Origin: Escherichia phage SDYTW1-F1-2-2_3 | Sequence record: OR296290.1 | DNA length: 64,000 nt | Direction: 5' to 3' (one strand) | Shown: one piece after another, positions 1-64,000 of the stretch | Layout of the letters: every line of letters begins with the position of its first letter | Numbering within the stretch: the first letter of the stretch is position 1 | Position numbers and translations under genes: made by a program | Notes under the pieces: generated by a model | Database searches by the model: none | Seen by the model: only the letters and a program-made list of their open reading frames with translations | What the model was told of the DNA's origin: nothing

Positions 1-1981
1 TAGAACCAAGCGTACAACTTTCAGCATCGCGCCACGGAATCTGCTTAAAACACTCTGAGCAGTAGCCGAGGGTTGACCACATGGCTTTGGTGAAGTCAGT
101 GCTTCGGTTTCCGTCGAAGCTGACAACAGTTTTGCGGAGAGCTGTTCGTGATTCAGGAAACACACCTGCTTTCTCAGCAGGTTCCTCCTTTTTTGGCTTA
201 GTTGAGATTGCAAAAATACTGTTGCTACGTTTCTCAACATAAGCATCAACAACATCCTCCAGAGTGATGCCTGTCTGTTTCGCTGAGGAAGGTAATACAG
301 TCATACGACCGATCATATCTTCAGTTACACGTAAAGCAAACTCAGGACGACGGGCGTTTGTTGTATCTGTTGCTTTAATCCAGACATAACCATCTTTGAT
401 CGTAGCATTAGATACCTTCTTCTTTACATCTACAGCGCAGACTTTACAGATATCTTCACCACGAAGACGACTAAGTTCTTCATCGAACTCATTCTCCGTT
501 TTAACTTCACCGCAGATTTCACAAACACCAATAGGAGTTTCCTCCTCTTCTTCATCTTTAGGTTTAGTCAAACCTTCCAGACATTCAGGGTGCCAGTAGC
601 ATTGATATGCGAAGACTGCTTTAGGTGCATCCTTCCAATCAATGTGTTTGTCACAACCACCGCAATCACCATGAGAGTGTGCTTCCCAGAATTTACGAGT
701 GATAGTAACGCCATTCTTGTTGACGAAACTATCATTCATATCAAAAGGGATATCATCATCGAAGTCAGCAGTAGTAGACTCAGGCTCCTTTTTCTCCAGA
801 GATGGGTCAACAAAACGACCTGCTGTGATTACTAAACGAACCATAGCATTAACTTCGGAGATGCAGGATACTGTCCCACGGTAAACGATTTTAGGGTCTT
901 TCAGGGCATCCTGATAAGCCTTAATGTCTACGTTATGAACATCGCCTTCAATATACTCTTGAGACTTCTCATCGTAGATATAACCAATCATCTTACCACG
1001 AGAAGGAACAGCACCAGCTGTTGCATAAGGAACAAACTCATGTGGTGTGATTTCCACAGTCATGTCGCGGCGAATGTCAATGTTTCGATCGCTTGCGATT
1101 TTGTTTTGACTTACCACTGCGTTTCTTCGACGAACGTCTGCCGCTGTCACTCCCGGCTTCGTGTCGTAAGGATTGCTTGTACTGCTTTTTGAGGAACTTT
1201 GATAATTGCTTTGGCTGTAGTTGTTCGAGTAGTAATTGCCCCAACGATTGATTACCGTAAAAACCGGAAGCTCGTGGGCGACCTCTTCAACTAGAGTCAT
1301 ACTGTTGTTTGACATATCAAAGATATATTCTGTACCAACTTTACATTCAAAGTGCTCATCAATTCGGTTTTTGTGAGACTTAGAACGCTTCAGAATCCAC
1401 ATCAACATGTCTTCTTCAGAAGCACCAAACCAATCTCTGTTACAACGTGCGAGATGGAAAGGACGCTCTTCATTACGGATGATATGAAGGCGGTTATCAG
1501 AAGCATCATGCCAGATTAAGGTGAAAGCACCATCCAGCTTTTGAATAGTCTCTGCTGCACCAATAGTGTTAATAGAGTGGCAGATGTTCTCACTGTCTAC
1601 CTCGAAGTTTTTGCTGTCAGGTAACAGATCTTGGTCCATCAAGGTTCCGTTATGAACCAGAGTGATGTTACCATGTTGGAAAGGATGGGCGTTCTTGGCG
1701 TTAACTGCACCTTTCGTTGCATGACGGCTGTGACCAACAATCCATGAAGGCGCTACAGTGTAAGCTGTTTCACCAGTGGTGTGTTTCTTGTACTCATCTT
1801 GAAGGATGAATGCGAAAGAAGGAAGTGCCTCTTTATAAGTGAAGACTTCCTTAGTGCTCTTACGCTGACCAAAGATACCAGAGGAATGTTGCCCTCGGAA
1901 TACCCCAGCATAAAAGAGTTGGTTAAATACGTCTAAATCAGTGCTTGACAGATTACCGCCAGCTAATACGATGCCACAAAT
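1..1981 (-). CDS. class-II (Ntn-type) glutamine amidotransferase domain protein, asparagine-synthetase-like; 3' end beyond window; predicted AUU start
   Basis: Minus-strand frame open from window edge to 1981; N-terminus reads (M)CGIVLAGG... with downstream GH-R..T.G and HNG motifs typical of Gn-AT class II; AGGTGG SD-like 8 nt upstream of ATT; in-frame TAG two codons upstream leaves no ATG/GTG/TTG. Confidence 0.55.
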   Translation of the reverse strand, partial: MCGIVLAGGNLSSTDLDVFNQLFYAGVFRGQHSSGIFGQRKSTKEVFTYKEALPSFAFILQDEYKKHTTGETAYTVAPSWIVGHSRHATKGAVNAKNAHPFQHGNITLVHNGTLMDQDLLPDSKNFEVDSENICHSINTIGAAETIQKLDGAFTLIWHDASDNRLHIIRNEERPFHLARCNRDWFGASEEDMLMWILKRSKSHKNRIDEHFECKVGTEYIFDMSNNSMTLVEEVAHELPVFTVINRWGNYYSNNYSQSNYQSSSKSSTSNPYDTKPGVTAADVRRRNAVVSQNKIASDRNIDIRRDMTVEITPHEFVPYATAGAVPSRGKMIGYIYDEKSQEYIEGDVHNVDIKAYQDALKDPKIVYRGTVSCISEVNAMVRLVITAGRFVDPSLEKKEPESTTADFDDDIPFDMNDSFVNKNGVTITRKFWEAHSHGDCGGCDKHIDWKDAPKAVFAYQCYWHPECLEGLTKPKDEEEEETPIGVCEICGEVKTENEFDEELSRLRGEDICKVCAVDVKKKVSNATIKDGYVWIKATDTTNARRPEFALRVTEDMIGRMTVLPSSAKQTGITLEDVVDAYVEKRSNSIFAISTKPKKEEPAEKAGVFPESRTALRKTVVSFDGNRSTDFTKAMWSTLGYCSECFKQIPWRDAESCTLGS

Positions 1982-2060
1982 TTTCTAATCCACCTGAAGG
2001 GTAAACCCTTTCATCTAATTAACCTTTAAATTGTGCCCCTTTGCCAGAGGCACCCATTGA

Positions 2061-3164
2061 TTACAGCGCTTGCTCTAACTGATTTTCCAGATGATCTGGA
2101 ATGTACCCTGTGATGTTGTTATCACTGTGTCCTGACTCACGTAGCAAGTCAAAAATAGCACGGATACGTTGCTCTGGTGCAGATCGTACAGTAGATAGAT
2201 CGGTAGTACGAAGCATAACCAGAATCTCTTGGTACAAGTTGTTAGCGTTCCCTCGGACATATCCAAGGAATCCGTAGAAGTCTGAGATATGACGTAGGTC
2301 AACAAGAACTTCTCCGTTGGAGTTGGTTCGACGTAAACGAATACGACCAGACTGTTCTACTTCATGAGAACGACAATACAAAACATCACGGGCCATACAA
2401 TACCCTGAATGCAAGTCCGACTCGTCCAGATTGTAATCCAGAGGAAGGTAAGGAAGCATTGGGGCAAATCGTACAGTATTTAAATGCTCGATAAACTGAT
2501 CATTGCTCATCTCTGCGTTATCTAAAGCCAGCTTCTTCAACATCAAGAAGCGGTTAACCAGATTGAGAAGTTGACCACGTTTCCACTTAGGCTCACTGAT
2601 ACGGAACTCAATCGAACCATATTGGGCAAGTGGCAGAAGGTTCAGAGATGTATATTTATCCCATGAACGAACCAGACGGTTGAAGAACTCTTCATCGTCG
2701 TAGTTAAATGCGTCAGAGGCATTCATTACCTGTGCTTGTACCACTGCGAAAGCAGGGCAGAAGTTGCTACGGTAACGATGGTAGCCTGAACACTTGAACA
2801 ACATCTTTTCATAGAAGGTCCAAGCGAGAATGGTTTTCTTGAGGATATTACTATCAGCATCCCTCATATCCATATGAACGTGAGTAGAGCAACGCCAAGT
2901 CCCCTCGGCGTGCGATTCAGCTACAGCTTCACTCAGGTTGTTGATAGCGTCTAACAACTCCTGTCCGTTGTAAGGTCGTGAACATACCATTTCACAACCA
3001 TTACGCAGGGAACCATCCTCTGTACAATCCCACATATCTGCTTCGATATGATCGGAACCTTCGAGTTCAAGTTCAATACCGACACCGCACTGAAGTGCAA
3101 TTGAACTATGCGCCTCAGTTAAATGACCTTCTCGATATCCAAAAGTTTGCGCTACAGTTGTCAT
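2061..3164 (-). CDS. glutamine-synthetase-like amidoligase family protein (putative)
   Basis: 367-aa track ORF; GVGIELELEG and STHVHMDM motifs resemble the E-x-E and H-V-H signatures of amidoligase/GS-like ligases; adjacent to the amidotransferase gene. Confidence 0.45.
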   Translation of the reverse strand: MTTVAQTFGYREGHLTEAHSSIALQCGVGIELELEGSDHIEADMWDCTEDGSLRNGCEMVCSRPYNGQELLDAINNLSEAVAESHAEGTWRCSTHVHMDMRDADSNILKKTILAWTFYEKMLFKCSGYHRYRSNFCPAFAVVQAQVMNASDAFNYDDEEFFNRLVRSWDKYTSLNLLPLAQYGSIEFRISEPKWKRGQLLNLVNRFLMLKKLALDNAEMSNDQFIEHLNTVRFAPMLPYLPLDYNLDESDLHSGYCMARDVLYCRSHEVEQSGRIRLRRTNSNGEVLVDLRHISDFYGFLGYVRGNANNLYQEILVMLRTTDLSTVRSAPEQRIRAIFDLLRESGHSDNNITGYIPDHLENQLEQAL

Positions 3165-3778
3165 AATGAATCCACCAACGTAATATTGTAATTGCTAAGG
3201 TTTTCAGAAATGTGATGAAAGTGTTCCAGAAGTCGCATCGGTTGCTGACCGTAAGAGTCACGAGGCGCTTCCAGATCTACTTGTCCTACCAGTGCACCTT
3301 TATAATGCACCTTACCATCAGTAGGGTTGATGTAAATATAACGAGTGACCAATCCTTCGAATTCAGGATTGAACAGACTGTAAACCATCTCCCCGGAGAT
3401 AGCACGACCAACACCCGGAGCATTTCGAATCTTGTTACCCATCAAACCCTTTGCTCTCTGACGAACAGGGTTAATATGAGTCCAGCTTACAGTGTTACCG
3501 TTATGGAACAGATAACCAACATCAGGTGATTCAAGAATCAAGGTTGGGTCGAACACTGGAATATTCATCGTAGTATTTCGAAGATTCCCTTGCTCGTTCT
3601 TGTACCACTGCTCTACAACAAAGTACAGAGCCTGTTCTGCTTCGTGAGAGAAGTCATCACTGCGGAAGTTACCGCTCTGCTCAACACCAATCACAAAACA
3701 CGGAAGGTTGATATTACCTGCTCGTTTAGCAATCCATGTACCATTATAGTAATGAGAAAAATCAGCTACTAAGCTCAC
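3161..3778 (-). CDS. hypothetical protein in amidoligase cluster
   Basis: 205-aa ORF; 4-nt overlap with downstream gene; no motif recognised. Confidence 0.5.
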   Translation of the reverse strand: MSLVADFSHYYNGTWIAKRAGNINLPCFVIGVEQSGNFRSDDFSHEAEQALYFVVEQWYKNEQGNLRNTTMNIPVFDPTLILESPDVGYLFHNGNTVSWTHINPVRQRAKGLMGNKIRNAPGVGRAISGEMVYSLFNPEFEGLVTRYIYINPTDGKVHYKGALVGQVDLEAPRDSYGQQPMRLLEHFHHISENLSNYNITLVDSL

Positions 3779-3787
3779 GATAACCTC

Positions 3788-4597
3788 TTATGCTACCTGA
3801 AGGAGTTTGATCTGCTGGTCAGCTTCTTTAACGTTGTTGCCGTTAATGATTTCATGAAGCTTCTCAATCGGAAGGCGAGAGTGCAATGCCATCAGAGTGG
3901 ACATATCACACTGCTGAACAACCTTGTCAACCTGATCGTAAACAAACTTACGATTTTCACGATCACTAATCCAGAAATTAGACAGTGAACGATATTCAAT
4001 ACCGTAGTCTTTATAACGGATTGCAGACGCTTTACCGTAGAGTTCTTTACGGCGAGTATCTTTATCCATAATAACTGCTGGAAGAGATAGGAAGTAATCA
4101 CACAACACACCCAGCATCATCTGAGTTTGCAGAGTGATATCCAAAGCACCAACTACGCCGAGATGTACGTGACCACCGGCAGTACGAAGTCCCTTATTCT
4201 GAGAAGTCGGGGATGGGTTCTTCTGACCAGTGAAAGCGTTGAAATCAGGAGTGCATCCGAAGATGAACGCTGATTCATTGAAAGTCTTCATCTCTTCTTC
4301 AGTGAAGATGTGAGAGCTAACACCCGGAGCTGTTTCCATGTCCAGTTTGTTCAGGACATTGTTGGTGAGATCGATACCACGTTGCATGTTATCGTTAAAC
4401 GCTTCAAAGCCGCTCTGTGGGTCAATATCAAACTCAGCCAGTACGTTGTCCTCTTGAAGACGAACATCCTTAGCCAGAGTGATCTTATCGTCCTTAGAAC
4501 AACCTAACAGACCAGCTACAGAGGTGATAATACCATTGCTGGTACGAACGAACATTTCCGGGTCGCTTCCTATTAAGAATTTACGTTTAGTAGTCAT
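3788..4597 (-). CDS. COOH-NH2 ligase-like (GS/GCS-like) protein (putative)
   Basis: 269-aa ORF; FLIGSDPEMF and GGHVHLGV motifs resemble carboxylate-amine ligases; same operon as amidoligase. Confidence 0.4.
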   Translation of the reverse strand: MTTKRKFLIGSDPEMFVRTSNGIITSVAGLLGCSKDDKITLAKDVRLQEDNVLAEFDIDPQSGFEAFNDNMQRGIDLTNNVLNKLDMETAPGVSSHIFTEEEMKTFNESAFIFGCTPDFNAFTGQKNPSPTSQNKGLRTAGGHVHLGVVGALDITLQTQMMLGVLCDYFLSLPAVIMDKDTRRKELYGKASAIRYKDYGIEYRSLSNFWISDRENRKFVYDQVDKVVQQCDMSTLMALHSRLPIEKLHEIINGNNVKEADQQIKLLQVA

Positions 4598-5064
4598 GCT
4601 TTAGTCCAACCTTTATGAGATAGATAGTTTTTAAATCTGCCACTGTGCACAGCGCCCATGTGGCCTTGATGTAAGTCGTTGCTTCTACAGAAGTCTCTAA
4701 GATTGTATATTGTTACAACCTCGCCATCTGGAGATCTAAACTTCCAAAATCTAGCATTCCCTTTCACAGCGTTTTCTTCACTGGTCAGAAGTTGGAAATT
4801 ACTTGGGTGGTTATTAAGTTTATCACCATCGATGTGATCAACAGTCATACCATCCGGAATAGGTCCAATAAACAATTCATACATAAGTCTATGTAATAAA
4901 AAGTTCCTTGTTATCTTTTCAGGGGCTTGCACTGTTGTAAACTTTAGATAACCATCCTTATCAGGAAACAGTTTCCTCTGTTTCCCTGTTCTTGAATGGA
5001 ATATACTACCATCTTCGAACACTAAGAAGGTAGCAACTCCGACTACTAACTCCCTAAATTCCAT
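4594..5064 (-). CDS. HNH homing endonuclease
   Basis: 156 aa; VDHIDGDKLNNHPSNFQLLTSEEN matches the HNH His-Asn-His motif; free-standing between ligase-cluster genes. Confidence 0.65.
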   Translation of the reverse strand: MEFRELVVGVATFLVFEDGSIFHSRTGKQRKLFPDKDGYLKFTTVQAPEKITRNFLLHRLMYELFIGPIPDGMTVDHIDGDKLNNHPSNFQLLTSEENAVKGNARFWKFRSPDGEVVTIYNLRDFCRSNDLHQGHMGAVHSGRFKNYLSHKGWTKA

Positions 5065-5091
5065 AGGAAGGAGCCAATAAGGAAAGCGCGC

Positions 5092-6063
5092 TTAGTCATT
5101 GTAATACTCCACTAATTCAGAAAAGAGAGATGAGATTGTGTTACCAACTTCTTCAAGAGTAAGACCGGAATCTGCTCCAGTTCTTTGAATCAGTCGGGCT
5201 GTAAAGTTTTGTACTGTAATGTTTCCCAACTTGTCGTCTATTGCTTCACGTTTGTGACCATAACAGTTGGACCAGAGTCTTAACCACTCTGACATTGTTT
5301 CATACTCGTCCGGGTCTTGATCTTTAGCACGAGCAAATCTTCGTAAGGCATCTTGGTTATGGTTACGAACATAACCATTCTCGTTGTCGCCAACACCGAA
5401 GGGGTTTTGAACCCATACTTGCTTCGTGTATTCATCAGAGTCTACAACCAAAGGAAGGAATGCTGCTGCTGACATATTGTTATTAACAACAATAGAGGTG
5501 CTCTCGCTACTCCCATTGGCTCTTCCTCGTTGAGACCACCCACCGAAGAAGTCACGACCCAACCCAGCTAACACTAGAGCGATGCCGATGCGTTTACGCT
5601 TCAGCCACTCTTCCCTGTCTTCAATTCCTTCTGCTAGGAAATCCATTCCACGATACTGCCCTTCCAGAATACTACGGAAAAGCATAAGTCCTGTGAAGAT
5701 CTGATCTGCTGGATGCTCACGGAGGTTGACAGCAACACTATTCGCTGAAGTGATTGTAAATACGTCACGATAGCAAGACATAGAGTTCATAATGTCTGCT
5801 GTTTCAACCAAGTTCTTTTCAATATCAGATGCAACATGACCGTGAAAAGAGTGAGTCCAGTAATTCAACATCTCCAATTGCAAGTTGATATCACGGTTGA
5901 AGCGTCTATAATGCCTCTCTCCCATGATAACTTCACCATTAACATCAGTTACGCACTGGCCTTGCATGTAGTTGTGGATACCGAAGCATCCACGACCTAA
6001 GAACTTCTGTTCCCCTAAATCTTGTTGAAGACTCAGAGGTACGATCGTTGTGGAGATTGACAT
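5092..6063 (-). CDS. hypothetical protein in amidoligase cluster
   Basis: 323-aa ORF co-directional with cluster; family not recognised. Confidence 0.5.
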   Translation of the reverse strand: MSISTTIVPLSLQQDLGEQKFLGRGCFGIHNYMQGQCVTDVNGEVIMGERHYRRFNRDINLQLEMLNYWTHSFHGHVASDIEKNLVETADIMNSMSCYRDVFTITSANSVAVNLREHPADQIFTGLMLFRSILEGQYRGMDFLAEGIEDREEWLKRKRIGIALVLAGLGRDFFGGWSQRGRANGSSESTSIVVNNNMSAAAFLPLVVDSDEYTKQVWVQNPFGVGDNENGYVRNHNQDALRRFARAKDQDPDEYETMSEWLRLWSNCYGHKREAIDDKLGNITVQNFTARLIQRTGADSGLTLEEVGNTISSLFSELVEYYND

Positions 6064-6073
6064 AACTAACCTT

Positions 6074-7270
6074 TTATTTTCCTAAAAATAATCCGCTCAT
6101 AACACCATCCCACTCAGAGGACGGAATCACTGAATACTCCGAACTTTGGTCCAGAGTTCCACTACTAAATCGCTGAACAATGTTATAGATGTTGAACATA
6201 TCTTTAGTCTCAGCGCGATAAGCGTAGACTAGTCTGTCAGCCGTTCTTTCATCTTTAGATACTCGACGAGCAAAGGTAACCAGAAGGTTATCACCTTTCA
6301 GTATTTCTGACTCATCTTTTACTAAATCAGGATGCATAACTGGCAAGAACATCGAGTTATTAACTCTCAATTCTGCTGTTTCGTCATTATCATAATGAAT
6401 CCACTTAAAGTCTTCATCACGGAAGTGACCGCATCCATCTCTGTATGACTGTTGACGCCAAGGTACTTGGAATGCTTCAGCATACTTATCAGCCATGCCT
6501 ACTGTAAACAGCGACGCTGGGAAGATACAAGCATCCCAATCATTACCAACCAGAGTTGCTTTCGTTTCACCCAAGAGGTTAGTGTAAGTGCTAACCATTC
6601 GGGAATAAACGTAAGCCTGAAGGATTGTCCAACCTTCAACCAACCATTTATGAAGGAAGGTTTCAACTTGACTCTCTTCATCTTCACAATAGAAGGTTCG
6701 ATCTAACATCAAATAGAACAGACAACGATCAGCAGGAACATTCTCAGTTGCTACACCCATAAAACCTTTATCGTGCCAGCGTAAACAGGAGGGACGATCT
6801 TTGTCCACAAATGCTTCCATAGCTTCCAGTACAGCACGAGGTGTGGTTTGATGTTCAGGGTTTTTACTGTTCCAACGATCAATGTTATTCTTAGGAGGTG
6901 TGTCTTCATCTTCATACGAACACCAACTTAAAGCTTCAGCTACGTGCTTTCCATCACGCCAGCGTCTAAAACCTAACATCTTCATGTGAGTTCCGGAGTT
7001 CCAGATATGCTTGATTTTACACATATCCATTTCTCGACTTAACAGGAACTCTTCCCCATCAGCACTACGAACGTTAGCTTCTTCATGCCACACTCGAACG
7101 TGCATATTCCACCCATGAGTTGCCTCATACATGTTAGGGTCGAAGTATTCATCTTCGTCATCATCTTCATCAACGCCACCATTATAGTTGCGAAGCTGAA
7201 GGAACCCATAACAAGGAGGGTGGACCGTTAAAACATTACCTTCAGTATCTTCTAATGTTACTGGAAACAT
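6074..7270 (-). CDS. hypothetical protein with acidic tract, in amidoligase cluster
   Basis: 398-aa ORF; DEDDDEDEY acidic run near N-terminus; family not recognised. Confidence 0.5.
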   Translation of the reverse strand: MFPVTLEDTEGNVLTVHPPCYGFLQLRNYNGGVDEDDDEDEYFDPNMYEATHGWNMHVRVWHEEANVRSADGEEFLLSREMDMCKIKHIWNSGTHMKMLGFRRWRDGKHVAEALSWCSYEDEDTPPKNNIDRWNSKNPEHQTTPRAVLEAMEAFVDKDRPSCLRWHDKGFMGVATENVPADRCLFYLMLDRTFYCEDEESQVETFLHKWLVEGWTILQAYVYSRMVSTYTNLLGETKATLVGNDWDACIFPASLFTVGMADKYAEAFQVPWRQQSYRDGCGHFRDEDFKWIHYDNDETAELRVNNSMFLPVMHPDLVKDESEILKGDNLLVTFARRVSKDERTADRLVYAYRAETKDMFNIYNIVQRFSSGTLDQSSEYSVIPSSEWDGVMSGLFLGK

Positions 7271-7281
7271 TATACCAACCT

Positions 7282-7644
7282 CTATTGGTTTTTAATCAAC
7301 TCAATCGACTTACGGATATAAAGAATATCTCGGAAGTTTCGATAGTTGTTCATAAATTGGTGCTTCTGGAAAGTAGCTTCTTCCAGAGCTTTCTTTGCTT
7401 CTGTGTAGTTTTTACGGGCAAGATGTACAACCCGCTCTGGTAACACATTTGCATGACGGATGACATACTTGTGAGCTTTCATGTTGCTTTGCTCACGAGT
7501 AATCTTACCTTTAGCAACTTTGATACCATTTGCAATCCAAGCAAGTTCTTGCTCAAGCTCATCGTTGGACATTCCACCGAGATTTGATGCAACCTTGTTC
7601 AGAGTTTCAATATTAACGTTGCCCTTAATGGGACGTGTATTCAT
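7282..7644 (-). CDS. hypothetical protein
   Basis: 120-aa ORF, tight spacing with neighbours. Confidence 0.45.
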   Translation of the reverse strand: MNTRPIKGNVNIETLNKVASNLGGMSNDELEQELAWIANGIKVAKGKITREQSNMKAHKYVIRHANVLPERVVHLARKNYTEAKKALEEATFQKHQFMNNYRNFRDILYIRKSIELIKNQ

Positions 7645-7646
7645 AC

Positions 7647-7799
7647 TTACTCCTGTTGTTTACACTCGTCAATAACCCACTGATAAGTGGATTGCCCAGA
7701 AAAGAAACACTGAATAAATCCAGATGTTCTCTGCGTTACCAGTGCTAGTGCACAAATCACTACCGCTGCTGCTAGCAGTTTTAAATCTAATTTAGACAT
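7647..7799 (-). CDS. small membrane protein (putative)
   Basis: Start moved to internal ATG (7797-7799) preceded by GAGAGGAAA SD; hydrophobic LLAAAVVICALALV segment. Confidence 0.35.
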   Translation of the reverse strand: MSKLDLKLLAAAVVICALALVTQRTSGFIQCFFSGQSTYQWVIDECKQQE

Positions 7800-7995
7800 A
7801 TTTCCTCTCGTTGAATTTAAAAAAGGACTCTCCGAAAAGAGCCAAGCTTTAAATCCAAAAAAGATATCACCCAATATCTGTGGATAACCTGCTCTTAAAA
7901 TATCTATCCGACGGATGTTTGAGGATTATTCCTCGCCCTAGCATCGGCCCCATACGGGAAATATATTAAGATTAGGTTAGTTGAGTTAGAATAAC

Positions 7996-8031
7996 TCACA
8001 TAGCCCTCCGAAGAAGGCTATAGGCGTTACT
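7996..8031 (-). promoter_or_regulatory. conserved stem-loop element at gene 3' end (copy 1)
   Basis: CTCACATAGCCC...GGCTATAGG...GTTACT overlapping the stop codon; second copy at 12331-12377. Confidence 0.4.
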
Positions 8032-8260
8032 CGCCTTTCTTAGCACGATCTTTGGCAGTTTTGCCAGTGCGGATACGATGGGAAACGTTAACCAGAGTGC
8101 CACCATCAACTACGGTAACGCTCTTGTTTTTAGCCAGATCAAACACAGTCTTCTCTGTGCCACCCAAGCGAATTTGCTTAGGCTCGCTGAAGGTTTGGGT
8201 TGATTTGGATTGGAACTGGAACGGTTGACGAATTGCATCGATTGCGCTTACTTTAGACAT
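8027..8260 (-). CDS. hypothetical protein
   Basis: Track ORF 8027-8338 trimmed to internal ATG at 8258-8260 (MSKVSAID...); longer form would run across a palindrome. Confidence 0.4.
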   Translation of the reverse strand: MSKVSAIDAIRQPFQFQSKSTQTFSEPKQIRLGGTEKTVFDLAKNKSVTVVDGGTLVNVSHRIRTGKTAKDRAKKGE

Positions 8261-8287
8261 AGGGAAATTCCTTAAAAAGTCATGGCT

Positions 8288-8309
8288 GCGTAGAGGGAAT
8301 TCCCTACGC
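8288..8309. promoter_or_regulatory. 22-bp near-perfect palindrome centred on GAATTC
   Basis: GCGTAGAGGGAATTCCCTACGC about 30 nt upstream of ATG 8260. Confidence 0.35.
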
Positions 8310-8331
8310 AAATTGGGCCGCCCACAGAGAG

Positions 8332-8349
8332 GCGTCATAGTACTAAAAG
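8332..8349 (-). promoter_or_regulatory. conserved 18-nt intergenic motif GCGTCATAGTACTAAAAG (copy 1)
   Basis: Identical 18-mer with palindromic core TAGTACTA, flanked by similar purine-rich sequence; just downstream of a minus-strand stop. Confidence 0.4.
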
Positions 8350-8365
8350 GAGGAGAGAAGAGGGA

Positions 8366-8482
8366 TTATTTAGCTACCTTTTTCTGTCCGTTTACGAACC
8401 AGATAATTGAACCGTCAGGCTGTCGTTGACCGAAGCCTTTCTGATTAATCATATCGTCATAAGAATACGCTTTACGTCTCAT
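8366..8482 (-). CDS. small basic protein (38 aa)
   Basis: ATG overlaps upstream TGA stop (ATGA) suggesting translational coupling; below track length cutoff. Confidence 0.3.
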   Translation of the reverse strand: MRRKAYSYDDMINQKGFGQRQPDGSIIWFVNGQKKVAK

Positions 8483-8739
8483 TTGTTTTCCTGTGGAGTT
8501 AAGATAATTTCAACCTTACTAAACTTCTCACCAACAACCATATCACCAGAGATGACACGTAGTTCTCCCGTGCCTAAATTAACAGCTCCAGCAGGTTGAC
8601 AACCTCTGCTCTTGGCTGTCATCATGTAAATCTTTTGATTCTGGCACTCTTGGAGTGTGAACACATCAGACATGTTTAGATCTTTAACACGAAGAACTGT
8701 CTTTTCTATGAAATCAACCTTGATACTGATAGTGCTCAT
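8479..8739 (-). CDS. small protein, GDVF-family paralog (putative)
   Basis: 86 aa; shares hydrophobic-x-x-(G/S)DVF ... C ... NLGTG pattern with neighbouring small proteins. Confidence 0.45.
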   Translation of the reverse strand: MSTISIKVDFIEKTVLRVKDLNMSDVFTLQECQNQKIYMMTAKSRGCQPAGAVNLGTGELRVISGDMVVGEKFSKVEIILTPQENK

Positions 8740-8744
8740 TGGTG

Positions 8745-8990
8745 TTATTCCTGAACCACTGACATACGAATCACTTCAACTGGGGCATCACTTTTCATAA
8801 CACCTAGTACACCAGTAAGAAGATTAACTGTAGTAATCCAACCTTCTTCGACAGAGATTTTGTTGGATACATTACTAACACGGATGTAGTACTGAGGAGT
8901 TGCTGTTCCTCGCTGAACTACGAAAGGGTTTCCGGGAATAATTGTAGCCAGTGAAACAGTGTTATCTTTAATCTTTGGGATGATCTTCAT
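8745..8990 (-). CDS. hypothetical small protein
   Basis: Track ORF trimmed to ATG at 8988-8990 immediately after upstream stop (8992-8994). Confidence 0.4.
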   Translation of the reverse strand: MKIIPKIKDNTVSLATIIPGNPFVVQRGTATPQYYIRVSNVSNKISVEEGWITTVNLLTGVLGVMKSDAPVEVIRMSVVQE

Positions 8991-8991
8991 A

Positions 8992-9222
8992 TTATTTACC
9001 CTGAATAATGAGTTTCGATTCGAACAGCTCAACAGTATTGGAATGAGGGACTGGAAAGAAAATATCTTTAGAATTCCGAACACCCATTGCAGAGTGGTCC
9101 CCTGTTTTTATCCAGAATTTAGGGACTACATCGTCACCAATAAAACGGAAAACATCTCCATTCTCCAAGTCAGAGAAAGTCTTGGAGGGTTCTTTACTTT
9201 TTGGTACTTGTTCAAAGTTCAT
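8992..9222 (-). CDS. small protein, GDVF-family paralog
   Basis: 76 aa; LENGDVFRF...KFWIKTGD motif. Confidence 0.5.
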   Translation of the reverse strand: MNFEQVPKSKEPSKTFSDLENGDVFRFIGDDVVPKFWIKTGDHSAMGVRNSKDIFFPVPHSNTVELFESKLIIQGK

Positions 9223-9230
9223 CTTGATTC

Positions 9231-9542
9231 CTATTTAAGTTTGAGGCTAATGTTAAGGTGCATACATGCCCTGTTCTGTACAGCAGCATAACTTCTACCG
9301 AGCATGTCAGCCATTCTCTGAATAGACATGAACCCAGCATTACGGATAAGGAACTGGTCTTCTTCTTTAGACCACTTGACTCGGATTACAGCTCTAGAAA
9401 TACCGAACTTAGTGCAAGCTGTATTAACTGCATTCTCCGTTACATTCATAATCTGAGCAACTTCTTGAACCGAGTACTCTTTGATTAGTCTCCGAAGATT
9501 TTCAATCTGCATCGGAGTCCATATAGTTCTTCGAGCTTTCAT
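9231..9542 (-). CDS. DNA-binding protein with two helix-turn-helix (Myb/SANT-like) repeats (putative)
   Basis: W..EEDQFL and VQEVAQIMNVTENAV segments; start set to ATG at 9540-9542 with GGTGG SD. Confidence 0.45.
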   Translation of the reverse strand: MKARRTIWTPMQIENLRRLIKEYSVQEVAQIMNVTENAVNTACTKFGISRAVIRVKWSKEEDQFLIRNAGFMSIQRMADMLGRSYAAVQNRACMHLNISLKLK

Positions 9543-9543
9543 T

Positions 9544-9765
9544 TTACCACCCATGTCGACTTTTAACTAACACACCATCAATTATCAGATAATGCGAATG
9601 CCTTATCATGTCTGAAGACAGATCTCCATGAGCGCTATTCCACTGAAGGAAGTTCATATCCTTCCAATCAGTGTAGTGCTTTTTGGCTTCTTCCTCTATC
9701 TGACTAAGAGTTACCCTTCTGAAAGGATACGGACTATGTTTGATAAGTGTTTCACATTTTGTCAT
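9544..9765 (-). CDS. hypothetical protein
   Basis: 73-aa track ORF. Confidence 0.4.
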   Translation of the reverse strand: MTKCETLIKHSPYPFRRVTLSQIEEEAKKHYTDWKDMNFLQWNSAHGDLSSDMIRHSHYLIIDGVLVKSRHGW

Positions 9766-10060
9766 ATACCCTCCGATTAAATGTTTATATAAGACTTGCT
9801 TAGATAAAGATTCAATAAAATAGGGGGAGGGGACGAATCCTCCCTTATCCTATTAATTACTATTGCATGTAAGATCTAACAATCGGTTGCCTTTTTAGGA
9901 GTAAGCGTTATGCTCATCCAGCACTAAACTCCCGCCCCCTTAGTGGGCTGGGTTATTAAAGGGTAACGCCCTTATGGGCTAGTTACGTGAATGTTAGTTT
10001 GATAGGAGATCTGAAGTCCTATCTCAAAGGACTCTCGTAAGAATCCTTCACGATAAGCTC

Positions 10061-10234
10061 TTAACACGATTGGTCACACGGCTGATCACCGCATGTTTTA
10101 CAGATCACTGGTGAGTAAATACAGGCAGGATATACTGACACACCGTCAAATGTCTCACACCCACAATCAGGGCATGTACCGTTGGATTCCATGTCATAAT
10201 CATCATCCACTTCACCACCACCAAAACAGCTCAT
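10061..10234 (-). CDS. Cys-rich mini-protein (57 aa, zinc-ribbon-like)
   Basis: MSCFGGGEVDDDYDMESNGTCPDCGCETFDGVSVYPACIYSPVICKTCGDQPCDQSC; abuts stop of upstream gene; below track cutoff. Confidence 0.4.
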   Translation of the reverse strand: MSCFGGGEVDDDYDMESNGTCPDCGCETFDGVSVYPACIYSPVICKTCGDQPCDQSC

Positions 10235-10243
10235 ATGAACTCC

Positions 10244-10465
10244 TCAGTAAACTAAACCTATAGCCTTTGCATCAGGCTGAGGGACTACTTTTGCACTAGG
10301 GCGATAGCCATCCACGGAGCCATTCCAAAGATTGACACAGGTGATATACCCATCGTTCAAGTAGTCTGTTTTAATCCAGAAGTGTTTATCATGACCAAAA
10401 ATACTTCCGTTTGGCAGTGTGGACAGTTCAACAGTTTTAAGGGATTGTTTAGAATCTAATTTCAT
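10244..10465 (-). CDS. small protein, GDVF-family paralog
   Basis: 73 aa; LPNGSIFGHDKHFWIKTD...CVNLWNGSV. Confidence 0.5.
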   Translation of the reverse strand: MKLDSKQSLKTVELSTLPNGSIFGHDKHFWIKTDYLNDGYITCVNLWNGSVDGYRPSAKVVPQPDAKAIGLVY

Positions 10466-10474
10466 ATAAGTTCC

Positions 10475-10672
10475 TTAACATACCAAACCGTGTAAAAGAA
10501 ACATCCTCTTTGTAAGCTCTGCTTTAGCTCTGTAATAAGCCTTAGAACCTAATAGGCGGCTCTTAACAAAGAACTTGATGTCATTGCTAACATCTTGTAT
10601 TAAACGCTCCTGTACAGCTTCTGAGGAGCTATTAATCGAATCAATTAACACCTTTGTAGACGTGTAATTCAT
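10475..10672 (-). CDS. hypothetical small protein
   Basis: Track ORF trimmed to ATG at 10670-10672 directly after upstream stop. Confidence 0.35.
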   Translation of the reverse strand: MNYTSTKVLIDSINSSSEAVQERLIQDVSNDIKFFVKSRLLGSKAYYRAKAELTKRMFLLHGLVC

Positions 10673-10673
10673 A

Positions 10674-10973
10674 TCACCATTCCTTACCGGTTGTAGTCGT
10701 AGAGCCACCACACCACAACGCTGTATCAATCACAACATTGTCTGGCGTAGACTTCTCTTCATTAATAGAAGGGTTAGCATTAGAGCAGGTTGCTCCGTTC
10801 CAGCGCATATCAATCTCACCAGAAGGAACCTTCTCACCTTTATGCCAGCGAGATACACAAATACCATCCACTGCTACTGCACACCATCCATCAGGACGGC
10901 TCTGTACGCAGCCTGTAAGGGCCACACAGACAAGGAAGATACAGATTAAGGATATTACACCACCCCAACTCAT
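10674..10973 (-). CDS. lipoprotein (putative)
   Basis: N-terminal MSWGGVISLICIFLVCVALTGC has signal-peptide h-region and LTGC lipobox; Cys-rich mature part. Confidence 0.5.
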   Translation of the reverse strand: MSWGGVISLICIFLVCVALTGCVQSRPDGWCAVAVDGICVSRWHKGEKVPSGEIDMRWNGATCSNANPSINEEKSTPDNVVIDTALWCGGSTTTTGKEW

Positions 10974-11077
10974 AACTGCCTCCTATTTGATTTGGCGCAC
11001 CGTGTAGGACTCCAACCTACAACCCATTTCTTAGAAGGAAATTGCTCTCTGCAATTGAGCTAACGGCGCAGAATTAT

Positions 11078-11242
11078 TTAGATCATATCTCGCTTGGTGA
11101 TATGACCACATGTCTTACATTGAAGTATATAACGGGTTCCAGTATCTTCTATTTTACCGAACTCATCATACACATTTAAACGAATCTCTTTGACTGTCTC
11201 CCACTCGTGAAGATGGAAGAGATATTTAAACCACTTGAACAT
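11078..11242 (-). CDS. small protein (54 aa) with CxxC..H motif
   Basis: MFKWFKYLFHLHEWETVKEIRLNVYDEFGKIEDTGTRYILQCKTCGHITKRDMI; SD AGAGGGA; packed against neighbours. Confidence 0.35.
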   Translation of the reverse strand: MFKWFKYLFHLHEWETVKEIRLNVYDEFGKIEDTGTRYILQCKTCGHITKRDMI

Positions 11243-11243
11243 A

Positions 11244-11417
11244 TCAATCCCTCTTTTTACGGAACTCTGTCAGATTGAAGATCTTAGCGTCACTTACAGA
11301 AACCCCTTGATTTCTATGGGCGCGGTCTCTGGCTCGTCGTATCTGTTGCTTGCTTAAGAAAAGAACGAGTGAGTATTCTTCTCCATCTTCGAAAAATTTA
11401 ACCTCTTTTCTTTTCAC
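11244..11417 (-). CDS. small basic protein (GTG start, putative)
   Basis: GTG at 11415-11417 preceded by GAGG SD 5 nt upstream; avoids overlap with 11425-11676. Confidence 0.3.
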   Translation of the reverse strand: MKRKEVKFFEDGEEYSLVLFLSKQQIRRARDRAHRNQGVSVSDAKIFNLTEFRKKRD

Positions 11418-11424
11418 ATTAACC

Positions 11425-11676
11425 TCAAGCACAAGCAGGGAGAGTGATGATTTTATATCGACCCTCAAACTCTCCAAATAAACCCAAGAATGTAGGACTG
11501 TAAGTACCAGTACAAACAAACTCATCAAACAGTGCGTTATAGCTAGGCTTAATCTTCCAAGCCCATACATAACCCATCTTGTCAATTGCAATGTAACGAG
11601 TGTTCAGAGGAACAGTCATCATTACACCGTCAACTTCGATCACTTTAGTGATTGGTGCAGCTTGAAAGTTTTTCAT
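11425..11676 (-). CDS. hypothetical protein
   Basis: 83-aa track ORF; ATG overlaps stop of upstream mini-gene (ATGA). Confidence 0.45.
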   Translation of the reverse strand: MKNFQAAPITKVIEVDGVMMTVPLNTRYIAIDKMGYVWAWKIKPSYNALFDEFVCTGTYSPTFLGLFGEFEGRYKIITLPACA

Positions 11677-11849
11677 ACTTTACCTTTAATAAAGATATCA
11701 TTACCACAGACACAGCATGAACGAACAACAGTAGCGCCACGCTGAACGATACGAACCTCTTCCTTAACCAGATTAACACGAGCACCACAGCAAGGAGAGT
11801 TAACATAAGAGTAACCAGCTTGTGTATTCTTGATTGTTTGCTTAGACAT
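11673..11849 (-). CDS. Cys-rich mini-protein (58 aa, zinc-ribbon-like)
   Basis: MSKQTIKNTQAGYSYVNSPCCGARVNLVKEEVRIVQRGATVVRSCCVCGNDIFIKGKV; AAGAGGAAG SD; verified codon by codon. Confidence 0.4.
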   Translation of the reverse strand: MSKQTIKNTQAGYSYVNSPCCGARVNLVKEEVRIVQRGATVVRSCCVCGNDIFIKGKV

Positions 11850-11890
11850 TTTAGCTTCCTCTTGTTAGTTTAAGTAAGAGTTGTCCCTTA

Positions 11891-11924
11891 ATTAAAACAA
11901 CAAAGGCCACCCGATTGGGCAGCC
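11891..11924 (-). terminator. rho-independent terminator (minus strand)
   Basis: On minus strand GGCUGCCC-AAUC-GGGUGGCC (two G-U pairs) then UUUGUUGUUUU. Confidence 0.5.
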
Positions 11925-11934
11925 TTTTTATCTA

Positions 11935-12075
11935 TTAACTATTATATGTCCAACTACCTTGCTTGTTACGAATAGCTGACATTGCATGAATCCAGAAGCC
12001 TTCCAGTTTCAGAGCACCGTTAGCTACTGCATCCATACGTTCAGGGCGGTTCATACGTTTGGTTGATACTTTCAT
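11935..12075 (-). CDS. small protein (46 aa)
   Basis: MKVSTKRMNRPERMDAVANGALKLEGFWIHAMSAIRNKQGSWTYNS; followed by a minus-strand terminator. Confidence 0.3.
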   Translation of the reverse strand: MKVSTKRMNRPERMDAVANGALKLEGFWIHAMSAIRNKQGSWTYNS

Positions 12076-12330
12076 ACCTATCTCTCTTTGTTAGTGGAGG
12101 CATTATTGCCAGTTAATATAAAGGGAAGCCCTACACGTTAAGGCTTCCGCTTGTACAAACTGTCGAGAACTCTCTACCCCTAGATTGTTCTCTATCCCAA
12201 ACCGATACGTACCCCTACATATCAGAAAGTCTTTCGAAAATTAACAGGTTTTAGTCTAACACCGGATGTTCGAGCAAGCTCTCCCTAGCGGTGTGGCATA
12301 TGCCTGATTAATAAGTTAATGAGGAACACC

Positions 12331-12377
12331 CTCACATAGCCCTCTGATAAACACAAGGGCTATAGGTCGGTGTTACT
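12331..12377 (-). promoter_or_regulatory. conserved stem-loop element at gene 3' end (copy 2)
   Basis: Same arms ATAGCCC/GGGCTAT with different loop; overlaps stop codon of 12373-12591. Confidence 0.4.
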
Positions 12378-12591
12378 TTTGAGATAAACACAGATCAGGA
12401 CGTGGCATAACAGTGGTTGATAGGCCGAAGACTTCAACAGAACCACTGTTCAAGTCAGCAGCTTTACACAAACCGTCAGGAGTTTTATCTTCTAGCATCA
12501 GCCAGAAACGTCTGTCGTAAGAGAAAACATCACCACCCTTAACATCTTCTGCATTTGCATATTTAGGATAATCAACTACTTTAATGTCCAT
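12373..12591 (-). CDS. small protein, GDVF-family paralog
   Basis: VKGGDVFSYDRRFWLMLED...C..DLNSGSV. Confidence 0.5.
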   Translation of the reverse strand: MDIKVVDYPKYANAEDVKGGDVFSYDRRFWLMLEDKTPDGLCKAADLNSGSVEVFGLSTTVMPRPDLCLSQK

Positions 12592-12601
12592 CTAATTGCC
12601 C

Positions 12602-12820
12602 TTATTGATAGATAGAAAGGTGGATAAGTTTATTCACATGAGCGAAGTTAGGAAGGATTTGCATCTCATTGTTGAAGATATTAAAACAACGAACCCCGCC
12701 CTCTACAGCATAAGCAGATTTCTGAAACAAACTCCCTCCCCACACAAACACATCATGTGTTTCAAGAGATCGTAACTGAACAGCCTCGTCAACAACCTTC
12801 TTTTCAATGTTCATATTCAC
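12602..12820 (-). CDS. small protein, GDVF-family paralog
   Basis: LETHDVFVWGG...GGVRCFNIFN. Confidence 0.45.
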   Translation of the reverse strand: MNMNIEKKVVDEAVQLRSLETHDVFVWGGSLFQKSAYAVEGGVRCFNIFNNEMQILPNFAHVNKLIHLSIYQ

Positions 12821-13068
12821 TTCCGATTGGTAATTACTGCATCATGGATAACTGAAACAGGTAAGTTTGAATCCAACTTCATTACTTGATTGGTGCTTAA
12901 ACTAAGCACTACACAACCATTCCGAAGATCAGTCTCTGACACATGTGGTGTATATAACTGAACGATCATGTAATAATCAATACATGTTGCCTTAACTTGG
13001 AACACATCACCAAGTTTCAAATCACCCACACGCAATTCTTTAGCTTTAAGGTTCAGATCAATCTTCAT
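12817..13068 (-). CDS. small protein, GDVF-family paralog
   Basis: LKLGDVFQVKATC...DLRNGCVV. Confidence 0.5.
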   Translation of the reverse strand: MKIDLNLKAKELRVGDLKLGDVFQVKATCIDYYMIVQLYTPHVSETDLRNGCVVLSLSTNQVMKLDSNLPVSVIHDAVITNRK

Positions 13069-13294
13069 CTTTAGCCTCTATGTTGGTTATGTGGAGATCA
13101 CTACGCACTTGGCAGACCTCATCCCGTTTAAAAGGCATGAGCTTTCCAGTTACTACATCAACACAGTTGACATAATTGTCTGCGTACAATGTGTCGGTTC
13201 TGATGTAAAGGGACTCTTTACGCTCAAACAGAACTCCCGGCTTCATATTATTTAAGCGAAGCATTGTACGATCGGATTTAATATTAACTTTCAC
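13058..13294 (-). CDS. small protein, GDVF-family-like (GTG start predicted)
   Basis: GTG at 13292-13294 with AGGAG SD 7 nt upstream; MKPGVLFERKESLYIRTD...CVDVVTG pattern; ATG at 13264 is an alternative start. Confidence 0.35.
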   Translation of the reverse strand: MKVNIKSDRTMLRLNNMKPGVLFERKESLYIRTDTLYADNYVNCVDVVTGKLMPFKRDEVCQVRSDLHITNIEAKDED

Positions 13295-13580
13295 TGTTAA
13301 TCTCCTGCTGCTTAGCAATAGCCACTCGCAAGTCTTCATTAGCACGGGCAAGGCGCAACACTTCATGATTGAGGTTCTGAAGACGTTTATTTCTGTCTTC
13401 AACTTGCATAATAAGATCGTTGAGTGTTGCTTTAACTTTCTCATTATACATCTCATCCACTCGAACTAAAGATCTATACATTCTCTCCCAGCTTGCTGCT
13501 TTGTTTCTGAGAACAATAAACCCTATAACGCTGATAGTTAAACAGAGTACAAAAAGGAATTTATATACTTCTAAAGTCAT
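13284..13580 (-). CDS. membrane-anchored coiled-coil protein
   Basis: N-terminal hydrophobic FLFVLCLTISVIGFIVL then charged helical region. Confidence 0.5.
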   Translation of the reverse strand: MTLEVYKFLFVLCLTISVIGFIVLRNKAASWERMYRSLVRVDEMYNEKVKATLNDLIMQVEDRNKRLQNLNHEVLRLARANEDLRVAIAKQQEINSES

Positions 13581-13779
13581 ATTATTTACCCTTTATCAGA
13601 GATTAAAAGTAATATTATTTAAGTAAGTTATATTTAGTAAACTTATTTTCTAAGAAATTTTCAAAGGGTCTATATACAGAGCATTATCCATAGTCCCAGA
13701 ATACTACCATCTTTTTCAATAAATTTACTAAGTGGTTGGTTTATAAAGGAATTTAGTTTGTCAAATCTGGCACTAGTGA

Positions 13780-14169
13780 TTATTCCCTAGAGCTATTATC
13801 GAACACTAAATCACCACAATACATAGGATTGGCATACCATTTTGGCACCCCTTCGCTCTTACTCTGAAAGTAAGTCCCACTATACAGCGGAACATAATTC
13901 TTCTTAAGGGCACGTTTAGCAAGTCGCTCGCTTTCTCCAATGGCTTGCTTAGTCATCGGATTTTTATCACGAATCAGCTTTACATAACGTTTATAAGGTT
14001 TCTCCTGTTTTAATAGTACCGGAATCCACTCAAACTGGTTCTTTTGTCTTATCACCTGTTCAGCGGTCAGTTTTCGTTGAGCCATTCTATTTATTACGGT
14101 ATCCGCAACTAAAGCCTTACATGCGGTTGGCTGGTTCCCTGCCTCATAATAAATAGTCAATGTCAACAT
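13780..14169 (-). CDS. cell-wall hydrolase, SleB-like (putative)
   Basis: 129 aa; YYEAGNQ...ALVADTVINR and C-terminal PKWYANP..YCGDLVF resemble SleB-type hydrolase motifs. Confidence 0.45.
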   Translation of the reverse strand: MLTLTIYYEAGNQPTACKALVADTVINRMAQRKLTAEQVIRQKNQFEWIPVLLKQEKPYKRYVKLIRDKNPMTKQAIGESERLAKRALKKNYVPLYSGTYFQSKSEGVPKWYANPMYCGDLVFDNSSRE

Positions 14170-14217
14170 TAGCTGGGCCGTTGTTATCAGAACTTGCTAC
14201 CTCCTGTTTTACGGGCA

Positions 14218-14244
14218 TAAAAAAGCCCCAGCCGTAGCCGGGGC
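14218..14244 (-). terminator. rho-independent terminator (minus strand)
   Basis: GCCCCAGCC-GTA-GCCGGGGC (one mismatch) followed on minus strand by TTTTTT. Confidence 0.5.
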
Positions 14245-14304
14245 AAACCTGAAAGCAACACATGACCGTTGCTATAAATACACTCGCAAATGTACTTACA
14301 GCAA

Positions 14305-14330
14305 CGCAAAAAGCCGCTCAAAGGCGGCTA
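14305..14330 (-). terminator. rho-independent terminator (minus strand)
   Basis: AGCCGC-TCAAAG-GCGGCT hairpin followed on minus strand by TTTTTG. Confidence 0.5.
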
Positions 14331-14374
14331 TATGGAAGCTTCAAATGGGGAGAGGGCACGACGCGACAGAAAGA

Positions 14375-14392
14375 GCGTCATAGTACTAAAAG
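14375..14392 (-). promoter_or_regulatory. conserved 18-nt intergenic motif GCGTCATAGTACTAAAAG (copy 2)
   Basis: Identical 18-mer downstream of stop of 14410-14853 and upstream of two terminator hairpins. Confidence 0.4.
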
Positions 14393-14409
14393 AGGAGGCT
14401 GTATTCCTA

Positions 14410-14853
14410 CTACTTAACCCTTGCCTCTTTGATGGGGTCAATGTATTTCTCAACGCCCCATTTATGTTTACTGTCTGCGTAGAAAACATCAGGCGCACAC
14501 TGGCTTGTCTTAGGAAAAGCCTGAGGGTCTTTCGTGCTACCTTTAAACTTCTGTTTACCACGGGTGCGACCATTACAGAAGATTTCTAACTTCTTCTCCT
14601 CTTCTGTTTTAGCTCCCCCGCTCTTTAACAAAGAACGTTTATGATCAGCTAACAATAACGCATCAGCACGATGAACGCGATGGCCTACACGCTTTGCCAC
14701 ACTAGAAGGAATATGGGATTCAGCTTCAGCCTTTGCAGCACGACGTTTTAAACTGCGCTTACTAACGTGATTAGTTGCCTTTGGCTTCTCTTTTTCTAGT
14801 TCAGAGATAGAGAAACAGCGACCGCCCTTCATGCTGATTTTAGATTTAGCCAT
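14410..14853 (-). CDS. basic protein, hypothetical
   Basis: 147 aa, Lys/Arg-rich; ATG with AAGGAA SD. Confidence 0.5.
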   Translation of the reverse strand: MAKSKISMKGGRCFSISELEKEKPKATNHVSKRSLKRRAAKAEAESHIPSSVAKRVGHRVHRADALLLADHKRSLLKSGGAKTEEEKKLEIFCNGRTRGKQKFKGSTKDPQAFPKTSQCAPDVFYADSKHKWGVEKYIDPIKEARVK

Positions 14854-14921
14854 TGTCTTATTCCTTTAGTGATAAGTTATATCGGGCAAGCCCATCAAGG
14901 TGACAGGCTTGAACAAATAAC

Positions 14922-15131
14922 TCAATCAAGTAAACCGAATGACTTCCAACTGCGTAGCAGGATCGTACCGTCATCCATAGCCACACATAATTTTAGCAGT
15001 GTTTTGTTGGTACTACTCACCGTCGTAATTCGCCCAGTTGTACATTTACCTTTGTTGCTATAAAGATATACAACACGACGGCCTAACAAACGAGATGGCG
15101 CTTTCTTAAACTCTGAAATATTAGTGATCAT
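14922..15131 (-). CDS. hypothetical protein
   Basis: 69-aa track ORF. Confidence 0.4.
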   Translation of the reverse strand: MITNISEFKKAPSRLLGRRVVYLYSNKGKCTTGRITTVSSTNKTLLKLCVAMDDGTILLRSWKSFGLLD

Positions 15132-15349
15132 TATCCGTAAAACTCCAAATGATTAGCACGTTTATCTTTAAAGTAGGAGCATTCAATACCCCTTGCTTTT
15201 ATCTCTTCTTTACGCTGGTTAGTGTGTACAGTATCCCAGTGATTATCATCACGTTGGCGCTGTAATATCTTACTACATTTGCGATGATTTCCCGTGCTGC
15301 GATGTTTCTCACAAATAGGACACTTGCCAAAGTTATTACTGAATATCAT
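15131..15349 (-). CDS. hypothetical protein with Cys/His cluster
   Basis: GKCPICEKHRSTGNHRKC suggests zinc binding. Confidence 0.4.
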   Translation of the reverse strand: MIFSNNFGKCPICEKHRSTGNHRKCSKILQRQRDDNHWDTVHTNQRKEEIKARGIECSYFKDKRANHLEFYG

Positions 15350-15573
15350 TTTCTCAATCCCAGCTTTCTTAAGATACGGCCTAACGTTGTTTCTTGCGTG
15401 ATAATATAGCTGATCGCTTCACGTTCCAACGTTTCAATTTTCATTGGTGACGGATACCATTCACCAGTAAGCACGCATTTACATTCAACGCCATACTTTT
15501 TAGATAGGCGGTAATGTTGACCGTTGACAAGATTCCGATAAATCGTGGTATGCGTAATTAACATGATCGTCAC
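15346..15573 (-). CDS. hypothetical protein
   Basis: 75-aa track ORF overlapping downstream start by 4 nt. Confidence 0.4.
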   Translation of the reverse strand: MTIMLITHTTIYRNLVNGQHYRLSKKYGVECKCVLTGEWYPSPMKIETLEREAISYIITQETTLGRILRKLGLRK

Positions 15574-15675
15574 CTTTGATTAGATTCTTTGATTAATGCA
15601 CTAAATCAATGCACTGATAAAAGAAAAGGCGCTACCCGTTAAGATAGCGCCTTATGCTTATTTGAATTATCTTAC

Positions 15676-16575
15676 TTATGCTGCCTGACGTGCCGCCATA
15701 ATCTCAGCTGCCTTGCGCAATACTTCTTCTTCTTCTGCTTTCGCAGCTTGTTCGGTACGGGTAGCAACCGTTGAAGAGATACGACCGCGCAGACTTTCTA
15801 ACTTCTCCTGCATAGCTGCAACAACCTTTTCCATTTCATCAGCGTATGAATCAAGTGATTCTAATTCCTTGCTTGATGCGTTCATCAGATAATCGTCAGA
15901 GATCGCTACCGTTGAAGCCGTGACTTTCTTGATGAGTGAATCAAAGGACTTTTTAACTTTCCCCACTTCTTCACTCAAGGCAATAGTATTATCACTGGTA
16001 GCGCCATTACGCTCATCAGCCAACAATTTGGCTTCGATACGGATTGCATTCAAGCGTTCAACTAAAGCGTAAATATCTTGGTTAAAATCTTCCTTGTTTT
16101 TCGCCGGGATTTGCAGATGGGCAGCCACGTTGTCATTGCAACCTTTGTAAAAATTAGGGTTATCGACTTCAATTTCACGGCCTAAAGCAAAGTTTTCGAA
16201 AGCATTTGACCAGCGAGCGCGGTTTTGTTCCATTTTGGCCTTAATTTGCGCTTCTTTCGCATCTTCTTTCGCTTTCGCTTCACCTTCCAGATTAATCCAC
16301 TTCTTACGACCATTCGCCGCATCAGTGTTAAACTTGATAGGAGTTAAGAAAGTGATTGCAGTGGCGATCACATCCATATCGCGGAAACGTTCGGTTAACA
16401 GGAAATCAACCGCCGACTGCAATACATCTAACTTCTTGCCGTTGCTACGGAAGTGCTGCAAGTGCCCTAACAGAAAATTAGAAACATCTTGTTTGATCGC
16501 CGCGTTATTACTACGAATGTTGTTAGCCAGTGCGTTAAAACCAGATTCTTTTACCAGATTAAAAATTTTAGCCAT
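15676..16575 (-). CDS. hypothetical coiled-coil protein
   Basis: Track ORF begins at GTG (16584); ATG at 16573-16575 with AAAGGTG SD preferred; Ala/Glu/Lys-rich C-terminus. Confidence 0.5.
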   Translation of the reverse strand: MAKIFNLVKESGFNALANNIRSNNAAIKQDVSNFLLGHLQHFRSNGKKLDVLQSAVDFLLTERFRDMDVIATAITFLTPIKFNTDAANGRKKWINLEGEAKAKEDAKEAQIKAKMEQNRARWSNAFENFALGREIEVDNPNFYKGCNDNVAAHLQIPAKNKEDFNQDIYALVERLNAIRIEAKLLADERNGATSDNTIALSEEVGKVKKSFDSLIKKVTASTVAISDDYLMNASSKELESLDSYADEMEKVVAAMQEKLESLRGRISSTVATRTEQAAKAEEEEVLRKAAEIMAARQAA

Positions 16576-17396
16576 GATATTCACCTTTCAATTGTAAGGG
16601 CACTATGCCCCGCTCTCTATGAGCTTTTTAAGTCGCCATTGACTTATCGATAATCACTCATTGTTAAGTAATTATTGATAAGCGGGGCGGTCTTGTCAGG
16701 AGTTAACCTTGCCGCCCCCTTATCCGTGATGTTTCATCTGGTATCTTTAATTAGTCGCTATAAACGAAGCCGACCTGATAGCGATGATCAATCATCACAA
16801 TAAGGCTATGCGTCCGACTCTATTTAATTACATTACTGTAACCGTCGGCAATATCGTTTACTTTGCTTTCGCTCCCGCCTATCCTTTTATATCAGCTCTC
16901 TTTCGCTAGTCATCGCCCACTATGGGATACTATTGCGAAAGAGTCACTAACCGCCTACTATTCCGGCGTTTTATATCTTTCAGCAGGTTTACTACATAAA
17001 CCGGCTATGTACTTTCATCGTAAGACGAATCTCAAGCCGTTCACATCGTAAACGTTCGCACTAAACCTTATTGTTAAATAGCAATTTGCCATTCTTTAAC
17101 CATCCCCCACCGCCCTCAATTGGGCGTTAATTCGTCGGACTCGTCTGCCCTGATAAACTTCTTCACTGTAGCACCTTGTTAGCGATGGCTGCCGCTACCC
17201 TTAACCGTGGGCGATTAGCTTAAGCCGTTGCGTGTACTCAATGTATCCGCTTATCAGTGGCGACTTTTCCAGTTAAGGGATTGTAAAGCTGTTTACCCTG
17301 ATATTTTAGGGAGCCTTACACCGTTTTATCTGGTATGTTTTCCGATGGTTATTATCATCAAACATATGCAACCGATATATGGGAACGTTTAAATTA

Positions 17397-18155
17397 TTAA
17401 AGAGCGGTAAATCTGTCAGTGTGCTTTCTCACACTACGCAACTGTAAGCCGTTGTTTCGCTTTTCACTGAAGCGGTGATTTGCCTAGTGAGTACGCTCAT
17501 TATGGACCATGATGTTTTCGCTGTCAACCGCTTTTTTAATCTTTTTCGTCGTTCCCGCTATTGGGAGGATATATCAACCAGCTTTATTTGATTGAAGATT
17601 AAGCGGTGAGGCTTAACTCATGATTCACATTGTTAAAGAGCGTTTAGCCTTTTATAGTGTCTGCTAATCACTGCATCATTAAAGGCTTACTTATTCATTA
17701 ACGGGGCGCCTAAGCCCGAACTAATCGCCGCACTGTGTGCCACCTTTCCCGCGATACGTTGATTTGGGAACTAGTTAACGTTGTTTTGTTAACTTGTGGT
17801 TAGTATGAACTACCTTAACCACGTTTGCAACCTCTTTTTTATCATCTTCTTTTATTCTTTTCCCTTATCTCGCGTGAGTCTATGCGAAAGGGCAAGATGA
17901 TAAGTTTTTAAAGAGCGGGATGCTTTAAGTCATCGCTGACTATGCTCACTATATATCAGGCTATTTTCGGTGTCAATACTCTTTTTAAGAATATTTTCAC
18001 TTTCTAGCCTGATTTTTAAAGAGCGGGGCAATTTCTTGCCTTGTATGTTTTTCATCGTACCCGATGAATTGAAGTATACGCCAACCAGTGAGTAATGCAA
18101 TAGGGTAGGGCAAATTATTTTAAACTTTTTCACTATAGGAAGATAAAAGAGCGGG
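17397..18155 (+). repeat. five dispersed direct repeats of TTAAAGAGCGG(G) in a non-coding region
   Basis: Copies at about 17397, 17633, 17905, 18013 and 18144; inverted copy CCCGCTCTC at about 16608. Confidence 0.6.
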
Positions 18156-18254
18156 CGCACGTGATACATCAAAGGAAACGGCTTGTAAAGCGATATTTAG
18201 CGGCCTAAAACGCACTGTAGCGAGCTAAAAGGGAGTAAGGTATACAATCACCTT

Positions 18255-18284
18255 AGAAAAGAAAAAAGCCTCATAGTGAGGCTT
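18255..18284 (-). terminator. rho-independent terminator (minus strand)
   Basis: AGCCTCA-TAG-TGAGGCT hairpin; on minus strand followed by TTTTTTCTTTT. Confidence 0.6.
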
Positions 18285-18360
18285 ATAGGAAGGATTTAAA
18301 GCATCAGATAGATTATGACCATAGGCATGACCACGGCACAATAAAGGAGAAAGATTAAGC

Positions 18361-18726
18361 CTATGGATTTATACACTGACCGTTACCGGATTCCATTTCA
18401 TTCATAGACTCATCAAAGAGCGTCAACGATGAGCGCATCAAGTGATCAACCGTAATTTGTTTGCCAGTGGTTTCATTTACCAGTTGAATAGTTTTATCAT
18501 ATGATTGTACATGTTCGAAATCATTTACATGTAAAATAATAACCTTCGGTGACTTTTTACCAGTATCATAGTTTTCTACAATATAGGTGCACTGTAAACC
18601 GTCAACCGTAGCAGGGGAAAACGTTGCAGCCTTAACGCTACCCATAGCCGACAGCAGGACACCTAACAGGAGAACAACCAGAAAGAAGCCTACAAATACT
18701 TTCACTACGAATTTAATAATACCCAT
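18361..18726 (-). CDS. membrane/secreted protein (signal-anchor)
   Basis: Track start is TTG; ATG at 18724-18726 with AAAGGT SD; hydrophobic FVVKVFVGFFLVVLLLGVLL N-terminus. Confidence 0.45.
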   Translation of the reverse strand: MGIIKFVVKVFVGFFLVVLLLGVLLSAMGSVKAATFSPATVDGLQCTYIVENYDTGKKSPKVIILHVNDFEHVQSYDKTIQLVNETTGKQITVDHLMRSSLTLFDESMNEMESGNGQCINP

Positions 18727-18828
18727 GATAATCAACCTTTAGTTAGAGAACGTAAGAATAAAGCATATCAGCGACGAATAACGCCACTGTAACAACGAAT
18801 AAGCACCGCCAAAAACAATCATGAATCA

Positions 18829-19095
18829 TTAGTTGCCTTTACCTTTAAATAACGCTACTCTAAGCAGTTCGATCTCTTCCAGTGAAAGAAGAATCCGACG
18901 TTGCGCCAAATACTGACCAGCTAGAAGTGAATCCATGATGAGAGCAACAGCGGGAAAACTCACCGTTTTAATATTATCGCCGACAATAAACAAGATTAAA
19001 CACTTGTCAGAGTCATCCGTATATGAGAAATCGATCTCACCGTAATTGTGGGTTGGGATAGTAAAGCTGTATTCTTTATTCATTTTTGTCACCAC
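18829..19095 (-). CDS. hypothetical protein
   Basis: 88-aa track ORF. Confidence 0.4.
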   Translation of the reverse strand: MVTKMNKEYSFTIPTHNYGEIDFSYTDDSDKCLILFIVGDNIKTVSFPAVALIMDSLLAGQYLAQRRILLSLEEIELLRVALFKGKGN

Positions 19096-19340
19096 TTAGG
19101 CAAATCACAATCAAGAAGACCAGCAAGCGACAAATCACCGTCAATGTAGATCGACTTGAAATCATCACGGGTAATTTCAAAATTAGCAAAGGCTAACCAA
19201 TCCTTAAGAGGCTGAAATTCCATCCTGCAAAAAGTGATAACAGGCAAGATTATCTGACCGTCAAGTGTATTAAACATGATAGAGCTTCCACCAACAAAAC
19301 AAGAAAAACCGTTAGATAATTTAACTTCTTTAATAGCCAT
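19089..19340 (-). CDS. hypothetical protein
   Basis: 83-aa track ORF. Confidence 0.4.
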   Translation of the reverse strand: MAIKEVKLSNGFSCFVGGSSIMFNTLDGQIILPVITFCRMEFQPLKDWLAFANFEITRDDFKSIYIDGDLSLAGLLDCDLPKW

Positions 19341-19366
19341 TTTTTACACTCCCAAAAATAGATTAT

Positions 19367-19858
19367 TTACTTACTGGCCTTGATGCAGTTGGCTAGATTA
19401 ACGTGAACTGTATAAACAGCATTATCAGTGTTATTGTAAACCGTGGTGGCAAGTATTGATTCATTCATCGGGCCATAACTGACCAGATTCGTGACAGCTT
19501 TCGCATGGCTGTAACGTTGTACAGTGCCATACGTCACCATATCCGCATCATTATCAGTGCGCTTAAGTACCAGATCATTGTTAGGCTGATTGTCCAGTGT
19601 TTTGGTACTAACGACCAGACCATTACGAGAAACGTTACTAAATTTAACTTTTAAAACTACTTGATTAGTGTCACTATCCGCACCATTGCAAATCATCCAA
19701 CCCTTACTAACAGAATTAGCGAAGACACTAGCGGCATCAGTTGCAGGGGCAGGACTAGCAACAGCCTTATCAGAAAGAGATGTGACCAGTGCACTAACAC
19801 CGATAGCTGCAACCAGTGCATAGCTTGCCAGATTTACTACCTGCATTACCTTAGCCAT
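19367..19858 (-). CDS. secreted protein with Sec-type signal peptide (first gene of leftward block)
   Basis: MAKVMQVVNLASYALVAAIGVSALVTSLSDKAVA then mature domain; GAGGGT SD. Confidence 0.5.
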   Translation of the reverse strand: MAKVMQVVNLASYALVAAIGVSALVTSLSDKAVASPAPATDAASVFANSVSKGWMICNGADSDTNQVVLKVKFSNVSRNGLVVSTKTLDNQPNNDLVLKRTDNDADMVTYGTVQRYSHAKAVTNLVSYGPMNESILATTVYNNTDNAVYTVHVNLANCIKASK

Positions 19859-20163
19859 TTGTTAACCCTCGTTAATATGTATTTAGTTTTTATGTTTCAC
19901 AAGATAGCACATATTTCTACTTCATACGTAGGGTCATTGCTCAGTTGACCACTTCACTGACTCGATAGTGTCCCAGCTTTCACCAGTCAATCGCAGAGTC
20001 CTTATCTTTAAACATTCTCCACTACTTAGGACGATTATCCTTCATGGAGCTTACTACCATCTAGCTACTTTGCATCACTGCTTCGCTTCGATGAATACAA
20101 TTTACTACTTCTTAATAAAGAAAGCAAGTCCTACGGGTAAAATATTTCTACTATCTCTATAGG

Positions 20164-20570
20164 ACGGGGAACATACAACCGCAGAACAGACCACGGGGAA
20201 ACATAGCAAGATAGTGCGGTAATAATATACCACTTAAATAATTGTATAACTCAAACATCAAAGACCATTCGCTACGCTCATGCACGCTGAAAAAGAAAGT
20301 AATAAAAGAAATAATAACATACATCAATCATTATCCACTTAATTAATACATACATCATTATTGCACTCATAATCATCACTATTGAAACTATTTACATTCA
20401 AACTATGGGGAACGTGGGCTATTACTTATGGGTATTATATCGCCTTAAACTATTGGTACAGTGAGGGACTAGCCTTTCTCTCACTCAGTAAAGGGGAACT
20501 AAATAAACGGGTAGGTAATGAATAGGATGGTATACACGGGGAAAGAATAACGGGGAGTAGGCACGGGGAA
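20164..20570 (+). repeat. ACGGGGAA-type G-rich repeats flanking an AT-rich core with a DnaA-box-like TTATCCACT
   Basis: Copies at about 20164, 20193, 20406, 20492, 20536, 20550 and 20563; TTATCCACT at about 20331. Confidence 0.55.
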
Positions 20571-20765
20571 AGGTTGGAACGTTGATAGGGATGTAAAGGC
20601 ATTGCCAATAACCATTTTTTATTTGAGGACTCCCCCTTTTTAACAATTCGCCGCGGGGTGCCTAGCCCCACTCGGTCAAATCAGAATTTTAAACAGATAT
20701 ATACATCTTTATTTTTTATAAATCTGTATTTTAAACTCTTATATATAAGGTTAAGAGAGAACTTA

Positions 20766-20927
20766 ATGAATCTAATTAAAGTATTTAGACGGATGAAGTG
20801 TAAGCACAATTACTATCTTCTTCGTAAAGCTTACGGGGATGAAAGAATACATGGTCTCTACCTATCAACATGGAAGTGTAAGGAATGTGGTAAGTTGAGA
20901 TTCAGTACATGGGTGGATAGGCCTTAA
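20766..20927 (+). CDS. small zinc-ribbon-like protein
   Basis: Track ORF trimmed to ATG 20766; MKCKH...WKCKECGK Cys pairs. Confidence 0.35.
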   Translation: MNLIKVFRRMKCKHNYYLLRKAYGDERIHGLYLSTWKCKECGKLRFSTWVDRP

Positions 20928-20936
20928 CGTGACATG

Positions 20937-21020
20937 GCCTTTATGACATGAGGGTGCCTTTATGAAGTCCCCTTTACATCAGAGATTATGGGTAGGCCTT
21001 TAGATGATAGTGCCTTTATG
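20937..21020 (+). repeat. four direct repeats of GCCTTTATG upstream of the structural genes
   Basis: Copies at about 20937, 20956, 20996 (variant GCCTTTAGATG) and 21012. Confidence 0.5.
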
Positions 21021-21055
21021 GGTAAAACCCCTCCCTTTTCAGAGGAGATATAAAA

Positions 21056-21328
21056 ATGATTCTAGACTTTTTATCAGAGTTGATTCCTTACTTCCGCACT
21101 GAAAAATGTGCATTTAAAGTTGAAGAAGTTGGGGGCACTGAAGTAATAACTTGTTTGGGTAGATTAGTAGACCTAGACGATGATGAAGATTTTGATGTTA
21201 CAATAGACCTGAGTTCATTGGGCTGGTTGTACATGAGATGCTTTGTAACCTACAAGGCTGAGACTTATAAAGACTATCGTTATAGTGATAACACTGACAC
21301 TGACACTGAAGGAGAGAATGATGAATAA
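21056..21328 (+). CDS. acidic hypothetical protein
   Basis: 90 aa, Asp/Glu-rich C-terminus; ATG with GGAG SD. Confidence 0.45.
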   Translation: MILDFLSELIPYFRTEKCAFKVEEVGGTEVITCLGRLVDLDDDEDFDVTIDLSSLGWLYMRCFVTYKAETYKDYRYSDNTDTDTEGENDE

Positions 21329-21977
21329 CAATATGACAGGAACTAATACACTGAATGCAATCTATGAGAACATGGGATGTAAAGGCGAGGTTGTTTTCAA
21401 TGGTGGTCCTCTCCGTCCTTTATCAGAGGACATTCTCTATCTGAACCGTGTTCATGAAACTACTGGAGGTAAGTCCCAAGTTGAGATGGTAAAACAACTG
21501 GCTCATGGTTCTGTGTATGGTTATGCTCCTCCAACCCGTGAAATATGGGAAGGTTTGATTCCTCGTACAGAAGCTAAAGATGTGAAAGACTATTTCACTG
21601 TAGCAAAGGAAGTTAAACGTAAGTGTCCTTCCAATCTAGAAGTTGTTCCGTATGTATCTACTAAACATGATCATCTCCCTGACTATGCTCGTGCAATGAT
21701 TGAGATGATTGAAGAAGCTGAATATGAAATGCTCCATGATTACATTACCTCCAAAGACGAATGGCATCGTGATGTTCGAATCGAAGAGGATGGTACGGAA
21801 ACAATTACGTGGATTCACAAGAGTGAGTTAGTAGACGACGCACTGCGAGACTACGAAAAATTTTTGGTCGACGGCTCTATTCTTTTAGAGGAAGAGAAGG
21901 GTGTAGAACTTCCGTGGGAGGGTGAGATAGTTACTTTAGGTAAGATGTTTAACCTGTCCGTTGGTGATTGTAAGTAA
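21318..21977 (+). CDS. hypothetical protein
   Basis: Start at tandem ATGs 21318/21321 overlapping upstream stop. Confidence 0.45.
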   Translation: MMNNNMTGTNTLNAIYENMGCKGEVVFNGGPLRPLSEDILYLNRVHETTGGKSQVEMVKQLAHGSVYGYAPPTREIWEGLIPRTEAKDVKDYFTVAKEVKRKCPSNLEVVPYVSTKHDHLPDYARAMIEMIEEAEYEMLHDYITSKDEWHRDVRIEEDGTETITWIHKSELVDDALRDYEKFLVDGSILLEEEKGVELPWEGEIVTLGKMFNLSVGDCK

Positions 21978-22033
21978 TGTTTGCCTCCCTTGGGAGGCTT
22001 TTTGTGTTGTTGATAATGTAGAAGGAGTATAAA

Positions 22034-22507
22034 ATGTTTGGAGAAAACGGAGAACTCACACCTGCACAGGTAGCTGAGATTACAGGAAGATTACCCGGAG
22101 TAACGGAAGAACTTGAAGGCCGTGGTATGAACCCAAGCAATGGGAAGTTTCAAAAGGGAAATAAATTCGGACGACCCAGAGGTAGTAGAGGTAAACTGAC
22201 ACAATTAATGTTGGACCGTGTTGCTGCAAGTCATTTGTCTCCTGATGAAGTGTTAATTCAAATTTACGAAGATCCTAATATTCCACCTGATCTTAGATTC
22301 AAGGCTGCATCAAAAGTTGCAGATCTGGTATATCCTAAGGCGGCCTCTGTTGAAGTTAAGATTGAGGAAGAGAATGTAATTAACGAAGAATCATTGAATG
22401 CACAAATCAAGGACTTCTTGACTGGAGCACTTGGTATCGATGTTATGCCTCCAGAAGAAGACAACTCTGAGGACGCTGAAAAGGGGGAGGAAGCGGACGA
22501 GAGTTAA
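22034..22507 (+). CDS. terminase small subunit (putative)
   Basis: 157 aa directly upstream of large terminase; basic GNKFGRPRGSRG DNA-binding-like segment; acidic C-terminus. Confidence 0.4.
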   Translation: MFGENGELTPAQVAEITGRLPGVTEELEGRGMNPSNGKFQKGNKFGRPRGSRGKLTQLMLDRVAASHLSPDEVLIQIYEDPNIPPDLRFKAASKVADLVYPKAASVEVKIEEENVINEESLNAQIKDFLTGALGIDVMPPEEDNSEDAEKGEEADES

Positions 22508-22629
22508 TTAAAGGAAACAGGGAGCTGTCGAAGATCATCTGATTAACAATCTAAGGGTTGTTATAGTTTTATTGCCACGATGTTCTTTTACAGTGTACCC
22601 TTGTAGTGGAGAGGGGAGGTTCTTTGACG

Positions 22630-22654
22630 AAGGGACTTTCCCTTTTCTATTTTT
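22630..22654 (+). terminator. hairpin plus U-tract upstream of large terminase (possible attenuator)
   Basis: AAGGGA-CTT-TCCCTT followed by TTCTATTTTT, 15 nt before TerL ATG. Confidence 0.3.
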
Positions 22655-22668
22655 AAACTGGAGGAAGT

Positions 22669-24210
22669 ATGTCATTAGATAAACAAATTTATGAAGCTCT
22701 AACTGGTAACAATCTTAGTGTAGAGGAAAAGAAAGCACTATTGAATATGTTGAAAGAGCGTGACCAATGGAGGAAGTATAATAGGATTTTGTCTTTCAAG
22801 GCGTATGACTTCCAAAAGAAATTTTATGCAGCAGGATTGAAGCATCGCTTTAGATTCTTGTGTGCAGCGAACCGTGTTGGTAAATCTTATAGCGAGGCAT
22901 ACGAGTTTGCTTGTCATGTCACAGGTCGCTACCCAACTTGGTGGACAGGATATAAATTTAAAAGACCTATCTTAGCATGGGCAGTTGGTATTACAGGGGA
23001 TTCCACAAGGAAAGTATTGCAAAAGGAATTGTTTGGTACACCTATCGGAAAGGATACAAACTTATTAGGGACAGGTGTCATTCCTCGTGATGCTATCGTC
23101 ATTGATACGATAGAACGAGATGGTAACAAACTTCAAATCGTACAAATCAAACATCAAAATGAGAGAGGAGAGTTTGACGGTTTAAGTACATTAGAATTCC
23201 GTTCAACCCAACAGGGTGAACACACATTGATGGGTGCAACAGTTGACTACATTTGGTTAGACGAAGAAGACCCATACGAGTCTATGGCTATATTCGCACA
23301 GTGCGTCACACGTACACTCACAACTAAAGGTCTAGTTACAATTACAGCTACACCAGAGAACGGTTTAACTGAACTGGTAGATAAATTTATGAAAGGTGAA
23401 GGGGATGAGAACACAGGTTCTCTATATTTCCAGAATGCTTCTTGGTGGGATGCTCATGCAGACCTAGGTGGACACATCACTGACCAAGATATAAAAGATA
23501 TGACTGAAGGTATTCCAGCGTGGCAGTTAGAGATGCGTTCAAAAGGTATGCCATTGTTAGGAAGTGGTTTGATTTATGATGTATCGGATGACACAATTAA
23601 ATGTGAACCATTCGAAATTCCTGATACGTGGAAACGTGTCTGTGCAATTGATATTGGTATTGATCACCCAACTGCTGCTGTTTGGACAGCTTACGACGCA
23701 AACACGGATACTATCTATGTTTACGACTCATATAAAGAAGGTGGCTTTACTCCAGTGTATCATGCTCCAGCTATTAATGGTCGTGGTCAGTGGATTCCTG
23801 TCATCCTACCGCATGATGCGGACAATACTGAGAAAGGTAGTGGCTCATCTGTTGCTCAATTCTATAAGAATGCAGGAGTTAACGTACAGAGTGAGACCTT
23901 CTACAACAAAATTGGAATGGATGGTAAAAAGAACTTCTTTGTAGAACCGGGAATCACAGATATCCGAGAAAGAATGATGAGTGGACGCTTTAAAGTCTTT
24001 AACACAGCCGCTAACGCTAAGCTATTCGAAGAGAAAGCTAGATATCACCGTAAGGTTGGTAAGATTATTAAAGAACATGATGACTTAATGGATGCAATGC
24101 GCTATTCAGCTTGCTCTGTTACACATCGTGGTCGCTCTAAGCATGATGTTAGCTACGGAAGCGCTTCTTTGTATGAGGCAAACGTAAGCAGATGGAATCA
24201 GAGCTACTAA
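22669..24210 (+). CDS. terminase large subunit
   Basis: 513 aa; Walker-A-like AANRVGKSY; size and position before portal; strong GGAGGAAG SD. Confidence 0.8.
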   Translation: MSLDKQIYEALTGNNLSVEEKKALLNMLKERDQWRKYNRILSFKAYDFQKKFYAAGLKHRFRFLCAANRVGKSYSEAYEFACHVTGRYPTWWTGYKFKRPILAWAVGITGDSTRKVLQKELFGTPIGKDTNLLGTGVIPRDAIVIDTIERDGNKLQIVQIKHQNERGEFDGLSTLEFRSTQQGEHTLMGATVDYIWLDEEDPYESMAIFAQCVTRTLTTKGLVTITATPENGLTELVDKFMKGEGDENTGSLYFQNASWWDAHADLGGHITDQDIKDMTEGIPAWQLEMRSKGMPLLGSGLIYDVSDDTIKCEPFEIPDTWKRVCAIDIGIDHPTAAVWTAYDANTDTIYVYDSYKEGGFTPVYHAPAINGRGQWIPVILPHDADNTEKGSGSSVAQFYKNAGVNVQSETFYNKIGMDGKKNFFVEPGITDIRERMMSGRFKVFNTAANAKLFEEKARYHRKVGKIIKEHDDLMDAMRYSACSVTHRGRSKHDVSYGSASLYEANVSRWNQSY

Positions 24211-24270
24211 AGTAAGGGGAGGTTTGTCCTCCCTTCTTTTATTTAAGCTATCAACCGAGGGAGAGAATAG

Positions 24271-26514
24271 ATGGCTAAGCAAAAATATAGTGAAGAGGTG
24301 TTGGACGAGTTACGTGTTGACCTTCAACGTCGTTTTAATTACGCTCAAGGCTACGTAGACACAGCTGTTAAGGGCTATGCTCGTGAAGCTTGGGAATATT
24401 TCTATGGTAACTTACCTGCACCAGTAACTGCTGGCAGCTCTAGTTGGGTAGATCGTACTGTTTGGGAATCTGTTAATGGTACACTGCAAGATATTATTAA
24501 CGTATTCTGTTCTGGTGATGAAGCAGTTACTTTCGTAGCTGATAACCAACAGGATTCTGATGCTGCTGATGTAGCAACTAAGTTAGTTAACCAAATTCTT
24601 CTGCGTGATAATCCGGGATATAACATTATCTCTTCTGCTGCACAAGAATGTCTGGTTACTCGTAACTCTTTTATCAAATATTATTGGGATGAGCACACTT
24701 CTACTCAAACTGAAGAAGCTGAAGGTGTACCACCGGAAGCATTGGCTGCATATGTTCAGGGATTAGAAGCTGGTGGACTTAAGAATCTGGAAATCTTCAC
24801 TGAAGAAAATGAAGATGGTACAGTAGATGTTAAAGTTACTTACGAACAAACTGTTAAACGTGTGAAAGTTGAATATGTTCCTTCAGAGCAAATCTTTGTT
24901 GATGAACATGCTACCTCTTTTGCAGATGCACAATACTTTTGTCATCGTGTACGTCGCTCTAAAGAAGATCTGGTTGCTATGGGCTTCCCTAAAGATGAGA
25001 TTGAAGCATTCAACGACTGGACAGACACGATGGACACCACTCAATCTACAGTTGCTTGGTCTCGTACTGACTGGCGTCAGGACATTGATGCTGACATTGG
25101 TACAGATACTGAAGATATCGCTACTATGGTTTGGGTTTATGAGCACTATATTCGTACTGGTGTTCTAGATAAGAATAAAGAGTCTAAACTCTATCAGGTT
25201 ATTCAAGCTGGTGAGCATATCCTTCACACTGAAGAAGTAACTCACATTCCATTTGTAACCTTCTGTCCGTATCCGATTCCGGGTTCCTTCTATGGTCAAT
25301 CAGTCTATGACATTACGAAAGATATTCAGGATTTACGTACCGCGCTAGTTCGTGGTTATATTGATAACGTCAACAATGCTAACTATGGTCGATACAAAGC
25401 TCTTGTTGGTGCATACGATCGTCGCTCTCTGCTTGATAACCGTCCCGGTGGAGTGGTTGAAATGGAACGTCAGGACGCTATTGACCTGTTCCCATACCAT
25501 AACCTACCTCAAGGTATTGACGGCCTCCTAGGTATGTCTGAGGAGCTTAAAGAGACACGTACCGGTGTAACTAAACTTGGTATGGGTATCAACCCTGATG
25601 TGTTTAAGAATGATAACGCTTATGCAACCGTAGGCTTGATGATGAATGCTGCACAGAACCGTCTCCGTATGGTATGTCGTAACATTGCTCACAACGGTAT
25701 GGTTGAATTGATGCGTGGTATTTACAGCCTTATCAGAGAAAACGGTGAAGTTCCTATTGAGGTACAAACCCCTCGTGGTATGGTTCAGGTTAATCCGAAA
25801 CAATTACCAGCTCGTCATAATCTTCAAGTTGTTGTAGCTATCTCTCCTAATGAGAAAGCAGAACGTGCACAGAAACTGATTAGCTTGAAACAGCTGATTG
25901 CAGCAGATGCACAATTAGCACCTCTCTTTGGTTTGGAGCAAGACCGCTACATGACTGCACAGATCTTTGAGTTGATGGGTATTAAGGACACTCATAAATA
26001 CTTACTGCCTCTGGAACAGTATCAGCCTCCTGAGCCGTCTCCGATGGAAATCCTCCAGCTCGAGATGACTAAAGCACAGGTTGAGAACGTACAGGCTTCT
26101 TCTCAGAAGATGATTGCTGATGCATTCGACCAGCGTGAACGTACTACATTCGAACAGCAGAAAGCTGCGGATGAATTAAGTCTGCGTCAGGAAGAGTTGC
26201 AGTTCAAGCAAGAAAATGCAGCAGATGCTATGACTCTGGAAAACCGTAAAGAAGATAACAATGCAACTCTGGAACAAGCTAAGCACAAGTTAGCTCTTAT
26301 GCAACAGCAGGTCCGTCAGTATGAGTCTGTACTGAAAGAATTGCAGATGGTTATGGAACATCAGGTTGACCAAGAGAAGATTGTTCAGCAAACTCGTGTT
26401 CAGGATAAAACTTTGGAACTCCAGAAGAAAGAAGCAAATGTAACTAAGAAAGAGCAACAAGCTTCTCTCAAAGATTCACGGATTCCAGGCAAACGTCTTG
26501 GAAGTAAAAAGTAA
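24271..26514 (+). CDS. portal protein
   Basis: 747 aa immediately after terminase; long C-terminal coiled-coil. Confidence 0.75.
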   Translation: MAKQKYSEEVLDELRVDLQRRFNYAQGYVDTAVKGYAREAWEYFYGNLPAPVTAGSSSWVDRTVWESVNGTLQDIINVFCSGDEAVTFVADNQQDSDAADVATKLVNQILLRDNPGYNIISSAAQECLVTRNSFIKYYWDEHTSTQTEEAEGVPPEALAAYVQGLEAGGLKNLEIFTEENEDGTVDVKVTYEQTVKRVKVEYVPSEQIFVDEHATSFADAQYFCHRVRRSKEDLVAMGFPKDEIEAFNDWTDTMDTTQSTVAWSRTDWRQDIDADIGTDTEDIATMVWVYEHYIRTGVLDKNKESKLYQVIQAGEHILHTEEVTHIPFVTFCPYPIPGSFYGQSVYDITKDIQDLRTALVRGYIDNVNNANYGRYKALVGAYDRRSLLDNRPGGVVEMERQDAIDLFPYHNLPQGIDGLLGMSEELKETRTGVTKLGMGINPDVFKNDNAYATVGLMMNAAQNRLRMVCRNIAHNGMVELMRGIYSLIRENGEVPIEVQTPRGMVQVNPKQLPARHNLQVVVAISPNEKAERAQKLISLKQLIAADAQLAPLFGLEQDRYMTAQIFELMGIKDTHKYLLPLEQYQPPEPSPMEILQLEMTKAQVENVQASSQKMIADAFDQRERTTFEQQKAADELSLRQEELQFKQENAADAMTLENRKEDNNATLEQAKHKLALMQQQVRQYESVLKELQMVMEHQVDQEKIVQQTRVQDKTLELQKKEANVTKKEQQASLKDSRIPGKRLGSKK

Positions 26515-26523
26515 GGACGTCGA

Positions 26524-26760
26524 ATGAACATTAGGCATCAATTCAATAAAGAGCACGCCGCCGCTTTGGCGGCTCTCAATCTTAACGGCAGTCTTGACGC
26601 AGCATTAGAGGCATTGAAAGAAAGACTCATGACAGAGATAGTTCAAACTGAACCTCATGAGAATAAGAAACGCGAAGATTGTTATCAAAAGTATAAAATG
26701 GTGGGTAGCTTAAAAGAGGTCATAAAAGCTGCTATCAATAGTGCAGGAGATGTTTCATAA
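26524..26760 (+). CDS. hypothetical protein
   Basis: 78-aa ORF between portal and scaffold. Confidence 0.4.
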   Translation: MNIRHQFNKEHAAALAALNLNGSLDAALEALKERLMTEIVQTEPHENKKREDCYQKYKMVGSLKEVIKAAINSAGDVS

Positions 26761-27845
26761 TGCCACAAGATAATTATATTGACCCGAACGATTTTAAATC
26801 TTTCCTCCAACTGGATGACCTGAAAGGTTCTTTTAAAGAAGAGCTTGGTCGATTAGAATCTGAACAAGAACCAGAAGTGGACATTGACGACGAGTTCCCG
26901 GAAGATACCGGTGACAACTTCGACTTTGATACCGACCTTCTCGGTGAAAGCGATGAGCTTAAGTTCGAAGATGAAGATGGTTGGGAAGATCATGATGAGG
27001 AAGGCGAAGTCGAAGAAGATGAGGATGACTCTGATGAAGGTGATGAAAACACTGAAGTAGAAGAGGAAGACTCAAGCGATGCAGGATATGAAGATGATTC
27101 CGCTGACGGTGATGGTGAGGTCTTTGATGTAGACTACGAAACCGTTATCACCCTTCCTGATGGACGTGAGATGACTATTGAAGAACTCTCCAATGGCTAT
27201 CTTACTGGTGCTGACATGACTGAACGAGAGTCAACTCTTCAGCGTCACATGGAAGCATTTGAGGAACGTGTAGTAGGTTTGAAGGATGTATTAGAATTAG
27301 CGTCTTTAGAAGCAGACCGAGTAATTGAAGATTACAATGGTTTTGATTGGGACAAGCTTGCAGTAGAAGATCCTCAAGCATATGTTGAAAACAAACGTTT
27401 CCTAGAGAAGTACACAGCTCGTCGTAACCAGCTTGAGCAGGCTCAGATGCGTGTTAAGCAGGAAGCAGCAGCTAAAGAACAGGAAGCTTTCCAAGCCAAG
27501 AGTGTTGAGTGCGTTAATATTCTGAAACGTGAGATTCCAAATTGGGATGAAAACTTATATCAAAACTTAATGCAATATGCAATTGACTTAGGTGCTACTG
27601 AAGAAGAAGTATTGAAGGAAAACCGTCCGTCTATTTTCCTAGCTCTCCATAAAGCATACCAATTTGATAAAGGTAAGCAGCAGGTGATGGCTAAGATTAA
27701 ACGTCCCGGTGCTCCACGCAAGGTTGTGAAGTCTGATGCTGCAAAGTCTCGTACTTCCAATAAGCCAGACAACGCTAAGGTTGCCAAGGCATTCGCAGAG
27801 GGTCGCGTTAGTCACGAAGACGCATTCAAATTCCTCGTAGATTAA
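26760..27845 (+). CDS. scaffolding protein (putative)
   Basis: 361 aa, extremely acidic N-half, helical C-half; immediately upstream of capsid gene. Confidence 0.55.
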   Translation: MPQDNYIDPNDFKSFLQLDDLKGSFKEELGRLESEQEPEVDIDDEFPEDTGDNFDFDTDLLGESDELKFEDEDGWEDHDEEGEVEEDEDDSDEGDENTEVEEEDSSDAGYEDDSADGDGEVFDVDYETVITLPDGREMTIEELSNGYLTGADMTERESTLQRHMEAFEERVVGLKDVLELASLEADRVIEDYNGFDWDKLAVEDPQAYVENKRFLEKYTARRNQLEQAQMRVKQEAAAKEQEAFQAKSVECVNILKREIPNWDENLYQNLMQYAIDLGATEEEVLKENRPSIFLALHKAYQFDKGKQQVMAKIKRPGAPRKVVKSDAAKSRTSNKPDNAKVAKAFAEGRVSHEDAFKFLVD

Positions 27846-27886
27846 TCGACAAATTAATTATTTAATAGTATAGGAGCTAACATAAC

Positions 27887-28948
27887 ATGGCTAATCCAAC
27901 TTTATTTGTATCGTATGACCAGAATGGTAAAAAACTTTCTTTTGCTAACTGGATTTCTGTTCTGTCCCCTCAGGATACTCCGTTCGTATCTATGACCGGT
28001 AAAGAGTCTATCAACCAGACTATCTTTAGCTGGCAGACCGATGCACTGGCAAGCGTTGATGGTAATAACGCACACGTCGAAGGCTCTCGTGCTGAAGACG
28101 GCGAAATGAAACCGACTGTTATCAAGTCTAACGTTACTCAGATTCTGCGTAAGGTTGTTCGTGTTTCTGACACTGCTAACACCACCGCTAACTACGGTCG
28201 TGGTCGTGAACTGATGTATCAGCTGGAGAAGAAAGGTAAAGAGATCAAGCGTGACCTCGAGAAAATCCTTCTGTCCGGTCAGGCTCGTACCGACGTTTTG
28301 GCTGACCAGTATCTGACTAACTCCGCAGCCGATCCGACTCAGATTGGTAAGAACGACACCCATGCAGCTCGTAAGACTGGTGCATTCCAGTTCCTGTGTG
28401 CTCACGGCGGTCTGACTGGTGGCGTTGTTGACAAAACCAAGAATGGTCCTGCTGACCCAGATACCGGTGCTGTAACTGTTAAAGTTGCACAGAACGCTTC
28501 TAACCCGGCTACTAACATCGGCTTCGATGAAGCAGATATCTTTGATATGACTCTGCAACTGTACACCGCTGGTTCTGAAGCAGATATCATCATGATTAAC
28601 CCGGCTCATGCTAAGATCTTCGCTGGCCTGCAAGAAAATACTCAGGGTTCACGTAAGCGTATCTTTGAGAACACCAAGCAGTTCATCTACGAAGTTAACA
28701 GCATCACTGACCCGCTGGGCCAGAGCTACAAAATCATCGTTAACCGTTGGATGCCTACTGATGCAGTTTACTTCTTCCGTAGCGCTGACTGGACCCAGAT
28801 GGTTCTGCGTGCTCCGAAACGTACTGAACTGGCAAAAGATGGTTCTTACGAGAAGTGGATGATTGAGATGGAAGTTGGTCTGCGTCACCGCAACCCGTAT
28901 GCTTCCGGTGTTCTGTTCACTGCTGCGGGAAAGGCAGTAGCGGCGTAA
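27887..28948 (+). CDS. major capsid protein
   Basis: 353 aa after scaffold; followed by strong terminator; carries frameshift site at its 3' end. Confidence 0.7.
   Translation: MANPTLFVSYDQNGKKLSFANWISVLSPQDTPFVSMTGKESINQTIFSWQTDALASVDGNNAHVEGSRAEDGEMKPTVIKSNVTQILRKVVRVSDTANTTANYGRGRELMYQLEKKGKEIKRDLEKILLSGQARTDVLADQYLTNSAADPTQIGKNDTHAARKTGAFQFLCAHGGLTGGVVDKTKNGPADPDTGAVTVKVAQNASNPATNIGFDEADIFDMTLQLYTAGSEADIIMINPAHAKIFAGLQENTQGSRKRIFENTKQFIYEVNSITDPLGQSYKIIVNRWMPTDAVYFFRSADWTQMVLRAPKRTELAKDGSYEKWMIEMEVGLRHRNPYASGVLFTAAGKAVAA
28927..28933 (+). other. programmed -1 ribosomal frameshift slippery heptamer G_GGA_AAG
   Basis: Canonical X_XXY_YYZ heptamer in zero frame four codons before capsid stop; -1 frame open from 28867 to 29475. 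Confidence 0.55.
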
Positions 28949-29475
28949 CAGTAGATACCATAACTGTTAGTCCTTCGTCGGTTGCAAGCCTTCCGACGGG
29001 GGCTACTCAGCAGTTTACAGCTACAGCACAAATGAGTGATAGCTCCACATCAACAACTGGATTTGTTTGGTCCGTTGAGGGTGGTGGGGCTATTTCTGTT
29101 TCTGGACTGTACACTGCACCGAGTGCGTCGCAAGAAACCCCGATTACAGTGAAAGCTACTAAAGGTGGTAAATCCGGTACATCTACGATCTCAGCTATTG
29201 CTGACCCTGAACCTACCCTTGTTAGCCGAGGTCCGATTTCAGGGAAGGTGGGTGGATCAACAACCGCATTCTCTACTATGTTTACAGCAACAAACTCTAC
29301 CGGAAGTGACTATACTTTTGAGGTAACTCCTCCGGAAGCGGGAACTGTTAGTGCAGCTGGTCTTTTGACTCTTGCTGATACTGCTATGGGTGCAGTCTCT
29401 GTTGCAGCTACACACGAGACTAAACCTCTTGTAACAGCCACTTGTGAATTCACAGGTGTAACACCTGCTGCTTAA
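28927..29475 (+). CDS. Ig-like (Big_2-type) C-terminal extension of major capsid protein made by -1 frameshift
   Basis: -1 frame reads GKGSSGVTVDTITVSPSSVASLPTGATQQFTATAQ..., a Big_2-like beta-strand pattern that starts upstream of the only in-frame ATG (29032), which lacks an SD. Confidence 0.55.
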   Translation, partial: GKGSSGVTVDTITVSPSSVASLPTGATQQFTATAQMSDSSTSTTGFVWSVEGGGAISVSGLYTAPSASQETPITVKATKGGKSGTSTISAIADPEPTLVSRGPISGKVGGSTTAFSTMFTATNSTGSDYTFEVTPPEAGTVSAAGLLTLADTAMGAVSVAATHETKPLVTATCEFTGVTPAA

Positions 29476-29482
29476 AATTAGA

Positions 29483-29507
29483 CCCTGCCTTCGGGCGGGG
29501 TTTTTTT
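29483..29507 (+). terminator. rho-independent terminator after capsid/Ig-extension gene
   Basis: CCCTGCC-TTCG-GGCGGGG stem with UUCG tetraloop followed by seven T. Confidence 0.7.
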
Positions 29508-29535
29508 CGTTTTAAGACCTATACAAGCTAGTGTG

Positions 29536-29544
29536 TAATGTATA
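29536..29544 (+). promoter_or_regulatory. TAATGTATA promoter-like motif (candidate phage-sigma-dependent late promoter)
   Basis: Exact TAATGTATA 33 nt upstream of ATG 29578, just after capsid terminator. Confidence 0.4.
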
Positions 29545-29577
29545 TTCTTTGTCTACATATAACAAGGAGGACAACCT

Positions 29578-30330
29578 ATGGCGATGCCTGAAGTGCAAAA
29601 CCCGACTAACACGTATGGCTGGCTTAAGAAAGCTGTTGCCTTGTGGGCCGATCGAGACGATGATGAATTTGTTAATCAAATTCCAAACTTTATTAACTTT
29701 GCAGAGAAAGAGATTTATCGTAACTTACGTATCCCTCCTCTGGAAAAAGAAGTGTATTTAGATATTAAAGATGGAGTAGCTTATATTCCTCCTGATTACT
29801 TAGAAGCTCAATGGATGATGAGAGCCAAAGACGGAACAATCTTCCAAGTAACATCTCCTGAGGAGATTAGCTATCGTAGACAGCATGGAACAATTAACCC
29901 ATCTCACTGGAACAACCAACCTGTTAACTTTGCTCGTTTCGGTAGTCGTTTCATTTTCTACCCTAGAATCGAAGCAGACACTCCTGTTTACCCTGATGAT
30001 GGAAGTCCTTTGATTCCAGCAGAAAACTCAGTAATTCTTAGCTATTATGCAGATCCACCGGAATTTCATGAAGATGAAGATACTAGTGCAATCCTCACTA
30101 TCGCACCAGAGCTTCTTCTGTATTTTACTCTACGTCATGCTTGCTTGTTTGTTCAAGATGATAACGGAGTTCAGAAATGGTCAGCATTAGGAAAAGCTAT
30201 CCTTGATGAAATGGTAGAGCAGAATAAGAAGCAAGAGTACTCAGGTTCACCTATCGCAATTCCGAATAACATGACTCGACTTCAGAGCAGCTTGCCTGAT
30301 ATTTATGGTATTCGTACTTCTCGTGTATAA
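29578..30330 (+). CDS. virion structural protein (possible head-tail adaptor)
   Basis: 250 aa; first gene after capsid terminator; AAGGAGG SD. Confidence 0.35.
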   Translation: MAMPEVQNPTNTYGWLKKAVALWADRDDDEFVNQIPNFINFAEKEIYRNLRIPPLEKEVYLDIKDGVAYIPPDYLEAQWMMRAKDGTIFQVTSPEEISYRRQHGTINPSHWNNQPVNFARFGSRFIFYPRIEADTPVYPDDGSPLIPAENSVILSYYADPPEFHEDEDTSAILTIAPELLLYFTLRHACLFVQDDNGVQKWSALGKAILDEMVEQNKKQEYSGSPIAIPNNMTRLQSSLPDIYGIRTSRV

Positions 30331-30339
30331 GGAGATAAT

Positions 30340-33300
30340 ATGATCGTTTATAATAACCAAGCACCTGATGCAGTGAATAACGTTGGGCAGTTTGGTGCTA
30401 CAGAAGGCTCTATCGGAGCTTACAAGCAAGCAGCAGAATATGCAGCTGATTCTAAGTATTGGGCATTACTGGCTGAGTCTAAGTTTGGCACAATCGATGA
30501 TCTGATTGCTGAAGTAGAACGTCTATATCAACAGGGTGTTCTGATGCAGCAAGACATTGAGGCTTTGAAGCAGGATTTTAGAGACCAAGATGCTCATTTA
30601 ATGCAACTTATCGCTCAGACTAACGCAGCTGTTTCTGATGCACAGAACGCTCTGGCTCTTATGGACCAGAAGCTGATTGAAGTTCAGGAACGACTGGATA
30701 TTCTGTTAGGTATGTCTGTTGACGTCACTACACTTCCTCCGGGAAATGAAGCTTCTGGGCATTTTGACCCTAACACTGGTGTTATCTCTTTGGGTATCCC
30801 TCAAGGTGTTCCGGGTAAAGATGGTACAGTAACAGATTTGAATAACGCACCAACCGGTGTTCCTGTTCTTGGTGATGTAGGTTTCTATGTTGATAAAGAT
30901 GACAACACTGTTCACAAAACGTCTTTAGAGAATATTGCAAACCTTATCCCATCTGTTCGTTCTATCTCTGTAAACGGCGGTCCTGCTGAGAGTGGTGAAG
31001 TTGCTCTAACTCTTGACAAAAGTACTGTTGGGTTAAGTAATGTAGAGAACGTGGCTTCTTATAGTAAAGAGGTTGTTGATAACAAAGTTGATGGTTTTAT
31101 TAAAACATACAGCTCTAAAGCTGAAGCGGATGCAGATGCTGTTAATCGTGAGGCTGGAGAAACTGTTTTAGTGTGGGAAAACACTCAGTATGTTTTCTAC
31201 AAAGTGGCTGCTGATAAGATTCTAGATTTAAGTAAAACAGAACCTCGGGTTATTACTGTCAACTCTCGTATTCCTGACTCTAGCGGTAACATTGATATTA
31301 CAATCCCTACAGGGAACCCATCCTTGTATCTAGGTGAATTATTGATGTTCCCTTATGACCCATCTCGCCCTATTTCTTATCCTGGGATTTTACCTGCTGA
31401 CGGTCGTTTGGTGTCCAAGGATTTGGCTAGCGATTTAGGTGCTTCTTTAGTTAGTGGTCAGCTTCCGGTTGTGTCTGAGACAGAATGGCAAGCAGGTGCT
31501 AAGCAGTATTATTCTTGGGGTAAACTGGCTGATGGGCTGACTGATGCAGACTCTACCAACTACATCAACATCCGTCTTCCTGATTGGACTGGTGGTGAAG
31601 CTATTAGATCTCCTAACCTAACTGGCGATGCTTCTTATGACGGTAAGCCATTAGATCAGAAACCTTACATCGTTACTGTTAACGGAATTGCTCCTAACGA
31701 TATCACAGGAAACGTCAACATAACAGCTGCAAATATAGGCGCTTTGGCTAAGTCTGGTGGTATCATGGACGGAAACTTAGTCCTTAACAAAGCTGTATCT
31801 TTACGCAGAATAAAGGATAATGACACTCAAGTTAACATGGTATCGAGAAGTGACTCTGATGCTTCTGTACTTGGTGACCACTTAGCTAAGACTGTAATAG
31901 CTTCTTCCGAGACACCAATCTTCTCTAAACCGGAAGGGGATTATAAGTTTTATACAGAGGATAACAAACCTACGAACGTTGATGTTGGTGCTGCTGGTAT
32001 TGATGTTAATGGTGTAAACTCTGACATAAAAACTTTCACTCAAAAGGTTACGTTCCAGCAACCTGTTACTGTGGCAGATGCTGTTGGAGACTATGATGCT
32101 GTTACCTTACGTCAACTAAGAAACCAAGGTGGTGGAGGTGGCGGTTCTACGATGAATGGTATCTCCAACTTCAATATTGGTGATTTCCGACTAGTAGATA
32201 GTCGAGCTTTTATCCAAGCAAATGATGTTGTGTCTGATGGTCAACTTTTGAACAGGGCCGAGTATCCTGAGCTTTGGGCGTATGCTCAGATGCTCACCCC
32301 TATAGAGGATTCTGAGTGGATTTCAACCCCTTCCAAGAGATCTCAATATTCACTAGGAGATGGCTCTACTACATTCCGTGTCCCTGATAGGAATGGTGTT
32401 CAGAGTGGCTCTGTTAAGGCTTTATATGGAAGAGGTGACGGTGGAGGTTCTTACGGAGGTATTTATGATAGTGGGATTCCTGACATAACTGGTCAGTTCA
32501 GAGCTTATGGATACAATGCAGGTGAACCTACAGGTGCATTTGGTTCCTATAATAGTGGTAGCGCTGAGTTTGAATTAAAATCTACATCTGCTAATTTTAC
32601 TAGGTACAACACATTCACCATAAGTGCCGGAAGGGTTAACTCTGTTTATGGAAGAGCAGACGAGGTCAGGCCTAGATCTTTCGTCGGTGTATGGGTGATT
32701 CGTGCTAAAGGGGCTTTCATCGCTGCCAATACAACATGGTCAGTAATTAATAGTGACACCTCTCGTCCTTCTGACGGAACCACTGTGACTGGTGGTAATG
32801 TAATATCTGAATATAAAGTAGGGGCAGAATCTGAAGGTTCAGCCGAGTTCCGAATGGTTGGAACGATTGGAAGCTCTTATTCTGCTAGAATTGGTGTTTA
32901 CAACAAAACATCAAGTAAAGGAACTACTTTTGATTTTACTGAGGCCGGTAATATAGAGACTCCCAAAGGTCGTGTTTTGGTGAAAGGGGATTACGGTGTT
33001 GGTGCTCAGGGAAGTGTTGTATTACCTGAAACTAACTATAACCAGCTCATAACAGATTCAGATGGTGCCTCATCGTGGGCAGCTGCTAATGGAGGGGGTA
33101 TACAAACTTCCTATGCCGTAAATAGAATCTGTCAATTTTGGGTAAGTCTGAGTGGTTCGGCTTATATCAGATCTAATACACTGAACAACAACCCAAAAGA
33201 ACTCAAATCCAATCTTCCGTGGACAACTCTCCAGAATGCTGGAACCTCTGACGCAAATGTCAAGGATATTGGAGATGATTTAGATTTAAATGTCGCTCTA

Positions 33301-33540
33301 AGTAATATTAAATCTCTTGAATTTAAAAACTTTACTTACAAGAACGATGAGAAGAAATCACCACGTAGAGGGGTAATTGCGCAACAAGCAGAACAGGTGG
33401 ACCCTCAGTATGTCCATAGTGCAGAAAAAAGTGGAGTCATGACTCTTGACACTAACCCGCTTTTATTAGATGCCCTTGCTGCTATCAAGCTTTTGTCTGC
33501 TAAAGTAGAAGAGTTGGAAAAGCAGTTAGCTGCTAAATGA
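30340..33540 (+). CDS. tail fibre/tail spike protein with C-terminal intramolecular-chaperone-like domain
   Basis: 1066 aa; Gly-rich linker, collar-like module (LLNRAEYPELWAYAQ...FRVPDRNG) and C-terminal ...GVIAQQAEQVDPQYV... segment typical of auto-cleaving fibre chaperone domains. Confidence 0.65.
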   Translation: MIVYNNQAPDAVNNVGQFGATEGSIGAYKQAAEYAADSKYWALLAESKFGTIDDLIAEVERLYQQGVLMQQDIEALKQDFRDQDAHLMQLIAQTNAAVSDAQNALALMDQKLIEVQERLDILLGMSVDVTTLPPGNEASGHFDPNTGVISLGIPQGVPGKDGTVTDLNNAPTGVPVLGDVGFYVDKDDNTVHKTSLENIANLIPSVRSISVNGGPAESGEVALTLDKSTVGLSNVENVASYSKEVVDNKVDGFIKTYSSKAEADADAVNREAGETVLVWENTQYVFYKVAADKILDLSKTEPRVITVNSRIPDSSGNIDITIPTGNPSLYLGELLMFPYDPSRPISYPGILPADGRLVSKDLASDLGASLVSGQLPVVSETEWQAGAKQYYSWGKLADGLTDADSTNYINIRLPDWTGGEAIRSPNLTGDASYDGKPLDQKPYIVTVNGIAPNDITGNVNITAANIGALAKSGGIMDGNLVLNKAVSLRRIKDNDTQVNMVSRSDSDASVLGDHLAKTVIASSETPIFSKPEGDYKFYTEDNKPTNVDVGAAGIDVNGVNSDIKTFTQKVTFQQPVTVADAVGDYDAVTLRQLRNQGGGGGGSTMNGISNFNIGDFRLVDSRAFIQANDVVSDGQLLNRAEYPELWAYAQMLTPIEDSEWISTPSKRSQYSLGDGSTTFRVPDRNGVQSGSVKALYGRGDGGGSYGGIYDSGIPDITGQFRAYGYNAGEPTGAFGSYNSGSAEFELKSTSANFTRYNTFTISAGRVNSVYGRADEVRPRSFVGVWVIRAKGAFIAANTTWSVINSDTSRPSDGTTVTGGNVISEYKVGAESEGSAEFRMVGTIGSSYSARIGVYNKTSSKGTTFDFTEAGNIETPKGRVLVKGDYGVGAQGSVVLPETNYNQLITDSDGASSWAAANGGGIQTSYAVNRICQFWVSLSGSAYIRSNTLNNNPKELKSNLPWTTLQNAGTSDANVKDIGDDLDLNVALSNIKSLEFKNFTYKNDEKKSPRRGVIAQQAEQVDPQYVHSAEKSGVMTLDTNPLLLDALAAIKLLSAKVEELEKQLAAK

Positions 33541-33548
33541 TTAACAAC

Positions 33549-33568
33549 GCTCCCTTCGGGGAGCTTTT
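33549..33568 (+). terminator. terminator/attenuator hairpin between tail fibre genes
   Basis: GCTCCC-TTCG-GGGAGC plus TTTT; sits just before SD of next gene. Confidence 0.45.
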
Positions 33569-33579
33569 AGGAGGATTTA

Positions 33580-35733
33580 ATGTCTAGAGAATTAATGCCC
33601 AAATCCGGTATAATGATGCCTCATGTAGTAATCAACAGAGATGCTGCGGTAGTTGGTGTCTCTACTGTAGATGGAGTTGCTGGTGCAGTTGATCTTACTG
33701 GTAAGTACCTACAGAAAACAGATGCGGCAGATACCTATCAAACAAAAACTGAAGGTGCTTCTAAGACTTATGTTTTAGATTCTATTCAACCTATCATGGA
33801 AGGTGCTTTGTTTAAAGCTGACCCTTTCGTAGATAACAATATCCCTTTCCGTTCTGCTGGTGCTAATGGTGTAGAATCCATAGATATGATTAAGGTCACT
33901 CCAGAGAACTCTATTAAACTTGGAAGTTACGAGTCTTCTGTTCAAGGAGTAGAGATTCACTCTGCTGGTCGTGTTGTGGTTGTTGATAAGAACGACTCTG
34001 GTGTGGAAACCAAGTATCCTGTTTACTCCAAACGCTTCCGTCCTGAGATTGAAGATTTACCATTTGCAGCCATAGGCTCTTATGTTAAAGACTCCAAAGG
34101 CCGCACGATCGGTGTGAACCGTACAGGTATTAACTCTGATATTAAACAGTTTACTCAGAAAGTCACCTTCCAGCAGCCTGTAACAATCGCAGATGGTGTG
34201 GGTGATTATGATGCTGTAACAATGAGGCAGTTACGTAACAGTGGTGGTGGTTCTGGTGGTCCTACAATGAGCGGTATCTCTAACTTCGGTATTGGTGATT
34301 TCCACTTACGAGATAGTCGCGCTTTTATTCCAGCTTTTGAGGTTACATCAGATGGGCAGCTTCTTAATCGTGCTGACTATCCTGATTTATGGGCTTATGC
34401 TCAATTATTGACTCCTATTCCTGACTCTCAATGGCTAGGAGATGTTAGGGAACGTGGTAAATATTCAGTGGGTGATGGTTCTACTACTTTCCGAGTTCCT
34501 GACCGAAATGGTGTCCAAGCTGACTCTATTAAAGCATTATTTGCTAGAGGTGATGCTGGTGTTTCATCTATAAATGGAACAATACAACAAGCTCACGTAC
34601 CTAATATTTCTGCCAAAATGGACCTCCATGCAGGTGGTTCAGCCAACATAATAAGTGGGGCCATTGGAGCTTTTGTAGGCGGTGGTGGCTCAACAACGAC
34701 TTATAGAACCCCTGGTACGTTAACAGTAAACTCCGGTGCAAGCTCTTTTGGCACAATGACTTTAGATGCTAGTAAATCTAGCTCTGTGTATGGTTCTATT
34801 CCTTCCAACACGGATGAAGTCTTACCTCGTAACTTTACAGGTGTCTGGACTATTCGTGCCCATGGTGGGTTTGTAGCTGCTAATACCTCTTGGGCTGTTA
34901 TTAATAGTGATGCGTCTGCCACACCCGGCGCTTATGTATCTGGCGGGCAGGTTATATCTAAATATCAGGTTAACGGTGTAGACCGCGCCATTGCCCGCAT
35001 GAGCGCTGATTGGCGGGTTGGGGATGCCTACCAATCAACAATCCATTTTTATAATAACTCAACCAATAGCGGCGGAACTGCGATCACTGATTCTCACTAC
35101 TATTTGAGTGGACCATCTGGACAGATTCTAACTGATTCAAAAACAGGGATAGGTGATGCGGGGGGCATGTTTGCGACACCGAATGCAAACGACTTTACTA
35201 CTAACGGTATTTATGCAGGTGCTGGGGCTAATGGGGTTAACTGGGGGGACGCGTATTCGGCACTGCTGCACATGTCTCGCTATAATGCCTCCTCGCAGCG
35301 CGCTCAGCTTCAGATCAGTCCCACAGGTTTGTTGAAGGTTCGTGGTGCCTCCCCTACAACTTGGTCCGACTGGTTCACAATGCAGGCGCAGGGAACTTCT
35401 GGACGTGACTTTAAGCGCGACATAACCCCAGCAGACCCGAAAGAAGCATTTGACCGGATTGCTTCACAAGATCTTGTCACGTTTATCTATAAGGATGACG
35501 AACAGGAGCGCGTTCGTTTCGGTATTATCGCGGAGGATGCGGAGAAGATTGCGCCGCAATACATCAAGCACGGCGAGGAGACGGTAGAGGTTGATGGTGA
35601 GGTGATCACTCGTGATCATCCGAGAGTCGACGTTAACCCTATTGTCATGGATTTAATTGGCGCTGTTCACTATCTCCGTGATGAAGTTGATCAGCTAAAA
35701 GCAGAACTGGCTGAGTTGAAAGATAGTAAATAA
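33580..35733 (+). CDS. second tail fibre protein with C-terminal intramolecular-chaperone-like domain
   Basis: 717 aa; shares ~150-aa collar-like module and C-terminal chaperone-like domain with 30340-33540. Confidence 0.65.
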   Translation: MSRELMPKSGIMMPHVVINRDAAVVGVSTVDGVAGAVDLTGKYLQKTDAADTYQTKTEGASKTYVLDSIQPIMEGALFKADPFVDNNIPFRSAGANGVESIDMIKVTPENSIKLGSYESSVQGVEIHSAGRVVVVDKNDSGVETKYPVYSKRFRPEIEDLPFAAIGSYVKDSKGRTIGVNRTGINSDIKQFTQKVTFQQPVTIADGVGDYDAVTMRQLRNSGGGSGGPTMSGISNFGIGDFHLRDSRAFIPAFEVTSDGQLLNRADYPDLWAYAQLLTPIPDSQWLGDVRERGKYSVGDGSTTFRVPDRNGVQADSIKALFARGDAGVSSINGTIQQAHVPNISAKMDLHAGGSANIISGAIGAFVGGGGSTTTYRTPGTLTVNSGASSFGTMTLDASKSSSVYGSIPSNTDEVLPRNFTGVWTIRAHGGFVAANTSWAVINSDASATPGAYVSGGQVISKYQVNGVDRAIARMSADWRVGDAYQSTIHFYNNSTNSGGTAITDSHYYLSGPSGQILTDSKTGIGDAGGMFATPNANDFTTNGIYAGAGANGVNWGDAYSALLHMSRYNASSQRAQLQISPTGLLKVRGASPTTWSDWFTMQAQGTSGRDFKRDITPADPKEAFDRIASQDLVTFIYKDDEQERVRFGIIAEDAEKIAPQYIKHGEETVEVDGEVITRDHPRVDVNPIVMDLIGAVHYLRDEVDQLKAELAELKDSK

Positions 35734-35739
35734 TCTATT

Positions 35740-35757
35740 GCCCCTTCGGGGGCTTTA
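35740..35757 (+). terminator. terminator-like hairpin after second tail fibre gene
   Basis: GCCCC-TTCG-GGGGC followed by TTTAG; weak U-tract. Confidence 0.4.
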
Positions 35758-35826
35758 GTAGTAACTAGAGCTAGTAGGTAATGAAACTAATATATCCCAA
35801 GAGGTTAATACATAGGAGATACGTAA

Positions 35827-36045
35827 ATGAAAATGATGAAACAAGCTGTTTACGGTTTAGTCTGTTTAGGTGCAGGGGTTGTGGTTTCTACAGCAGTTCC
35901 TGTTAACGCAGTACATCCATTAGTCACAGCACCAGCTCCTGTTGAGAAACTTAGTTCTCAATGCAAGCAGCGAACTATTCAAAATAACTTGGTTGTTATT
36001 TGTCCTGATGCTGAATCTAACGCCCTGAGAAAGATACTACCTTAA
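35827..36045 (+). CDS. small secreted/membrane protein upstream of endolysin (possible holin-like role)
   Basis: 72 aa; N-terminal MKMMKQAVYGLVCLGAGVVVSTAVPVNA looks like a signal peptide or single TM. Confidence 0.35.
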   Translation: MKMMKQAVYGLVCLGAGVVVSTAVPVNAVHPLVTAPAPVEKLSSQCKQRTIQNNLVVICPDAESNALRKILP

Positions 36046-36074
36046 TTTAAAGGGATCACAAAAGGAGGTTAGAA

Positions 36075-36566
36075 ATGGATAACGTCGCATTGCCACCTGT
36101 ACAGTTAAACTTAAGCCCAGCTGGAATGGAATTCATCATGAAGCATGAGGGTATGAGAACCAAGGCTTATAAAGATTCCGCAGGTATCTGGACAATATGT
36201 GTAGGGGCTACGCGCGATATGAATGGTTATCCGGTTAGGCAAGGATTAACATATTCTATAGAGGATTGTCTAGCTCTGCTAGATAGAGACACACAAGACT
36301 CTGTTCGTGCTACTCAGAAAAACATAAAGGTTCCTTTGCTCGTTCATGAGTTCGATGCACTCACCTCTTTCAACTTCAACGTTGGTAGTGGGGCACTGAG
36401 CACATCTAAGTTAAGGAAGGTTATCAATGGAGATGTCAAAGGTGATGTATACTCAGAGTTTCTTCGTTGGGATAAAATTACGGTGAAGGGAGAGAAGCAG
36501 AGGAGTCAGGGTCTTCATAACAGAAGGGTTGCAGAAGCTGATCTTTATACCGAAGGTAAATATTAA
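36075..36566 (+). CDS. endolysin, lysozyme-type (phage lysozyme family)
   Basis: 163 aa; HEGMRTKAYKDSAGIWTICVGAT matches the catalytic Glu/Asp-Thr region of T4/lambda-type lysozymes. Confidence 0.65.
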   Translation: MDNVALPPVQLNLSPAGMEFIMKHEGMRTKAYKDSAGIWTICVGATRDMNGYPVRQGLTYSIEDCLALLDRDTQDSVRATQKNIKVPLLVHEFDALTSFNFNVGSGALSTSKLRKVINGDVKGDVYSEFLRWDKITVKGEKQRSQGLHNRRVAEADLYTEGKY

Positions 36567-36578
36567 TGGAGGTGCCTT

Positions 36579-37382
36579 TTGGCTATCGAAAATAATGCGG
36601 TAGTAGTTACCGACTTGAATCCACTCTATCCTCGTGATAGGGATTATATCTACGAAGGGGCGGCTCAAATCCGCCTCATCAAACAAACACTACAAAACAC
36701 ATTCCCCAATATCACTGAACCAGTTAATGTTGATTCTGATACTTTTAAGATTATATCAGAGAAGCTCAAGTTTACTGGTGATTCAATGGATGTTGGTGGG
36801 CTTATGATTAAGAACGCTACTCCGGGAACTGGTGATAAAGATGTTGTCACTAAGGGTCAGATGGAAGCATTCATGAAGAATTGGATGGAGAATAAACTTT
36901 ATCGTATTGGTTCTTATTACATCACTGAGGAAGATATTAATCCGGGTGATTCTATCTCTCTTGGGTTTGGTTCTTGGGCTAAGGTTACTGGTGTTATCAT
37001 GGGTACTGGTGTAGTTAACCCTGATGGTTCGGTTCCTAATGCTCAGCGTGTTGAATTCCAAGCAGGTGGTACAGGTGGTCGTGTATTTAATACCATTCGC
37101 ACTGAGAACGTACCTCTTATGACGATTGACGGTTCTAGTTTTAAAGTTTCAAGTAACACCCACTCACATAACATGGTCTTTGGTCGTGGAGATGCAAGTG
37201 GACACAACAGCTCTCCAAACTGGTATAACCCAGGAACTGGATACAGTAAGAGAACTGAAGCAGACACTCACACTCACACCATTTCTGGTTCTGTTAGTTT
37301 TGGTCGTGATGACATCTCACGTCAACCTATTAACACTTTGCCACCATTCAGAGCGGCTCACATTTGGAGACGTATTAGCTAA
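36579..37382 (+). CDS. tail fibre-like/receptor-binding protein (putative); TTG start
   Basis: 267 aa; first in-frame start after upstream stop is TTG with GGAGGTG SD; Gly/Thr/Ser-rich beta-type sequence. Confidence 0.4.
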   Translation: MAIENNAVVVTDLNPLYPRDRDYIYEGAAQIRLIKQTLQNTFPNITEPVNVDSDTFKIISEKLKFTGDSMDVGGLMIKNATPGTGDKDVVTKGQMEAFMKNWMENKLYRIGSYYITEEDINPGDSISLGFGSWAKVTGVIMGTGVVNPDGSVPNAQRVEFQAGGTGGRVFNTIRTENVPLMTIDGSSFKVSSNTHSHNMVFGRGDASGHNSSPNWYNPGTGYSKRTEADTHTHTISGSVSFGRDDISRQPINTLPPFRAAHIWRRIS

Positions 37383-37391
37383 GGAGGAATT

Positions 37392-40391
37392 ATGGCGCTG
37401 TATCCAATCAAGTCTTTAGGTGCTATAGGCGTAATTGCTGATCAGGCTCCAACGGACTTAGCTCCTAATGCTTTCACTAATGCTATAAACGCTCGCTTTG
37501 TTGAGCAGAGGGTTTTTAAGACGGGGGGCAATGCCCCTCTTTCTTACGTAGATGAAGATAAAGATTTAACACCTCTGTCTTTTGTATCTATGCCTTTTGA
37601 CTACTATAGCGCAGGCAATAGCTTTCTTGTTGTGGGAACCGATAAGAAGTTATATAAGCTGACAGATGAAAGCTTGACTGATATAAGCCGTAAGGTTGCT
37701 ACAGTCACTAAGAGGGCTTCTGCCTCTATTAAGATTTATCCAGTTGTTTCTAGAATTATTCCTAAAGAGACTGCAATCTCTATGAACTTTAACCAGACTA
37801 AAGCTCTCGAAGTTTCTGTTCTTCCAGAGGATGCTAACAATGCTGAACTGGTCTGGAGTTTAAGTAATTCTTCTTATGGTCAGATAACAGTAGACCCGAC
37901 AGATTCTAAGAAAGCTTCTCTAAAATCTCTGAGTAAGGAAGGTAATCTAGTTGTTACCGTGAAGACTAAAGATGAGACAGTATCTGCTCAGATTGCTGTT
38001 AATATCATTGATGGTGATTCAGGTATCTTCTTAAGCCAAGACACGGTGACTGTCCGTAAAGGAAGCAATACTACGATTACAGCTGTTACTGGAAAAACTC
38101 CTGTGAGCTGGTCTACTAACAACGGAGCTATTGTATCAGTTGTTCCTAACACAAATACCCTAACTGCTGTTATCACAGCTAACGGCACAGGAACTGCAAC
38201 CATTACAGCAGACAATGGAACGAAGACTGCTACTTGTACTGTTAACGCAATACCTCAGATTGATAGTGTTTCTTTAAGTCAGACTGATGTTACTGTTAAC
38301 AGAGGTACTCAGTATATTCTCACAGCTACAGTATCTCCAGCTAATGCTCCTAATAAGAACATTACTTGGACCTCCTCTAATCCAAACATTGCTACAGTAT
38401 CTGGCACAGGAACAGAAGCTACCATCACTGCAATTACAGCTGGGTTTACAGAGATTACTGCTACTACTCAAGAAGGTAATAGAACTGCTGTTTGTACTGT
38501 CCGTGTTGAGCTTGCTGGTAGAATGTTAAGATCTTCCTTTATGGCAACAGCAGAACCAGAACCAGTTTCTGAAGAAGTTGTAGTTCCTGAATCAGAGGAT
38601 GTTGTTTATTTTGCAGCACCTACATCTGGAATAGACACAACAGGGATGGCTGAAGGTAATAGCTTCTACGACTACTCTAACGTAAACGATATGGAAGGTT
38701 TTGCAAGAGCTTCTCTCTTTGCCACTCCTCTTGATTCTGTAACATTAGATGTTGTCAGTGCTTCTCTTGATGTTGGAGAAGAGATTGTTATTACAGCTAC
38801 TGCTTCCCCTGAAGGAGAGTATTCATACCTTTGGTCTGTAGATAAAACTGGTTATGTTTCTACAACATCTGTAACAGGGAAAACACTTAAACTTACCGCT
38901 CTTCGTAAAGGTGAGATTAATGTAACTTGTACAGTAAGCCAGATGACTCAGAGAGACTATGATGCATTTGATGATTATCCTTGGTATCATGCAGTAATCT
39001 CCAACTGTGCAGTAGCAACCACTCATTATGAAACACCTCAGGTTAAAGAGTTTGAATCTGAATATTTTGTAGATCTTCCGGGATGGGGTGAACAGACAGT
39101 AGTGGATAATGATGGGAACCCTTCGGTTAAGAAATTCAACTGGAAGTGTGAGAGAGTAAGATCTTTCAACAACAGATTGTTTGCTCTGAATATGAGGGAG
39201 TCTAATGCATCTGGTGTTACCACTAACTACCCGCTTCGTCTTCGTTGGTCTAACTTTGCCAATGAGAACAAAGCTCCTACGTTATGGGATGACTTCGCTT
39301 ATGATCGAGTTGTGTCTTCGGACCTAGCTTCTAATATCGTAGGTCAGACTCAGGCGCTAGAGAATGGCTACGCTGGTTACATAGACTTGGCTGACTCTAA
39401 CGGTAGCTTGATTGATATTCTTCCTCTTAAAGATTACTTGTTCGTTTATACAGAGTTTGAAACGTACATTGGTTCTCCAACTAATAACACGTACCAGCCT
39501 CTTATGTTCAAGAAACTCTTTAACGATTCCGGTATCCTTGCCCCTGAGTGTGTAGTAGAAGTTGAAGGTAGTCATTTCGTAGTCACTCAGAACGACGTGA
39601 TCTTACACAATGGTGCAACTAAGAAGTCAATCGCTTCTAACCGTGTTAAGAATATGCTGATTAATGAGATATGTCTGGTTAACCCTTTAGCAACTCGGGT
39701 GCATTTGCATCAGGACAAGAAAGAAGTTTGGGTTCTCTATGTAGGTCCGGGAGAGCCGAAAGAAAGCTTCGCTTGTACTAAAGCTGCTGTATGGAACTAC
39801 GAGTTTGATACTTGGTCTTTCCGTACTATCCCATATGCTCAATGTATTGGTCTGGTTGATCCTCCTGTTCTTGAGAGAGGTCCAATCTGGGCTGACTTCC
39901 AAGAGATCACCTGGGATGACCCTTCAATCAAAGAGCTTGTTTGGAGAAAAGATGCAACTAACTTCCGTCAGAGGGTTACTATAGTAGGTTCGTTCTTACG
40001 AGGTTTCTATCAAGTGGATGTTGGTGCTTTGGATTACTTCTATGATAGGCTTAATGATAAGGTTATAGAAAAACCACTGGAGATGAGGTTAGAGAGAACT
40101 GGTATGGATTTTGATAACATCACTAACGAATGGAATCAGAAACATATCAACAGGTTCAGACCTCAGACGACAGGTTCCGGTACGTATACTTTTGAAGCAG
40201 GTGGTAGTCAATTCTCTAACGAGTATGGTCATCCACACACATCTAAGACGTATACGATTGGTGTTGATAGGCATGTCTCGGTGAGACTGAACCATCCATA
40301 CCTTTTCTATAATGTTATAGATAATGATGTTAACAGTAATGCTGCTATCAATGGGTTAACGATAGAGTTTGCTGTTGGCGGGCGGAGATAA
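37392..40391 (+). CDS. large virion protein with multiple Ig-like (Big_2-type) domains
   Basis: 999 aa; at least three segments with ...VTV..G....ITA.V.P..A.N..V.W.S.N..IATV... pattern. Confidence 0.55.
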   Translation: MALYPIKSLGAIGVIADQAPTDLAPNAFTNAINARFVEQRVFKTGGNAPLSYVDEDKDLTPLSFVSMPFDYYSAGNSFLVVGTDKKLYKLTDESLTDISRKVATVTKRASASIKIYPVVSRIIPKETAISMNFNQTKALEVSVLPEDANNAELVWSLSNSSYGQITVDPTDSKKASLKSLSKEGNLVVTVKTKDETVSAQIAVNIIDGDSGIFLSQDTVTVRKGSNTTITAVTGKTPVSWSTNNGAIVSVVPNTNTLTAVITANGTGTATITADNGTKTATCTVNAIPQIDSVSLSQTDVTVNRGTQYILTATVSPANAPNKNITWTSSNPNIATVSGTGTEATITAITAGFTEITATTQEGNRTAVCTVRVELAGRMLRSSFMATAEPEPVSEEVVVPESEDVVYFAAPTSGIDTTGMAEGNSFYDYSNVNDMEGFARASLFATPLDSVTLDVVSASLDVGEEIVITATASPEGEYSYLWSVDKTGYVSTTSVTGKTLKLTALRKGEINVTCTVSQMTQRDYDAFDDYPWYHAVISNCAVATTHYETPQVKEFESEYFVDLPGWGEQTVVDNDGNPSVKKFNWKCERVRSFNNRLFALNMRESNASGVTTNYPLRLRWSNFANENKAPTLWDDFAYDRVVSSDLASNIVGQTQALENGYAGYIDLADSNGSLIDILPLKDYLFVYTEFETYIGSPTNNTYQPLMFKKLFNDSGILAPECVVEVEGSHFVVTQNDVILHNGATKKSIASNRVKNMLINEICLVNPLATRVHLHQDKKEVWVLYVGPGEPKESFACTKAAVWNYEFDTWSFRTIPYAQCIGLVDPPVLERGPIWADFQEITWDDPSIKELVWRKDATNFRQRVTIVGSFLRGFYQVDVGALDYFYDRLNDKVIEKPLEMRLERTGMDFDNITNEWNQKHINRFRPQTTGSGTYTFEAGGSQFSNEYGHPHTSKTYTIGVDRHVSVRLNHPYLFYNVIDNDVNSNAAINGLTIEFAVGGRR

Positions 40392-40397
40392 CAACAA

Positions 40398-40424
40398 GGG
40401 GCTTCGTGCCCCTTTTATTGTTTT
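40398..40424 (+). terminator. rho-independent terminator after 999-aa gene
   Basis: GGGGC-TTCGT-GCCCC followed by TTTTATTGTTTT. Confidence 0.55.
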
Positions 40425-40434
40425 GGAGGAACTT

Positions 40435-41448
40435 ATGGGTGCAGGTGGTTTTCGTAAGAACACTGGTCGCAATAACACCACACTCCCGTACAACGTTGGG
40501 TTTCTCAATAATGTACAGGACACAGAAACTTATAACGTAGCCGTGTATGATGAACTACAGAAAGTCAGCACAGCTACTAACCAAATGTTCCAAGCTATTG
40601 ATGAGATTCACGATGAGATTGATGTTCGTATCAAAGCTCTTAATGCGATGAACTTACAATTTGATGAGCTTGAGAACAGGATTACTACAGAGATTGAAAC
40701 AGCTATTGCAGACATCATCACACAGATGGGCAACTTATCCACTGATGACATTTGGGATAACTCAGTACAGCCTCCGGTTAAACTGGAAAGCTCTATCTCT
40801 GGTATTAAAACAAGTATCGAAGGCAATGATTTAAAGATTCAAACTGTGCAAGGGATTGTTAATGACCAAGGTGAAGAGATTGCTTTGGTTCAAACAGAAT
40901 TAACCTCTCAAGGTCAACAAATCTCTGACGTAGACGGCAGAGTTACCACTGTTCAAAACTCTCTATCCCAGTACATGAAGCTTACCTCATACGAAGCAAC
41001 TTGGGGTGTTAACTCTTCTGTTAACGGTCAGTACGCTGGAGTTAAGCTAACTAACAATGGAACAAACAGTCAATTCCAAGTAACAGCTAACAAGTTCATC
41101 GTTGGTAATGGCACGACAGGGAATACTCCTTTTGTGTTTGAGAACGGAAGAGCTAGGATGGAGTTCGCTGATATAAAGAACGTCAACATTACAACTGCTA
41201 TGATTGCTAATGCTAGGATTCAGTGGGCACAGATTGATAATGTTAGTATAACAAATGCACAAATAACGAGTTTATCTGCTAATAAAATAACAGCGGGAGC
41301 TATGAGTGGTTCAAACTGGAGACTCACTGTTGGTGGTGATTTTCAATTAGGTGCTGGTTCTGGTAGTAACCGGTTGTGGATGAATGGTAGCCGTATCGAC
41401 TTCTATGATGCAAGCGGTACGCTCCGTATTAGAATAGGGACTTGGTAA
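40435..41448 (+). CDS. tail-associated structural protein (putative)
   Basis: Track ORF trimmed to ATG 40435 with GGAGGAA SD; helical N-half, beta-rich C-half. Confidence 0.45.
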   Translation: MGAGGFRKNTGRNNTTLPYNVGFLNNVQDTETYNVAVYDELQKVSTATNQMFQAIDEIHDEIDVRIKALNAMNLQFDELENRITTEIETAIADIITQMGNLSTDDIWDNSVQPPVKLESSISGIKTSIEGNDLKIQTVQGIVNDQGEEIALVQTELTSQGQQISDVDGRVTTVQNSLSQYMKLTSYEATWGVNSSVNGQYAGVKLTNNGTNSQFQVTANKFIVGNGTTGNTPFVFENGRARMEFADIKNVNITTAMIANARIQWAQIDNVSITNAQITSLSANKITAGAMSGSNWRLTVGGDFQLGAGSGSNRLWMNGSRIDFYDASGTLRIRIGTW

Positions 41449-41449
41449 T

Positions 41450-42484
41450 ATGGCATATGGAATATGGACAACACCAGCCGGGCCGGGACCAGCTTCTCCG
41501 GCTGAGCTTTTTATCGACAGTGGTACTACTTTCCCTCAATTAAGAAACAGGGTCAGTGGTAATTTCACCTTTAATGGCAAAACATGTGATCTACCTATCA
41601 GTGGGTGGGATGGTAGTGGTCAGATAGTTATAGTACCTACAGGTTCTGTGGTTTGGGAACGATACATACCTCCTAACGTAACATCAGACGTCTACTGGCT
41701 AACTAATATATCTGTTATTAACAGGTCTACTTTCAGAGTTACTATGGATTACAATGTTAATGGTTGGATATTTGATATGGCTTTTAATGTTTATCAAATC
41801 TGGCCTAGGGCGAATAGAAACTACGGCATAACCTTTTCCAACTCAGCAGATTACTTCTCTATCTCTGATGCAGGTGTTGTTGGTCAGTGTATCTGGGCTT
41901 GGGAGGGAAATATAAATAGTTCTATGCAAATCCCAGCTATTAGCGGTTTTGATATGAATAGAGCGTCTGTTTTTGCTAACTGGAACAACGGGAGTGCTGG
42001 ACTGCTGTATAACCCTTCTAACAGGACTGTGTATGTTTATCAAAACAGATCTCATAATAACGGGAACACAAACCAAACAGGCTCTATTAGCGGCGTTAGA
42101 ATCGCAGTATTCTGTGATGGTGCGGGAGTTCCTACTCACAACGGTGGACTAAACATATATTCCCCTAATGGTTCTCAATGTGTATTTTCCACATACAGAA
42201 CACCTTTCATGGTTGATAGGTTTATGCCTATGAGTGGGGGCAATACCACATTGTCATACCCTATGATTCCTCTTTCTTATGGAGCTGGAGCCATAAGAGG
42301 AAGCGCTAGTGGATGGTATTTCCAACATGCAAGATCTCACACAATGAGTGGTTCTTCCTTTGGTACAGGTTATGGTAGGATGATCTATTCTTGGTCCAAC
42401 CAATATGACTTAGGTGGAGGTGGGGCTATTGGTTTAAACATCCCAGTCCTAGATGCTAGGAAGATTTTTAGAAGCATACAATAA
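41450..42484 (+). CDS. virion structural protein
   Basis: 344 aa; start overlaps upstream stop (TAATATG). Confidence 0.45.
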   Translation: MAYGIWTTPAGPGPASPAELFIDSGTTFPQLRNRVSGNFTFNGKTCDLPISGWDGSGQIVIVPTGSVVWERYIPPNVTSDVYWLTNISVINRSTFRVTMDYNVNGWIFDMAFNVYQIWPRANRNYGITFSNSADYFSISDAGVVGQCIWAWEGNINSSMQIPAISGFDMNRASVFANWNNGSAGLLYNPSNRTVYVYQNRSHNNGNTNQTGSISGVRIAVFCDGAGVPTHNGGLNIYSPNGSQCVFSTYRTPFMVDRFMPMSGGNTTLSYPMIPLSYGAGAIRGSASGWYFQHARSHTMSGSSFGTGYGRMIYSWSNQYDLGGGGAIGLNIPVLDARKIFRSIQ

Positions 42485-42493
42485 GGAGAGCTT

Positions 42494-43276
42494 ATGGCAA
42501 TTAGAATGGGTATAGAAGAACTAGACCCGATGGTTCAACAGGCTTCAAAGAAGTATGGAATACCAGCTGCTTTGATTCATGCTGTAATTCAAAGGGAGTC
42601 TAGTGGTCGTCCTAAAGTGGCTTCCGGAACTGGTCCTGTTGGTTTAATGCAGATCAGTAAAGGGTTAGCCAAAGACTATGGTTACAAACTAGAAGACAGA
42701 CTTGACCCAGCAAAGAATATCGATATGGGTGCTCGTTATATAAGAGATAACCTGAAAGCTTTCAACGGTGATGTTAAGAAAGCAATGGTTGGTTACTCAG
42801 AAGGAACTGGTGGTGCTAAGCAGATGTTCGCTGGTAAGAAAGGATTTACTCCTCAAGCTCTTGACTCAATGAACAACAAACACTTCCTCCCGTTTTATGG
42901 TGATGCAGCTTCTCAGATTGCTAACCCAATTGGAGCTTTGCAAGCTGTTCAACCAGTCAATCAGTTTAATCCTGACTTGTTAGACAGAGAGAAGGCTGCA
43001 CAAGCTCCCACTCAGGCAGAGATTGCTGCTTCTAAGACAGGTGCTTTAGGTGGTAATCCGGTAGAGTTTTACTCTGATGAAGTCCAAGAAGGAGAAGACC
43101 AGAAGCCTCAACAGAACTTTGGTAATGCAGTATTAGGAGTAGCTGCTATGCTTGCTGGTAAACCTCCTACATCTCAAACAGTTCAGAGAGCGAGTGCACC
43201 ACATGCGGCAGGTTCTCAGTACAGCCCACAAACACAAGCAGTGCTTAGACGTTTGGCTAGCATTGGTGTTAAGTAA
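42494..43276 (+). CDS. virion-associated lytic transglycosylase (SLT domain)
   Basis: 260 aa; QRESSGRP...GPVGLMQI matches the SLT catalytic-Glu motif. Confidence 0.65.
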   Translation: MAIRMGIEELDPMVQQASKKYGIPAALIHAVIQRESSGRPKVASGTGPVGLMQISKGLAKDYGYKLEDRLDPAKNIDMGARYIRDNLKAFNGDVKKAMVGYSEGTGGAKQMFAGKKGFTPQALDSMNNKHFLPFYGDAASQIANPIGALQAVQPVNQFNPDLLDREKAAQAPTQAEIAASKTGALGGNPVEFYSDEVQEGEDQKPQQNFGNAVLGVAAMLAGKPPTSQTVQRASAPHAAGSQYSPQTQAVLRRLASIGVK

Positions 43277-43295
43277 TAATCGTTAAGGAGGACTT

Positions 43296-44348
43296 ATGTC
43301 TTTATTTGGAAAATCAGCTTCTAGCAAAACCACAGTGGCTCCTTCCTCTCAGGTTGATGCCCTGCTGAAGCAGATTGTTGCTAATGCTCAGAATATGCAG
43401 AACAACGATCAGGGATTTATTTCCCAACAGCTGGCTGGGTTTAATGGCAACCAACAAGGTGCTCTGAATAACTTAGCAGCTTCTACAACTCAAAAGCAAT
43501 TGGCTGATATGTACACACCTCGTACACAGCAAGGTTTGGACCAACTGAACTCTCTTGCCAAACAGTATCAGAATATTGTTAATGGTGGCGGTTTAACTGC
43601 TGATGGTGTTAACAACTTTAGTAAAGGATTAAATAGCTCAGCTCTTGCTCAGGCTACTAGCAAAGCAGCTTCTAATGTTTCTCTTGGCAATGGCTCTGAT
43701 TCAGGCTCTCTCCGTAGGGCTGCGGCTCAAGGGGCGGCTTTGAATGGTGCTAATACAAATCTATCTCGTACCATCAATGGTAAGAACATGGGAATCAGTG
43801 CTCTTCAACAAGACCAGAACTTCCAGAGAGGTTTGCTTGGTGCTCAGTCTGGTTTAGCTGGACAGAATCTCAATCTTGGTGCTCAAGGTGTTCAGTCAAC
43901 TCAGCAAGCTATCCAGAATCAACTTATGGCTGGTAATCTACAACAGCAACAAGCTCAAGCTCAAGCAGATATCAATTGGCAAAACGCTATTGGTTCTCAG
44001 CAGTATGGATGGAATCAGCTTAACAACCAGCTTAATGTATTAAACAGTGTAAGCCCAATGGCTGGATACACAATTAAGAATGCTGCTCCGGGGGTTAATA
44101 CTGGACAACAGCTCCTAGGTGCTGGTATCACTGGTTTAGGTATTGCAGGTCGTATGGGAGCTTTCTCTCCTAACCAACAGACTCAGAATGCTTGGAGTTC
44201 CTATAACAACTCAGGTGGGCAGTCTGGTATGGCTGGTCCTATGATTGGAGGTTCTAATCTTTCTCAACAGAAAGGTCAGTCTAACTGGTTATCCACAACG
44301 GGTAATAATATCTTAGGCGGTGTCTTAGGGGCATTCGGAGCAAACTAA
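43296..44348 (+). CDS. Q/N/G-rich internal virion protein
   Basis: 350 aa, low-complexity Gln/Asn/Gly/Ala; paralogous to next gene. Confidence 0.5.
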   Translation: MSLFGKSASSKTTVAPSSQVDALLKQIVANAQNMQNNDQGFISQQLAGFNGNQQGALNNLAASTTQKQLADMYTPRTQQGLDQLNSLAKQYQNIVNGGGLTADGVNNFSKGLNSSALAQATSKAASNVSLGNGSDSGSLRRAAAQGAALNGANTNLSRTINGKNMGISALQQDQNFQRGLLGAQSGLAGQNLNLGAQGVQSTQQAIQNQLMAGNLQQQQAQAQADINWQNAIGSQQYGWNQLNNQLNVLNSVSPMAGYTIKNAAPGVNTGQQLLGAGITGLGIAGRMGAFSPNQQTQNAWSSYNNSGGQSGMAGPMIGGSNLSQQKGQSNWLSTTGNNILGGVLGAFGAN

Positions 44349-44360
44349 AGGAGATTTGAT

Positions 44361-45329
44361 ATGGCTTTATTTGGAGGAGGGAATAGTAAAACTACTTCCC
44401 AAATGATTCGCCCTGAATACATTCAACAGTATATTGACCAGCTTAACCAACAGATTGGTAATACTAGTTCAGGGGATTATGTTTATCGTGACAATGTAGG
44501 ATTTAATAACAACCAGACAGAAGCTCTTAACAACTTGGCACAATCTGGCGCTCTAGGGACTCTCTCGCAGCAATATATGGATGCAGCAGGTCAAGGGTTA
44601 GGTTATCTGGATAATGCCTATAAAGGCTACCAGAGCCTCTCTGGACAAGGTGGGATTACTGGAGAACAGATTGGTGCTCTTGCTGGTCAACTGTATGATG
44701 ACGATGCTGTGCAAGCAGCTATTACAGCTAATAATGAACAAGTTCAACAGAACCTAGCACGTAATGCTCTTCCTCAGCTAGCTCAACAGTATGCTGGTCA
44801 GCAGGGTTCAGGTGCTCGTATGGCTAAGTCTTTTGCTCAAGGTGATGCTCTGAATCAGATGCAAAGCCAAGCAACAGATATTACTAACAGTGCTTATAAC
44901 TCGGCTATCAACCAAGCTGAAAGCATTCTCTCTGGTAATAGACAGAATCAGGCAGCTGCTCTCTCAGGTCTTTCTACTATTGGTTCTAACCTTTCCAATT
45001 TAGGTCAACAAGGTGCTGATCTATCTCAACAACAAATATTAAACCAATGGAAGGCTGGGTTGCAGCAACAACAGCAACAACAGAATGAATATGATAATGC
45101 CTACCAGAATGCTCAGAACGCAGCTAATTGGGGATGGCAAGATATCAACAACCAACTCGGTGCAGCAGGTGTACTTAACGGCGCTCTCGGACAAACTACA
45201 ACTACTAAAACATCTGGTGGGGGTGGTGGCTTCTTAGGTGGAGCTATGAGTGGTGCAGCAGCTGGCTCTTCTTTTGGTCCTTGGGGTGCCTTGGCTGGAG
45301 GGGTGATTGGCGGGATGGCTAGTTCTTAA
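44361..45329 (+). CDS. Q/N/G-rich internal virion protein (paralog)
   Basis: 322 aa; shares FN.NQ..ALNNLA... segment with 43296-44348. Confidence 0.5.
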   Translation: MALFGGGNSKTTSQMIRPEYIQQYIDQLNQQIGNTSSGDYVYRDNVGFNNNQTEALNNLAQSGALGTLSQQYMDAAGQGLGYLDNAYKGYQSLSGQGGITGEQIGALAGQLYDDDAVQAAITANNEQVQQNLARNALPQLAQQYAGQQGSGARMAKSFAQGDALNQMQSQATDITNSAYNSAINQAESILSGNRQNQAAALSGLSTIGSNLSNLGQQGADLSQQQILNQWKAGLQQQQQQQNEYDNAYQNAQNAANWGWQDINNQLGAAGVLNGALGQTTTTKTSGGGGGFLGGAMSGAAAGSSFGPWGALAGGVIGGMASS

Positions 45330-45342
45330 TTAGGAGATAAAT

Positions 45343-47022
45343 ATGCAACAGACAACTTACGCTCAGGTCAGAAGTCGTGACCCGAGAAATACTTTCTATG
45401 GTGTTAATCCGGGAGCGGCTTCGGCCTCTCCTTATATGGCTAGACCTACTCAGACAGCGGATGTTTCTATGTACCAGCGTCCTGCTGTACCTTCATCTCT
45501 CGCAGGTCTTGTCTCTCAGGCAGAAGAAGATCAGAATGCTATGGTGAATCCGGGATTCCAGCAACGTCTTATGGAACAACAGAATCAAGGAACCCCAACA
45601 AGTCTTCAGGGTATTGACATTGGAGCACCAGCCCCTGTAGCAGCTAATCCTAATTTATCTACTGATCAAGGTTTGCAGGATGCTGGACTTATGCCTAGTG
45701 ACCCTCTTCCGGTGACACCTCCTGCCAAGCCACTAGAAACTGGTCCTATGGAGTTTACTCCTTCTCAGGTTGAACAAGCACAAGGTGTTGTTAATACTCT
45801 TGCTCAAGGACAAGACACCGGTGACGGAATGGCTGCTGCTACTCGTACTAAAGATCAAGAGCGTGTTAACAATGATATCTTGCAAGTTGCAAAAGCTAAA
45901 GATCCTTCAGAAGCTTGGAAGAAGTTACAGAAAGAACCTTTCTATCAGAACTCTAGTTTCTATACAGGTTTAATGGGTGTAGGTCTTTCTATCATGTCAG
46001 GTAAATCTCCTATCGAAGCATTCCAGATTGGTCAGGGGATGGCTAATCAAGATGAGACTAAAAAGCAACTGGAAGCTAACCGTGATGCTCTGATTGAACA
46101 AGGTTTCTCTCAAGACTCAATTGCAGCTGCTATAGCTCAGGGTGATCCTTCTCTTCTGAAGATGAAAGCTAAAGACCCTCTTCAACAGGAAGCTCTGTAT
46201 GCTGCTCGTGAAGAACGTCAGAATGCTGAGTGGGATAGACGTCAAGCTATCAATGAAGAATCTGCTGAGAGAAACCGTAAGGCTACTTTGGAAAATCAGT
46301 TAGCTCTGGCGGAAGCGCGTGGTGAGATTACTCGCGACAACCTTTTGTTCAAGAAGGATCACAATGTTCGTAGAACATCTCCCAAGTGGGAAAAAACAGA
46401 GGAGCTTGGTGGTATTACTCCTAACTTGCGAGATAAATTACAGCAATCTTATCGTCCTGTTATTAATGTCCTAGCTTCTCGAAACAAGTGGATGGCTCCT
46501 ACAGAGGCTGCTATTTCTAAACTAGGAACTGGTGCAAATTCTCAAGAGAACTCAGCTCAGCAACGTGCTGCTATTGAGAACTTGACTAAACTTATTCAGG
46601 GTGGTTTAGCTTCTATTAACGGAGAAGTTATGAATGAGCTTACAGGTGATCCAGATTGGGTTAACAACAAGTTGAATAAGATTCAGATGATGGCAGGTCA
46701 AGGTCCGACCGAAGCAAATATCAAGTGGCTTAAAGCACTCGGTACAGAGATTCAAGAGATTGATAAAGAGGCAACTAAGTACCAAGTAGCCCCTCTAGTG
46801 GAATCTTTGATTCTTGATAGTGGTTTGGCTCCTGAAAATGCTATCAGAGCTGCTAACTCTATTTTTGCTCCTGGCTCTGTTCGACTCACTACTGAGGAGT
46901 TTAAAGAATGGTCTCGTGGACATAGTAAAGTTCACGATAAAACATTCCCTGATGACAAGCCTTCTAAATTGAAGGGTGGTGCTTTATCTGGTTCTTCAGA
47001 TACTAGCTGGTTCACTCAATAA
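45343..47022 (+). CDS. virion structural/internal protein
   Basis: 559-aa ORF in structural block. Confidence 0.45.
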   Translation: MQQTTYAQVRSRDPRNTFYGVNPGAASASPYMARPTQTADVSMYQRPAVPSSLAGLVSQAEEDQNAMVNPGFQQRLMEQQNQGTPTSLQGIDIGAPAPVAANPNLSTDQGLQDAGLMPSDPLPVTPPAKPLETGPMEFTPSQVEQAQGVVNTLAQGQDTGDGMAAATRTKDQERVNNDILQVAKAKDPSEAWKKLQKEPFYQNSSFYTGLMGVGLSIMSGKSPIEAFQIGQGMANQDETKKQLEANRDALIEQGFSQDSIAAAIAQGDPSLLKMKAKDPLQQEALYAAREERQNAEWDRRQAINEESAERNRKATLENQLALAEARGEITRDNLLFKKDHNVRRTSPKWEKTEELGGITPNLRDKLQQSYRPVINVLASRNKWMAPTEAAISKLGTGANSQENSAQQRAAIENLTKLIQGGLASINGEVMNELTGDPDWVNNKLNKIQMMAGQGPTEANIKWLKALGTEIQEIDKEATKYQVAPLVESLILDSGLAPENAIRAANSIFAPGSVRLTTEEFKEWSRGHSKVHDKTFPDDKPSKLKGGALSGSSDTSWFTQ

Positions 47023-47042
47023 GACCTAAGTCCTGCCTTCTA

Positions 47043-47051
47043 TAATGTATA
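47043..47051 (+). promoter_or_regulatory. TAATGTATA promoter-like motif
   Basis: Exact TAATGTATATA 38 nt upstream of ATG 47090. Confidence 0.4.
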
Positions 47052-47089
47052 TAGGGGGTAGGACATTTTTATTTATAAAAGGAGACGTT

Positions 47090-50000
47090 ATGGCTAACAT
47101 TAAACCGTGGGAAGAAGCTTCCAAAGCTCCTGCGTATCTGAATGCCTCTCCGGAGCGTCAAGCTCAAATGAGAGAACAATATAAGGCAGCAGGTGGCTCT
47201 ATTCCTGAGGAACGACCAGTGGCACAACCACAACAAGAAGAACGTGGTGTTATTGGTGAGTTTGCTCAAGGTGTGTCAAATGCTCTTCAATCTGGTGGTG
47301 CAAACATCGCAGCTAGTACTGCTAGAGGTGTTGGTGGTTTGGTTGAGCTTGGTGAAAACCTAGCTGGAGCACAAACTAGTTATGGTAAGCGTATCCAAGA
47401 GAATGCTCAAAACCTCTTGAAAGAACGTATGGATAAGATTGAGGATGGGATTGGTAAAACTGCCGGTCAGTACGCTGGAGTGGCTGCCGATATCGGTTTG
47501 ACAGTTGCTAGCCCATTAACTGCCGCTGCTGTCATCGCAGGTCGTGAGACAGGTCGTGCATATGCAGACCAAACCCCTGAAGAGGGAGAAGATAAGTCTG
47601 TTCTGGATGCAGCTCTAGTCGGTGGTGCTAACTATGCAGCTATGAGAATCCTTCCGGGTGCTGTTGGTACAGCTGAGTCCACACTTGGACGTATTGGTCA
47701 GAACGTTGCTTCTAACGCAGTGGCTGGTGCTAAAGGTGGTGCTCTTATTGGTGCTGCTGAAGCTCAGAACAAATATGGTGATGACAATGATCTAGCTAAG
47801 ACACTAGAAGGTGTTATCACAGAAGGGGCTATGGGTGCTGCATTTGGTGGTGCAGTTGGTGGGGTTCATGGTTTGATTAGTCGTCCGGATTCTGCTGTCT
47901 TTAGGAACACTCCAGAGTATGCGAAGACTGATATTGCTGCTGATGATGAGTTGATTCGTAGTGCTAAGAATATTGATGAACTGAAAGAAGCCTACTCTAA
48001 AGCTGAAACTGCTAATGCTGCTTCTGCCCTTAATCTTCTGGATGAGAATGGATTCCGTATCACAGATGCTGTTGCTGTAGATTCTCCTGCTGCTCAGCGT
48101 ATTCTTAATACAGACCAAGCTCGTGCTGAGAAAGCTGCTTCTGCTCAGAAAGACCACTCTAACATCCCGGGCCTTAATCCTTTGGCTGCCCCTGCTAAGA
48201 CTCGTGGTAAAGCTTTCGCTGATAATGAGCACAACCAGAAACAGGCTGTTGCTATGAAAGATGCAATGGCTGATTACACCAAGGATAACACTAAAACTCT
48301 TACAGATGTTCTAGATAATCTAGATCGTGAATTAACCTCTCTCCGAGCTTCTGGTGACTTTACTGGCAGCCCGATTGATATTAAGAATCGCACACAAGCT
48401 GACCGTGATTTCATTGATGCTTACAAGACTTTCTATAATGAAGCAAACCGATTCAAAGCTCGTGATGGTGAAGACTTTAACAACTTTGTAGAGAAAGCTA
48501 CTGAGCTACAGAAGATGGCTGATAACGTTTCTCCAGAGATGAAGAAAGCTATTGGTGGGTTGAAAAAACTGAAGGGTATGCCTGAAGGTTTTAATCCTAT
48601 CCAAGACGCTTACACTCTGAACAACACAGCTAAGTTTATGAGCAACCAAGATCGTGGTTGGACTTCCCTAACTGACGACGGCTTCCGTGAGGCTTCTTCT
48701 CCTAGTCTGGTTATGAACACCCTTGGTGCTGCTAAGTATGCTCTGAATCGCTTCTCTTCTCAGCGTGCTCGCTCTCAACGTGTTAAACAACAAGAATCTA
48801 ACAGTGAAGCTATCCGCTCTCTGGCTCGTGGTGATTTGGAAGTTGCTCGTGCTAAATCTACTGCTGATGAAGCTCGTGCTAAAATGGAAGAAGAACCAGT
48901 TGTTGATGACATTAATTTTAAGACGCAAAATGACGTAGAAACCGAACCGGTTCGGGAGCCTTCTTCTAGTACTGTGACGGAAGAAAATCTTCCTTCTTCT
49001 GCTCTTCAAGATTCCCCTCTTACAGCTCGTGATTTAGTTGCGCAAAGACGTGCTATCCGTCAGGCTGAACAGCGTCGTGCTGAAGAAGAGGCGGCGGCAG
49101 CTCGAGAAGCTCCGGTTGAACAGGCTCCACAGGCTGAACCTCTCCCTGCTCGTAATCCTTTAGAGGAGCGTCGTGCAATAGAGCAGCAACGTGCTCAAGA
49201 AGAGGGCCAAAAGGCTTCATCAGAGGATGCATCTTCTGTTACTAAAGAATCCCTCTCTCACTATGCTGAAGATGGGATACTTTCTCAAGACTTAAATGGC
49301 AACATTGCTCTTCGCCTAAACCAGTTCACCCCAGCTGAGCAACAGTTTTTGCGTAACCATAATTTGGTTGACTCAAACGATATGGTCAAAGCTAGTTCTC
49401 TAAGACAAGCTGATCCATTACCTGCTCGTGCTCCTAAAGCTCCTAAGGAAGCTGTACAGGACGTTAAACCGGCAAGTGGTGTAGAACGCTTAGCTGCTAT
49501 GTCTAGTGCTGCTCGTCAGGCTACTAAAGATCGTGCAGAACGTTTTGCTCGTTCTCTGTATTCTAAGGCTGCTAAGGCTAAAGCTACTGCTGAAAACTTC
49601 TTGGCTTACAAGGGTGATCCTAAGGAATTGATGCGTCGTATTCGTCAGGAAGATAATGCTATCAACACTGAACGTCATGAAGAGATGGCTCGTAATCAGC
49701 TAGCTTCTCAGCAAGGTATTGCTACTGCTAAGAACAACACTGTACGAACTAACTTTGCTGAATGGGTTAAGGAACGTGGTCTGCCAGAAGACATTGCTAC
49801 TAAGGCATTACGTGCTGAAGAGAAAGGTTTAGGTGGGAACGTAACTAACTTGGATAGTCTTAAACGTCGTGCTGAAAGGTTGTATCAGAAGCAGCGTGAG
49901 GATGAGTTTGATAGACTGTATCAACAAGCTCTAGAAGAGAATAAAGCTTTCGACAAGAAAGATGCTCCTAAACTGGTTGACCAGAAGAAAGAGCTTCAAT

Positions 50001-51670
50001 CTGAGATTGATACTTTGGTTGATTCAGAACCTTTACGTCCTGCTCAGAAAGATGCTATGCGTAAGCTGATGAATGATTATGTAGATGGGAAGTTTAAATC
50101 TTCAGAGAAAGCTGGTAGGGAAGAGGCTTTGGAAGTTGGTCAGATGAAGGATGTTTGGGATGGGTTTATTAACACCTATAACAGAGAAGTGAATGCCTTC
50201 AACAAAGCTAACAAGAACTCTCAATATGAAGCTGCTGCTAAACACTTGCAGGCTCGTGAAGAACGTCTTGCTACTCTGAAAAATAAGGCACAGGCTCGTT
50301 CAGATGCTAAAGCTGCTGTTGAGAATGAACGTAAGACTCTAGAGGCTATTGCAGCTCAGAAGAGTGAGATTGAGAAGATGATGGAAGGTTTACCTAAGCC
50401 TGTTCGTGAAGCTCAGGAATCTCGTACATTGAAACAGTTGGCTGCTCACCATGATAAGAACTCTCCAGTTCCTCCAGAGAAGTTCCGTAGTTACATTGAA
50501 CGTATCCATAACGCCGAGTCAGATTACCTTGACCGTCAGCGTCGTTTAACTGATGCAGAGGAAGATGCTCGTCAGGATAAGTGGAACAAGATGTATGAGC
50601 AAGCGGAAGAGATGGACCGTAAGTTTGATATAGACAAAAGAGTTAAGCGCAGTGAAGAGCTTAAAGCTGCTCAGAAGCGTGAGAATGACCTTATGGCAGT
50701 ACAACGTCAACGTGATGACATTCATCGCCGCCTGATGCATACTATGGAAGATAAGGGCATATCTAGAGAGGATGCTGAAGCATTTGCTGGTTCCTACATG
50801 GATAACCGTTATGCACTTCTTGAGAAGCCTATGACTCCTACTGAACATCAGAATGCTCGTTCTCGTATCGAGGCTGATGTTGAGAAGTTTGCTAAGAAGT
50901 ACGAATCAATGACCCCTATCGAGAAAGAGATTGTTAAGATTACTGGAGATACTGAAGGTAAGCTTGATAACTTGGATGCGGATACTAGGAAGGCTGTTGA
51001 GGAGGCTCAGAAGGTTGACTCTGATATTAAGAAACTGCAAGAGGAAGAGTTGGAGATGGAGAAGATTCGTTCTGCTCTGCCTGACGATGAAAAATCTCAA
51101 GCAAATTCTGATATCTTGGAAAGTATTAAGCAGCAGGAAGAAGTCTTTGCTGATAAAGTAGAGAAAGCTTTCTTGAGTGGGAAGAGCTTGGATGAGTTAG
51201 CTAGTGTGGCTGAAGTTTTAGACAGGGTTCATGGTGCAGACAAGGCTGGTAACAACCGTCGCTTTGTACGTGCATTGCAGACTGCTGCTGAAAACAAGAA
51301 GAAGTATGGTGATAATCCGGTAGCTTGGTTTAGTGCTGATGATTATTCTGCTATTGCTAAACTTGGTGCTTCTTCCGCAGGTGGTAACAAATCTAGAGCA
51401 CTGGAGAAGATCTTTGGTTCTACAGCTGAACAAGCTAAGAGTAAGTTGCTTGGCAGGGATGATGTAGCTAAGATGAGACGTGTGATTGAAGAGAACCCTG
51501 ATGTTAAGATTCCTTCTTACAAGACAACGAATCGTACTGAGTACTTGCAGTTCTTGGAGAAGTTTAATGACGAAGGGAAGCCGAAGATTAAACGTGGCTC
51601 ATTGTCAGAGAAGCTTGAACGCAGTAAGCGTCAATCGAGACTCCGTGTAAGAGTTCGACCTAAGGAGTGA
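47090..51670 (+). CDS. giant internal virion (ejection/core) protein
   Basis: Track ORF trimmed to ATG 47090 with AAAGGAGA SD; ~1526 aa; Gly/Ala-rich N-part then very long charged coiled-coil-like region. Confidence 0.55.
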   Translation: MANIKPWEEASKAPAYLNASPERQAQMREQYKAAGGSIPEERPVAQPQQEERGVIGEFAQGVSNALQSGGANIAASTARGVGGLVELGENLAGAQTSYGKRIQENAQNLLKERMDKIEDGIGKTAGQYAGVAADIGLTVASPLTAAAVIAGRETGRAYADQTPEEGEDKSVLDAALVGGANYAAMRILPGAVGTAESTLGRIGQNVASNAVAGAKGGALIGAAEAQNKYGDDNDLAKTLEGVITEGAMGAAFGGAVGGVHGLISRPDSAVFRNTPEYAKTDIAADDELIRSAKNIDELKEAYSKAETANAASALNLLDENGFRITDAVAVDSPAAQRILNTDQARAEKAASAQKDHSNIPGLNPLAAPAKTRGKAFADNEHNQKQAVAMKDAMADYTKDNTKTLTDVLDNLDRELTSLRASGDFTGSPIDIKNRTQADRDFIDAYKTFYNEANRFKARDGEDFNNFVEKATELQKMADNVSPEMKKAIGGLKKLKGMPEGFNPIQDAYTLNNTAKFMSNQDRGWTSLTDDGFREASSPSLVMNTLGAAKYALNRFSSQRARSQRVKQQESNSEAIRSLARGDLEVARAKSTADEARAKMEEEPVVDDINFKTQNDVETEPVREPSSSTVTEENLPSSALQDSPLTARDLVAQRRAIRQAEQRRAEEEAAAAREAPVEQAPQAEPLPARNPLEERRAIEQQRAQEEGQKASSEDASSVTKESLSHYAEDGILSQDLNGNIALRLNQFTPAEQQFLRNHNLVDSNDMVKASSLRQADPLPARAPKAPKEAVQDVKPASGVERLAAMSSAARQATKDRAERFARSLYSKAAKAKATAENFLAYKGDPKELMRRIRQEDNAINTERHEEMARNQLASQQGIATAKNNTVRTNFAEWVKERGLPEDIATKALRAEEKGLGGNVTNLDSLKRRAERLYQKQREDEFDRLYQQALEENKAFDKKDAPKLVDQKKELQSEIDTLVDSEPLRPAQKDAMRKLMNDYVDGKFKSSEKAGREEALEVGQMKDVWDGFINTYNREVNAFNKANKNSQYEAAAKHLQAREERLATLKNKAQARSDAKAAVENERKTLEAIAAQKSEIEKMMEGLPKPVREAQESRTLKQLAAHHDKNSPVPPEKFRSYIERIHNAESDYLDRQRRLTDAEEDARQDKWNKMYEQAEEMDRKFDIDKRVKRSEELKAAQKRENDLMAVQRQRDDIHRRLMHTMEDKGISREDAEAFAGSYMDNRYALLEKPMTPTEHQNARSRIEADVEKFAKKYESMTPIEKEIVKITGDTEGKLDNLDADTRKAVEEAQKVDSDIKKLQEEELEMEKIRSALPDDEKSQANSDILESIKQQEEVFADKVEKAFLSGKSLDELASVAEVLDRVHGADKAGNNRRFVRALQTAAENKKKYGDNPVAWFSADDYSAIAKLGASSAGGNKSRALEKIFGSTAEQAKSKLLGRDDVAKMRRVIEENPDVKIPSYKTTNRTEYLQFLEKFNDEGKPKIKRGSLSEKLERSKRQSRLRVRVRPKE

Positions 51671-51679
51671 TAAAAGAAA

Positions 51680-51717
51680 AGCCCTCAAGGAGAAATCCAA
51701 GAGGGCTTTATTTGTTT
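51680..51717. terminator. bidirectional terminator at convergence of late and replication blocks
   Basis: AGCCCTC...GAGGGCT stem with inner GGA-GAAA-TCC tetraloop hairpin; A-run 5' and T-run 3'. Confidence 0.6.
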
Positions 51718-51956
51718 CTAGATTTTCTTGTAAGTGATAGTTCCTTCTTTAACAGCTTTATCATAAGCCGCTTTGAACTTTTTCATCATATTAATTTTGC
51801 TCTGTTTTATCTTTTCAAAATCCATCAAATTCATCCTCATACATCCCAATTCTCTTCAGAAATCTGGATGTTCATCTTCAAAGCATCCTGAGATGCCTCC
51901 GTAGAACCAATCTGATTTACTGCCAAGAATAACAACCTCTTCATTCATATACCCTC

Positions 51957-52118
51957 CTAGATTGTGTTTATAAAATCAGCAAGTTTCTCTTCACTCTCAT
52001 CAAAAGCTTTTCCAGCTGCTTCCATCTCCCAAGTCTCGGCATTGTCAATAAAGCTCTGAGCTTCTAGTAGATCGTGGATTAAGTCGAAGAGTTTATTTTT
52101 ATCTGCTTGTGTGATCAT
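51957..52118 (-). CDS. small acidic protein (53 aa)
   Basis: AGGAA SD; open 53 codons verified; begins right after stop of 52127-52384. Confidence 0.3.
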   Translation of the reverse strand: MITQADKNKLFDLIHDLLEAQSFIDNAETWEMEAAGKAFDESEEKLADFINTI

Positions 52119-52126
52119 GTCAGTTC

Positions 52127-52384
52127 CTAGATTAAATCGTAATACTGAATAATGTCAGAGAGTTTGAACTCTCGAATCTCATCTTTCTCTACATCTATCG
52201 CTGTCATAATCCAACAAGGTTTGCCACCGTTATGAAAACGGGAGCTAGCAACGGAGGTTCGGAGTGGAATAACGGACCGGTCAGCAACCTCGCCTCTCCA
52301 ATTGCGATAGCGAAAGCGAAGAACTTGTTGCGTAGATTTTTGATCATCACTCGTTTCCTTTTTTGAATTGTTTTCTTGCATCAT
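52127..52384 (-). CDS. hypothetical protein
   Basis: 85-aa track ORF. Confidence 0.45.
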   Translation of the reverse strand: MMQENNSKKETSDDQKSTQQVLRFRYRNWRGEVADRSVIPLRTSVASSRFHNGGKPCWIMTAIDVEKDEIREFKLSDIIQYYDLI

Positions 52385-52748
52385 TTTCCATCTTAGTTTT
52401 TAGTTTATGACAAGGGTCTTTACACAGAACCTGAAAACCTTCTTTCTCGCACAGAGCACGAGAGATGATTTCATCCCAAGTTGCTTCGTGGTCAAGAGGA
52501 ACTATAGGCTCTATGTGGTCAATAGCCATATCCTTTACAGGGTGGTCAGAACCACACATGGCACACTTAAAGTGCATTGCCAGTCTTCCTGTCTTTGGAT
52601 TAATTTTCTGCTCTGTCTTGGCGTCTGCTAGTGCATCGAACATAGGCTTCCACTTTCTAGTCAGAGAACGAATCCCTGACTTGATGAAAGAATTGTAACG
52701 AGCTTCAGTCCACATTCCAGAGCATCTGGTCTTCTCAGCCTTCGCCAT
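52347..52748 (-). CDS. HNH endonuclease
   Basis: 133 aa; CAMCG...HIDHIEP...CHKLK Cys/His arrangement typical of HNH nucleases. Confidence 0.5.
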   Translation of the reverse strand: MAKAEKTRCSGMWTEARYNSFIKSGIRSLTRKWKPMFDALADAKTEQKINPKTGRLAMHFKCAMCGSDHPVKDMAIDHIEPIVPLDHEATWDEIISRALCEKEGFQVLCKDPCHKLKTKMENDARKQFKKGNE

Positions 52749-52926
52749 AACCTACACTCATATCATCTTCTTCCCATACACGTTTATCCACTCGATGTGA
52801 TACTTTTTCACGCTTTTCTTTAATATAGCGATTGCCTAATTCATGACTATATTTAATACGCTGCTCTTTTCGAGATTCGCGATTGGAGGAGTTTTCATCA
52901 TATGAACGATAGTCAAATTTACCCAT
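52735..52926 (-). CDS. hypothetical small basic protein
   Basis: Track ORF trimmed to internal ATG downstream of exonuclease stop. Confidence 0.35.
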   Translation of the reverse strand: MGKFDYRSYDENSSNRESRKEQRIKYSHELGNRYIKEKREKVSHRVDKRVWEEDDMSVGYGEG

Positions 52927-52936
52927 TATAATATCC

Positions 52937-53744
52937 TTATTCCCAAGTTTTTTCGAGCCACGACCAATCAAATAGGTCTTCCGGAGTCTGACCAACAAAG
53001 AGCAGCTGAGCATTCTCAAGCATCTTCTCTTCATCTTCAGTATCGAACTTCTTATAATATTCCATTCGTACTATATGATACATGGTCCACTTGTCTGTAA
53101 CACCAGCCAATAACTTAGCTGCTGCTTTCTTCCCTATTCCTTGACGTCGAAGCTGAAGCTTACCGCCCCACATAACTTCTTTACGTTCTCCACATCCGGG
53201 GATATTATCTGTACCATCTCCAACCAACATCTGATAGAAGAAGTTTTGCCATGAAACTAAATCAGATACATAGTGAGGAGGAACCTCTTTCTGTCTTTCT
53301 CCACAAGCCCAACGGTAGTGCCATCCGGGAGTTATCAACAAATCTTTGTCTCTAGTACAAATGATAGTGTTCTTGTCCCTACGCTGCCTTTCAGCTAGTG
53401 CATCATCAGCCTCTCTCCCAAATACATCTATGTATTCATATTTACCTTTAATATAATCACCAACATTTTGCCAGTGAAAAGGTCTCTCTCCGGGAGGTCT
53501 ATTTGCTTTGTAGTCTTGCTGCTTAGCAACATCAAAGCGGAAGTTACCACCTTCGCTGAAGTAGAACACAACCTTACTACAACCAGAGCGAGCTATGATT
53601 GTATCAATCTTATACTGAAGTCGTTCAATCATGAAATTGTAATCAACTGGAACACGTCCTGTGTCAAGAAAGGGATGCTCCTGAGTAAGAGCACCCACTT
53701 CATATCGAAGAACGTCAGCATCCACTATAGCCACTTCAGGGAGC

Positions 53745-53767
<23 letters not shown>
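52937..53767 (-). CDS. 5'-3' exonuclease / flap endonuclease
   Basis: 276 aa; FGREADDALA matches the G-x-EADD motif of the 5'-nuclease family. Confidence 0.6.
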
Positions 53768-55281
<1,514 letters not shown>

Positions 55282-55583
55282 AATGCATCTCTTTATAAAT
55301 AGTTTCCGTGTTCTTCTTCCAGTTAGATAAACTGGTAAGAACTCTCTGAGCAACTTCATCAGCTGCCTTACTTCTTTCAATCTCTAACTCTTGTTGATGC
55401 TTTTCTTTATCCAGATTGTTACTATCTGTTCTGTACTCATTAAACTTCATACCACCAAAGAACACAAGAGCTGAGAAAACGATAAACCCTAAGTTATCAC
55501 TTAACGTGTTTTGCATAATGACTCTCCTATTAAAGTATGTAAGAAGAGTTCATTATATAACCTACTTTGTGACTGTCTCCAAT

Positions 55584-55605
55584 GAAAAAAGCCACCCGAA
55601 GGTGG
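55584..55605 (-). terminator. rho-independent terminator after SSB-like gene (minus strand)
   Basis: On minus strand GCCACC-UUCG-GGUGGC then UUUUUU. Confidence 0.65.
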
Positions 55606-55628
55606 CTAAGCTATAACAAGGAGAGTTA

Positions 55629-56375
55629 TTAGAATGGGCTATCGTTGTCGTCTTCGTAAGTAGAAGCAGGCTCTTTATCAATCGTAGGGATTGAAGGAGT
55701 AGCTTCTTTCTGTTCTGTTTCAGAAGCACGAGTAATTTCACGACCAGCCAGAGGCATGTTCTTAGCGTCATTAGCTTGGGTAAGCAGATTGCGCTGGAAC
55801 GGGAACATCAGTTGATAGGATGCTACGTTCTCGTCGGTTTCCGCATACGGTTCGAAGAATACCAGAGGACTACGAGCTTCACCAACTGCTGCACGATATT
55901 TGGTTGGGATTGGAGAAATTGTCTTGATGGAGTTTTTAACTTCACCAGCTTTGTTAGTGTAAGAGTTAACCAGAATGTTAACAGGCTGACCTAACAGTAC
56001 ACCCTTAAACCAAGACAGATCACCTTTCAGTGCTTGAATGCTTGGGTCAATCATCTTGCAGAGATCAAGAATACCAGAGTTCTTAGCTCGTGGGTTTACA
56101 TCATAGCTCTTGAACTGGCAAGCCGGACGTGGTTCTAATGCCTTACCATCGGAATCTTTACCAGTAGCATCAACACCAATCAGCTCAAAAGCCAAATCCA
56201 TACGGAAAGCTGGATTCTTAGGAGTTACTGCTTTGGTCTTCGGGTCAACCCAAGGGTCACGATTGTGAACACCCAAACCTACTACACGAACAATACGTGC
56301 TTCATACTCACCATCAGGGATTACGTCGTAGTTGGATTTACGGGAAGAAGTTGCGATAGTTGGAATCATGCTCAT
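55629..56375 (-). CDS. single-stranded DNA-binding protein (putative)
   Basis: 248 aa; acidic C-terminal tail ...YEDDNDSPF resembles the SSB acidic tip ending in Phe. Confidence 0.45.
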   Translation of the reverse strand: MSMIPTIATSSRKSNYDVIPDGEYEARIVRVVGLGVHNRDPWVDPKTKAVTPKNPAFRMDLAFELIGVDATGKDSDGKALEPRPACQFKSYDVNPRAKNSGILDLCKMIDPSIQALKGDLSWFKGVLLGQPVNILVNSYTNKAGEVKNSIKTISPIPTKYRAAVGEARSPLVFFEPYAETDENVASYQLMFPFQRNLLTQANDAKNMPLAGREITRASETEQKEATPSIPTIDKEPASTYEDDNDSPF

Positions 56376-56433
56376 TATTAATTTCCTTATTTAATTTGAA
56401 AGATTGTTGCTCTCTTTGAGCGGTTATGTATAG

Positions 56434-56442
56434 TATACATTA
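56434..56442 (-). promoter_or_regulatory. TAATGTATA promoter-like motif (minus strand) upstream of SSB-like gene
   Basis: Plus strand TATACATTA = minus-strand TAATGTATA about 58 nt upstream of ATG 56375. Confidence 0.35.
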
Positions 56443-56625
56443 CAGATGTATTGTAGGAACTACCGAAGGGTGGTAGGTTTTGTCCAAACAAAAGTCTCTT
56501 TAGAGTTGTTTGTTGGGGATTGTCTCTTATAAACCCGAGACTGCCTAGCAGTTACATAAGCTCTAGCTTTTTCTGTAGCTGCATACTTATGATTAAATTT
56601 CATGGTAGTATATCTCTAAGGGCTA

Positions 56626-56634
56626 TAATGTATA
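56626..56634 (+). promoter_or_regulatory. orphan TAATGTATA promoter-like motif facing a gene-free plus-strand region
   Basis: Exact TAATGTATATA on plus strand; no plus-strand ORF in the next ~300 nt. Confidence 0.3.
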
Positions 56635-56936
56635 TAAGTTATAGCTGATAAAGTTATTGCACGGGACTGACGACGATAAGGCGCAGACGACAATCTCTCA
56701 TAAGTTTGTAAGAAATTGAGAGACTACCGGAAGGGCAGGAGCCACCTGCGAGATAAAAATAGAGAATTAAGGAATCCTTGATTTAGGTTGTAGGGACTCC
56801 TAGGGACTTTGATTCTCTATTTAAAAGAATATTAATTACTTACTACCTAAATAATTAACTAACTTACTTAAACCAAATTCAAGAATAATAGATAAAAAGA
56901 TTATTCCTAAGAAAGCTAAGAAGTAAAGGATATAAG

Positions 56937-57101
56937 TTACCATTCAAGTAAACTTTTAAAGTTAGTTTGTTCTACTATTCGCTGATAAAGAAGATTAGAA
57001 TCAGCTTGTTTCTTTAACATCTCATTATATTTATCTCTGATAGAGTCTTTATAAACTACAGGTTCTTTAAATAACGAGATCTTGTTCTTTTCTTCTTTCA
57101 T
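56937..57101 (-). CDS. hypothetical small protein
   Basis: Track ORF trimmed to ATG 57099-57101 with AGGAAGG SD. Confidence 0.3.
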   Translation of the reverse strand: MKEEKNKISLFKEPVVYKDSIRDKYNEMLKKQADSNLLYQRIVEQTNFKSLLEW

Positions 57102-57570
57102 CGAAAACCTTCCTAATCTCTTGCAGAGAAACAGCTTTATAATCAATTTGCTCCATTGATGTACAGAAGTATCTCCAATCATCAATCACATGGTTATGAG
57201 TATGAGCATAAATATTAAACTTCCCTCTCATTTCATCAGTGTGAATAGGAATATGAGTTACCCAAAACTCTTTATATTTAAAATCACCAGAGATTCTACG
57301 AAAGATTTTCATCATATCAGGGAGAAGTTCTAACCTATCATGATTCCCCAAGACCAGATGCTTCTCTCCTTTTACTTCAGCGATAATATCAAGGGCATAC
57401 TTTTCAAATACCCAATCACCGGTAAAGAAGACTTTATCACGTTTGGTTACATGATCAAAAGCAGCCAGAATTGCTTTGTCATGTTCTTCGATGTTTTTAA
57501 ATTGCTTACGAAAACTACAGATGTTGCGATGGCCTAAGTGACCATCTCCTGCAAAATAAACTTCAGCCAT
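57067..57570 (-). CDS. metallophosphoesterase (calcineurin-like)
   Basis: 167 aa; AGDGHLGH, FTGDWV and LVLGNHD motifs. Confidence 0.6.
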   Translation of the reverse strand: MAEVYFAGDGHLGHRNICSFRKQFKNIEEHDKAILAAFDHVTKRDKVFFTGDWVFEKYALDIIAEVKGEKHLVLGNHDRLELLPDMMKIFRRISGDFKYKEFWVTHIPIHTDEMRGKFNIYAHTHNHVIDDWRYFCTSMEQIDYKAVSLQEIRKVFDERRKEQDLVI

Positions 57571-57579
57571 AAAGACCTC

Positions 57580-57795
57580 TTAAATCAGACATCCATCACA
57601 GGTTAAGTCACCTAGAAGGGACAGGGAAAGTAGTCTGGATTGTTCGTCACTGTATAATTGATCAATCTCTTCTTTAAGCTTTGCCAATTCCATAAAGTTA
57701 ATAAGCTGTCCATGTTCTAGACAGTCAGTTTTTAGTATGAACAAAACTTCAGCGTCGGTTGAGTCTTCACTTGAATATTTATCAATGTATTCCAT
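57580..57795 (-). CDS. hypothetical acidic protein
   Basis: 71-aa track ORF. Confidence 0.4.
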   Translation of the reverse strand: MEYIDKYSSEDSTDAEVLFILKTDCLEHGQLINFMELAKLKEEIDQLYSDEQSRLLSLSLLGDLTCDGCLI

Positions 57796-57810
57796 TTTTA
57801 CCCCTATTAA

Positions 57811-57954
57811 TTATGACCAAGATTTAGCTTTTACTTCAACATATGTTTTAACTTCACCTTTCAAGACTTCCTGAGAAGCAATTACACTTTCCTCAGAGTG
57901 GTGTACAACGGTGATCTCTTTCTTTCCAATTCTGTAAGTGTGAATCCAAATCAT
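57811..57954 (-). CDS. small protein (47 aa)
   Basis: ATG overlaps upstream TGA (ATGA); open frame verified. Confidence 0.3.
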   Translation of the reverse strand: MIWIHTYRIGKKEITVVHHSEESVIASQEVLKGEVKTYVEVKAKSWS

Positions 57955-58118
57955 ACTTCTTCCTTATATTCCCAATTTCTTTCATAATATCCAGAGTTGT
58001 AGTTTAGGGCGCATTTCTCAGCCTCTTCTACGTCATCAGTGTTTAGGATATTAACCCATCCACCAACTTCATCAAAACCCTCTTCCTCTTCGTTAAACCA
58101 TACGCTATATTTTTTCAT
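57951..58118 (-). CDS. small acidic protein (55 aa)
   Basis: ATG overlaps stop of 58115-58513 (ATGA); open frame verified. Confidence 0.3.
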   Translation of the reverse strand: MKKYSVWFNEEEEGFDEVGGWVNILNTDDVEEAEKCALNYNSGYYERNWEYKEEV

Positions 58119-58507
58119 CGAATCACCAGAGGCTCTTCAGAGTACACAGGAGCGGCTATTTCTACAGGAGGTGCTGCCCTAAGGTCATTAAGTCTTACAC
58201 CCTTCAGCATCCCATCTAGGTGGTCTTTCTTAGGGATTCCAACAGGGAAGTCGTCAATCCAGATATCTACAAAGAAACCTAACTGGCGACATACGTCATC
58301 TTTCTGAACACCATTGCAAAAGATGATAGGAATCTGCAAACACTCTGCATCAATCTTAATGTCGTGATTATCATATCCATTAGGCTCTGCAAAGCGGTAA
58401 GTTACAAAACGTACGTCATAACCTTCGGCTTGCATTAATGCCACCACAGAGCGCCACAGCTTCTTATTTGAGGTGTAAGTATCATCGTAATCTAAACCAA
58501 TATTCAT
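58115..58507 (-). CDS. HAD-superfamily phosphatase (putative nucleotidase)
   Basis: Track start is TTG; ATG at 58505-58507 preferred; N-terminal IGLDYDDTYT matches HAD motif I. Confidence 0.5.
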   Translation of the reverse strand: MNIGLDYDDTYTSNKKLWRSVVALMQAEGYDVRFVTYRFAEPNGYDNHDIKIDAECLQIPIIFCNGVQKDDVCRQLGFFVDIWIDDFPVGIPKKDHLDGMLKGVRLNDLRAAPPVEIAAPVYSEEPLVIR

Positions 58508-58524
58508 ATCCAAATCCTTTAGAC

Positions 58525-58547
58525 AAGAAAAGCCGCCCTAAGGCAGC
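58525..58547 (-). terminator. terminator/attenuator hairpin (minus strand)
   Basis: On minus strand GCUGCC-UUAG-GGCGGC then UUUUCUU. Confidence 0.45.
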
Positions 58548-58554
58548 TCTTTAT

Positions 58555-58731
58555 TTAGTCGGTCACTTTAGCTTCAAGTGCTTCATTTTCGATACTCAAG
58601 TCAATCACTACACCAGTAAGCTCAACAACTGCTTGGCGAAGGGCATCTTTACCCATAGAGTGTACTTGAGTTAGGAAGAAAGCTTTACCTTCTTCGGTGG
58701 ACAGGGTTTCTTTTAATTCAGAAGCAGTCAT
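58555..58731 (-). CDS. small protein (58 aa)
   Basis: AAGGAA SD; followed by a terminator hairpin. Confidence 0.3.
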   Translation of the reverse strand: MTASELKETLSTEEGKAFFLTQVHSMGKDALRQAVVELTGVVIDLSIENEALEAKVTD

Positions 58732-58740
58732 TGATATTCC

Positions 58741-58908
58741 TTATGTTATGTTATAAATTCGCATGATTGTACCGCCATTGGCTTCAATAGCAGCAACCAT
58801 TTGGTTTCGTTCTTCATCCGTGTAAACTAACACACTTCTAAACTCACCAGTTGCATCAGTGTAAAGGATGTTATACTTCGGAGGTGGCTTACGGTAGATA
58901 CCTTCCAT
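58741..58908 (-). CDS. small protein
   Basis: Track ORF starts at GTG; ATG at 58908 with GAGGAG SD preferred. Confidence 0.35.
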   Translation of the reverse strand: MEGIYRKPPPKYNILYTDATGEFRSVLVYTDEERNQMVAAIEANGGTIMRIYNIT

Positions 58909-59105
58909 CACTCTTTCTCCTCTCGTTCTTTCCACAGTTCAGCAAGTTCTAAATAAAACTCAGCTTCATCAGGACGTCCTTGTTCATTGCAGATGGCGCT
59001 CTGACGATAACACCAATCCGATGGCATCTCTTCCACTTCAATCTCCTTATTATGAACTAATCAATAAGACTAGTTCATTTGTATTTCAATCTTTCAGTTC
59101 TGGAT

Positions 59106-60950
59106 TTAGTGGGTTTGCATCCAATTCAATCCGATTTTGCAATCAGAGGCTAGCTCGCAGTGCATATTTAGGTATTCTCCAGCCTTCTTAACACATTCCT
59201 CAGCGATGGTCTTCATTTTATGAACATCATTACGGTTAACAGACCACTGAGCTTCATCATGGTAGTCAATTACTTTGTTACCTCTGATATTCTGTTGATC
59301 TACCCACTTGTTTGTGAAGAGGATAGAATACTTCATGACAATAGCACCCGCACTCTGAAGTAAAGTATTTAGTGCTTTATGAACCATAACTTTACCAGTG
59401 GCATCCCGTCTCATGGTCAACTTACGACCGTCCACACCTTCAAGAGTGCCTGTTTCTGCACGGGCTTGTACTCTCTCCAAGACAATTGGGATACAAGGGC
59501 ATTCTGCTAAGAAACGTTCTCTGAGAATTTCACCCTCTTGAGCGCCTCCTCCAACAATCTCTCCAATCTTAGCTGCGCCTGCCCCATATAGAAATCCATA
59601 GATAAAAGTTTTTGCATTATCTCTAGTTGGTAGGCCAGCTAGTTTCTGGTTGTGGGAATGGATATCACCTGAGAGAAGAATCTCTCGATAAGTATAAGCA
59701 GCCTCTAAGCCTTTCTCAGCCCTCAGATACTTAATTTTATCATTCTCTGCTTTGGCTTCTTCCATCATGTCAAGGCACTCTTTCACAAGATAGTGCACTA
59801 ACATACGCAACTCTAATCCAGAACCATCATACCCTAAGAATACTTCTTTACCAGCGGGTATGTAATATTTGTAAGCACCTACAGGTTTATCTTTCTTCCC
59901 CGGCTTACCTTTCTCATAAATTACGTTAGTACCTTTTCGTATATAACAACCATCAGGAACAACGTTAGTAATAACGAAAGGACGAGAGTGATCATCATCT
60001 GAGTTATAGTCAGACTCAAACAAACTGCGACACTCGTGACCAAACAAACCACGGGAGGGAATATTAACCACGATACGATGTTTGAATCGAAAAGTCGGCG
60101 TAGCGCAGCTGTTAGCTTCTGCCGAAAGTTTACCATCTTCGCGTTCCTTTGCTATGAGTCCACTGATAAGACCTAGCCTGTGAGCCGCTACAACGCGTCT
60201 CTTAAGCAAACTCCCGACACTCCCTAGCTCACCCCCTAACCCTTCTTCAAGAGTCTCCTCGAGGTTTGTAGGAGCTGTAGGCCACTTGTTTGAGGTAGCT
60301 AGTGCTATCTTAATCTCATCAAAAGTGATAGGTCTACGTCGGTTAGGGTTTAAACCTAAACCAAATACATAAGCCTTCATATAGTTCTTAGTCTTAAACC
60401 TAAAATGCTTCTCTAAGAACTTCCTAATATCAGCGTCAACCATCTCGGCTGTCTGCTTCTGTTTAGCATTACCTCGCATCCAAGCTGAATACCATGCTTG
60501 GTATGTTCCATACTTTCGCATATCTTTCTTGATTTCAAAAGTATTCCAAGGCTTCTTAGATACGTTAAACTCTGGAGGAAGAAAGCCCTCATCCATAAGG
60601 GCTTCTTTAACTCGTGCATCTTTCGATGGGTCAAAGTCCACGTATTCAACACAGGTGAATGCTCCACCAATGTCTTCTCTCTTAAGACCAACTCTATCAC
60701 AATAGGCTTGAGGCCACTTCTGTAAAGCTCCAGACTTCTTAAATGGCTTCATATAAGTAGAGCCATCTAATCTCATCTTAGGTAAGAGAGGAATCAATTC
60801 TTTGTCAATATTAACAATAATCTCTTTAAGGAGGTGAACATACCACCGAGCATTTCTTCGGTTGAAACTCACTCCGTGCTTCGCTTGCTTAGAGATTATA
60901 TCAGCGACAGTCATCTCTGTCAAAAATGGGAGAGCGTCCGGGTTGCTCAC
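59106..60950 (-). CDS. DNA polymerase, family A (polymerase domain only); GTG start
   Basis: 614 aa; motif A (DGSGLELRM), motif B (RDNAKTFIYGFLYGAG) and motif C (VIDYHDEAQ); GTG start with AAAGGAG SD; no 3'-5' exonuclease motifs seen. Confidence 0.75.
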   Translation of the reverse strand: MSNPDALPFLTEMTVADIISKQAKHGVSFNRRNARWYVHLLKEIIVNIDKELIPLLPKMRLDGSTYMKPFKKSGALQKWPQAYCDRVGLKREDIGGAFTCVEYVDFDPSKDARVKEALMDEGFLPPEFNVSKKPWNTFEIKKDMRKYGTYQAWYSAWMRGNAKQKQTAEMVDADIRKFLEKHFRFKTKNYMKAYVFGLGLNPNRRRPITFDEIKIALATSNKWPTAPTNLEETLEEGLGGELGSVGSLLKRRVVAAHRLGLISGLIAKEREDGKLSAEANSCATPTFRFKHRIVVNIPSRGLFGHECRSLFESDYNSDDDHSRPFVITNVVPDGCYIRKGTNVIYEKGKPGKKDKPVGAYKYYIPAGKEVFLGYDGSGLELRMLVHYLVKECLDMMEEAKAENDKIKYLRAEKGLEAAYTYREILLSGDIHSHNQKLAGLPTRDNAKTFIYGFLYGAGAAKIGEIVGGGAQEGEILRERFLAECPCIPIVLERVQARAETGTLEGVDGRKLTMRRDATGKVMVHKALNTLLQSAGAIVMKYSILFTNKWVDQQNIRGNKVIDYHDEAQWSVNRNDVHKMKTIAEECVKKAGEYLNMHCELASDCKIGLNWMQTH

Positions 60951-60966
60951 TTTATACTCCTTTGAA

Positions 60967-61389
60967 TTATTGGTAAATCAAATCCGTAAATGCTTGATTG
61001 TCTTCTATCACATCTAACACGGTAGCTTCATAACTGTAAGCCCTAACCGCCCCGTTAACAACTATCCGAGGAGTAGGTGGAGGTGGTTCATGGTTAGCCC
61101 TAGCTTCACGAGGTTGCTCTCGTACTAGATGAGCCACAACCCTTTGGTTGGCGACCTCTTCTCTTTCTCGGATAGCTCTCTGGATGTAAGCCAACTTCAT
61201 GCCCCAAGCTTCTTCGAACTCTTGAGGGTGCTTATCGCTGATAACTACATACTGACGATCAGGGATACCAGAGCGAATCTCTGATAATAGCTCATGGAAC
61301 AAATCCAGTTCATGTTCAGTGAGATTCATTTCGATATCATCCCACTTGAGAACTAGGAATCTGTTTTGGTGTCTAGTTGGTAGTGGCAT
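60967..61389 (-). CDS. hypothetical protein
   Basis: 140-aa track ORF upstream of polymerase. Confidence 0.45.
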   Translation of the reverse strand: MPLPTRHQNRFLVLKWDDIEMNLTEHELDLFHELLSEIRSGIPDRQYVVISDKHPQEFEEAWGMKLAYIQRAIREREEVANQRVVAHLVREQPREARANHEPPPPTPRIVVNGAVRAYSYEATVLDVIEDNQAFTDLIYQ

Positions 61390-61392
61390 AGC

Positions 61393-61668
61393 TTAACCTT
61401 TTGGGAATGGTGTTAAAGATTCCATAGCAGCTTTGATTTCACTATTGATTCGAGCATCACGATAAGAGATAAACTTACCTTTGCTGTCACGTAACATCAC
61501 ATGGGTTCTGGCTGTTTTGTGAGGGAGCAATGTGATACTGGTTGGGATAGTGTCAACCCCTGCAAGATATGTGTCAATAGTCTTGCTTTCAGTCAACAGA
61601 TAAGACCAAGTCTTATCTGGATGGTTAGGATATGTGTCTCGAATCTGAACCATAGCTAACTTATTCAT
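61393..61668 (-). CDS. small protein, paralog pair member A
   Basis: Shares KTART.V.LR...GKFISY......E...A.E.L.PFPKG with 61670-61921. Confidence 0.45.
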   Translation of the reverse strand: MNKLAMVQIRDTYPNHPDKTWSYLLTESKTIDTYLAGVDTIPTSITLLPHKTARTHVMLRDSKGKFISYRDARINSEIKAAMESLTPFPKG

Positions 61669-61669
61669 A

Positions 61670-61921
61670 TTAAACTCCTTTAGGGAATGGGATAAGGTTT
61701 TCTACTGCAACACGGAATTCTTTCTCTACATCTTTATTCTTATAAGAAATGAACTTCCCGTCAGCTCCACGTAGGATTACATTAGTACGAGCTGTTTTTG
61801 GGTTATGACTAATCTGGTTTGCAATAATATTAGCAATGCCGTGGTTATTGGTAAATTTCCATTTAACCATACGATTGTTAGACATTACATCAATGATATT
61901 TACAGATTTTACAATAGACAT
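61670..61921 (-). CDS. small protein, paralog pair member B
   Basis: Tandem paralog of 61393-61668. Confidence 0.45.
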   Translation of the reverse strand: MSIVKSVNIIDVMSNNRMVKWKFTNNHGIANIIANQISHNPKTARTNVILRGADGKFISYKNKDVEKEFRVAVENLIPFPKGV

Positions 61922-61989
61922 ATTTATTACCTAAGAAGTTTAATTTGGTTTATATAAAAGAAAAGGCCACCCATTTGGGTAGCCTCATG

Positions 61990-62313
61990 TTACGTTGAGC
62001 TTAAAGCTCCTTTTCGCTTAGCAGCACCAGCTGCCTTCCCAGCTCGATCTCCACTTTTGCCGCCAGCTGAACGATTTCCGCTGACTGTTTCAACACGTAA
62101 GTTGCTTGACGCATTAGAGCCTCCTGACTTGATGGCTCGCTTGTGTCCAACGTCTTTACCTCTGACAGCAGCTTTTCCATCGCGCTTTTCAACGATGCGA
62201 CGTGCACGGTGGCGCTGAGCATCTCCGCTCTTGCTCCCAATGCCTGTCTCACCACGGGCAATTGCGGTACGTCTTTCTTGTGCATAATCTCTCTTTCCTA
62301 CATGGTCTGCCAT
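61990..62313 (-). CDS. basic Gly/Lys/Arg-rich protein
   Basis: 107 aa; strong AAGGAG SD; preferred over overlapping alternative-frame ORF. Confidence 0.45.
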   Translation of the reverse strand: MADHVGKRDYAQERRTAIARGETGIGSKSGDAQRHRARRIVEKRDGKAAVRGKDVGHKRAIKSGGSNASSNLRVETVSGNRSAGGKSGDRAGKAAGAAKRKGALSST

Positions 62314-62369
62314 TTAGAGCTCCTTAACATATCAGTGTACACTAAGGAGTATACATTATAAGTTACTGT

Positions 62370-63107
62370 TTAAGCTTTCTTTTCCATTGCTTTAACAATC
62401 GCCTTACAGAAACCAGAACGAACAATGTCATCTGATTCACCATCTACAATCTCAGCGAACTCATACAGATCATGTTCATCAATAAAGTTAGTAGCCCAAG
62501 TAAGACCACTCTCACGACCACGCATATCATGCTGGTTAGTATCACCCATGCAGAACAGCTGAGAGGTTTCTCCTAATCGAGTCATGATTGAGAAGGCTTC
62601 ATCTTTAGTTGTGTTCTGGAACTCATCAACAATAACAATAGCATCATTGAAAGAACGACCACGGAGATATTCCAGAGGTACAAACTCAATGTTACTATTA
62701 CCGAGTTGGCATTCATAGAACCCTTTACCATATCGCTGAGTAATAACATCAATGATAGGCATCAAATATGGTTCAAACTTCTCACGCATCCCTCCCGGAA
62801 GTAACCCAAGTGAGTTACCCATTCCAACAGAAGGACGACTCAGAATGATCTTCTGAATCTTACCACTCTTCAGTGCATCAATAACTGTGGAAGTGATTAC
62901 AAAGGTCTTACCACAGCCCGCAGGAGCGTCTGTGAACACAACTTGCTTAGTCTTGATAGCATTGAGTAGCTCAGACTGAAACTGGTTCTGAGGGACTACA
63001 GGCTTTGCTAAAACCACCTCTTCAAACTCGCGCTTACCTTTACGAGTGACAAGTGCTTCCCGACGAAGGTCTTTCCGTGACTCTTTCCGTGATTGACGAC
63101 GACTCAT
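62370..63107 (-). CDS. PhoH-like ATPase
   Basis: 245 aa; Walker-A DAPAGCGKT and overall PhoH-like pattern. Confidence 0.6.
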   Translation of the reverse strand: MSRRQSRKESRKDLRREALVTRKGKREFEEVVLAKPVVPQNQFQSELLNAIKTKQVVFTDAPAGCGKTFVITSTVIDALKSGKIQKIILSRPSVGMGNSLGLLPGGMREKFEPYLMPIIDVITQRYGKGFYECQLGNSNIEFVPLEYLRGRSFNDAIVIVDEFQNTTKDEAFSIMTRLGETSQLFCMGDTNQHDMRGRESGLTWATNFIDEHDLYEFAEIVDGESDDIVRSGFCKAIVKAMEKKA

Positions 63108-63301
63108 TTACGCTCTCCAATTTCTTCGTAATGACACTCAGTAGTTAAACAATCTTTACAGATTGCTGTGTAAACCCTGACGTTAGTAAATCGTTTGTTC
63201 TTCCCTTTGGTTGGAGAGCCTTTGGCAAGCTCTCTGATAACCTTGTTACTTAAATGAAGGTTTGTTCCTTCACATCTAGAGCACTTCACCACAATGTCCA
63301 T
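63104..63301 (-). CDS. small zinc-ribbon-like protein
   Basis: CSRCEG...CKDC...C Cys pairs; 65 aa. Confidence 0.4.
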   Translation of the reverse strand: MDIVVKCSRCEGTNLHLSNKVIRELAKGSPTKGKNKRFTNVRVYTAICKDCLTTECHYEEIGERK

Positions 63302-63486
63302 TCAGTAAGAGACCACAGAGAGTCACCTATGTTGGCATTGTCATTCCTGATGAGGTCTTTGATTTTATCAACATCAGTTAAGTGAGTCACATTCAAAATA
63401 TCCTCAACATCCGGGGTATATTTAAATATGGCAACAATACTGTTGTGATCTTCAGCATATCTTTCTAGAACATAAACTACGCTCAT
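63286..63486 (-). CDS. hypothetical protein
   Basis: 66-aa track ORF. Confidence 0.4.
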   Translation of the reverse strand: MSVVYVLERYAEDHNSIVAIFKYTPDVEDILNVTHLTDVDKIKDLIRNDNANIGDSLWSLTEWTLW

Positions 63487-63806
63487 GCGACGTTAACCTC
63501 TTTATGAAGTCTGTAAACGGCTGTCGCCATACAAGCAACAGCCTCATTGTATGGGAGATGCATACCTGTAGAACCATCCCAATCTTTAAACTCGTTGTCA
63601 AAGACTCCAGTAGGCTCTGGATACAAGGCTTGCAACTCAACCAAATCGTTAGCAACTTGTTGCCATTTATCATCAGACCAGATAGGGTCATCCAACCAGT
63701 AATACAAATAGGAATGGATGATCAATTGCCTTCTGTGCCGATTAATTACTTCAGCGGGACTTATCTCACTTCCATTTGAAGTCCTAAATGTATTACTGTC
63801 AATCAT
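63483..63806 (-). CDS. hypothetical protein resembling the N-terminal Ia domain of NAD-dependent DNA ligase
   Basis: RHRRQLIIHSYLYYWLDDPIWSDDKWQQVANDLVELQALYPEP resembles the LigA domain Ia signature; no adenylation KxDG motif. Confidence 0.35.
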   Translation of the reverse strand: MIDSNTFRTSNGSEISPAEVINRHRRQLIIHSYLYYWLDDPIWSDDKWQQVANDLVELQALYPEPTGVFDNEFKDWDGSTGMHLPYNEAVACMATAVYRLHKEVNVA

Positions 63807-64000
63807 TATGAAAACTTCCGTTCTGTTAAAAAGTATTGAACTTCTTTATCTGGAGACCAAACCTTTTCTCCATCTACCAACTTCTTAGCATCTTCGTATG
63901 AAGCACAATCCAAAGCAGGGTTATCAGGCGTTGGTTTCCCTAGAAAGTATTTCCAAGTCCAACGCTCTCCGTCATCATCTTGACAGTCAAGAGTCCATAA
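63807..64000 (-). CDS. hypothetical protein, 5' end beyond window
   Basis: Open minus-strand frame running off the window end, stop at 63807-63809 just before next ATG. Confidence 0.35.

Follow-up and report, generated by a model that had tools for sequence, protein, structure and literature searches.

The window, a stretch of 64,000 nucleotides, comes from an E. coli Kuravirus with 95–97% identity to NJ01, SU10 and phiEco32 (at the DNA level, 95–97% to NJ01, SU10 and PE006). At positions 1–7270, seven co-directional ORFs lie on the minus strand with tight or overlapping junctions, all where the original prediction had placed them; they are called A to F here, with an HNH gene between B and C. 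Eleven nucleotides upstream of A, on the same strand, is a gene for a 120-aa basic protein (7282–7644; pI 9.9; phrog_11370, unknown function), which holds the same position in SU7 and KBNP1711 and probably belongs to the cassette transcription unit. A consensus scan also gave a terminator-like hairpin with a T-run on the minus strand upstream of the cassette (7826–7843). It is a candidate terminator, and in SU7 a terminator is annotated upstream of the homologous gene. The predicted extent of 1–7270 holds for the genes named, but the module continues past the left edge of the window, where close relatives carry two small ORFs (s1 and s2), an ATP-grasp ligase and a gamma-glutamyl cyclotransferase (GGCT). 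In relatives 95–97% identical over the cassette DNA, the adjoining genes encode a GGACT domain and ATP-grasp motifs; annotation and motifs both mark the ATP-grasp enzyme as RimK-like, and the GGCT matches the GGACT family.

F (1–1981, minus strand) was predicted to be a partial class-II (Ntn) glutamine amidotransferase with an N-terminal catalytic Cys. It is truncated by the window as described, with just the last 16 of its 676 codons beyond the edge (660 inside), and it matches Pfam GATase_6 at 55.1 bits (1e-14; curated cut-off 27 bits). The GATase domain (about nt 1277–1981) is followed by a low-complexity linker, a small conserved domain (about nt 780–1090) and CxxC...CxxC zinc-ribbon-like motifs, and the architecture is the same in PaP3, RIO-1 and PA11. 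A nine-lineage profile of F aligns with the glutaminase domain of E. coli GlmS (1xff) at an E-value of 3.8e-11, in which the catalytic Cys, located directly after the start codon, is matched to Cys1 of GlmS, together with R26, R73, T76, N98-G99 and D123; the equivalents of the glutamine-site residues (C1, R26, R73, N98-G99 and D123) are invariant in F of nine phage lineages. F therefore keeps all glutamine-site residues of this homologous N-terminal domain, but it is without the sugar-isomerase (SIS) domains of GlmS, and no SIS, PRTase or AsnS domain was found in it with Pfam and NCBIfam profiles. Many GenBank records name F GlmS. This label is wrong because F has no synthase domain, and the identification as GlmS was rejected on that ground and on the scores against NCBIfam GlmS models (36–43 bits), which are far under the cut-offs of 381–418.

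The E-F intergenic leader (1979–2060, minus strand), as read from its sequence, contains a hairpin (GTGCCTCT-GGCAA-AGGGGCAC; 2053–2033), an in-frame mini-ORF (MKGFTLQVD*; 2014–1985), a second hairpin (AAGGG-TTTA-CCCTT; 2010–1997), an SD-like AGGTGGA (1995–1989) and an AUU codon (1981–1979) immediately 5' of the catalytic Cys codon. Leader and ATT start are also present in NJ01, SU7, KBNP1711 and Aeromonas phage BUCT695, whereas GAP52, Privateer and SJSY21 have ATG-TGT at this point instead. The RNA fold of the leader (z -1.28) is not significant on its own. Translation of F begins at this conserved AUU codon behind the conserved leader, and F is therefore truncated in several GenBank records.

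E (2061–3164, minus strand, 367 aa; phrog_7469) is a putative amidoligase that matches Amidoligase_2 (PF12224) at 33.9 bits (3.8e-8; cut-off 22), and its relatives occur in 302 phage records. C (3788–4597, minus strand, 269 aa) matches the COOH-NH2 ligase type 2 family (PF14395, COOH-NH2_lig) at 34.1 bits (2.2e-8; cut-off 25) and shows the strongest conservation of all cassette genes, with 80% identity to SU7 and 44–50% to Grimontviridae. Residues E31/E33/E35, R54, E58, H95/H97/D99, R130 and E186/R188/E191 of E are invariant in seven lineages, as are D12-P13-E14, E49-D50-N51, E55, H96, H143/H145, R182-R183 and E201/R203 among the C proteins. The ligase motifs pointed out before (GVGIELE and HVHMD in E, GGHVH in C) fall on invariant columns in seven phage lineages. 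No likeness between E and C is detectable (hhalign 0.2%), nor is a solved homologue of either detectable by sequence. With a class-II glutaminase and two ligases above their family cut-offs, and the catalytic Cys and Glu/His residues conserved, the idea of an amide-bond-forming enzyme set is borne out, and the amide-ligation chemistry itself is highly probable.

Three proteins had been described as of unrecognised family, and no Pfam or NCBIfam match was found for them. D (3161–3778, minus strand, 205 aa) is a non-catalytic core subunit of tandem SH3/KOW/Tudor-like beta-barrels; it is acidic and universal in the cassette, and its 3' end, stop codon included, shares 4 nt with the start of E. 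B (5092–6063, minus strand, 323 aa) belongs to a phage-only family and has an invariant N-terminal C-F-G motif (C26); its N-terminus is modelled as disordered, yet holds the only 100% invariant tripeptide of the family. A (6074–7270, minus strand, 398 aa) is fast-evolving, and its identity to SU7 and KBNP1711 (41–47%) is the lowest in the cassette. It carries an N-terminal motif PPCYGF (Cys20) and then the acidic tract DEDDDEDEY noticed in the original prediction, both of which GAP52, Privateer and BUCT695 also have in their A proteins. In distant phages, A and B are paralogous to each other (hhalign 96.8%); for the Kuravirus A against the A/B family, homology is not significant (hhalign 7.8%), and A is probably a diverged paralogue of B. 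The two probably make up a single family, confined to phages and without a known fold, that has an invariant Cys-Phe/Tyr-Gly motif near the N-terminus and in which D120, R130, Q219 and G-Y-x-R are conserved.

The HNH endonuclease expected inside the cluster matches HNH_3 at 62.5 bits (ORF 4594–5064, minus strand; 2.8e-17; cut-off 24.8). The insertion that carries this homing endonuclease gene (4565–5073) shares 97.7% nucleotide identity with the copy that SU7 has at this site, compared with 76–81% for the flanking genes, and the gene is absent from NJ01, KBNP1711 and Bas91. Judged from these sequence comparisons, it is a recent mobile insertion outside the pathway.

The cassette is conserved in many podophages, and its synteny across related phages extends over several genera. 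The order A-B-C-D-E-F-(s1-s2)-ATP-grasp-...-GGCT is kept in Kuravirus, Suseptimavirus, Nieuwekanaalvirus and four Grimontviridae genera. The core of C-D-E-F, ATP-grasp and GGCT recurs in Bruynoghevirus, with A/B-like proteins upstream, and in Zobellviridae, but there with F before C; no GGCT was found in the stretch of PA11 that was read.

The module is the already-known phiEco32-type amidoligase cassette, earlier described in silico alone (Iyer et al. 2009 Mol Biosyst; Hardies et al. 2013 J Virol; Duhaime et al. 2017 Front Microbiol). With the founding example, phiEco32, its proteins share 95–98% identity, its gene content and order match the phiEco32/RIO-1-type cassette, and the window copy does not differ in kind, apart from the extra HNH homing endonuclease. 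The published name is "peptidoglycan modification cassette", and the published hypothesis, in silico only, is peptidoglycan modification and superinfection exclusion; that work gives the same general reading as ours and names peptidoglycan peptide linkages. Because PF14395 (full name 'Phage phiEco32-like COOH.NH2 ligase-type 2') is named after phiEco32 and a hypothesis on the cassette has been published, this is not an unrecognised system. We found no experimental work on any cassette member in the literature searched. In SU10 lysates, the GAT, ATP-grasp and GGCT proteins were detected, and the published early gene set of SU10 includes cassette genes. With these homologues in the early set and no PADLOC match, a role in anti-defence or virion-protein modification, as once suggested, gains no specific support. 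Relative to the accessible parts of the published accounts, the SH3-like D, the Cys-Phe/Tyr-Gly family of A and B and the AUU start of the amidotransferase are new.

All cassette products are soluble, most are acidic, and no TM segments were found in them. Our preferred but tentative reading is that the cassette proteins form a multi-enzyme assembly, soluble and cytoplasmic, for glutamine-dependent amide ligation in several steps, by which amide (peptide-like, glutamyl-type) bonds are built or edited on a peptide-type acceptor. The family memberships, the conserved catalytic residues, the synteny and the fold of D come from the analysis itself, whereas the reaction steps, the complex and the acceptor are inferred. 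E, C and the RimK-like ATP-grasp ligase would each use ATP to activate a carboxylate and then link it to an amine. F would use its N-terminal Cys to hydrolyse L-glutamine (or an L-gamma-glutamyl amide) and, without a synthase domain of its own, pass the ammonia to a ligase of the set for conversion of a carboxylate into an amide. An L-gamma-glutamyl group would be removed as 5-oxoproline by the GGCT-type cyclotransferase. D may serve, together with the zinc ribbons and the small domain of F, to keep the enzymes assembled or bound to the acceptor, and A and B could be either acceptors or accessory enzymes that depend on a thiol. No synthase that would partner F was identified. In peptidoglycan amidation by MurT/GatD, a stand-alone glutaminase works with an ATP-dependent carboxylate-activating ligase, and this system (with LtsA/AsnB-type enzymes) is the best-established precedent for the proposed step of F and a ligase. 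There is no homology between MurT/GatD and the cassette: GatD is a class-I amidotransferase and MurT is of Mur-ligase type, whereas the cassette has a class-II glutaminase and Amidoligase_2/COOH-NH2_lig ligases.

Cytoplasmic murein stem-peptide precursors, the published idea, are the single likeliest acceptor and still a doubtful one; a protein comes next and is rather unlikely. The substrates of GGCT enzymes are L-gamma-glutamyl groups whose alpha-amine is free; the N-acylated D-isoglutamate of murein does not match this specificity, which speaks against the murein target. Since all cassette proteins are cytoplasmic, a cell-wall effect must go via precursors, and it is hard to see how this route would alter enough of the sacculus in one infection to block superinfection.

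Glutathione metabolism uses a GshA-type gamma-glutamylcysteine ligase, the ATP-grasp enzyme GshB and GGCT/ChaC degradation. The cassette families mirror this set, and a GS-like PuuA with a glutaminase-fold hydrolase does likewise for putrescine. C was placed in the GshA-type gamma-glutamylcysteine ligase superfamily by Iyer et al. and Pfam. The cassette might make or remodel a gamma-glutamyl peptide or conjugate, such as a gamma-glutamyl-polyamine or a thiol peptide that is amidated or resembles glutathione, for redox-dependent dNTP supply or DNA packaging of the phage. It adjoins replication and nucleotide genes, with glutaredoxin, thioredoxin, ThyX or ribonucleotide reductase nearby in RIO-1, Privateer and Kuravirus. 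GshA/GshB/ChaC-GGCT and butirosin BtrJ/BtrG combine the same enzyme superfamilies, but the likeness is at the superfamily level only, and family names do not settle substrate specificity in members so divergent. Moreover, the host already produces glutathione, and the cassette exceeds these pathways by a glutaminase, a second ligase, the SH3-like subunit and the A/B proteins; enzymes of small-molecule metabolism seldom require zinc ribbons, a dedicated SH3-like subunit and a pair of large accessory proteins. We regard a small-molecule product as fairly improbable.

The universal, non-catalytic D and the extra domains of F suit macromolecular recognition, and the ligases could modify a protein of the phage or host with glutamate-type residues or some other moiety, on the model of RimK acting on ribosomal protein S6 or of PafA/Dop pupylation. 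The glutaminase would then interconvert Glu/Gln forms and the GGCT would strip gamma-glutamyl-lysine type links, with A and B (invariant Cys, flexible N-terminal segment) or the 77-aa s1, which is conserved and basic, as acceptors or carriers. This would agree with the RimK-like ATP-grasp enzyme, with the match of the GGCT to the GGACT family, which acts on gamma-glutamylamines, and with the invariant tripeptide in the disordered N-terminus of B. PafA and Dop are likewise classed in the carboxylate-amine ligase superfamily with gamma-glutamylcysteine ligases, and pupylation resembles the cassette in its two paralogous ligase-fold enzymes and Gln/Glu interconversion chemistry on a gamma-carboxylate. 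However, E and C show no detectable likeness to each other, and the cassette has no proteasome link and no small Pup-like (C-terminal Gln/Glu) or LysW-like (acidic C-terminus) protein. The common ...KGI endings of the small ORFs in the cassette are due to the ribosome-binding site of the next gene. The conserved residues of A and B resemble an active site more than they do a passive acceptor, and no result points to a target; such tagging is therefore an improbable role.

The addition of an amide-linked group to phage DNA (or tRNA/RNA) would account for Gordonclarkvirinae resisting restriction-modification without a known modification pathway, and agrees with a primase/helicase within about three genes after the cassette in most lineages read (Kuravirus, Suseptimavirus, Nieuwekanaalvirus, BUCT695, Bruynoghevirus and Zobellviridae), with the zinc ribbons of F and with the 23 EcoRV and 11 EcoKI sites of the window, which are not depleted, but it is highly unlikely, as all lineages have acidic D and F proteins and the window strongly avoids many restriction sites (observed/expected: BamHI 0/12, PstI 0/19, KpnI 0/12, SacI 1/20, CCWGG 6/93, GATC 146/304), a signature of restriction-exposed rather than shielded DNA. 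To our knowledge, no amidoligase of these families acts in a DNA-modification pathway. For phage tf, which has amidoligase and amidotransferase genes, the accessible part of the published work concerns site-specific DNA nicks and does not report base modification. The common ...KGI endings of the small ORFs in the cassette are due to the ribosome-binding site of the next gene.

The DNA belongs to a Kuravirus, a phiEco32-like podophage of E. coli (Gordonclarkvirinae). Its positions 1-7700 share 95-97% identity with NJ01, SU10 and PE006, and 99 phage records are matched in all. All seven co-directional minus-strand ORFs that had been predicted in 1-7270 were found. From the left, they encode a class-II glutamine amidotransferase (F; 1-1981), an Amidoligase_2 protein (E; 2061-3164), a 205-aa SH3-like barrel protein (D; 3161-3778), a COOH-NH2 ligase (C; 3788-4597), an HNH endonuclease (4594-5064), and the proteins B (323 aa; 5092-6063) and A (398 aa; 6074-7270). 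The D/E and HNH/C junctions overlap by 4 nt and the other gaps are 9-27 nt, except for a 79-nt spacer that precedes the F gene. F had been described as partial; it is indeed cut by the window edge, but only the last 16 codons are missing. The cassette products are all soluble and mostly acidic, and none of them has a match in PADLOC.

The co-linear genes of a phiEco32-type amidoligase cassette (class-II amidotransferase, Amidoligase_2, COOH-NH2 ligase, ATP-grasp ligase and gamma-glutamyl cyclotransferase, GGCT) are all present, three of them in the window, while the ATP-grasp and GGCT genes were read in relatives (NJ01 and Bas91) that are 95-97% identical over the cassette DNA. The cassette is an already known system, and the copy in the window differs little from the founding examples, to which it adds only refinements. 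The original prediction spoke of an uncharacterised biochemical system. Its observation and biochemical interpretation are correct, but the cassette was recognised by in-silico work as early as 2009, and the window correctly re-discovers it rather than adding a new system.

To the left of the window edge, NJ01 and Bas91 carry two conserved small ORFs (s1 and s2), followed by a RimK-like ATP-grasp ligase, a GGACT-family GGCT a few small ORFs further on, and a primase/helicase one small ORF after the GGCT. The order A-B-C-D-E-F-s1-s2-ATP-grasp-...-GGCT is retained in Suseptimavirus and Nieuwekanaalvirus, and largely retained in four Grimontviridae genera, sampled by Cronobacter GAP52, Proteus Privateer, Aeromonas BUCT695 and Vibrio SJSY21. 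Of these four, only BUCT695 and SJSY21 yielded a GGCT, and SJSY21 has one A/B-type protein and one small ORF. Pseudomonas Bruynoghevirus keeps a core of C-D-E-F, ATP-grasp and GGCT with A/B-like proteins upstream. In the Zobellviridae RIO-1 and PA11 the core has F before C; no GGCT was found within the stretch read of PA11, where the other core members are present. A primase/helicase lies at most about three genes after the cassette in Kuravirus, Suseptimavirus, Nieuwekanaalvirus, BUCT695, Bruynoghevirus and Zobellviridae; GAP52 and Privateer carry RNA ligase or ribonucleotide reductase downstream instead. In total, the cassette occupies about 9 kb (more than one tenth of the genome), and it is kept, in almost the same order and close to replication genes, by podophages of several lineages, whose hosts are Escherichia, Cronobacter, Proteus, Aeromonas, Vibrio, Pseudomonas and Pseudoalteromonas. 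Such a degree of conservation implies an important infection step.

The basic 77-aa protein between F and the ATP-grasp gene (s1; 5715-5948 in the NJ01 locus, L001) is assigned to Pfam DUF7195 (4.7e-17), and occurs in each of the seven lineages of Gordonclarkvirinae and Grimontviridae that were examined. A Pup-like or LysW-like carrier was looked for among the small ORFs and rejected, as the C-termini of s1 and s2 read ...KGI(K...) and show neither a final Gln/Glu nor an acidic tail; their common KGI ending is due to the ribosome-binding site of the next gene.

The reading of these genes as an amide-bond-forming enzyme set holds, since the family calls pass the Pfam cut-offs and the predicted catalytic residues are conserved. 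E matches Amidoligase_2 (PF12224) at 33.9 bits (gathering threshold 22), and relatives of it are found in 302 phage records. C matches COOH-NH2_lig (PF14395), which Pfam entitles "Phage phiEco32-like COOH.NH2 ligase-type 2", at 34.1 bits (gathering threshold 25) and phrog_3815 'COOH.NH2 ligase' at 6.7e-118. The orthologue of C in the phiEco32 record is annotated as COOH.NH2 ligase, and the neighbouring proteins are 95-98% identical to those of phiEco32. The invariant motifs are ExExE, STHxHxD and EFR in E, where putative roles in binding metal and nucleotide follow the family description, and DPE, QEDN, GGHxH, RR and EYR in C; in both proteins, acidic, His and Arg residues without any variation sit in the ligase motifs quoted in the original prediction. 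PDB sequence-profile searches with C, D and E returned nothing significant, and no solved homologue of E or C was detectable. hhalign showed no kinship of E to C, or of A, B and D to either ligase.

For F, the Pfam GATase_6 score is 55.1 bits (cut-off 27), and a nine-lineage profile of its N-terminal domain matches the glutaminase domain of E. coli GlmS (1xff) with an E-value of 3.8e-11. The predicted N-terminal nucleophile Cys is there: TGT directly follows the start codon, and this residue aligns to Cys1 of GlmS 1xff. In the same alignment, R29, R86, T89, N111-G112 and D129 of F correspond to R26, R73, T76, N98-G99 and D123 of GlmS, and these glutamine-site and oxyanion residues are invariant in 7-9 lineages. 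Because the glutamine-site residues are invariant and the Cys falls on Cys1, F is predicted to be a competent L-glutamine or L-gamma-glutamyl hydrolase. Many GenBank records label F as GlmS. We rejected this name, as the GlmS models reach only about one tenth of their cut-offs (PRK00331, 43 bits vs 381; TIGR01135, 35.8 vs 418) with matches confined to residues 2-197. The two C-terminal SIS isomerase domains were not found, and the C-terminal 376 aa contain no significant Pfam match and no fused synthase domain. Instead, a low-complexity linker is followed there by a conserved domain of small size and 1-3 CxxC...CxxC zinc-ribbon-like motifs. PaP3-like, RIO-1 and PA11 phages maintain this layout although their orthologues are shorter.

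The catalytic Cys codon of F has no ATG, GTG or TTG ahead of it; it directly follows an ATT, which is itself preceded by an in-frame TAG. The E-F leader (1979-2060, minus strand) comprises this ATT, a 5-bp hairpin (AAGGG-TTTA-CCCTT), an SD-like AGGTGGA and an in-frame mini-ORF of nine codons that ends 3 nt before the ATT. All four elements are also present in NJ01, SU7 and KBNP1711, and even in BUCT695, a distant phage of Aeromonas. In GAP52, Privateer and SJSY21, F begins with ATG-TGT, and a 16-nt stretch bearing the 3' hairpin arm and the SD-like sequence is missing. From this comparison, we conclude that translation of F would start at AUU, or re-initiate there after the mini-ORF, and such a start would be the reason why F is annotated as N-terminally truncated, with the catalytic Cys missing, in the NJ01, SU7 and KBNP1711 records. 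An Rfam search of the leader gave no significant match, glutamine riboswitch included, and the predicted fold is no better than that of shuffled sequences.

The three proteins predicted to be of unrecognised family (A, B and D) have no Pfam or NCBIfam match, and their PHROGs matches are only to families that have no assigned function. All A/B-type proteins contain Cys-Phe/Tyr-Gly about 15-27 residues from the N-terminus, followed in A-type proteins by an acidic tract. Loci where the motif was seen include 5092-7270 of the window, 2560-4634 of the PaP3-like record (L009) and 1246-2088 of RIO-1 (L010). The set includes Kuravirus A, RIO-1 gp7 and two upstream proteins of the PaP3-like phage, this last pair counted only if the proteins start at internal Met and not at the annotated starts. 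In the PaP3-like record, the A/B homologues orf48 and orf47 overlap by 183 nt, and their starts are probably annotated too far upstream. In 32 diverse A/B members, C26, F27, G28, D120, R130, Q219, G230, Y231 and R233 are near-universal, which points to a putative thiol-dependent enzyme or a dedicated acceptor. For Kuravirus A, only the motif and the place of its gene speak for membership of the family (hhalign 7.8%). An exhaustive profile search with B recovered 23 proteins only and no annotated relative; P0055, the sole long match, is a MopE-repeat artefact. The CFG motif bears some likeness to MsrA (GCFWG) and arylamine-N-acetyltransferase, but we dropped both readings, as there is no Pfam match and no fold match. 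Structures were predicted for B and D. The top fold matches of D are RNA-associated barrels, yet D is acidic in every lineage, and a role as nucleic-acid binder was rejected. D and A/B are two phage-only protein families.

No experimental study of the cassette was found in the literature. In SU10 lysate proteomics, the amidotransferase, ATP-grasp and GGCT proteins were detected, and the genes belong to the early class. We consider the following chemistry to be highly probable. E, C and the ATP-grasp enzyme would carry out three ATP-dependent carboxylate-amine ligations; F would supply ammonia to one of these ligases, because it has no synthase domain of its own; GGCT would take off an L-gamma-glutamyl group; and D together with the extra domains of F may serve in assembly or substrate holding.

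Our choice for the acceptor is a peptide-type substrate. The single most likely target, although only tentatively so, would be the one already published, murein stem-peptide precursors in the cytoplasm; in its favour are MurT/GatD as a precedent and the tendency of SH3-type barrels to bind peptides. Duhaime et al. relay the hypothesis that the cassette alters the cell surface and thereby prevents superinfection. Two points count against a peptidoglycan target: GGCT chemistry misfits D-isoglutamate, and a cassette so deeply conserved beside replication genes would seem to have a core function, not one in exclusion. Next comes a protein as the ligation target, which we regard as rather unlikely. 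A small gamma-glutamyl metabolite has about the same modest chance; the enzyme families of the cassette parallel those that handle glutathione and gamma-glutamyl polyamines, and genes for redox and dNTP functions are nearby.

Related phages were reported to be resistant to RM systems, and the BASEL authors found no known modification pathway in these phages. In the window (1-64000), there are no sites for BamHI, PstI, KpnI, SphI and MscI (10-19 expected for each) and one each for SacI and NcoI, while CCWGG occurs 6 times (93 expected) and GATC 146 times (304 expected). Such site avoidance marks DNA exposed to restriction. Known phage DNA hypermodification pathways would shield the DNA and leave no site avoidance; the strong avoidance of many palindromic sites, CCWGG and GATC argues against blanket DNA modification. 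Sites for EcoRV (23) and EcoKI (11) are not depleted, so the resistance reported for those enzymes is still unexplained. It would be a long shot that the cassette product is the missing factor in the restriction and defence resistance of Gordonclarkvirinae, either as an amide-linked DNA modification or as a covalent tag disabling a host nuclease or defence protein, with ligase families new to such a role and A/B as a new thiol-dependent transferase. DNA modification by the cassette is very improbable, given the avoidance of the BamHI, PstI, KpnI, SphI, MscI, CCWGG and GATC sites and the acidic nature of D and F.

Identification of the product would assign a function to two Pfam ligase families, for which these searches found no solved homologue and no experimental study, and to the D and A/B families. 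The BASEL collection now includes Kuravirus isolates able to plate on engineered E. coli K-12, which makes deletion and mass-spectrometry experiments practical.

The HNH gene lies inside the cluster as predicted, but it is a mobile insertion outside the pathway. The insertion of this HNH_3 homing endonuclease (about 4565-5073, ORF 4594-5064, minus strand; Pfam HNH_3 62.5 bits, cut-off 24.8; 2.8e-17) is missing from NJ01, KBNP1711 and Bas91. At the same site in SU7 there is a copy with 97.7% nucleotide identity, whereas the flanking genes are only 76-81% identical. This absence and the excess identity over the flanks indicate a recent lateral homing between genera, as judged by sequence comparison.

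Upstream of the cassette lies the gene of a 120-aa basic protein (7282-7644, minus strand), 11 nt from A, and each of the three genera of Gordonclarkvirinae has it at this position. No cassette promoter was identified. A terminator-like hairpin with a T-run (7843-7826, minus strand) is located further upstream, and falls within a mechanically listed 75-aa ORF (7647-7874), which is probably spurious or else shorter than listed (relatives have 50 aa). Genes for TerD/TerZ-like, band-7 (SPFH), nicotinamide phosphoribosyltransferase and RtcB proteins are found upstream of the cassette in GAP52 (1687-4477) and Privateer (1066-4297), and RNA ligase 2 downstream of it in GAP52; Kuravirus has none of these here. 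A minus-strand tRNA-Arg gene (anticodon TCT; 10993-11069) is situated amid small early ORFs, as is likewise the case in SU7 and Bas91.

Follow-up and report, generated by a model that had tools for sequence, protein, structure and literature searches.

The amidotransferase locus

The window considered here is a 64-kb stretch of DNA from Escherichia phage SDYTW1-F1-2-2_3 (OR296290.1), a phiEco32-like Kuravirus. On its minus strand, and running to position 1, lies a gene for a glutamine amidotransferase, which is preceded by an amidoligase gene and is located in a phage gene cluster that also encodes amidoligases and an ATP-grasp enzyme. The two genes and the elements of the proposed start site are as follows.

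1..1981, minus strand: glutamine amidotransferase gene, homologue of phiEco32 phi32_83, with a proposed ATT start (translation, Pfam, profile search and the phiEco32 coding sequence)
1976..1978, minus strand: TGT, encoding Cys1, the predicted N-terminal nucleophile once fMet is removed (invariant C1-G2 in two family alignments; matched to the first residue of mature GlmS and PurF)
1979..1981, minus strand: ATT, the proposed AUU initiation codon (aligned with the ATG of homologues; invariant; the annotated start in phiEco32, SU10 and Bas94)
1982..1989, minus strand: 8-nt spacer ATTAGAAA, which includes an in-frame TAG (1987-1985) and then AAA
1990..1995, minus strand: Shine-Dalgarno (SD) sequence AGGTGG ahead of the AUU start (pairing with the 3' end of 16S rRNA predicted at -5.9 kcal/mol)
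2061..3164, minus strand: upstream gene, an amidoligase (phi32_84 homologue), its end 76 nt (2060-1985) before the leader TAG

The amidotransferase gene leaves the window at position 1, with approximately 50 nt, including the stop codon, lying beyond; in phiEco32, the full-length protein is 676 aa (phi32_83; ABY52884.1 / YP_001671828.1). Its N-terminal ~250 aa constitute a class-II (Ntn) glutamine amidotransferase (GATase) domain (Pfam GATase_6 at 1e-14, as well as GATase_7 and GATase_4), and its C-terminal ~420 aa, which are rich in CxxC motifs, gave no family match in a Pfam search. The first position of the family profile, a Cys, falls on the first residue of the mature chains of E. coli GlmS, E. 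coli PurF and B. subtilis PurF (1xff, 1ecb, 1ao0 and 1gph), with E-values of 4e-11 to 4e-12 against solved GATase domains, and the N-terminal domain likely adopts the four-layer alpha-beta-beta-alpha Ntn fold. The glutamine-site motifs R-x-A-T-x-G, N-A-H-P and H-N-G and the Asp of V-D-S-E are all present, in columns that are invariant in both family alignments, and the region holding these motifs aligns with GlmS residues 69-132. Cys stands in the alignment as the predicted first residue of the mature protein, as expected of a class-II enzyme, and homologues encode Met-Cys.

The start site and its annotation

The initial annotation read the minus strand as AGGTGG, an 8-nt spacer, ATT and TGT, followed by the codons GGC, ATC and GTA, and that order is correct to the base, as is the placement of an in-frame TAG (1987-1985) two codons before the Cys, with AAA and ATT between. 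Because this TAG closes the frame upstream, and since none of ATG, GTG and TTG occurs in frame from there to the Cys codon, a Cys-first open reading frame (ORF) cannot begin with a canonical codon, just as had been stated. The accompanying claim that ATT is the only way to a Cys-first protein was too strong in principle, as Ntn amidotransferases may also expose Cys1 via propeptide removal (e.g. B. subtilis PurF); at this locus, however, the propeptide route is blocked because the TAG interrupts the frame. That AUU starts are usually regulatory, as was also remarked, is an inference. The next in-frame canonical starts are TTG 1642 and ATG 1639, i.e. codons 113 and 114 after the Cys, and no good SD was found before ATG 1639. 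When the window's 41 open frames with 150 or more codons were compared, that of the amidotransferase had the longest stretch ahead of its first canonical start, at 114 codons.

Comparison shows that coding selection acts on the 113 'orphan' codons. Between genera, codons 1-113 have 59-67 differences at third positions vs 13-21 at positions 1 and 2, and 43-50 synonymous vs 22-25 non-synonymous codon changes, leaving 78-81% amino-acid identity. They also encode, besides Cys1, the motifs GHxRxAT, NAHPF and HNG.

The idea of an AUU start is not new; it is already annotated in phiEco32 and was lost in most relatives. In the records of phiEco32 (2008), SU10 (gp085), LAMP and Bas94, the coding sequence begins at ATT and yields a protein of 676 aa (MCGIV...), and the 461-nt start region of phiEco32 is 96.7% identical to the window, with an identical leader. 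The records of NJ01 and Paul, which are the closest to the window, along with most members of the protein's 90% cluster, carry a shortened protein of 562-563 aa, which is what gene finders restricted to ATG, GTG and TTG would be expected to yield. Proteomics of SU10 detected the amidotransferase and listed an expected mass of 63.8 kDa, which we estimate to be that of the 563-aa model; the supplements of the SU10 paper hold nothing on the amidotransferase. In the searchable literature, to which the phiEco32 papers of 2008 and 2012 do not belong, no experimental support for, or discussion of, the ATT start was found. What is new here, as read from the sequence, is the 56-nt invariant leader with its putative mini-ORF, a geometry that matches that of infC, and the near-cognate starts in 13 of 79 homologue leaders.

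An invariant leader of 56 nt

The proposed start lies in the longest invariant run of a 3.5-kb alignment of three genera with ~70% pairwise identity. This run is 56 nt, the runner-up is 21 nt, and the number of runs as long as 56 nt expected in that alignment is about 3e-10. The block, its elements and a neighbouring stem-loop are listed below.

1974..2029, minus strand: invariant 56-nt block TTAAAGGTTAATTAGATGAAAGGGTTTACCCTTCAGGTGGATTAGAAAATTTGTGG (three-genus alignment)
1985..2014, minus strand: putative leader mini-ORF of nine codons, MKGFTLQVD, from ATG 2014-2012 to TAG 1987-1985 (translation)
1995..2013, minus strand: UGAA(A)GGG-UUUA-CCCUUCA, a small hairpin flanked by the mini-ORF ATG and the second SD (-6.1 kcal/mol)
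2023..2027, minus strand: weak SD-like AAAGG, 8 nt before the mini-ORF ATG (-3.4 kcal/mol)
2033..2053, minus strand: stem-loop GUGCCUCU-GGCAA-AGGGGCAC directly past the upstream gene, terminator-like with a short T run (fold)

When a 58-nt leader was used as the query, 96 GenBank phage records matched at at least 99% identity and, among the matches listed, all of those from the Gordonclarkvirinae were 100% identical over 55-58 nt of the leader. The mini-ORF, which is absent from the initial annotation, is in frame with the amidotransferase; its UAG sits 3 nt before the AUU, and its AUG is located at the foot of the hairpin. The stem at 2033..2053 varies in sequence by genus, its arms remaining complementary (GTGCC..GGCAC vs GCGC..GCGC), and was not called in a terminator scan.

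Leader variants were sought in IMG/VR, GTDB genomes and GenBank, which returned the phiEco32-like copies and that of Aeromonas phage BUCT695, and no others. The BUCT695 cassette is 96% identical to that of the window, whereas its protein is 54% identical and groups with that of GAP52, which has an ATG start; remnants of homing endonucleases lie directly upstream of the cassette. Of its two substitutions, one is in the hairpin loop and the other changes the mismatched middle base of the SD (AGGCGG). The former leaves the hairpin stem intact, and the mini-ORF is retained as well, with the peptide MKGLTLQAD.

A scan of positions 1850-2150 against Rfam 15, with E-values up to 10, gave noise alone (best scores of 16.7 and 12.8 bits vs thresholds of 44 and 70), the complete leader did not fold significantly more stably than shuffled sequences (z = -1.1 to -1.3), sigma-70 promoter and terminator scans found nothing relevant within the leader, and the 64-kb window has no second copy of the 56-nt block. 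An alternative hairpin that would mask the second SD (GGUUUACC/GGUGGAUU, -6.1 kcal/mol) found no support, as it is broken by both BUCT695 substitutions (-2.3 kcal/mol), and neither did the long-range helix that closes the entire leader in the minimum-free-energy fold, which by inspection is lost in BUCT695. A gp36-type promoter was also discarded: relatives have TTTAAATGTAA and the window TTTAAAGGTTAA, a departure from the AATGTA core, and no such promoter is placed at the amidotransferase gene in published work.

Start codons across the family

At the corresponding position, distant homologues (33-66% identity) carry ATG-TGT, within ATG-TGT-GG. In 79 distinct homologue leaders, the start is ATG in 63, GTG or TTG in three, and near-cognate in the remaining 13 (11 ATT, one ATC and one CTG). 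The near-cognate leaders are scattered over the family tree in many separate branches, and within one close pair of homologues one member has CTG and the other ATT. The proposal that the same ATT be looked for in homologous phages is thereby borne out, for it is found in phiEco32-like records, and ATT, ATC and CTG recur in unrelated branches. A single non-canonical leader (L104) has an ATG in frame after its nearest upstream stop and before the Cys.

The SD lies at a common distance from the start in 11 of the 13 near-cognate leaders vs 13 of the 63 ATG leaders (Fisher p = 2e-5; p = 0.01 with like leaders pooled by type), and a distant metagenomic homologue, L053, has a spacer identical to that of the phage. 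Median SD strength is -9.5 kcal/mol for near-cognate leaders vs -7.1 kcal/mol for ATG leaders (p = 0.03); at -5.9 kcal/mol, the phage SD is the weakest of the near-cognate group, except for that of BUCT695 (-5.8 kcal/mol). By hand count, a stop codon lies 3-4 nt before the start in 10 of 13 near-cognate vs 17 of 63 ATG leaders, a difference that shrinks under the same grouping by leader type and in which several of the stops close no ORF; in leaders of the GGAGGATAG type, the stop codons close no recognizable ORFs.

Alternative explanations

That a sequencing or assembly error conceals an ATG, raised earlier as a possible refutation, is excluded because the ATT leader is identical in the 96 GenBank records and in independent metagenome assemblies (five IMG/VR genomes and seven metagenome contigs from different projects). 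Were translation instead to begin at the leader AUG (2014-2012) and read through the UAG, a 12-residue propeptide, MKGFTLQVD-X-KI, might be removed autocatalytically to leave Cys1, as in B. subtilis PurF. The mini-ORF is indeed in frame with the enzyme and conserved, BUCT695 included, and propeptide removal is established in Ntn amidotransferases, the 1ao0 and 1gph chains beginning at Cys. However, UAG read-through is normally very inefficient, the sole tRNA in the 64-kb window is Arg-TCT and no suppressor tRNA is present there, the TAG interrupts what should be a continuous frame from the upstream start to the Cys, all but one of the other near-cognate leaders have no in-frame canonical start upstream, and the SD at a fixed distance from the ATT would be given no role; this explanation is very improbable. 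Hardly more credible, and perhaps a shade less so, is a start at the internal ATG 1639, which would make the 113 codons an untranslated remnant and the product a 563-aa protein devoid of glutaminase activity. It is the start used in NJ01, Paul and the prevailing 562-563-aa cluster members, and the mass expected in the SU10 proteomics table accords with it, but the strong third-position bias and the amino-acid identity of codons 1-113, the Cys1 and glutaminase motifs that they hold, and the poor SD context of 1639 all speak against it. Two further candidates were dismissed. Out-of-frame starts at TTG or GTG within ATTTGTGG would give, as read by eye, peptides of 8 and 4 codons, and a frameshift from the leader ORF fails on inspection, as that ORF is already in the enzyme frame, which a shift would therefore exit.

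Of greater weight, albeit still unlikely, is the suggestion that the AUU start is real but incidental, the 56-nt block being kept mainly for some other reason, such as an operator for an RNA- or DNA-binding regulator, a processing site, or a short cassette spread by recombination or homing. Conservation does extend beyond the needs of a start site, and BUCT695 combines a nearly identical cassette with a much more divergent protein that groups with an ATG-bearing relative, as well as with the adjoining homing-endonuclease remnants. On the other side, the block has no Rfam family, no significant fold, no promoter match and no second copy in the window, and both known substitutions are neutral for a reading based on hairpin, SD and start codon.

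Proposed mechanism and significance

Initiation of the amidotransferase at AUU 1981-1979 is very probable, the reading being supported by coding selection on the codons that follow, by the match of the Cys to the first residue of mature enzymes and by the ATG-TGT of distant homologues. Points to be set against it are that reporters show AUU to be weaker than AUG by a factor of 6-8 (PMC3592434) and that the phage SD is nearly the weakest of the near-cognate leaders. The SD AGGUGG, 8 nt upstream, would set the AUU in the ribosomal P site, where initiator tRNA would insert fMet; host deformylase and methionine aminopeptidase, the latter permitting Cys as the second residue, would then strip the fMet and leave Cys1 exposed to serve as nucleophile in the Ntn (class-II) glutaminase domain. 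The N-terminal peptide of the AUU-started product would be CGIVLAGGNLSSTDLDVFNQLFYAGVFR. The weak codon may hold output low and sensitive to IF3, and ribosomes that end at the leader UAG may reinitiate at the AUU, offsetting both the codon and a rather weak SD. Taken as a whole, the explanation that joins AUU start, fMet removal, infC-like architecture and mini-ORF reinitiation is judged probable. A contribution of mini-ORF coupling to AUU initiation is, by itself, a tentative proposal, as the SD-like element of the mini-ORF is weak (-3.4 kcal/mol) and its AUG is placed at the hairpin foot; nor would coupling be general, because other ATT lineages (e.g. L053) have no canonical upstream mini-ORF.

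A plain start site needs fewer than 56 invariant bases, and the leader may therefore encode something more. A rather speculative possibility is that the block is a dedicated, portable cassette for translational control, in which mini-ORF, hairpin and infC-like AUU set output through IF3 discrimination and reinitiation, and that weak starts have been repeatedly selected in the family. If so, near-cognate starts would be a selected property of the family rather than the oddity of one phage. A weak start might plausibly keep the amount of free glutaminase low compared with the amidoligase and ATP-grasp enzymes that partner it. For annotation, shortened calls of the NJ01/Paul type produce an enzyme without its catalytic Cys and a false intergenic gap of 422 nt, and the 676-aa model should replace them. 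A phage start of the infC type, unchanged over 56 nt in roughly a hundred genomes, would also report IF3 discrimination naturally during infection, and a family with near-cognate starts in approximately one-sixth of its leaders would permit a comparative test of selection for weak starts.

Comparison with known systems

As an enzyme, the phage protein resembles GlmS, PurF and AsnB in its N-terminal Cys, its R-x-A-T, N-A-H-P and H-N-G motifs and a profile match that begins at residue 1; it differs in that the glutaminase domain alone matches and in that the gene sits with amidoligases and an ATP-grasp enzyme. To our knowledge, confirmed AUU starts in E. coli are very few (infC and pcnB). Like AUU-initiated genes, the amidotransferase gene has AUU where its orthologues have AUG, no in-frame canonical alternative, and an SD at infC-like spacing. 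E. coli pcnB likewise has an AUU start, which there serves to limit enzyme output (as cited in PMC3592434).

The resemblance to E. coli infC (MG1655) extends to the AUU, the SD core and the 8-nt spacer (GGAGG-AATAAGGT-ATT), and also to the stop codon of the preceding frame, which occupies spacer positions 3-5 and is followed by a 3-nt gap (GGAGG-AA-UAA-GGU-AUU vs GGUGG-AU-UAG-AAA-AUU in the phage). The two differ in that infC is preceded by a full gene, thrS, whereas the phage has a nine-codon leader ORF, a weaker SD and a product unrelated to translation; in the phage, an IF3 response like that of infC is a prediction. For infC, roughly equal contributions from reinitiation and de novo initiation were reported (PMC3592434). 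In termination-reinitiation at M13 gene V-VII and at the coat-lysis junction of RNA phages, the stop is likewise a few nt from the next start and the SD lies within the upstream frame (PMC2268962), as with the phage UAG 3 nt before its AUU, although the phage frame in that place is very short and its translation putative. Excess IF3 lowers reinitiation (PMC2268962), and coupling of the kind proposed for the phage leader would therefore not escape IF3 control.

Genomic context and layout of the proposed start site

The first 3.2 kb of the window matched 98 phage records, with 99.3 % identity to Escherichia phage NJ01 and 96–98 % identity to other Kuravirus (phiEco32-like) phages. The gene considered here, homologous to phi32_83 of phiEco32, carries a glutamine amidotransferase annotation, and its neighbours within a minus-strand cluster are two amidoligases and an ATP-grasp enzyme. 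The sole tRNA gene within the window is a tRNA-Arg (anticodon TCT, 10993-11069, minus strand). The initial annotation had placed the start of the amidotransferase at an ATT directly before the Cys codon, and reading of the minus strand confirmed the order SD, spacer, ATT and TGT, the in-frame TAG two codons before the Cys, and the lack of any ATG, GTG or TTG ahead of the Cys in frame. Overlooked at that stage was a nine-codon in-frame ORF that ends at the TAG.

Features of the proposed amidotransferase start site (SD, spacer, ATT and Cys codon as read from the sequence)
2029-1974, minus strand: 56-nt invariant block, beginning just past the stem-loop upstream and ending at base 2 of the Gly codon
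2014-2012, minus strand: ATG of the in-frame leader mini-ORF of nine codons (MKGFTLQVD), closed by TAG 1987-1985
1995-1990, minus strand: SD, AGGTGG
1989-1982, minus strand: spacer, ATTAGAAA
1987-1985, minus strand: in-frame TAG, separated from the Cys codon by AAA and ATT alone
1981-1979, minus strand: ATT, the proposed start codon
1978-1976, minus strand: TGT (Cys), followed by GGC ATC GTA

Downstream, canonical starts first appear in frame at TTG 1642 and ATG 1639, 113 and 114 codons on, and the stretch before the first canonical start is the longest among the window's 41 long open frames. Existing records handle this in several ways. The phiEco32 protein (ABY52884.1 / YP_001671828.1; 676 aa) begins MCGIV, i.e. 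from the ATT, as do the CDSs of SU10, LAMP and Bas94. In the NJ01 and Paul records the gene begins at the internal ATG (1639), which yields a 562–563-aa protein without the catalytic Cys and leaves a false intergenic gap of 422 nt (window 1640-2060, minus strand); members of this length predominate in the protein's 90 % cluster. Other internal positions are used for SGF2, SR02, SU7, KBNP1711 and BUCT695, and YF01 carries a 650-aa model. A literature search, with two phiEco32 papers outside its reach, found no paper discussing the ATT start. In the SU10 proteome paper, the protein is among the early products detected and its expected mass is given as 63.8 kDa; by our estimate this is the mass of the 563-aa model and therefore says nothing on the N-terminus.

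Coding status of codons 1–113

That the gene begins at the internal ATG, as in the truncated models, is contradicted by coding selection on codons 1–113 and by the catalytic motifs that lie inside this upstream part. Compared with KBNP1711 and ECBP2, which represent two other genera, these codons show 59–67 differences at third positions vs 13–21 at positions 1 and 2, and 43–50 synonymous vs 22–25 non-synonymous codon changes. Pfam identifies class-II amidotransferase domains (GATase_6, 1e-14), and E. coli GlmS aligns with the GHSRHATKG, NAHPF and HNG stretches. Within a profile of 14 family members, the Cys occupies position 1 and aligns with residue 1 of mature E. coli GlmS, E. coli PurF and B. 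subtilis PurF, which bears out the Cys-first architecture initially proposed. Taken together, the coding-type divergence, domains and motifs, and mature-residue position of the Cys indicate that the protein needs Cys at its N-terminus; judged from these alignments, the internal-ATG model cannot yield an active enzyme.

The C-terminal two thirds of the protein (residues ~250–660; window 1-1230, minus strand) had no Pfam match, and several CxxC pairs located there, e.g. CGGCDKH...CYWHPEC, CEICGEV...CKVC and CSECFKQ, suggest zinc ribbons. Phage myPSH1131 (GenBank MG983840.1) matches the first 113 codons in two pieces spanning ~76 extra nucleotides, a sign of either an insertion or faulty assembly within its N-terminal coding region.

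Start codons across homologues

Distant homologues in Salmonella phage 7-11, Cronobacter phage GAP52 and Pantoea phage TacPo2, as well as in PKM.Lu.22.1, LUZ24, Phriendly, LAh_6, PJNS034 and Bjorn, begin ATG-TGT-GG with a preceding SD, and the CVT22 homologue has TTG at the start position. Homologue leaders were additionally collected from IMG/VR and metagenomes, each anchored on the Cys. Among the 79 distinct leaders, the codon before Cys was ATG in 63, GTG or TTG in three and near-cognate in 13 (11 ATT, one ATC and one CTG); none had a codon unrelated to ATG, which fits a start codon rather than a propeptide codon. The ATT sought in homologues was found in 11 of 79 leaders, and on a neighbour-joining tree near-cognate cases were dispersed among ATG relatives, with close pairs bearing unlike codons (L120 ATT and L111 ATG; L103 ATC and L125 ATG; L094 CTG and L098 ATT). 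SD pairing was stronger in near-cognate leaders (median −9.5 vs −7.1 kcal/mol for ATG leaders; p = 0.03), and one single SD-to-start distance occurred in 11/13 of them vs 13/63 ATG leaders (Fisher p = 2e-5; p = 0.01 with leaders grouped by type), the distances among ATG leaders ranging widely. A weak codon that tolerates optimal spacing only is the signature that would be expected of a real start.

The close kin L094 and L098, both from IMG/VR, have a common upstream gene and differing spacers, suggesting that a weak start is kept while the codon itself changes. The leader GGAGGATAGTNNN-ATT is common to four divergent homologues, L080, L056, L085 and L104 (and L055), and its TAG closes no ORF with a canonical start. 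The IMG/VR homologue L076 begins ATG-TGC-TGT-GG (Met-Cys-Cys-Gly); the second Cys is perhaps its nucleophile, unless the alignment is off by one.

Translation from the leader AUG with UAG read-through and subsequent removal of a propeptide is compatible with the in-frame layout of the leader ORF. It is nevertheless disfavoured, as the window holds no suppressor tRNA, the SD signature speaks against it, and the other ATT lineages lack any upstream start; among non-canonical leaders, L104 is alone in having a canonical codon (ATG, GTG or TTG) in frame after the last stop ahead of the Cys. A sequencing error at the ATT is excluded, the leader being matched in 96 GenBank records at ≥99 % identity (58-nt query). 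Initiation at AUU is instead supported by the Cys1 alignment, homologue start codons, SD spacing and upstream coding selection, all of them sequence-based.

The invariant leader

No invariant run in a three-genus, 3.5-kb alignment (~70 % pairwise identity) exceeds the 56 nt at 2029-1974, and the second longest measures 21 nt. Among the matches listed, all Gordonclarkvirinae rows were 100 % identical over 55–58 nt of the leader query. Aeromonas phage BUCT695, whose amidotransferase has 54 % protein identity and groups with that of the ATG-bearing GAP52, has the same leader except for two changes: one lies in the loop of a small hairpin, UGAA(A)GGG-UUUA-CCCUUCA, the other at the central SD base, which is mismatched. 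The metagenomic homologue L053, distant at 40 % identity, reads AGGAGGATTAGAAA-ATT-TGTGGCAT; spacer and stop are identical, whereas the hairpin and a canonical mini-ORF are both absent. From this conservation, the 56-nt block is clearly strongly constrained. Its extent would be explained by a double start site, consisting of the leader ORF and the AUU, although the block may, with one variant sequence for comparison, have an additional operator or processing role. Searches of the leader gave no Rfam match, no promoter match, no second copy within the window and no significant extra stability relative to shuffles; an alternative SD-hiding hairpin found no support, being broken in BUCT695.

Directly upstream of the BUCT695 leader (sequence L007, 804-1005) are two short ORFs, of 29 aa with CWLWTGCINSDGYP and of 43 aa with a helix-turn-helix-like stretch, which look like HNH homing endonuclease remnants; the cassette could have arrived in this otherwise distant phage by homing-linked co-conversion. 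A stem-loop with a short T run directly follows the amidoligase gene (2033-2053, minus strand); it was not called by a terminator scan, and its stem differs by genus with arms still complementary (GTGCC..GGCAC in Kuravirus vs GCGC..GCGC in SU7 and ECBP2). Comparable hairpins precede the gene in 7-11, PKM.Lu.22.1 and GAP52. About 20 nt before the start in five relatives (L066, L068, L069, L007 and L008) is TTTAAATGTAA, similar to tAATGTAtA, the gp36 promoter element published for phiEco32, whereas the window has a diverged TTTAAAGGTTAA (2019-2030, minus strand); the window holds 12 occurrences of TTTAAAKGTWAA at ≤1 mismatch vs 2.8 expected.

Comparison with infC

The thrS-infC junction of E. 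coli MG1655 reads GGAGG-AATAAGGT-ATT and the phage site GGTGG-ATTAGAAA-ATT. Both have an 8-nt spacer before the AUU, with the preceding frame's stop codon at spacer positions 3–5 and then a 3-nt gap. Initiation in the infC-type arrangement comes in about equal shares from reinitiation and de novo initiation, and AUU is 6–8 times weaker than AUG (Osterman et al., PMC3592434); with IF3 in excess, non-canonical starts are suppressed and reinitiation declines (PMC2268962). By analogy, output from the phage AUU would be low and IF3-sensitive, with ribosomes finishing the leader ORF aiding initiation. The start is already annotated in the type phage phiEco32; added here are its infC-like layout, a mini-ORF-bearing leader invariant over 56 nt, and the recurrence of near-cognate starts across the amidotransferase family.

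Follow-up and report, generated by a model that had tools for sequence, protein, structure and literature searches.

Two paralogous, conserved RNA modules at gene 3′ ends in the early operon of a phiEco32-like coliphage

A window of 64,000 nucleotides from Escherichia phage SDYTW1-F1-2-2_3 (OR296290.1), which is a phiEco32-like coliphage (Kuravirus), was found to contain two paralogous copies of an RNA module. Conservation at the RNA level extends across Kuravirus for both copies and, for copy 1, reaches the Salmonella phage 7-11 group as well. The original prediction had described two look-alike stem-loops on the sense (minus) strand at the stop codons of two unrelated open reading frames (ORFs). 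These stem-loops exist, but the 36- to 47-nt hairpin is not the whole unit: each is the first helix (H1) of an apparently undescribed folded module of ∼125 to 135 nt that also comprises a small competing hairpin (H1b), a 3-bp hairpin (P3), and a hairpin with an invariant 7 × 7 internal loop (S2). Copy 1 forms a complete unit of ∼215 nt, with H1 at one end and a conserved intrinsic terminator at the other (Table 1).

The minus strand is the gene-sense strand of a long σ70-driven early operon of more than 50 genes, in which the element occupies only two sites. Early promoters are confined to the extreme right of the genome (PMC4281155). The modules lie directly 3′ of a stop codon, whatever ORF comes before: the upstream ORFs 8027..8338(−) and 12373..12591(−) belong to different PHROGs and gave no alignment with each other in BLASTP, and the upstream ORF varies between phages while the element keeps its place. 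The gene after copy 1 starts at ATG 7799, with gp79, the primase/helicase gp75, and the exonuclease gp74 among the genes downstream; the gene after copy 2 starts at ATG 12075. The genes that follow the element are of different kinds, coding for a small membrane protein or an endolysin.

Table 1. Positions of the features of both module copies in the window
Feature	Position	Strand	Description
TAA stop, ORF 8027..8338	8027..8029	−	within 5′ foot (AGUAAC) of copy-1 H1
Copy-1 H1	7991..8030	−	lower stem GUAAC/GUUAU, internal mismatches, upper stem UAUAGCCUU/GGAGGGCUAUG, loop CUUC
Copy-1 H1b	7983..7997	−	GAGUUA-UUC-UAACUC; U-A to C-G compensation in ECBP2/4E8 lineage
Copy-1 P2, 5′ strand of long-range helix	7959..7980	−	CUAACCUAAUCUUAAUAUAUUU; from alifold and pair counts
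Copy-1 P3	7949..7958	−	CCC-GUAU-GGG; CCC/GGG, GCC/GGC, GGC/GCC covariation
Copy-1 S2	7908..7947	−	outer stem CCGAUG/CGUCGG, inner hairpin GAGGA/UCCUC
Copy-1 34-nt segment	7870..7903	−	AUAUUUUAAGAGCAGGUUAUCCACAGAUAUUGGG; P2 3′ strand, single-stranded stretch, first arm of next hairpin
Double DnaA box (sequence match)	7879..7898	−	TTAAGAGCA-GG-TTATCCACA; downstream box is perfect consensus
Copy-1 variable hairpin	7863..7878	−	GAUAU-UGGGUG-AUAUC; absent or different in 7-11 group
Copy-1 intrinsic terminator	7816..7853	−	A-tract UUUAAAG, stem GGCUCU..AGAGUCC, then U6
TAA stop, ORF 12373..12591	12373..12375	−	within 5′ foot of copy-2 H1
Copy-2 H1	12325..12376	−	lower stem AACACC/GGUGUU, internal loop, 10-bp upper stem, 12-nt loop; inverted repeat I7
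Copy-2 alternative hairpin H1b	12321..12333	−	GAGG-GUGUU-CCUC; from sequence and alignment
Copy-2 P3	12295..12304	−	GGC-AUAU-GCC
Copy-2 S2	12259..12294	−	outer stem ACACCG/CGGUGU, inner hairpin GAGC/GCUC
Copy-2-specific 3′ domain	12115..12258	−	invariant AGACUAAAACCUGU; differs between Kuravirus lineages
Hairpin, copy-2 3′ domain	12225-12202	−	GGGG loop
Hairpin, copy-2 3′ domain	12192-12165	−	CUAGGGGUAG loop, covarying stem
Terminator-like hairpin, copy-2 3′ domain	12148-12124	−	poor U-tract

The arm shared by the two hairpins, CTCACATAGCCC, occurs at exactly two plus-strand sites, 7995-8006 and 12331-12342, so that both predicted sites stand but the first starts one base before position 7996, where it had been placed. 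The partner arm common to both copies is GGCTATAGG (8016-8024 and 12358-12366); the 10-mer GGGCTATAGG is exact in copy 2 only, copy 1 having AGGCTATAGG. As predicted, a terminal GTTACT (AGUAAC in the sense strand) is present in both copies and holds the two TAA stops, and the loops differ, with CUUC in copy 1 and 12 nt in copy 2. Folding of the sense strand, the check that had been proposed, gave −22.7 kcal/mol for copy 1 and −24.4 kcal/mol for copy 2 (z ∼ −4; 0 of 200 shuffles as good). Repetition of a 12-mer alone was within chance (342 recurring 12-mers in the window versus ∼150 in shuffles). The repeat is nevertheless real, because the similarity runs on collinearly for ∼125 nt and a covariance model of the module (R1) matched only these two sites in the window. 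The pattern GCTAGGG-N-GAG..CTC-N-AACATCCG occurred twice versus 0 times in 100 shuffles, and the S2 sequence pattern had 2 occurrences versus 0 expected. H1 was rejected as an intrinsic terminator, there being no U-tract after it and no H1 call in the terminator scan. The genuine terminator of copy 1 lies ∼150 nt beyond H1, is kept with its U6 in all copy-1 sequences, and carries a terminator annotation in the 7-11 and 4E8 records.

A search of relatives detected the element in essentially all of them, with copy 1 in 103 phage records, copy 2 in 98, and the module kept in ∼100 Kuravirus genomes; GAP52 was without it. In the distantly related 7-11 group, whose genome-wide nucleotide similarity to Kuravirus is low (PMC8948821), copy 1 was 70 to 75% identical and at the same syntenic place, and 7-11 itself has one copy only, 19 kb from its promoters. 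Among 19 copy-1 sequences, 99.2% of cells were paired, versus at most 52% with partners slid, and 12 pairs had compensatory changes, a score reached by 0 of 500 shuffles. The core alignment of 25 sequences from both copies was 98.7% paired, versus ∼41% when slid, with 9 compensatory pairs. Five compensatory pairs fell in S2, and three, between Kuravirus and the 7-11 group, in helix 4 of the copy-1 alignment, the evidence for P2. The copy-2 lower stem covaries as C-G/U-G/U-A. A non-Watson-Crick position of S2 exhibited A.G in 13 sequences, C.A in 10, and A.A in 2, and never C-G, with the A.G/C.A switch having arisen independently in three lineages. Copy 1 folds better in the sense than in the antisense strand, and the G-U pairs of the module function on the sense strand only. 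These compensatory changes, sense-strand G-U pairs, and A.G/C.A covariation showed selection on RNA structure. This agrees with the earlier proposal of selection on an RNA structure or recognition site rather than on coding sequence, as do the invariant arms and the loops of 4 to 12 nt. The copy-1 H1 upper-stem core AUAGCC/GGCUAU was unchanged in 25 of 25 sequences, and the S2 internal loop, CUAGGG(N) × (N)AACAUC, is invariant in both copies. With just 5 bp, the copy-1 lower stem is short; it is mutually exclusive with H1b and is broken in the ECBP2 lineage.

Rfam searches with the element gave no family match even at an E value of 10, and neither a tRNA nor a conserved promoter matched it. 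A scan for σ70-type promoters found none inside the copy-1 unit and none between its terminator and the next gene, and no gp36-type motif was seen on reading the unit; the unit must, therefore, be co-transcribed with the upstream genes.

The 34-nt segment of copy 1 matched the strand antisense to the leader of nrdD, the Escherichia coli gene for the anaerobic ribonucleotide reductase, at 32 of 34 positions, and the matching leader sequence was present in 5,325 of 5,426 E. coli genomes. The segment could form a duplex with the host nrdDG leader that extends up to the Shine-Dalgarno sequence, with 33 of 34 positions paired, and that was predicted at −50.2 kcal/mol versus −15.6 kcal/mol for P2, the helix in which half of the segment is sequestered. 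In 13 Kuravirus variants, 0 of 36 columns of the segment varied, versus 6 of 29 in the strand with which it pairs intramolecularly. A search of 50,697 phage records located the 34-mer in Kuravirus only. No host match was detectable for copy 2. As DNA, the segment contains a phage site, tTTAAGAGCAggTTATCCACAg, identical at 21 of 22 bases to the nrdD double DnaA box tTTAAGAACAggTTATCCACAg, which was bound by DnaA in ChIP-seq; E. coli has only 16 such DnaA-bound regions (Stringer, Fitzgerald and Wade 2024; PMC11317965). In vivo, DnaA binds pairs of boxes 2 to 3 bp apart, and single boxes are usually unbound (PMC11317965). The phage copy has the same 2-bp spacing, and its flanks match at a further 11 of 12 positions, but it is located in an early operon, inverted relative to transcription and inside what is predicted to be a structured RNA.

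DnaA binding, and not RNA pairing, could be what keeps the 34-mer invariant (PMC11317965). An element in copy 1 that acts at the DNA level and recruits host DnaA to phage DNA would account for the near identity to the nrdD site with the paired-box spacing bound in vivo (PMC11317965), for the perfect box being unchanged in every copy-1 sequence, and for the location at the boundary before replication genes; proposed variants are a roadblock or attenuator immediately before the terminator, a DnaA sink, or part of an origin, with the flanking nrdD identity due to capture of host DNA. This explanation is rather improbable, as copy 2 and the shared core, with its RNA-specific covariation and G-U pairs, are left unexplained, the sole mismatch to the nrdD site is in the upstream box, within its conserved ACA, but would still be a G-U pair in an RNA duplex, and the upstream half-box is essentially absent in 7-11. 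The site is not origin-like, because the 64 kb contain only two perfect boxes and GC-skew showed no shift at 8 kb. The early-region RNase III sites of T7 (R0.3 to R1.3) are irregular internal-loop hairpins between early cistrons, alike within the genome, and their processing can leave the upstream message with a 3′ hairpin that protects it. The Kuravirus element is also an irregular internal-loop hairpin between early cistrons, with its two copies alike, but it differs in having only two sites for >50 genes, conservation for ∼90 nt past the hairpin, and a short lower stem. The T7 precedent, the placement exactly at ORF 3′ ends, and an irregular 16- to 20-bp helix with an internal loop favor a hairpin acting alone, as an RNase III site, factor-dependent terminator, or 3′ stabilizer of the upstream mRNA, with the other similarity incidental. 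The copy-1 loop is also of the C(UUCG)G type discussed as an mRNA stabilizer in T4 (PMC8948821). The irregular helix of H1 and this copy-1 loop are compatible with putative RNase III and stabilizer roles, but these leave the equally conserved S2 and P3 unexplained. We consider a lone hairpin improbable, since S2, P3, and P2 are conserved like H1 and covary, the stem keeps an unchanging sequence although drift would be expected in a purely structural hairpin, conservation does not extend to the UUCG loop, no U-tract follows H1, and a >50-gene operon has two sites only.

An unlikely but more serious contender is a cis-acting processive antiterminator, in which nascent H1 and S2 bind the host RNA polymerase that made them, enabling it to pass operon-internal terminators and so to express delayed-early genes. 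The put elements are ∼70 nt long, consist of two adjacent stems arranged as a V, and lie close to promoters. The module resembles putL and putR of HK022 in having two related copies per genome in host-RNA polymerase early operons, upstream of terminators that need read-through, and in its invariant nucleotides and non-canonical G.A/C.A-type pairs in both hairpins, as in put stem II, where such pairs are essential (PMC9378689). With no early promoters except at the extreme right of the genome (PMC4281155), a copy-1 terminator 20 nt before the next gene, and no scan-detected promoter between them, gp79, gp75, and gp74 need read-through, and Lavysh et al. considered antitermination very likely in 7-11, by an undefined mechanism (PMC8948821). 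However, ∼45 nt and two further helices separate the hairpins, the module has H1b, P2, and P3 and lies kilobases from promoters, and similarity to put was not evident, as judged without alignment. Transcription from the early promoters would meet strong terminators at 15653, 14329, and 14244 before it reached copy 2, the single 7-11 copy is 19 kb from promoters with terminator-like hairpins upstream of it, and GAP52 lacks the element. Least probable, and by our estimate very unlikely, is a riboswitch-like attenuator, in which the H1-P2-P3-S2 junction senses a ligand or protein and sets read-through of the copy-1 terminator. The order is classical (a multihelix junction with invariant unpaired nucleotides, intrinsic terminator, ribosome binding site, and gene), but no conserved antiterminator pairing was found (AAGAGC/GCUCUU occurs in Kuravirus only), copy 2 has the core without a consistent terminator, the downstream genes are unlike, and Rfam gave no match.

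The reading that we favor, although at somewhat less than even confidence, is that the modules are two paralogous structured non-coding RNA units within the early operon. Hfq-type small RNAs from 3′ untranslated regions or operon-internal sites (CpxQ and SroC), as well as phage and prophage small RNAs, arise by processing, and copy 1, having no promoter of its own, would do likewise. Its 3′ part resembles theirs in that a conserved single-stranded seed is combined with a small hairpin, A/U-rich sequence, and a terminator hairpin with U6, but the predicted RNA differs in its large structured 5′ domain and in a complementarity of 34 nt, far beyond the usual seed and half sequestered intramolecularly. 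T4-type PeSL cassettes are promoter-early stem-loops at ORF boundaries; like them, the modules are repeated intergenic stem-loop cassettes placed where variable early ORFs end, but they are much larger, lack a promoter, and show RNA covariation. Points against structured non-coding RNA units are the short copy-1 lower stem and its disruption in the ECBP2 lineage, the sequestration of half of the 34-mer in P2, the lack of a host match or a consistent 3′ terminator in copy 2, the match of only 18 to 19 nt between the Salmonella phages and the Salmonella nrdD leader, and the lack of an obvious benefit to the phage from silencing a ribonucleotide reductase.

If the modules are structured non-coding RNA units, they would be released from the polycistronic early transcript. 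The neighboring tRNA-Arg must likewise be released from this transcript. H1 would form the 5′ boundary, as a boundary, processing, or protection helix, and an RNase III-type cut in its irregular 16- to 20-bp stem would provide the upstream mRNA with a protective 3′ hairpin. Through the invariant parts of H1 and S2, both copies would contact a single conserved partner, which may be a protein or RNA polymerase. What makes each copy specific would be its divergent 3′ domain. In copy 1, the specificity domain would be the 34-nt stretch that can pair with the nrdDG leader and that, as DNA, reproduces the host's DnaA double box.

The window region 7000 to 13000 is a leftward (minus-strand) early gene cluster containing many small ORFs annotated without a function and a single tRNA-Arg gene. 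Megablast of this region returned 108 phage records, all phiEco32-like (Kuravirus, Gordonclarkvirinae) with 90 to 95% identity. The original prediction, made from the sequence alone, was of two copies of a stem-loop, here termed H1, overlapping the stop codons of unrelated minus-strand genes. Both copies were found, with CTCACATAGCCC occurring exactly twice on the plus strand, a common partner arm of GGCTATAGG and a GTTACT ending each copy; minor amendments are that copy 1 begins at 7995 and has AGGCTATAGG as its second arm. On the sense strand, AGUAAC carries the UAA stop of the preceding ORF in both cases, and the proteins encoded by these two ORFs are without relationship, as had been proposed. 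Folding of the two copies produced stable sense-RNA hairpins (−22.7 and −24.4 kcal/mol, z of approximately −4). The repeated 12-mer is not significant by itself (342 repeated 12-mers in the window versus ∼150 in shuffles); a chance repeat was rejected for the whole module, the 12-mer taken alone being unremarkable. An exact 18-nt repeat, GCGTCATAGTACTAAAAG, was also observed in the window; its sense-strand form, CUUUUAGUACU-AUG-ACGC, would be the leader and start codon of two different early ORFs, i.e., a translation-initiation region common to both.

Alignment of the two minus-strand regions detected further common blocks, indicating that the repeat is far larger than a hairpin. Approximately 45 nt past H1, both copies contain GCUAGGG-N-GAG-hairpin-CUC-N-AACAUCCG, a pattern present twice in the window and in none of 100 shuffles. 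This block, S2, is a hairpin with an invariant internal loop and is closed by a copy-specific 6-bp stem (CCGAUG/CGUCGG versus ACACCG/CGGUGU), while a tiny 3-bp hairpin, P3, is located between H1 and S2 (CCC-GUAU-GGG versus GGC-AUAU-GCC). RNAalifold predicted 51 pairs for 19 distinct copy-1 sequences, comprising H1, a competing hairpin (H1b), a terminator hairpin and a long-range helix, P2 (UAACCU/AGGUUA plus CUUAAU/UUAAG), which closes a junction holding P3 and S2. A helix of the P2 type was unsupported across lineages in copy 2, whose 3′ domain differs from that of copy 1, is lineage variable and has two hairpins that covary, CUAGGGGUAG forming the loop of one. A kink-turn reading of S2 was rejected as it needs a GAUG/CAUC stem, which fails in copy 2, and a similarity between CCGAUGCUAGGG and loop E of 5S rRNA was judged to be due to chance, being confined to one strand and lost in 7-11. 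Each predicted stem-loop forms the 5′-most helix of a structured RNA module that appears to be new. No match at the gathering score was detected in a scan of the window with Rfam 15 families (riboswitches, ribozymes, sRNAs, leaders, tRNA/tmRNA); in a search extended to E values of up to 10, the core was without a match and unrelated subthreshold matches fell outside it. ARAGORN detected no tRNA in the window other than tRNA-Arg. A tRNA, a tmRNA or a known RNA family was rejected as the identity of the module due to this absence of matches.

Features of the window and related phages and matches to R1, the covariance model of the module core
Feature	Sequence	Position	Detail
CTCACATAGCCC, copies 1 and 2	Window	7995-8006; 12331-12342 (+)	
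GGCTATAGG, copies 1 and 2	Window	8016-8024; 12358-12366	
GGCTATAGG, other occurrence	Window	10257-10265	Coding sequence
ORF preceding copy 1	Window	8027..8338 (−)	
ORF preceding copy 2	Window	12373..12591 (−)	
Double DnaA box of copy 1	Window	7898-7879	
Terminator of copy-1 unit	Window	7843-7819	GGCUCU..AGAGUCC + U6
Terminator scan listings	Window	7843-7826; 12148-12124	
ATG of gene after copy-1 terminator	Window	7799	
Other perfect DnaA box TTATCCACA	Window	44289-44297 (+)	
tRNA-Arg	Window	10993-11069	
18-nt repeat GCGTCATAGTACTAAAAG	Window	8332-8349; 14375-14392	
Hairpin in phi32_100/101 gap	Window	9815-9844 (−)	GGGAGGATTCGTCCCCTCCC+CCTATTTTAT
Counterpart of this hairpin	7-11 (L012)	8934-8962	AGGCGGCTCGTCCCCGCCT+CCCTATTTTA
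Near-consensus sigma70 promoters	Window, region 16671-17976 (−)	17976-17948; 17527-17499	TTGACA-17-TATAGT / CATAAT
Strong terminators	Window	15653, 14329, 14244 (15626-15653, 14225-14329)	
gp128, ProQ/FinO family	pSal-SNUABM-01 (L013)	13041-13769	
Gene-free gap	7-11 (L012)	7073-7783	711 nt
Subthreshold tmRNA_permuted match	7-11 (L012)	7346-7490	29.6 bits (gathering score 47)
R1 matches	This window		2 (132.9 and 95.3 bits)
R1 matches	4E8		2
R1 matches	phiEco32 locus L001	59.5-69.8 kb	2
R1 matches	7-11 and pSal-SNUABM-01	39-kb early regions	1 each
R1 matches	phiEco32 20-kb stretch, covering part estimated missing from window	40-60 kb	0
R1 matches	GAP52		0

Searches of relatives with blastn matched 103 phage records for copy 1 and 98 for copy 2, and phiEco32 itself has both, in the phi32_90/91 and phi32_112/113 gaps. 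Copy 1 was also present, with 70 to 75% identity, in Salmonella phages 7-11, SE131, SeKF_80 and pSal-SNUABM-01 (the 7-11 group), which belong to a different family (Grimontviridae) with little nucleotide similarity to phiEco32 (PMC8948821). In this group, copy 1 occupies the same site, after a phi32_92 homologue and one small ORF. The upstream ORF varies among phages, its end being always at, or no more than 9 nt from, the first base of the element. Scans of IMG/VR and metagenomes added variants to give 34 distinct sequences overall; IMG/VR locus L003 and several metagenome matches to the S2 pattern without H1 were discarded as chance matches or fragments. A search for further copies had been suggested; R1 again matched two sites in 4E8 and in phiEco32 locus L001, and no third copy was detected in the window, in the 20-kb phiEco32 stretch or in GAP52. 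Another GGCTATAGG in the window and a weak R1 match in phiEco32 are both coding sequence. Cronobacter phage GAP52, with no R1 match, has genes for an anaerobic ribonucleotide reductase of its own, NrdD/NrdG (gp053/gp058); nrdD was not seen in the phiEco32 and 7-11 stretches examined. A second intergenic hairpin, terminator-like and located in the phi32_100/101 gap, is also common to Kuravirus and 7-11. In 7-11, two tRNA-like 3′ ends, GGTTCGAATCCTTGGTCGTCCCACC and GGTTCGACTCCTGATGCCCGCTCCA, lie in a gene-free gap that follows gp135, the homologue of phi32_112; ARAGORN detected nothing in this gap and Rfam a subthreshold tmRNA_permuted match. The gap may encode an unannotated tRNA-like or two-piece tmRNA-like RNA.

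The proposal of selection at the RNA level was strengthened by covariation and by the invariance of the H1 arms despite a loop of 4 to 12 nt. In the alignment of 19 copy-1 sequences, 99.2% of cells were paired versus 52% or less with slid partners, 12 pairs exhibited double changes and the covariation score was reached by none of 500 shuffles. For the core of both copies (25 sequences), 98.7% of cells were paired versus ∼41% when slid, with nine compensatory pairs. Several pairs take a G-U form that exists on the sense strand alone, and the lower stem of copy-2 H1 passes through C-G, U-G and U-A. The positions flanking the inner helix of S2 are A.G (n = 13), C.A (n = 10) or A.A (n = 2) and never C-G, with Kuravirus copy 1, copy 2 and the 7-11 group each showing independent A.G/C.A switches; this covariation is the mark of a structured non-canonical pair. 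No variation occurred in the H1 upper-stem core (AUAGCC/GGCUAU) or in the internal loop of S2 (CUAGGG / AACAUC). Since these nucleotides are invariant though the H1 loop varies in length, they appear to be read as sequence and are presumably contacted by a partner. The annotation of pSal-SNUABM-01 places gp128, an RNA-binding protein of the ProQ/FinO family, in the early operon that also holds the RNA unit, and this protein is a possible candidate for the partner; in 7-11 the counterpart position is occupied by gp122, annotated as a hypothetical protein only. A DNA operator for a dimeric protein was rejected, as the spacing of the TATAGCC to GGCTAT half-sites varies from 10 to 16 bp, which argues against such an operator.

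An intrinsic (Rho-independent) terminator typically comprises a G+C-rich hairpin with a U-tract directly after it. H1 is followed by UCUAACUCAAC in copy 1 and CCUCAUUAAC in copy 2, and was rejected as a terminator due to the lack of a U-tract directly after the hairpin; the terminator scan listed sites further downstream instead. The copy-1 unit runs to a conserved intrinsic terminator, and this ∼215-nt unit, from stop codon to U-tract, is the part conserved between Kuravirus and the 7-11 group. In copy 2, a terminator-like hairpin with a poor U-tract was present in some lineages only. The ribosome-binding site and ATG of the next gene lie only ∼20 nt after the copy-1 terminator. A sigma70 scan detected no promoter within the copy-1 unit or in the stretch from its terminator to the next gene. 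A promoter inside the element was rejected, as inspection by eye also identified no tAATGTAtA (gp36) motif and no hexamers other than weak ones that are not conserved. Early sigma70 promoters of SU10 and 7-11 are located at the far right of the genome only (PMC4281155, PMC8948821). This location and the lack of a local promoter indicate that the copy-1 unit is transcribed within a polycistronic early RNA. Downstream genes, those for gp79, the primase/helicase and the DNA polymerase exonuclease subunit among them, would require read-through of the copy-1 terminator. Two near-consensus sigma70 promoters in the window are probably the early promoters reported between CDS120 and CDS121 of SU10; strong terminators lie between them and copy 2.

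A blastn comparison of the copy-1 RNA with 5,426 complete E. coli genomes detected matches in 5,325, usually at one site of 34 nt with 32/34 identities. The host match falls on the antisense strand of the 5′ leader that precedes nrdD, the gene for anaerobic ribonucleotide reductase, and its end coincides with the nrdD Shine-Dalgarno sequence. This 34-mer of copy 1 has extended complementarity to the nrdD translation-initiation region, in the manner of a trans-acting antisense or Hfq-type sRNA, and as a putative regulator could pair with the nrdDG leader at 33/34 nt. Copy 2 had no host match, even at E = 10, and a reverse search with the nrdD leader of 50,697 phage records detected only Kuravirus. 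The predicted duplex of the 34-mer with nrdD is −50.2 kcal/mol versus −15.6 kcal/mol for P2; RNAduplex calculations with the full RNA over-extended and were left unused. Within Kuravirus, the 34-mer is the sole segment of the copy-1 unit without a variable column (0/36, versus 6/29 for its intramolecular partner). We infer that the nrdD leader is transcribed across the matched site because the NrdR and FNR boxes lie >150 nt upstream of the ATG.

The matched segment also contains a double DnaA box. ChIP-seq of E. coli identified only 16 DnaA-bound regions, including one that precedes nrdD and carries the double box tTTAAGAACAggTTATCCACAg; DnaA needs box pairs spaced by 2 to 3 bp, the dimer site in vivo being two 9-mers at this spacing, one of which matches or closely resembles the TTATCCACA consensus (Stringer, Fitzgerald and Wade; PMC11317965). 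Copy 1 has TTAAGAGCA-GG-TTATCCACA, the second 9-mer being a perfect box, and this phage double box, tTTAAGAGCAggTTATCCACAg, is a candidate DnaA site, with occupancy known for the host nrdD site only. One of the two differences from E. coli in the 34-mer is an A-to-G change that weakens the upstream half-box and still permits G-U pairing with nrdD mRNA. Identity continues 4 nt and 8 nt past the double box (11/12 matches), and the phage flanks follow the E. coli-specific TTTTAAGA and CAGAAATTGGG, not TTTGTAAGA and CAGAGGCCGGGG of Salmonella or those of other Enterobacteriaceae. The 7-11 group retains GGUUAUCCACAG, with a match to the Salmonella leader of 18 to 19 nt only, and in 7-11 only the downstream box is recognisable. 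Among nrdD leaders of 120 Enterobacteriaceae species, 21 nt (CTCTGTGGATAACCTGTTCTT) just upstream of the Shine-Dalgarno sequence are conserved in nearly all genera, a stretch that exceeds the 9-nt DnaA box and fits with strong constraint on the double-box operator. One other perfect DnaA box is present in the 64-kb window; a replication origin at copy 1 was rejected, there being no skew shift and no box cluster. Judged by these comparisons, the 34-nt match is not due to chance and may reflect DNA-level DnaA binding, RNA antisense pairing or both.

The reading that we favor, albeit tentatively, is that the early operon contains two non-coding RNA units that are paralogues of each other. In this reading, H1 would serve as a helix for boundary marking, processing or protection, the nucleotides of H1 and S2 that do not vary would form a binding surface, and the 3′ domains would confer specificity, copy 1 being aimed at the nrdDG operator or leader. 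A DNA-level DnaA element is improbable as an explanation and would account for copy 1 only, copy 2 having no DnaA box. RNase III sites span around 20 bp, or two helical turns, of largely uninterrupted double-stranded RNA and frequently include an internal loop. The H1 helix of copy 2 has 6 + 10 bp around an internal loop (22-nt arms, 77% complementary) and that of copy 1 has 5 + 9-10 bp, with the lower stem broken in ECBP2. That the element is a bare RNase III or stabiliser hairpin is somewhat less probable again than a DnaA element. A riboswitch-like attenuator is the least likely of the alternatives. Such attenuators have a conserved antiterminator pairing in competition with the terminator, and the candidate here, AAGAGC/GCUCUU, was present in the alignment in Kuravirus only and not in the 7-11 group.

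The HK022 antiterminator RNA put binds the zinc-binding domain of the RNAP β′ subunit and suppresses downstream terminators. A put-like antiterminator would supply the read-through needed in these phages but is weakened by the positions and architecture of the copies and is, in our view, unlikely, ranking next after the favored reading. The put RNA is ∼70 nt with two adjacent stem-loops (PMC9378689), whereas here H1 and S2 are ∼45 nt apart, with H1b, a P2 strand and P3 between them. An extension of the non-coding RNA reading, to which we assign a similarly low likelihood, is that copy 1 is a virulent-phage regulatory unit doubly exploiting the host DnaA operator at nrdDG: the RNA would be antisense to the leader, the DNA would be a DnaA dimer site before a terminator gating replication genes, and the H1-S2 core would be a new RNA fold for a conserved host or phage factor.

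No description of the module was found in the phiEco32, SU10 and 7-11 papers searched or in Rfam. Structured RNA in a phage early transcript is of a known kind, while this fold and the mimicry of the nrdD operator appear to be new. Sigma-factor takeover has phiEco32 and 7-11 as its model phages, and the module bears on how their single, very long early operon passes internal terminators and how early RNA is processed; according to Lavysh et al., the antitermination strategy "remains to be defined" (PMC8948821). A conserved, covarying fold at only two operon-internal boundaries is a concrete, testable candidate for a role in antitermination or processing, or could represent a new class of non-coding RNA in phages. 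It is unusual for a virulent phage that copy 1 is nearly identical, in antisense orientation, to the experimentally defined nrdDG DnaA operator, and this opens the question of host-operator mimicry, at the RNA or DNA level, for reprogramming of nucleotide metabolism or sensing of replication state. If the dual exploitation of this operator is true, the nrdDG target would be hard to mutate away because DnaA must bind it too, and phage delayed-early expression and host anaerobic dNTP synthesis would both be tied to the state of the host replication initiator.
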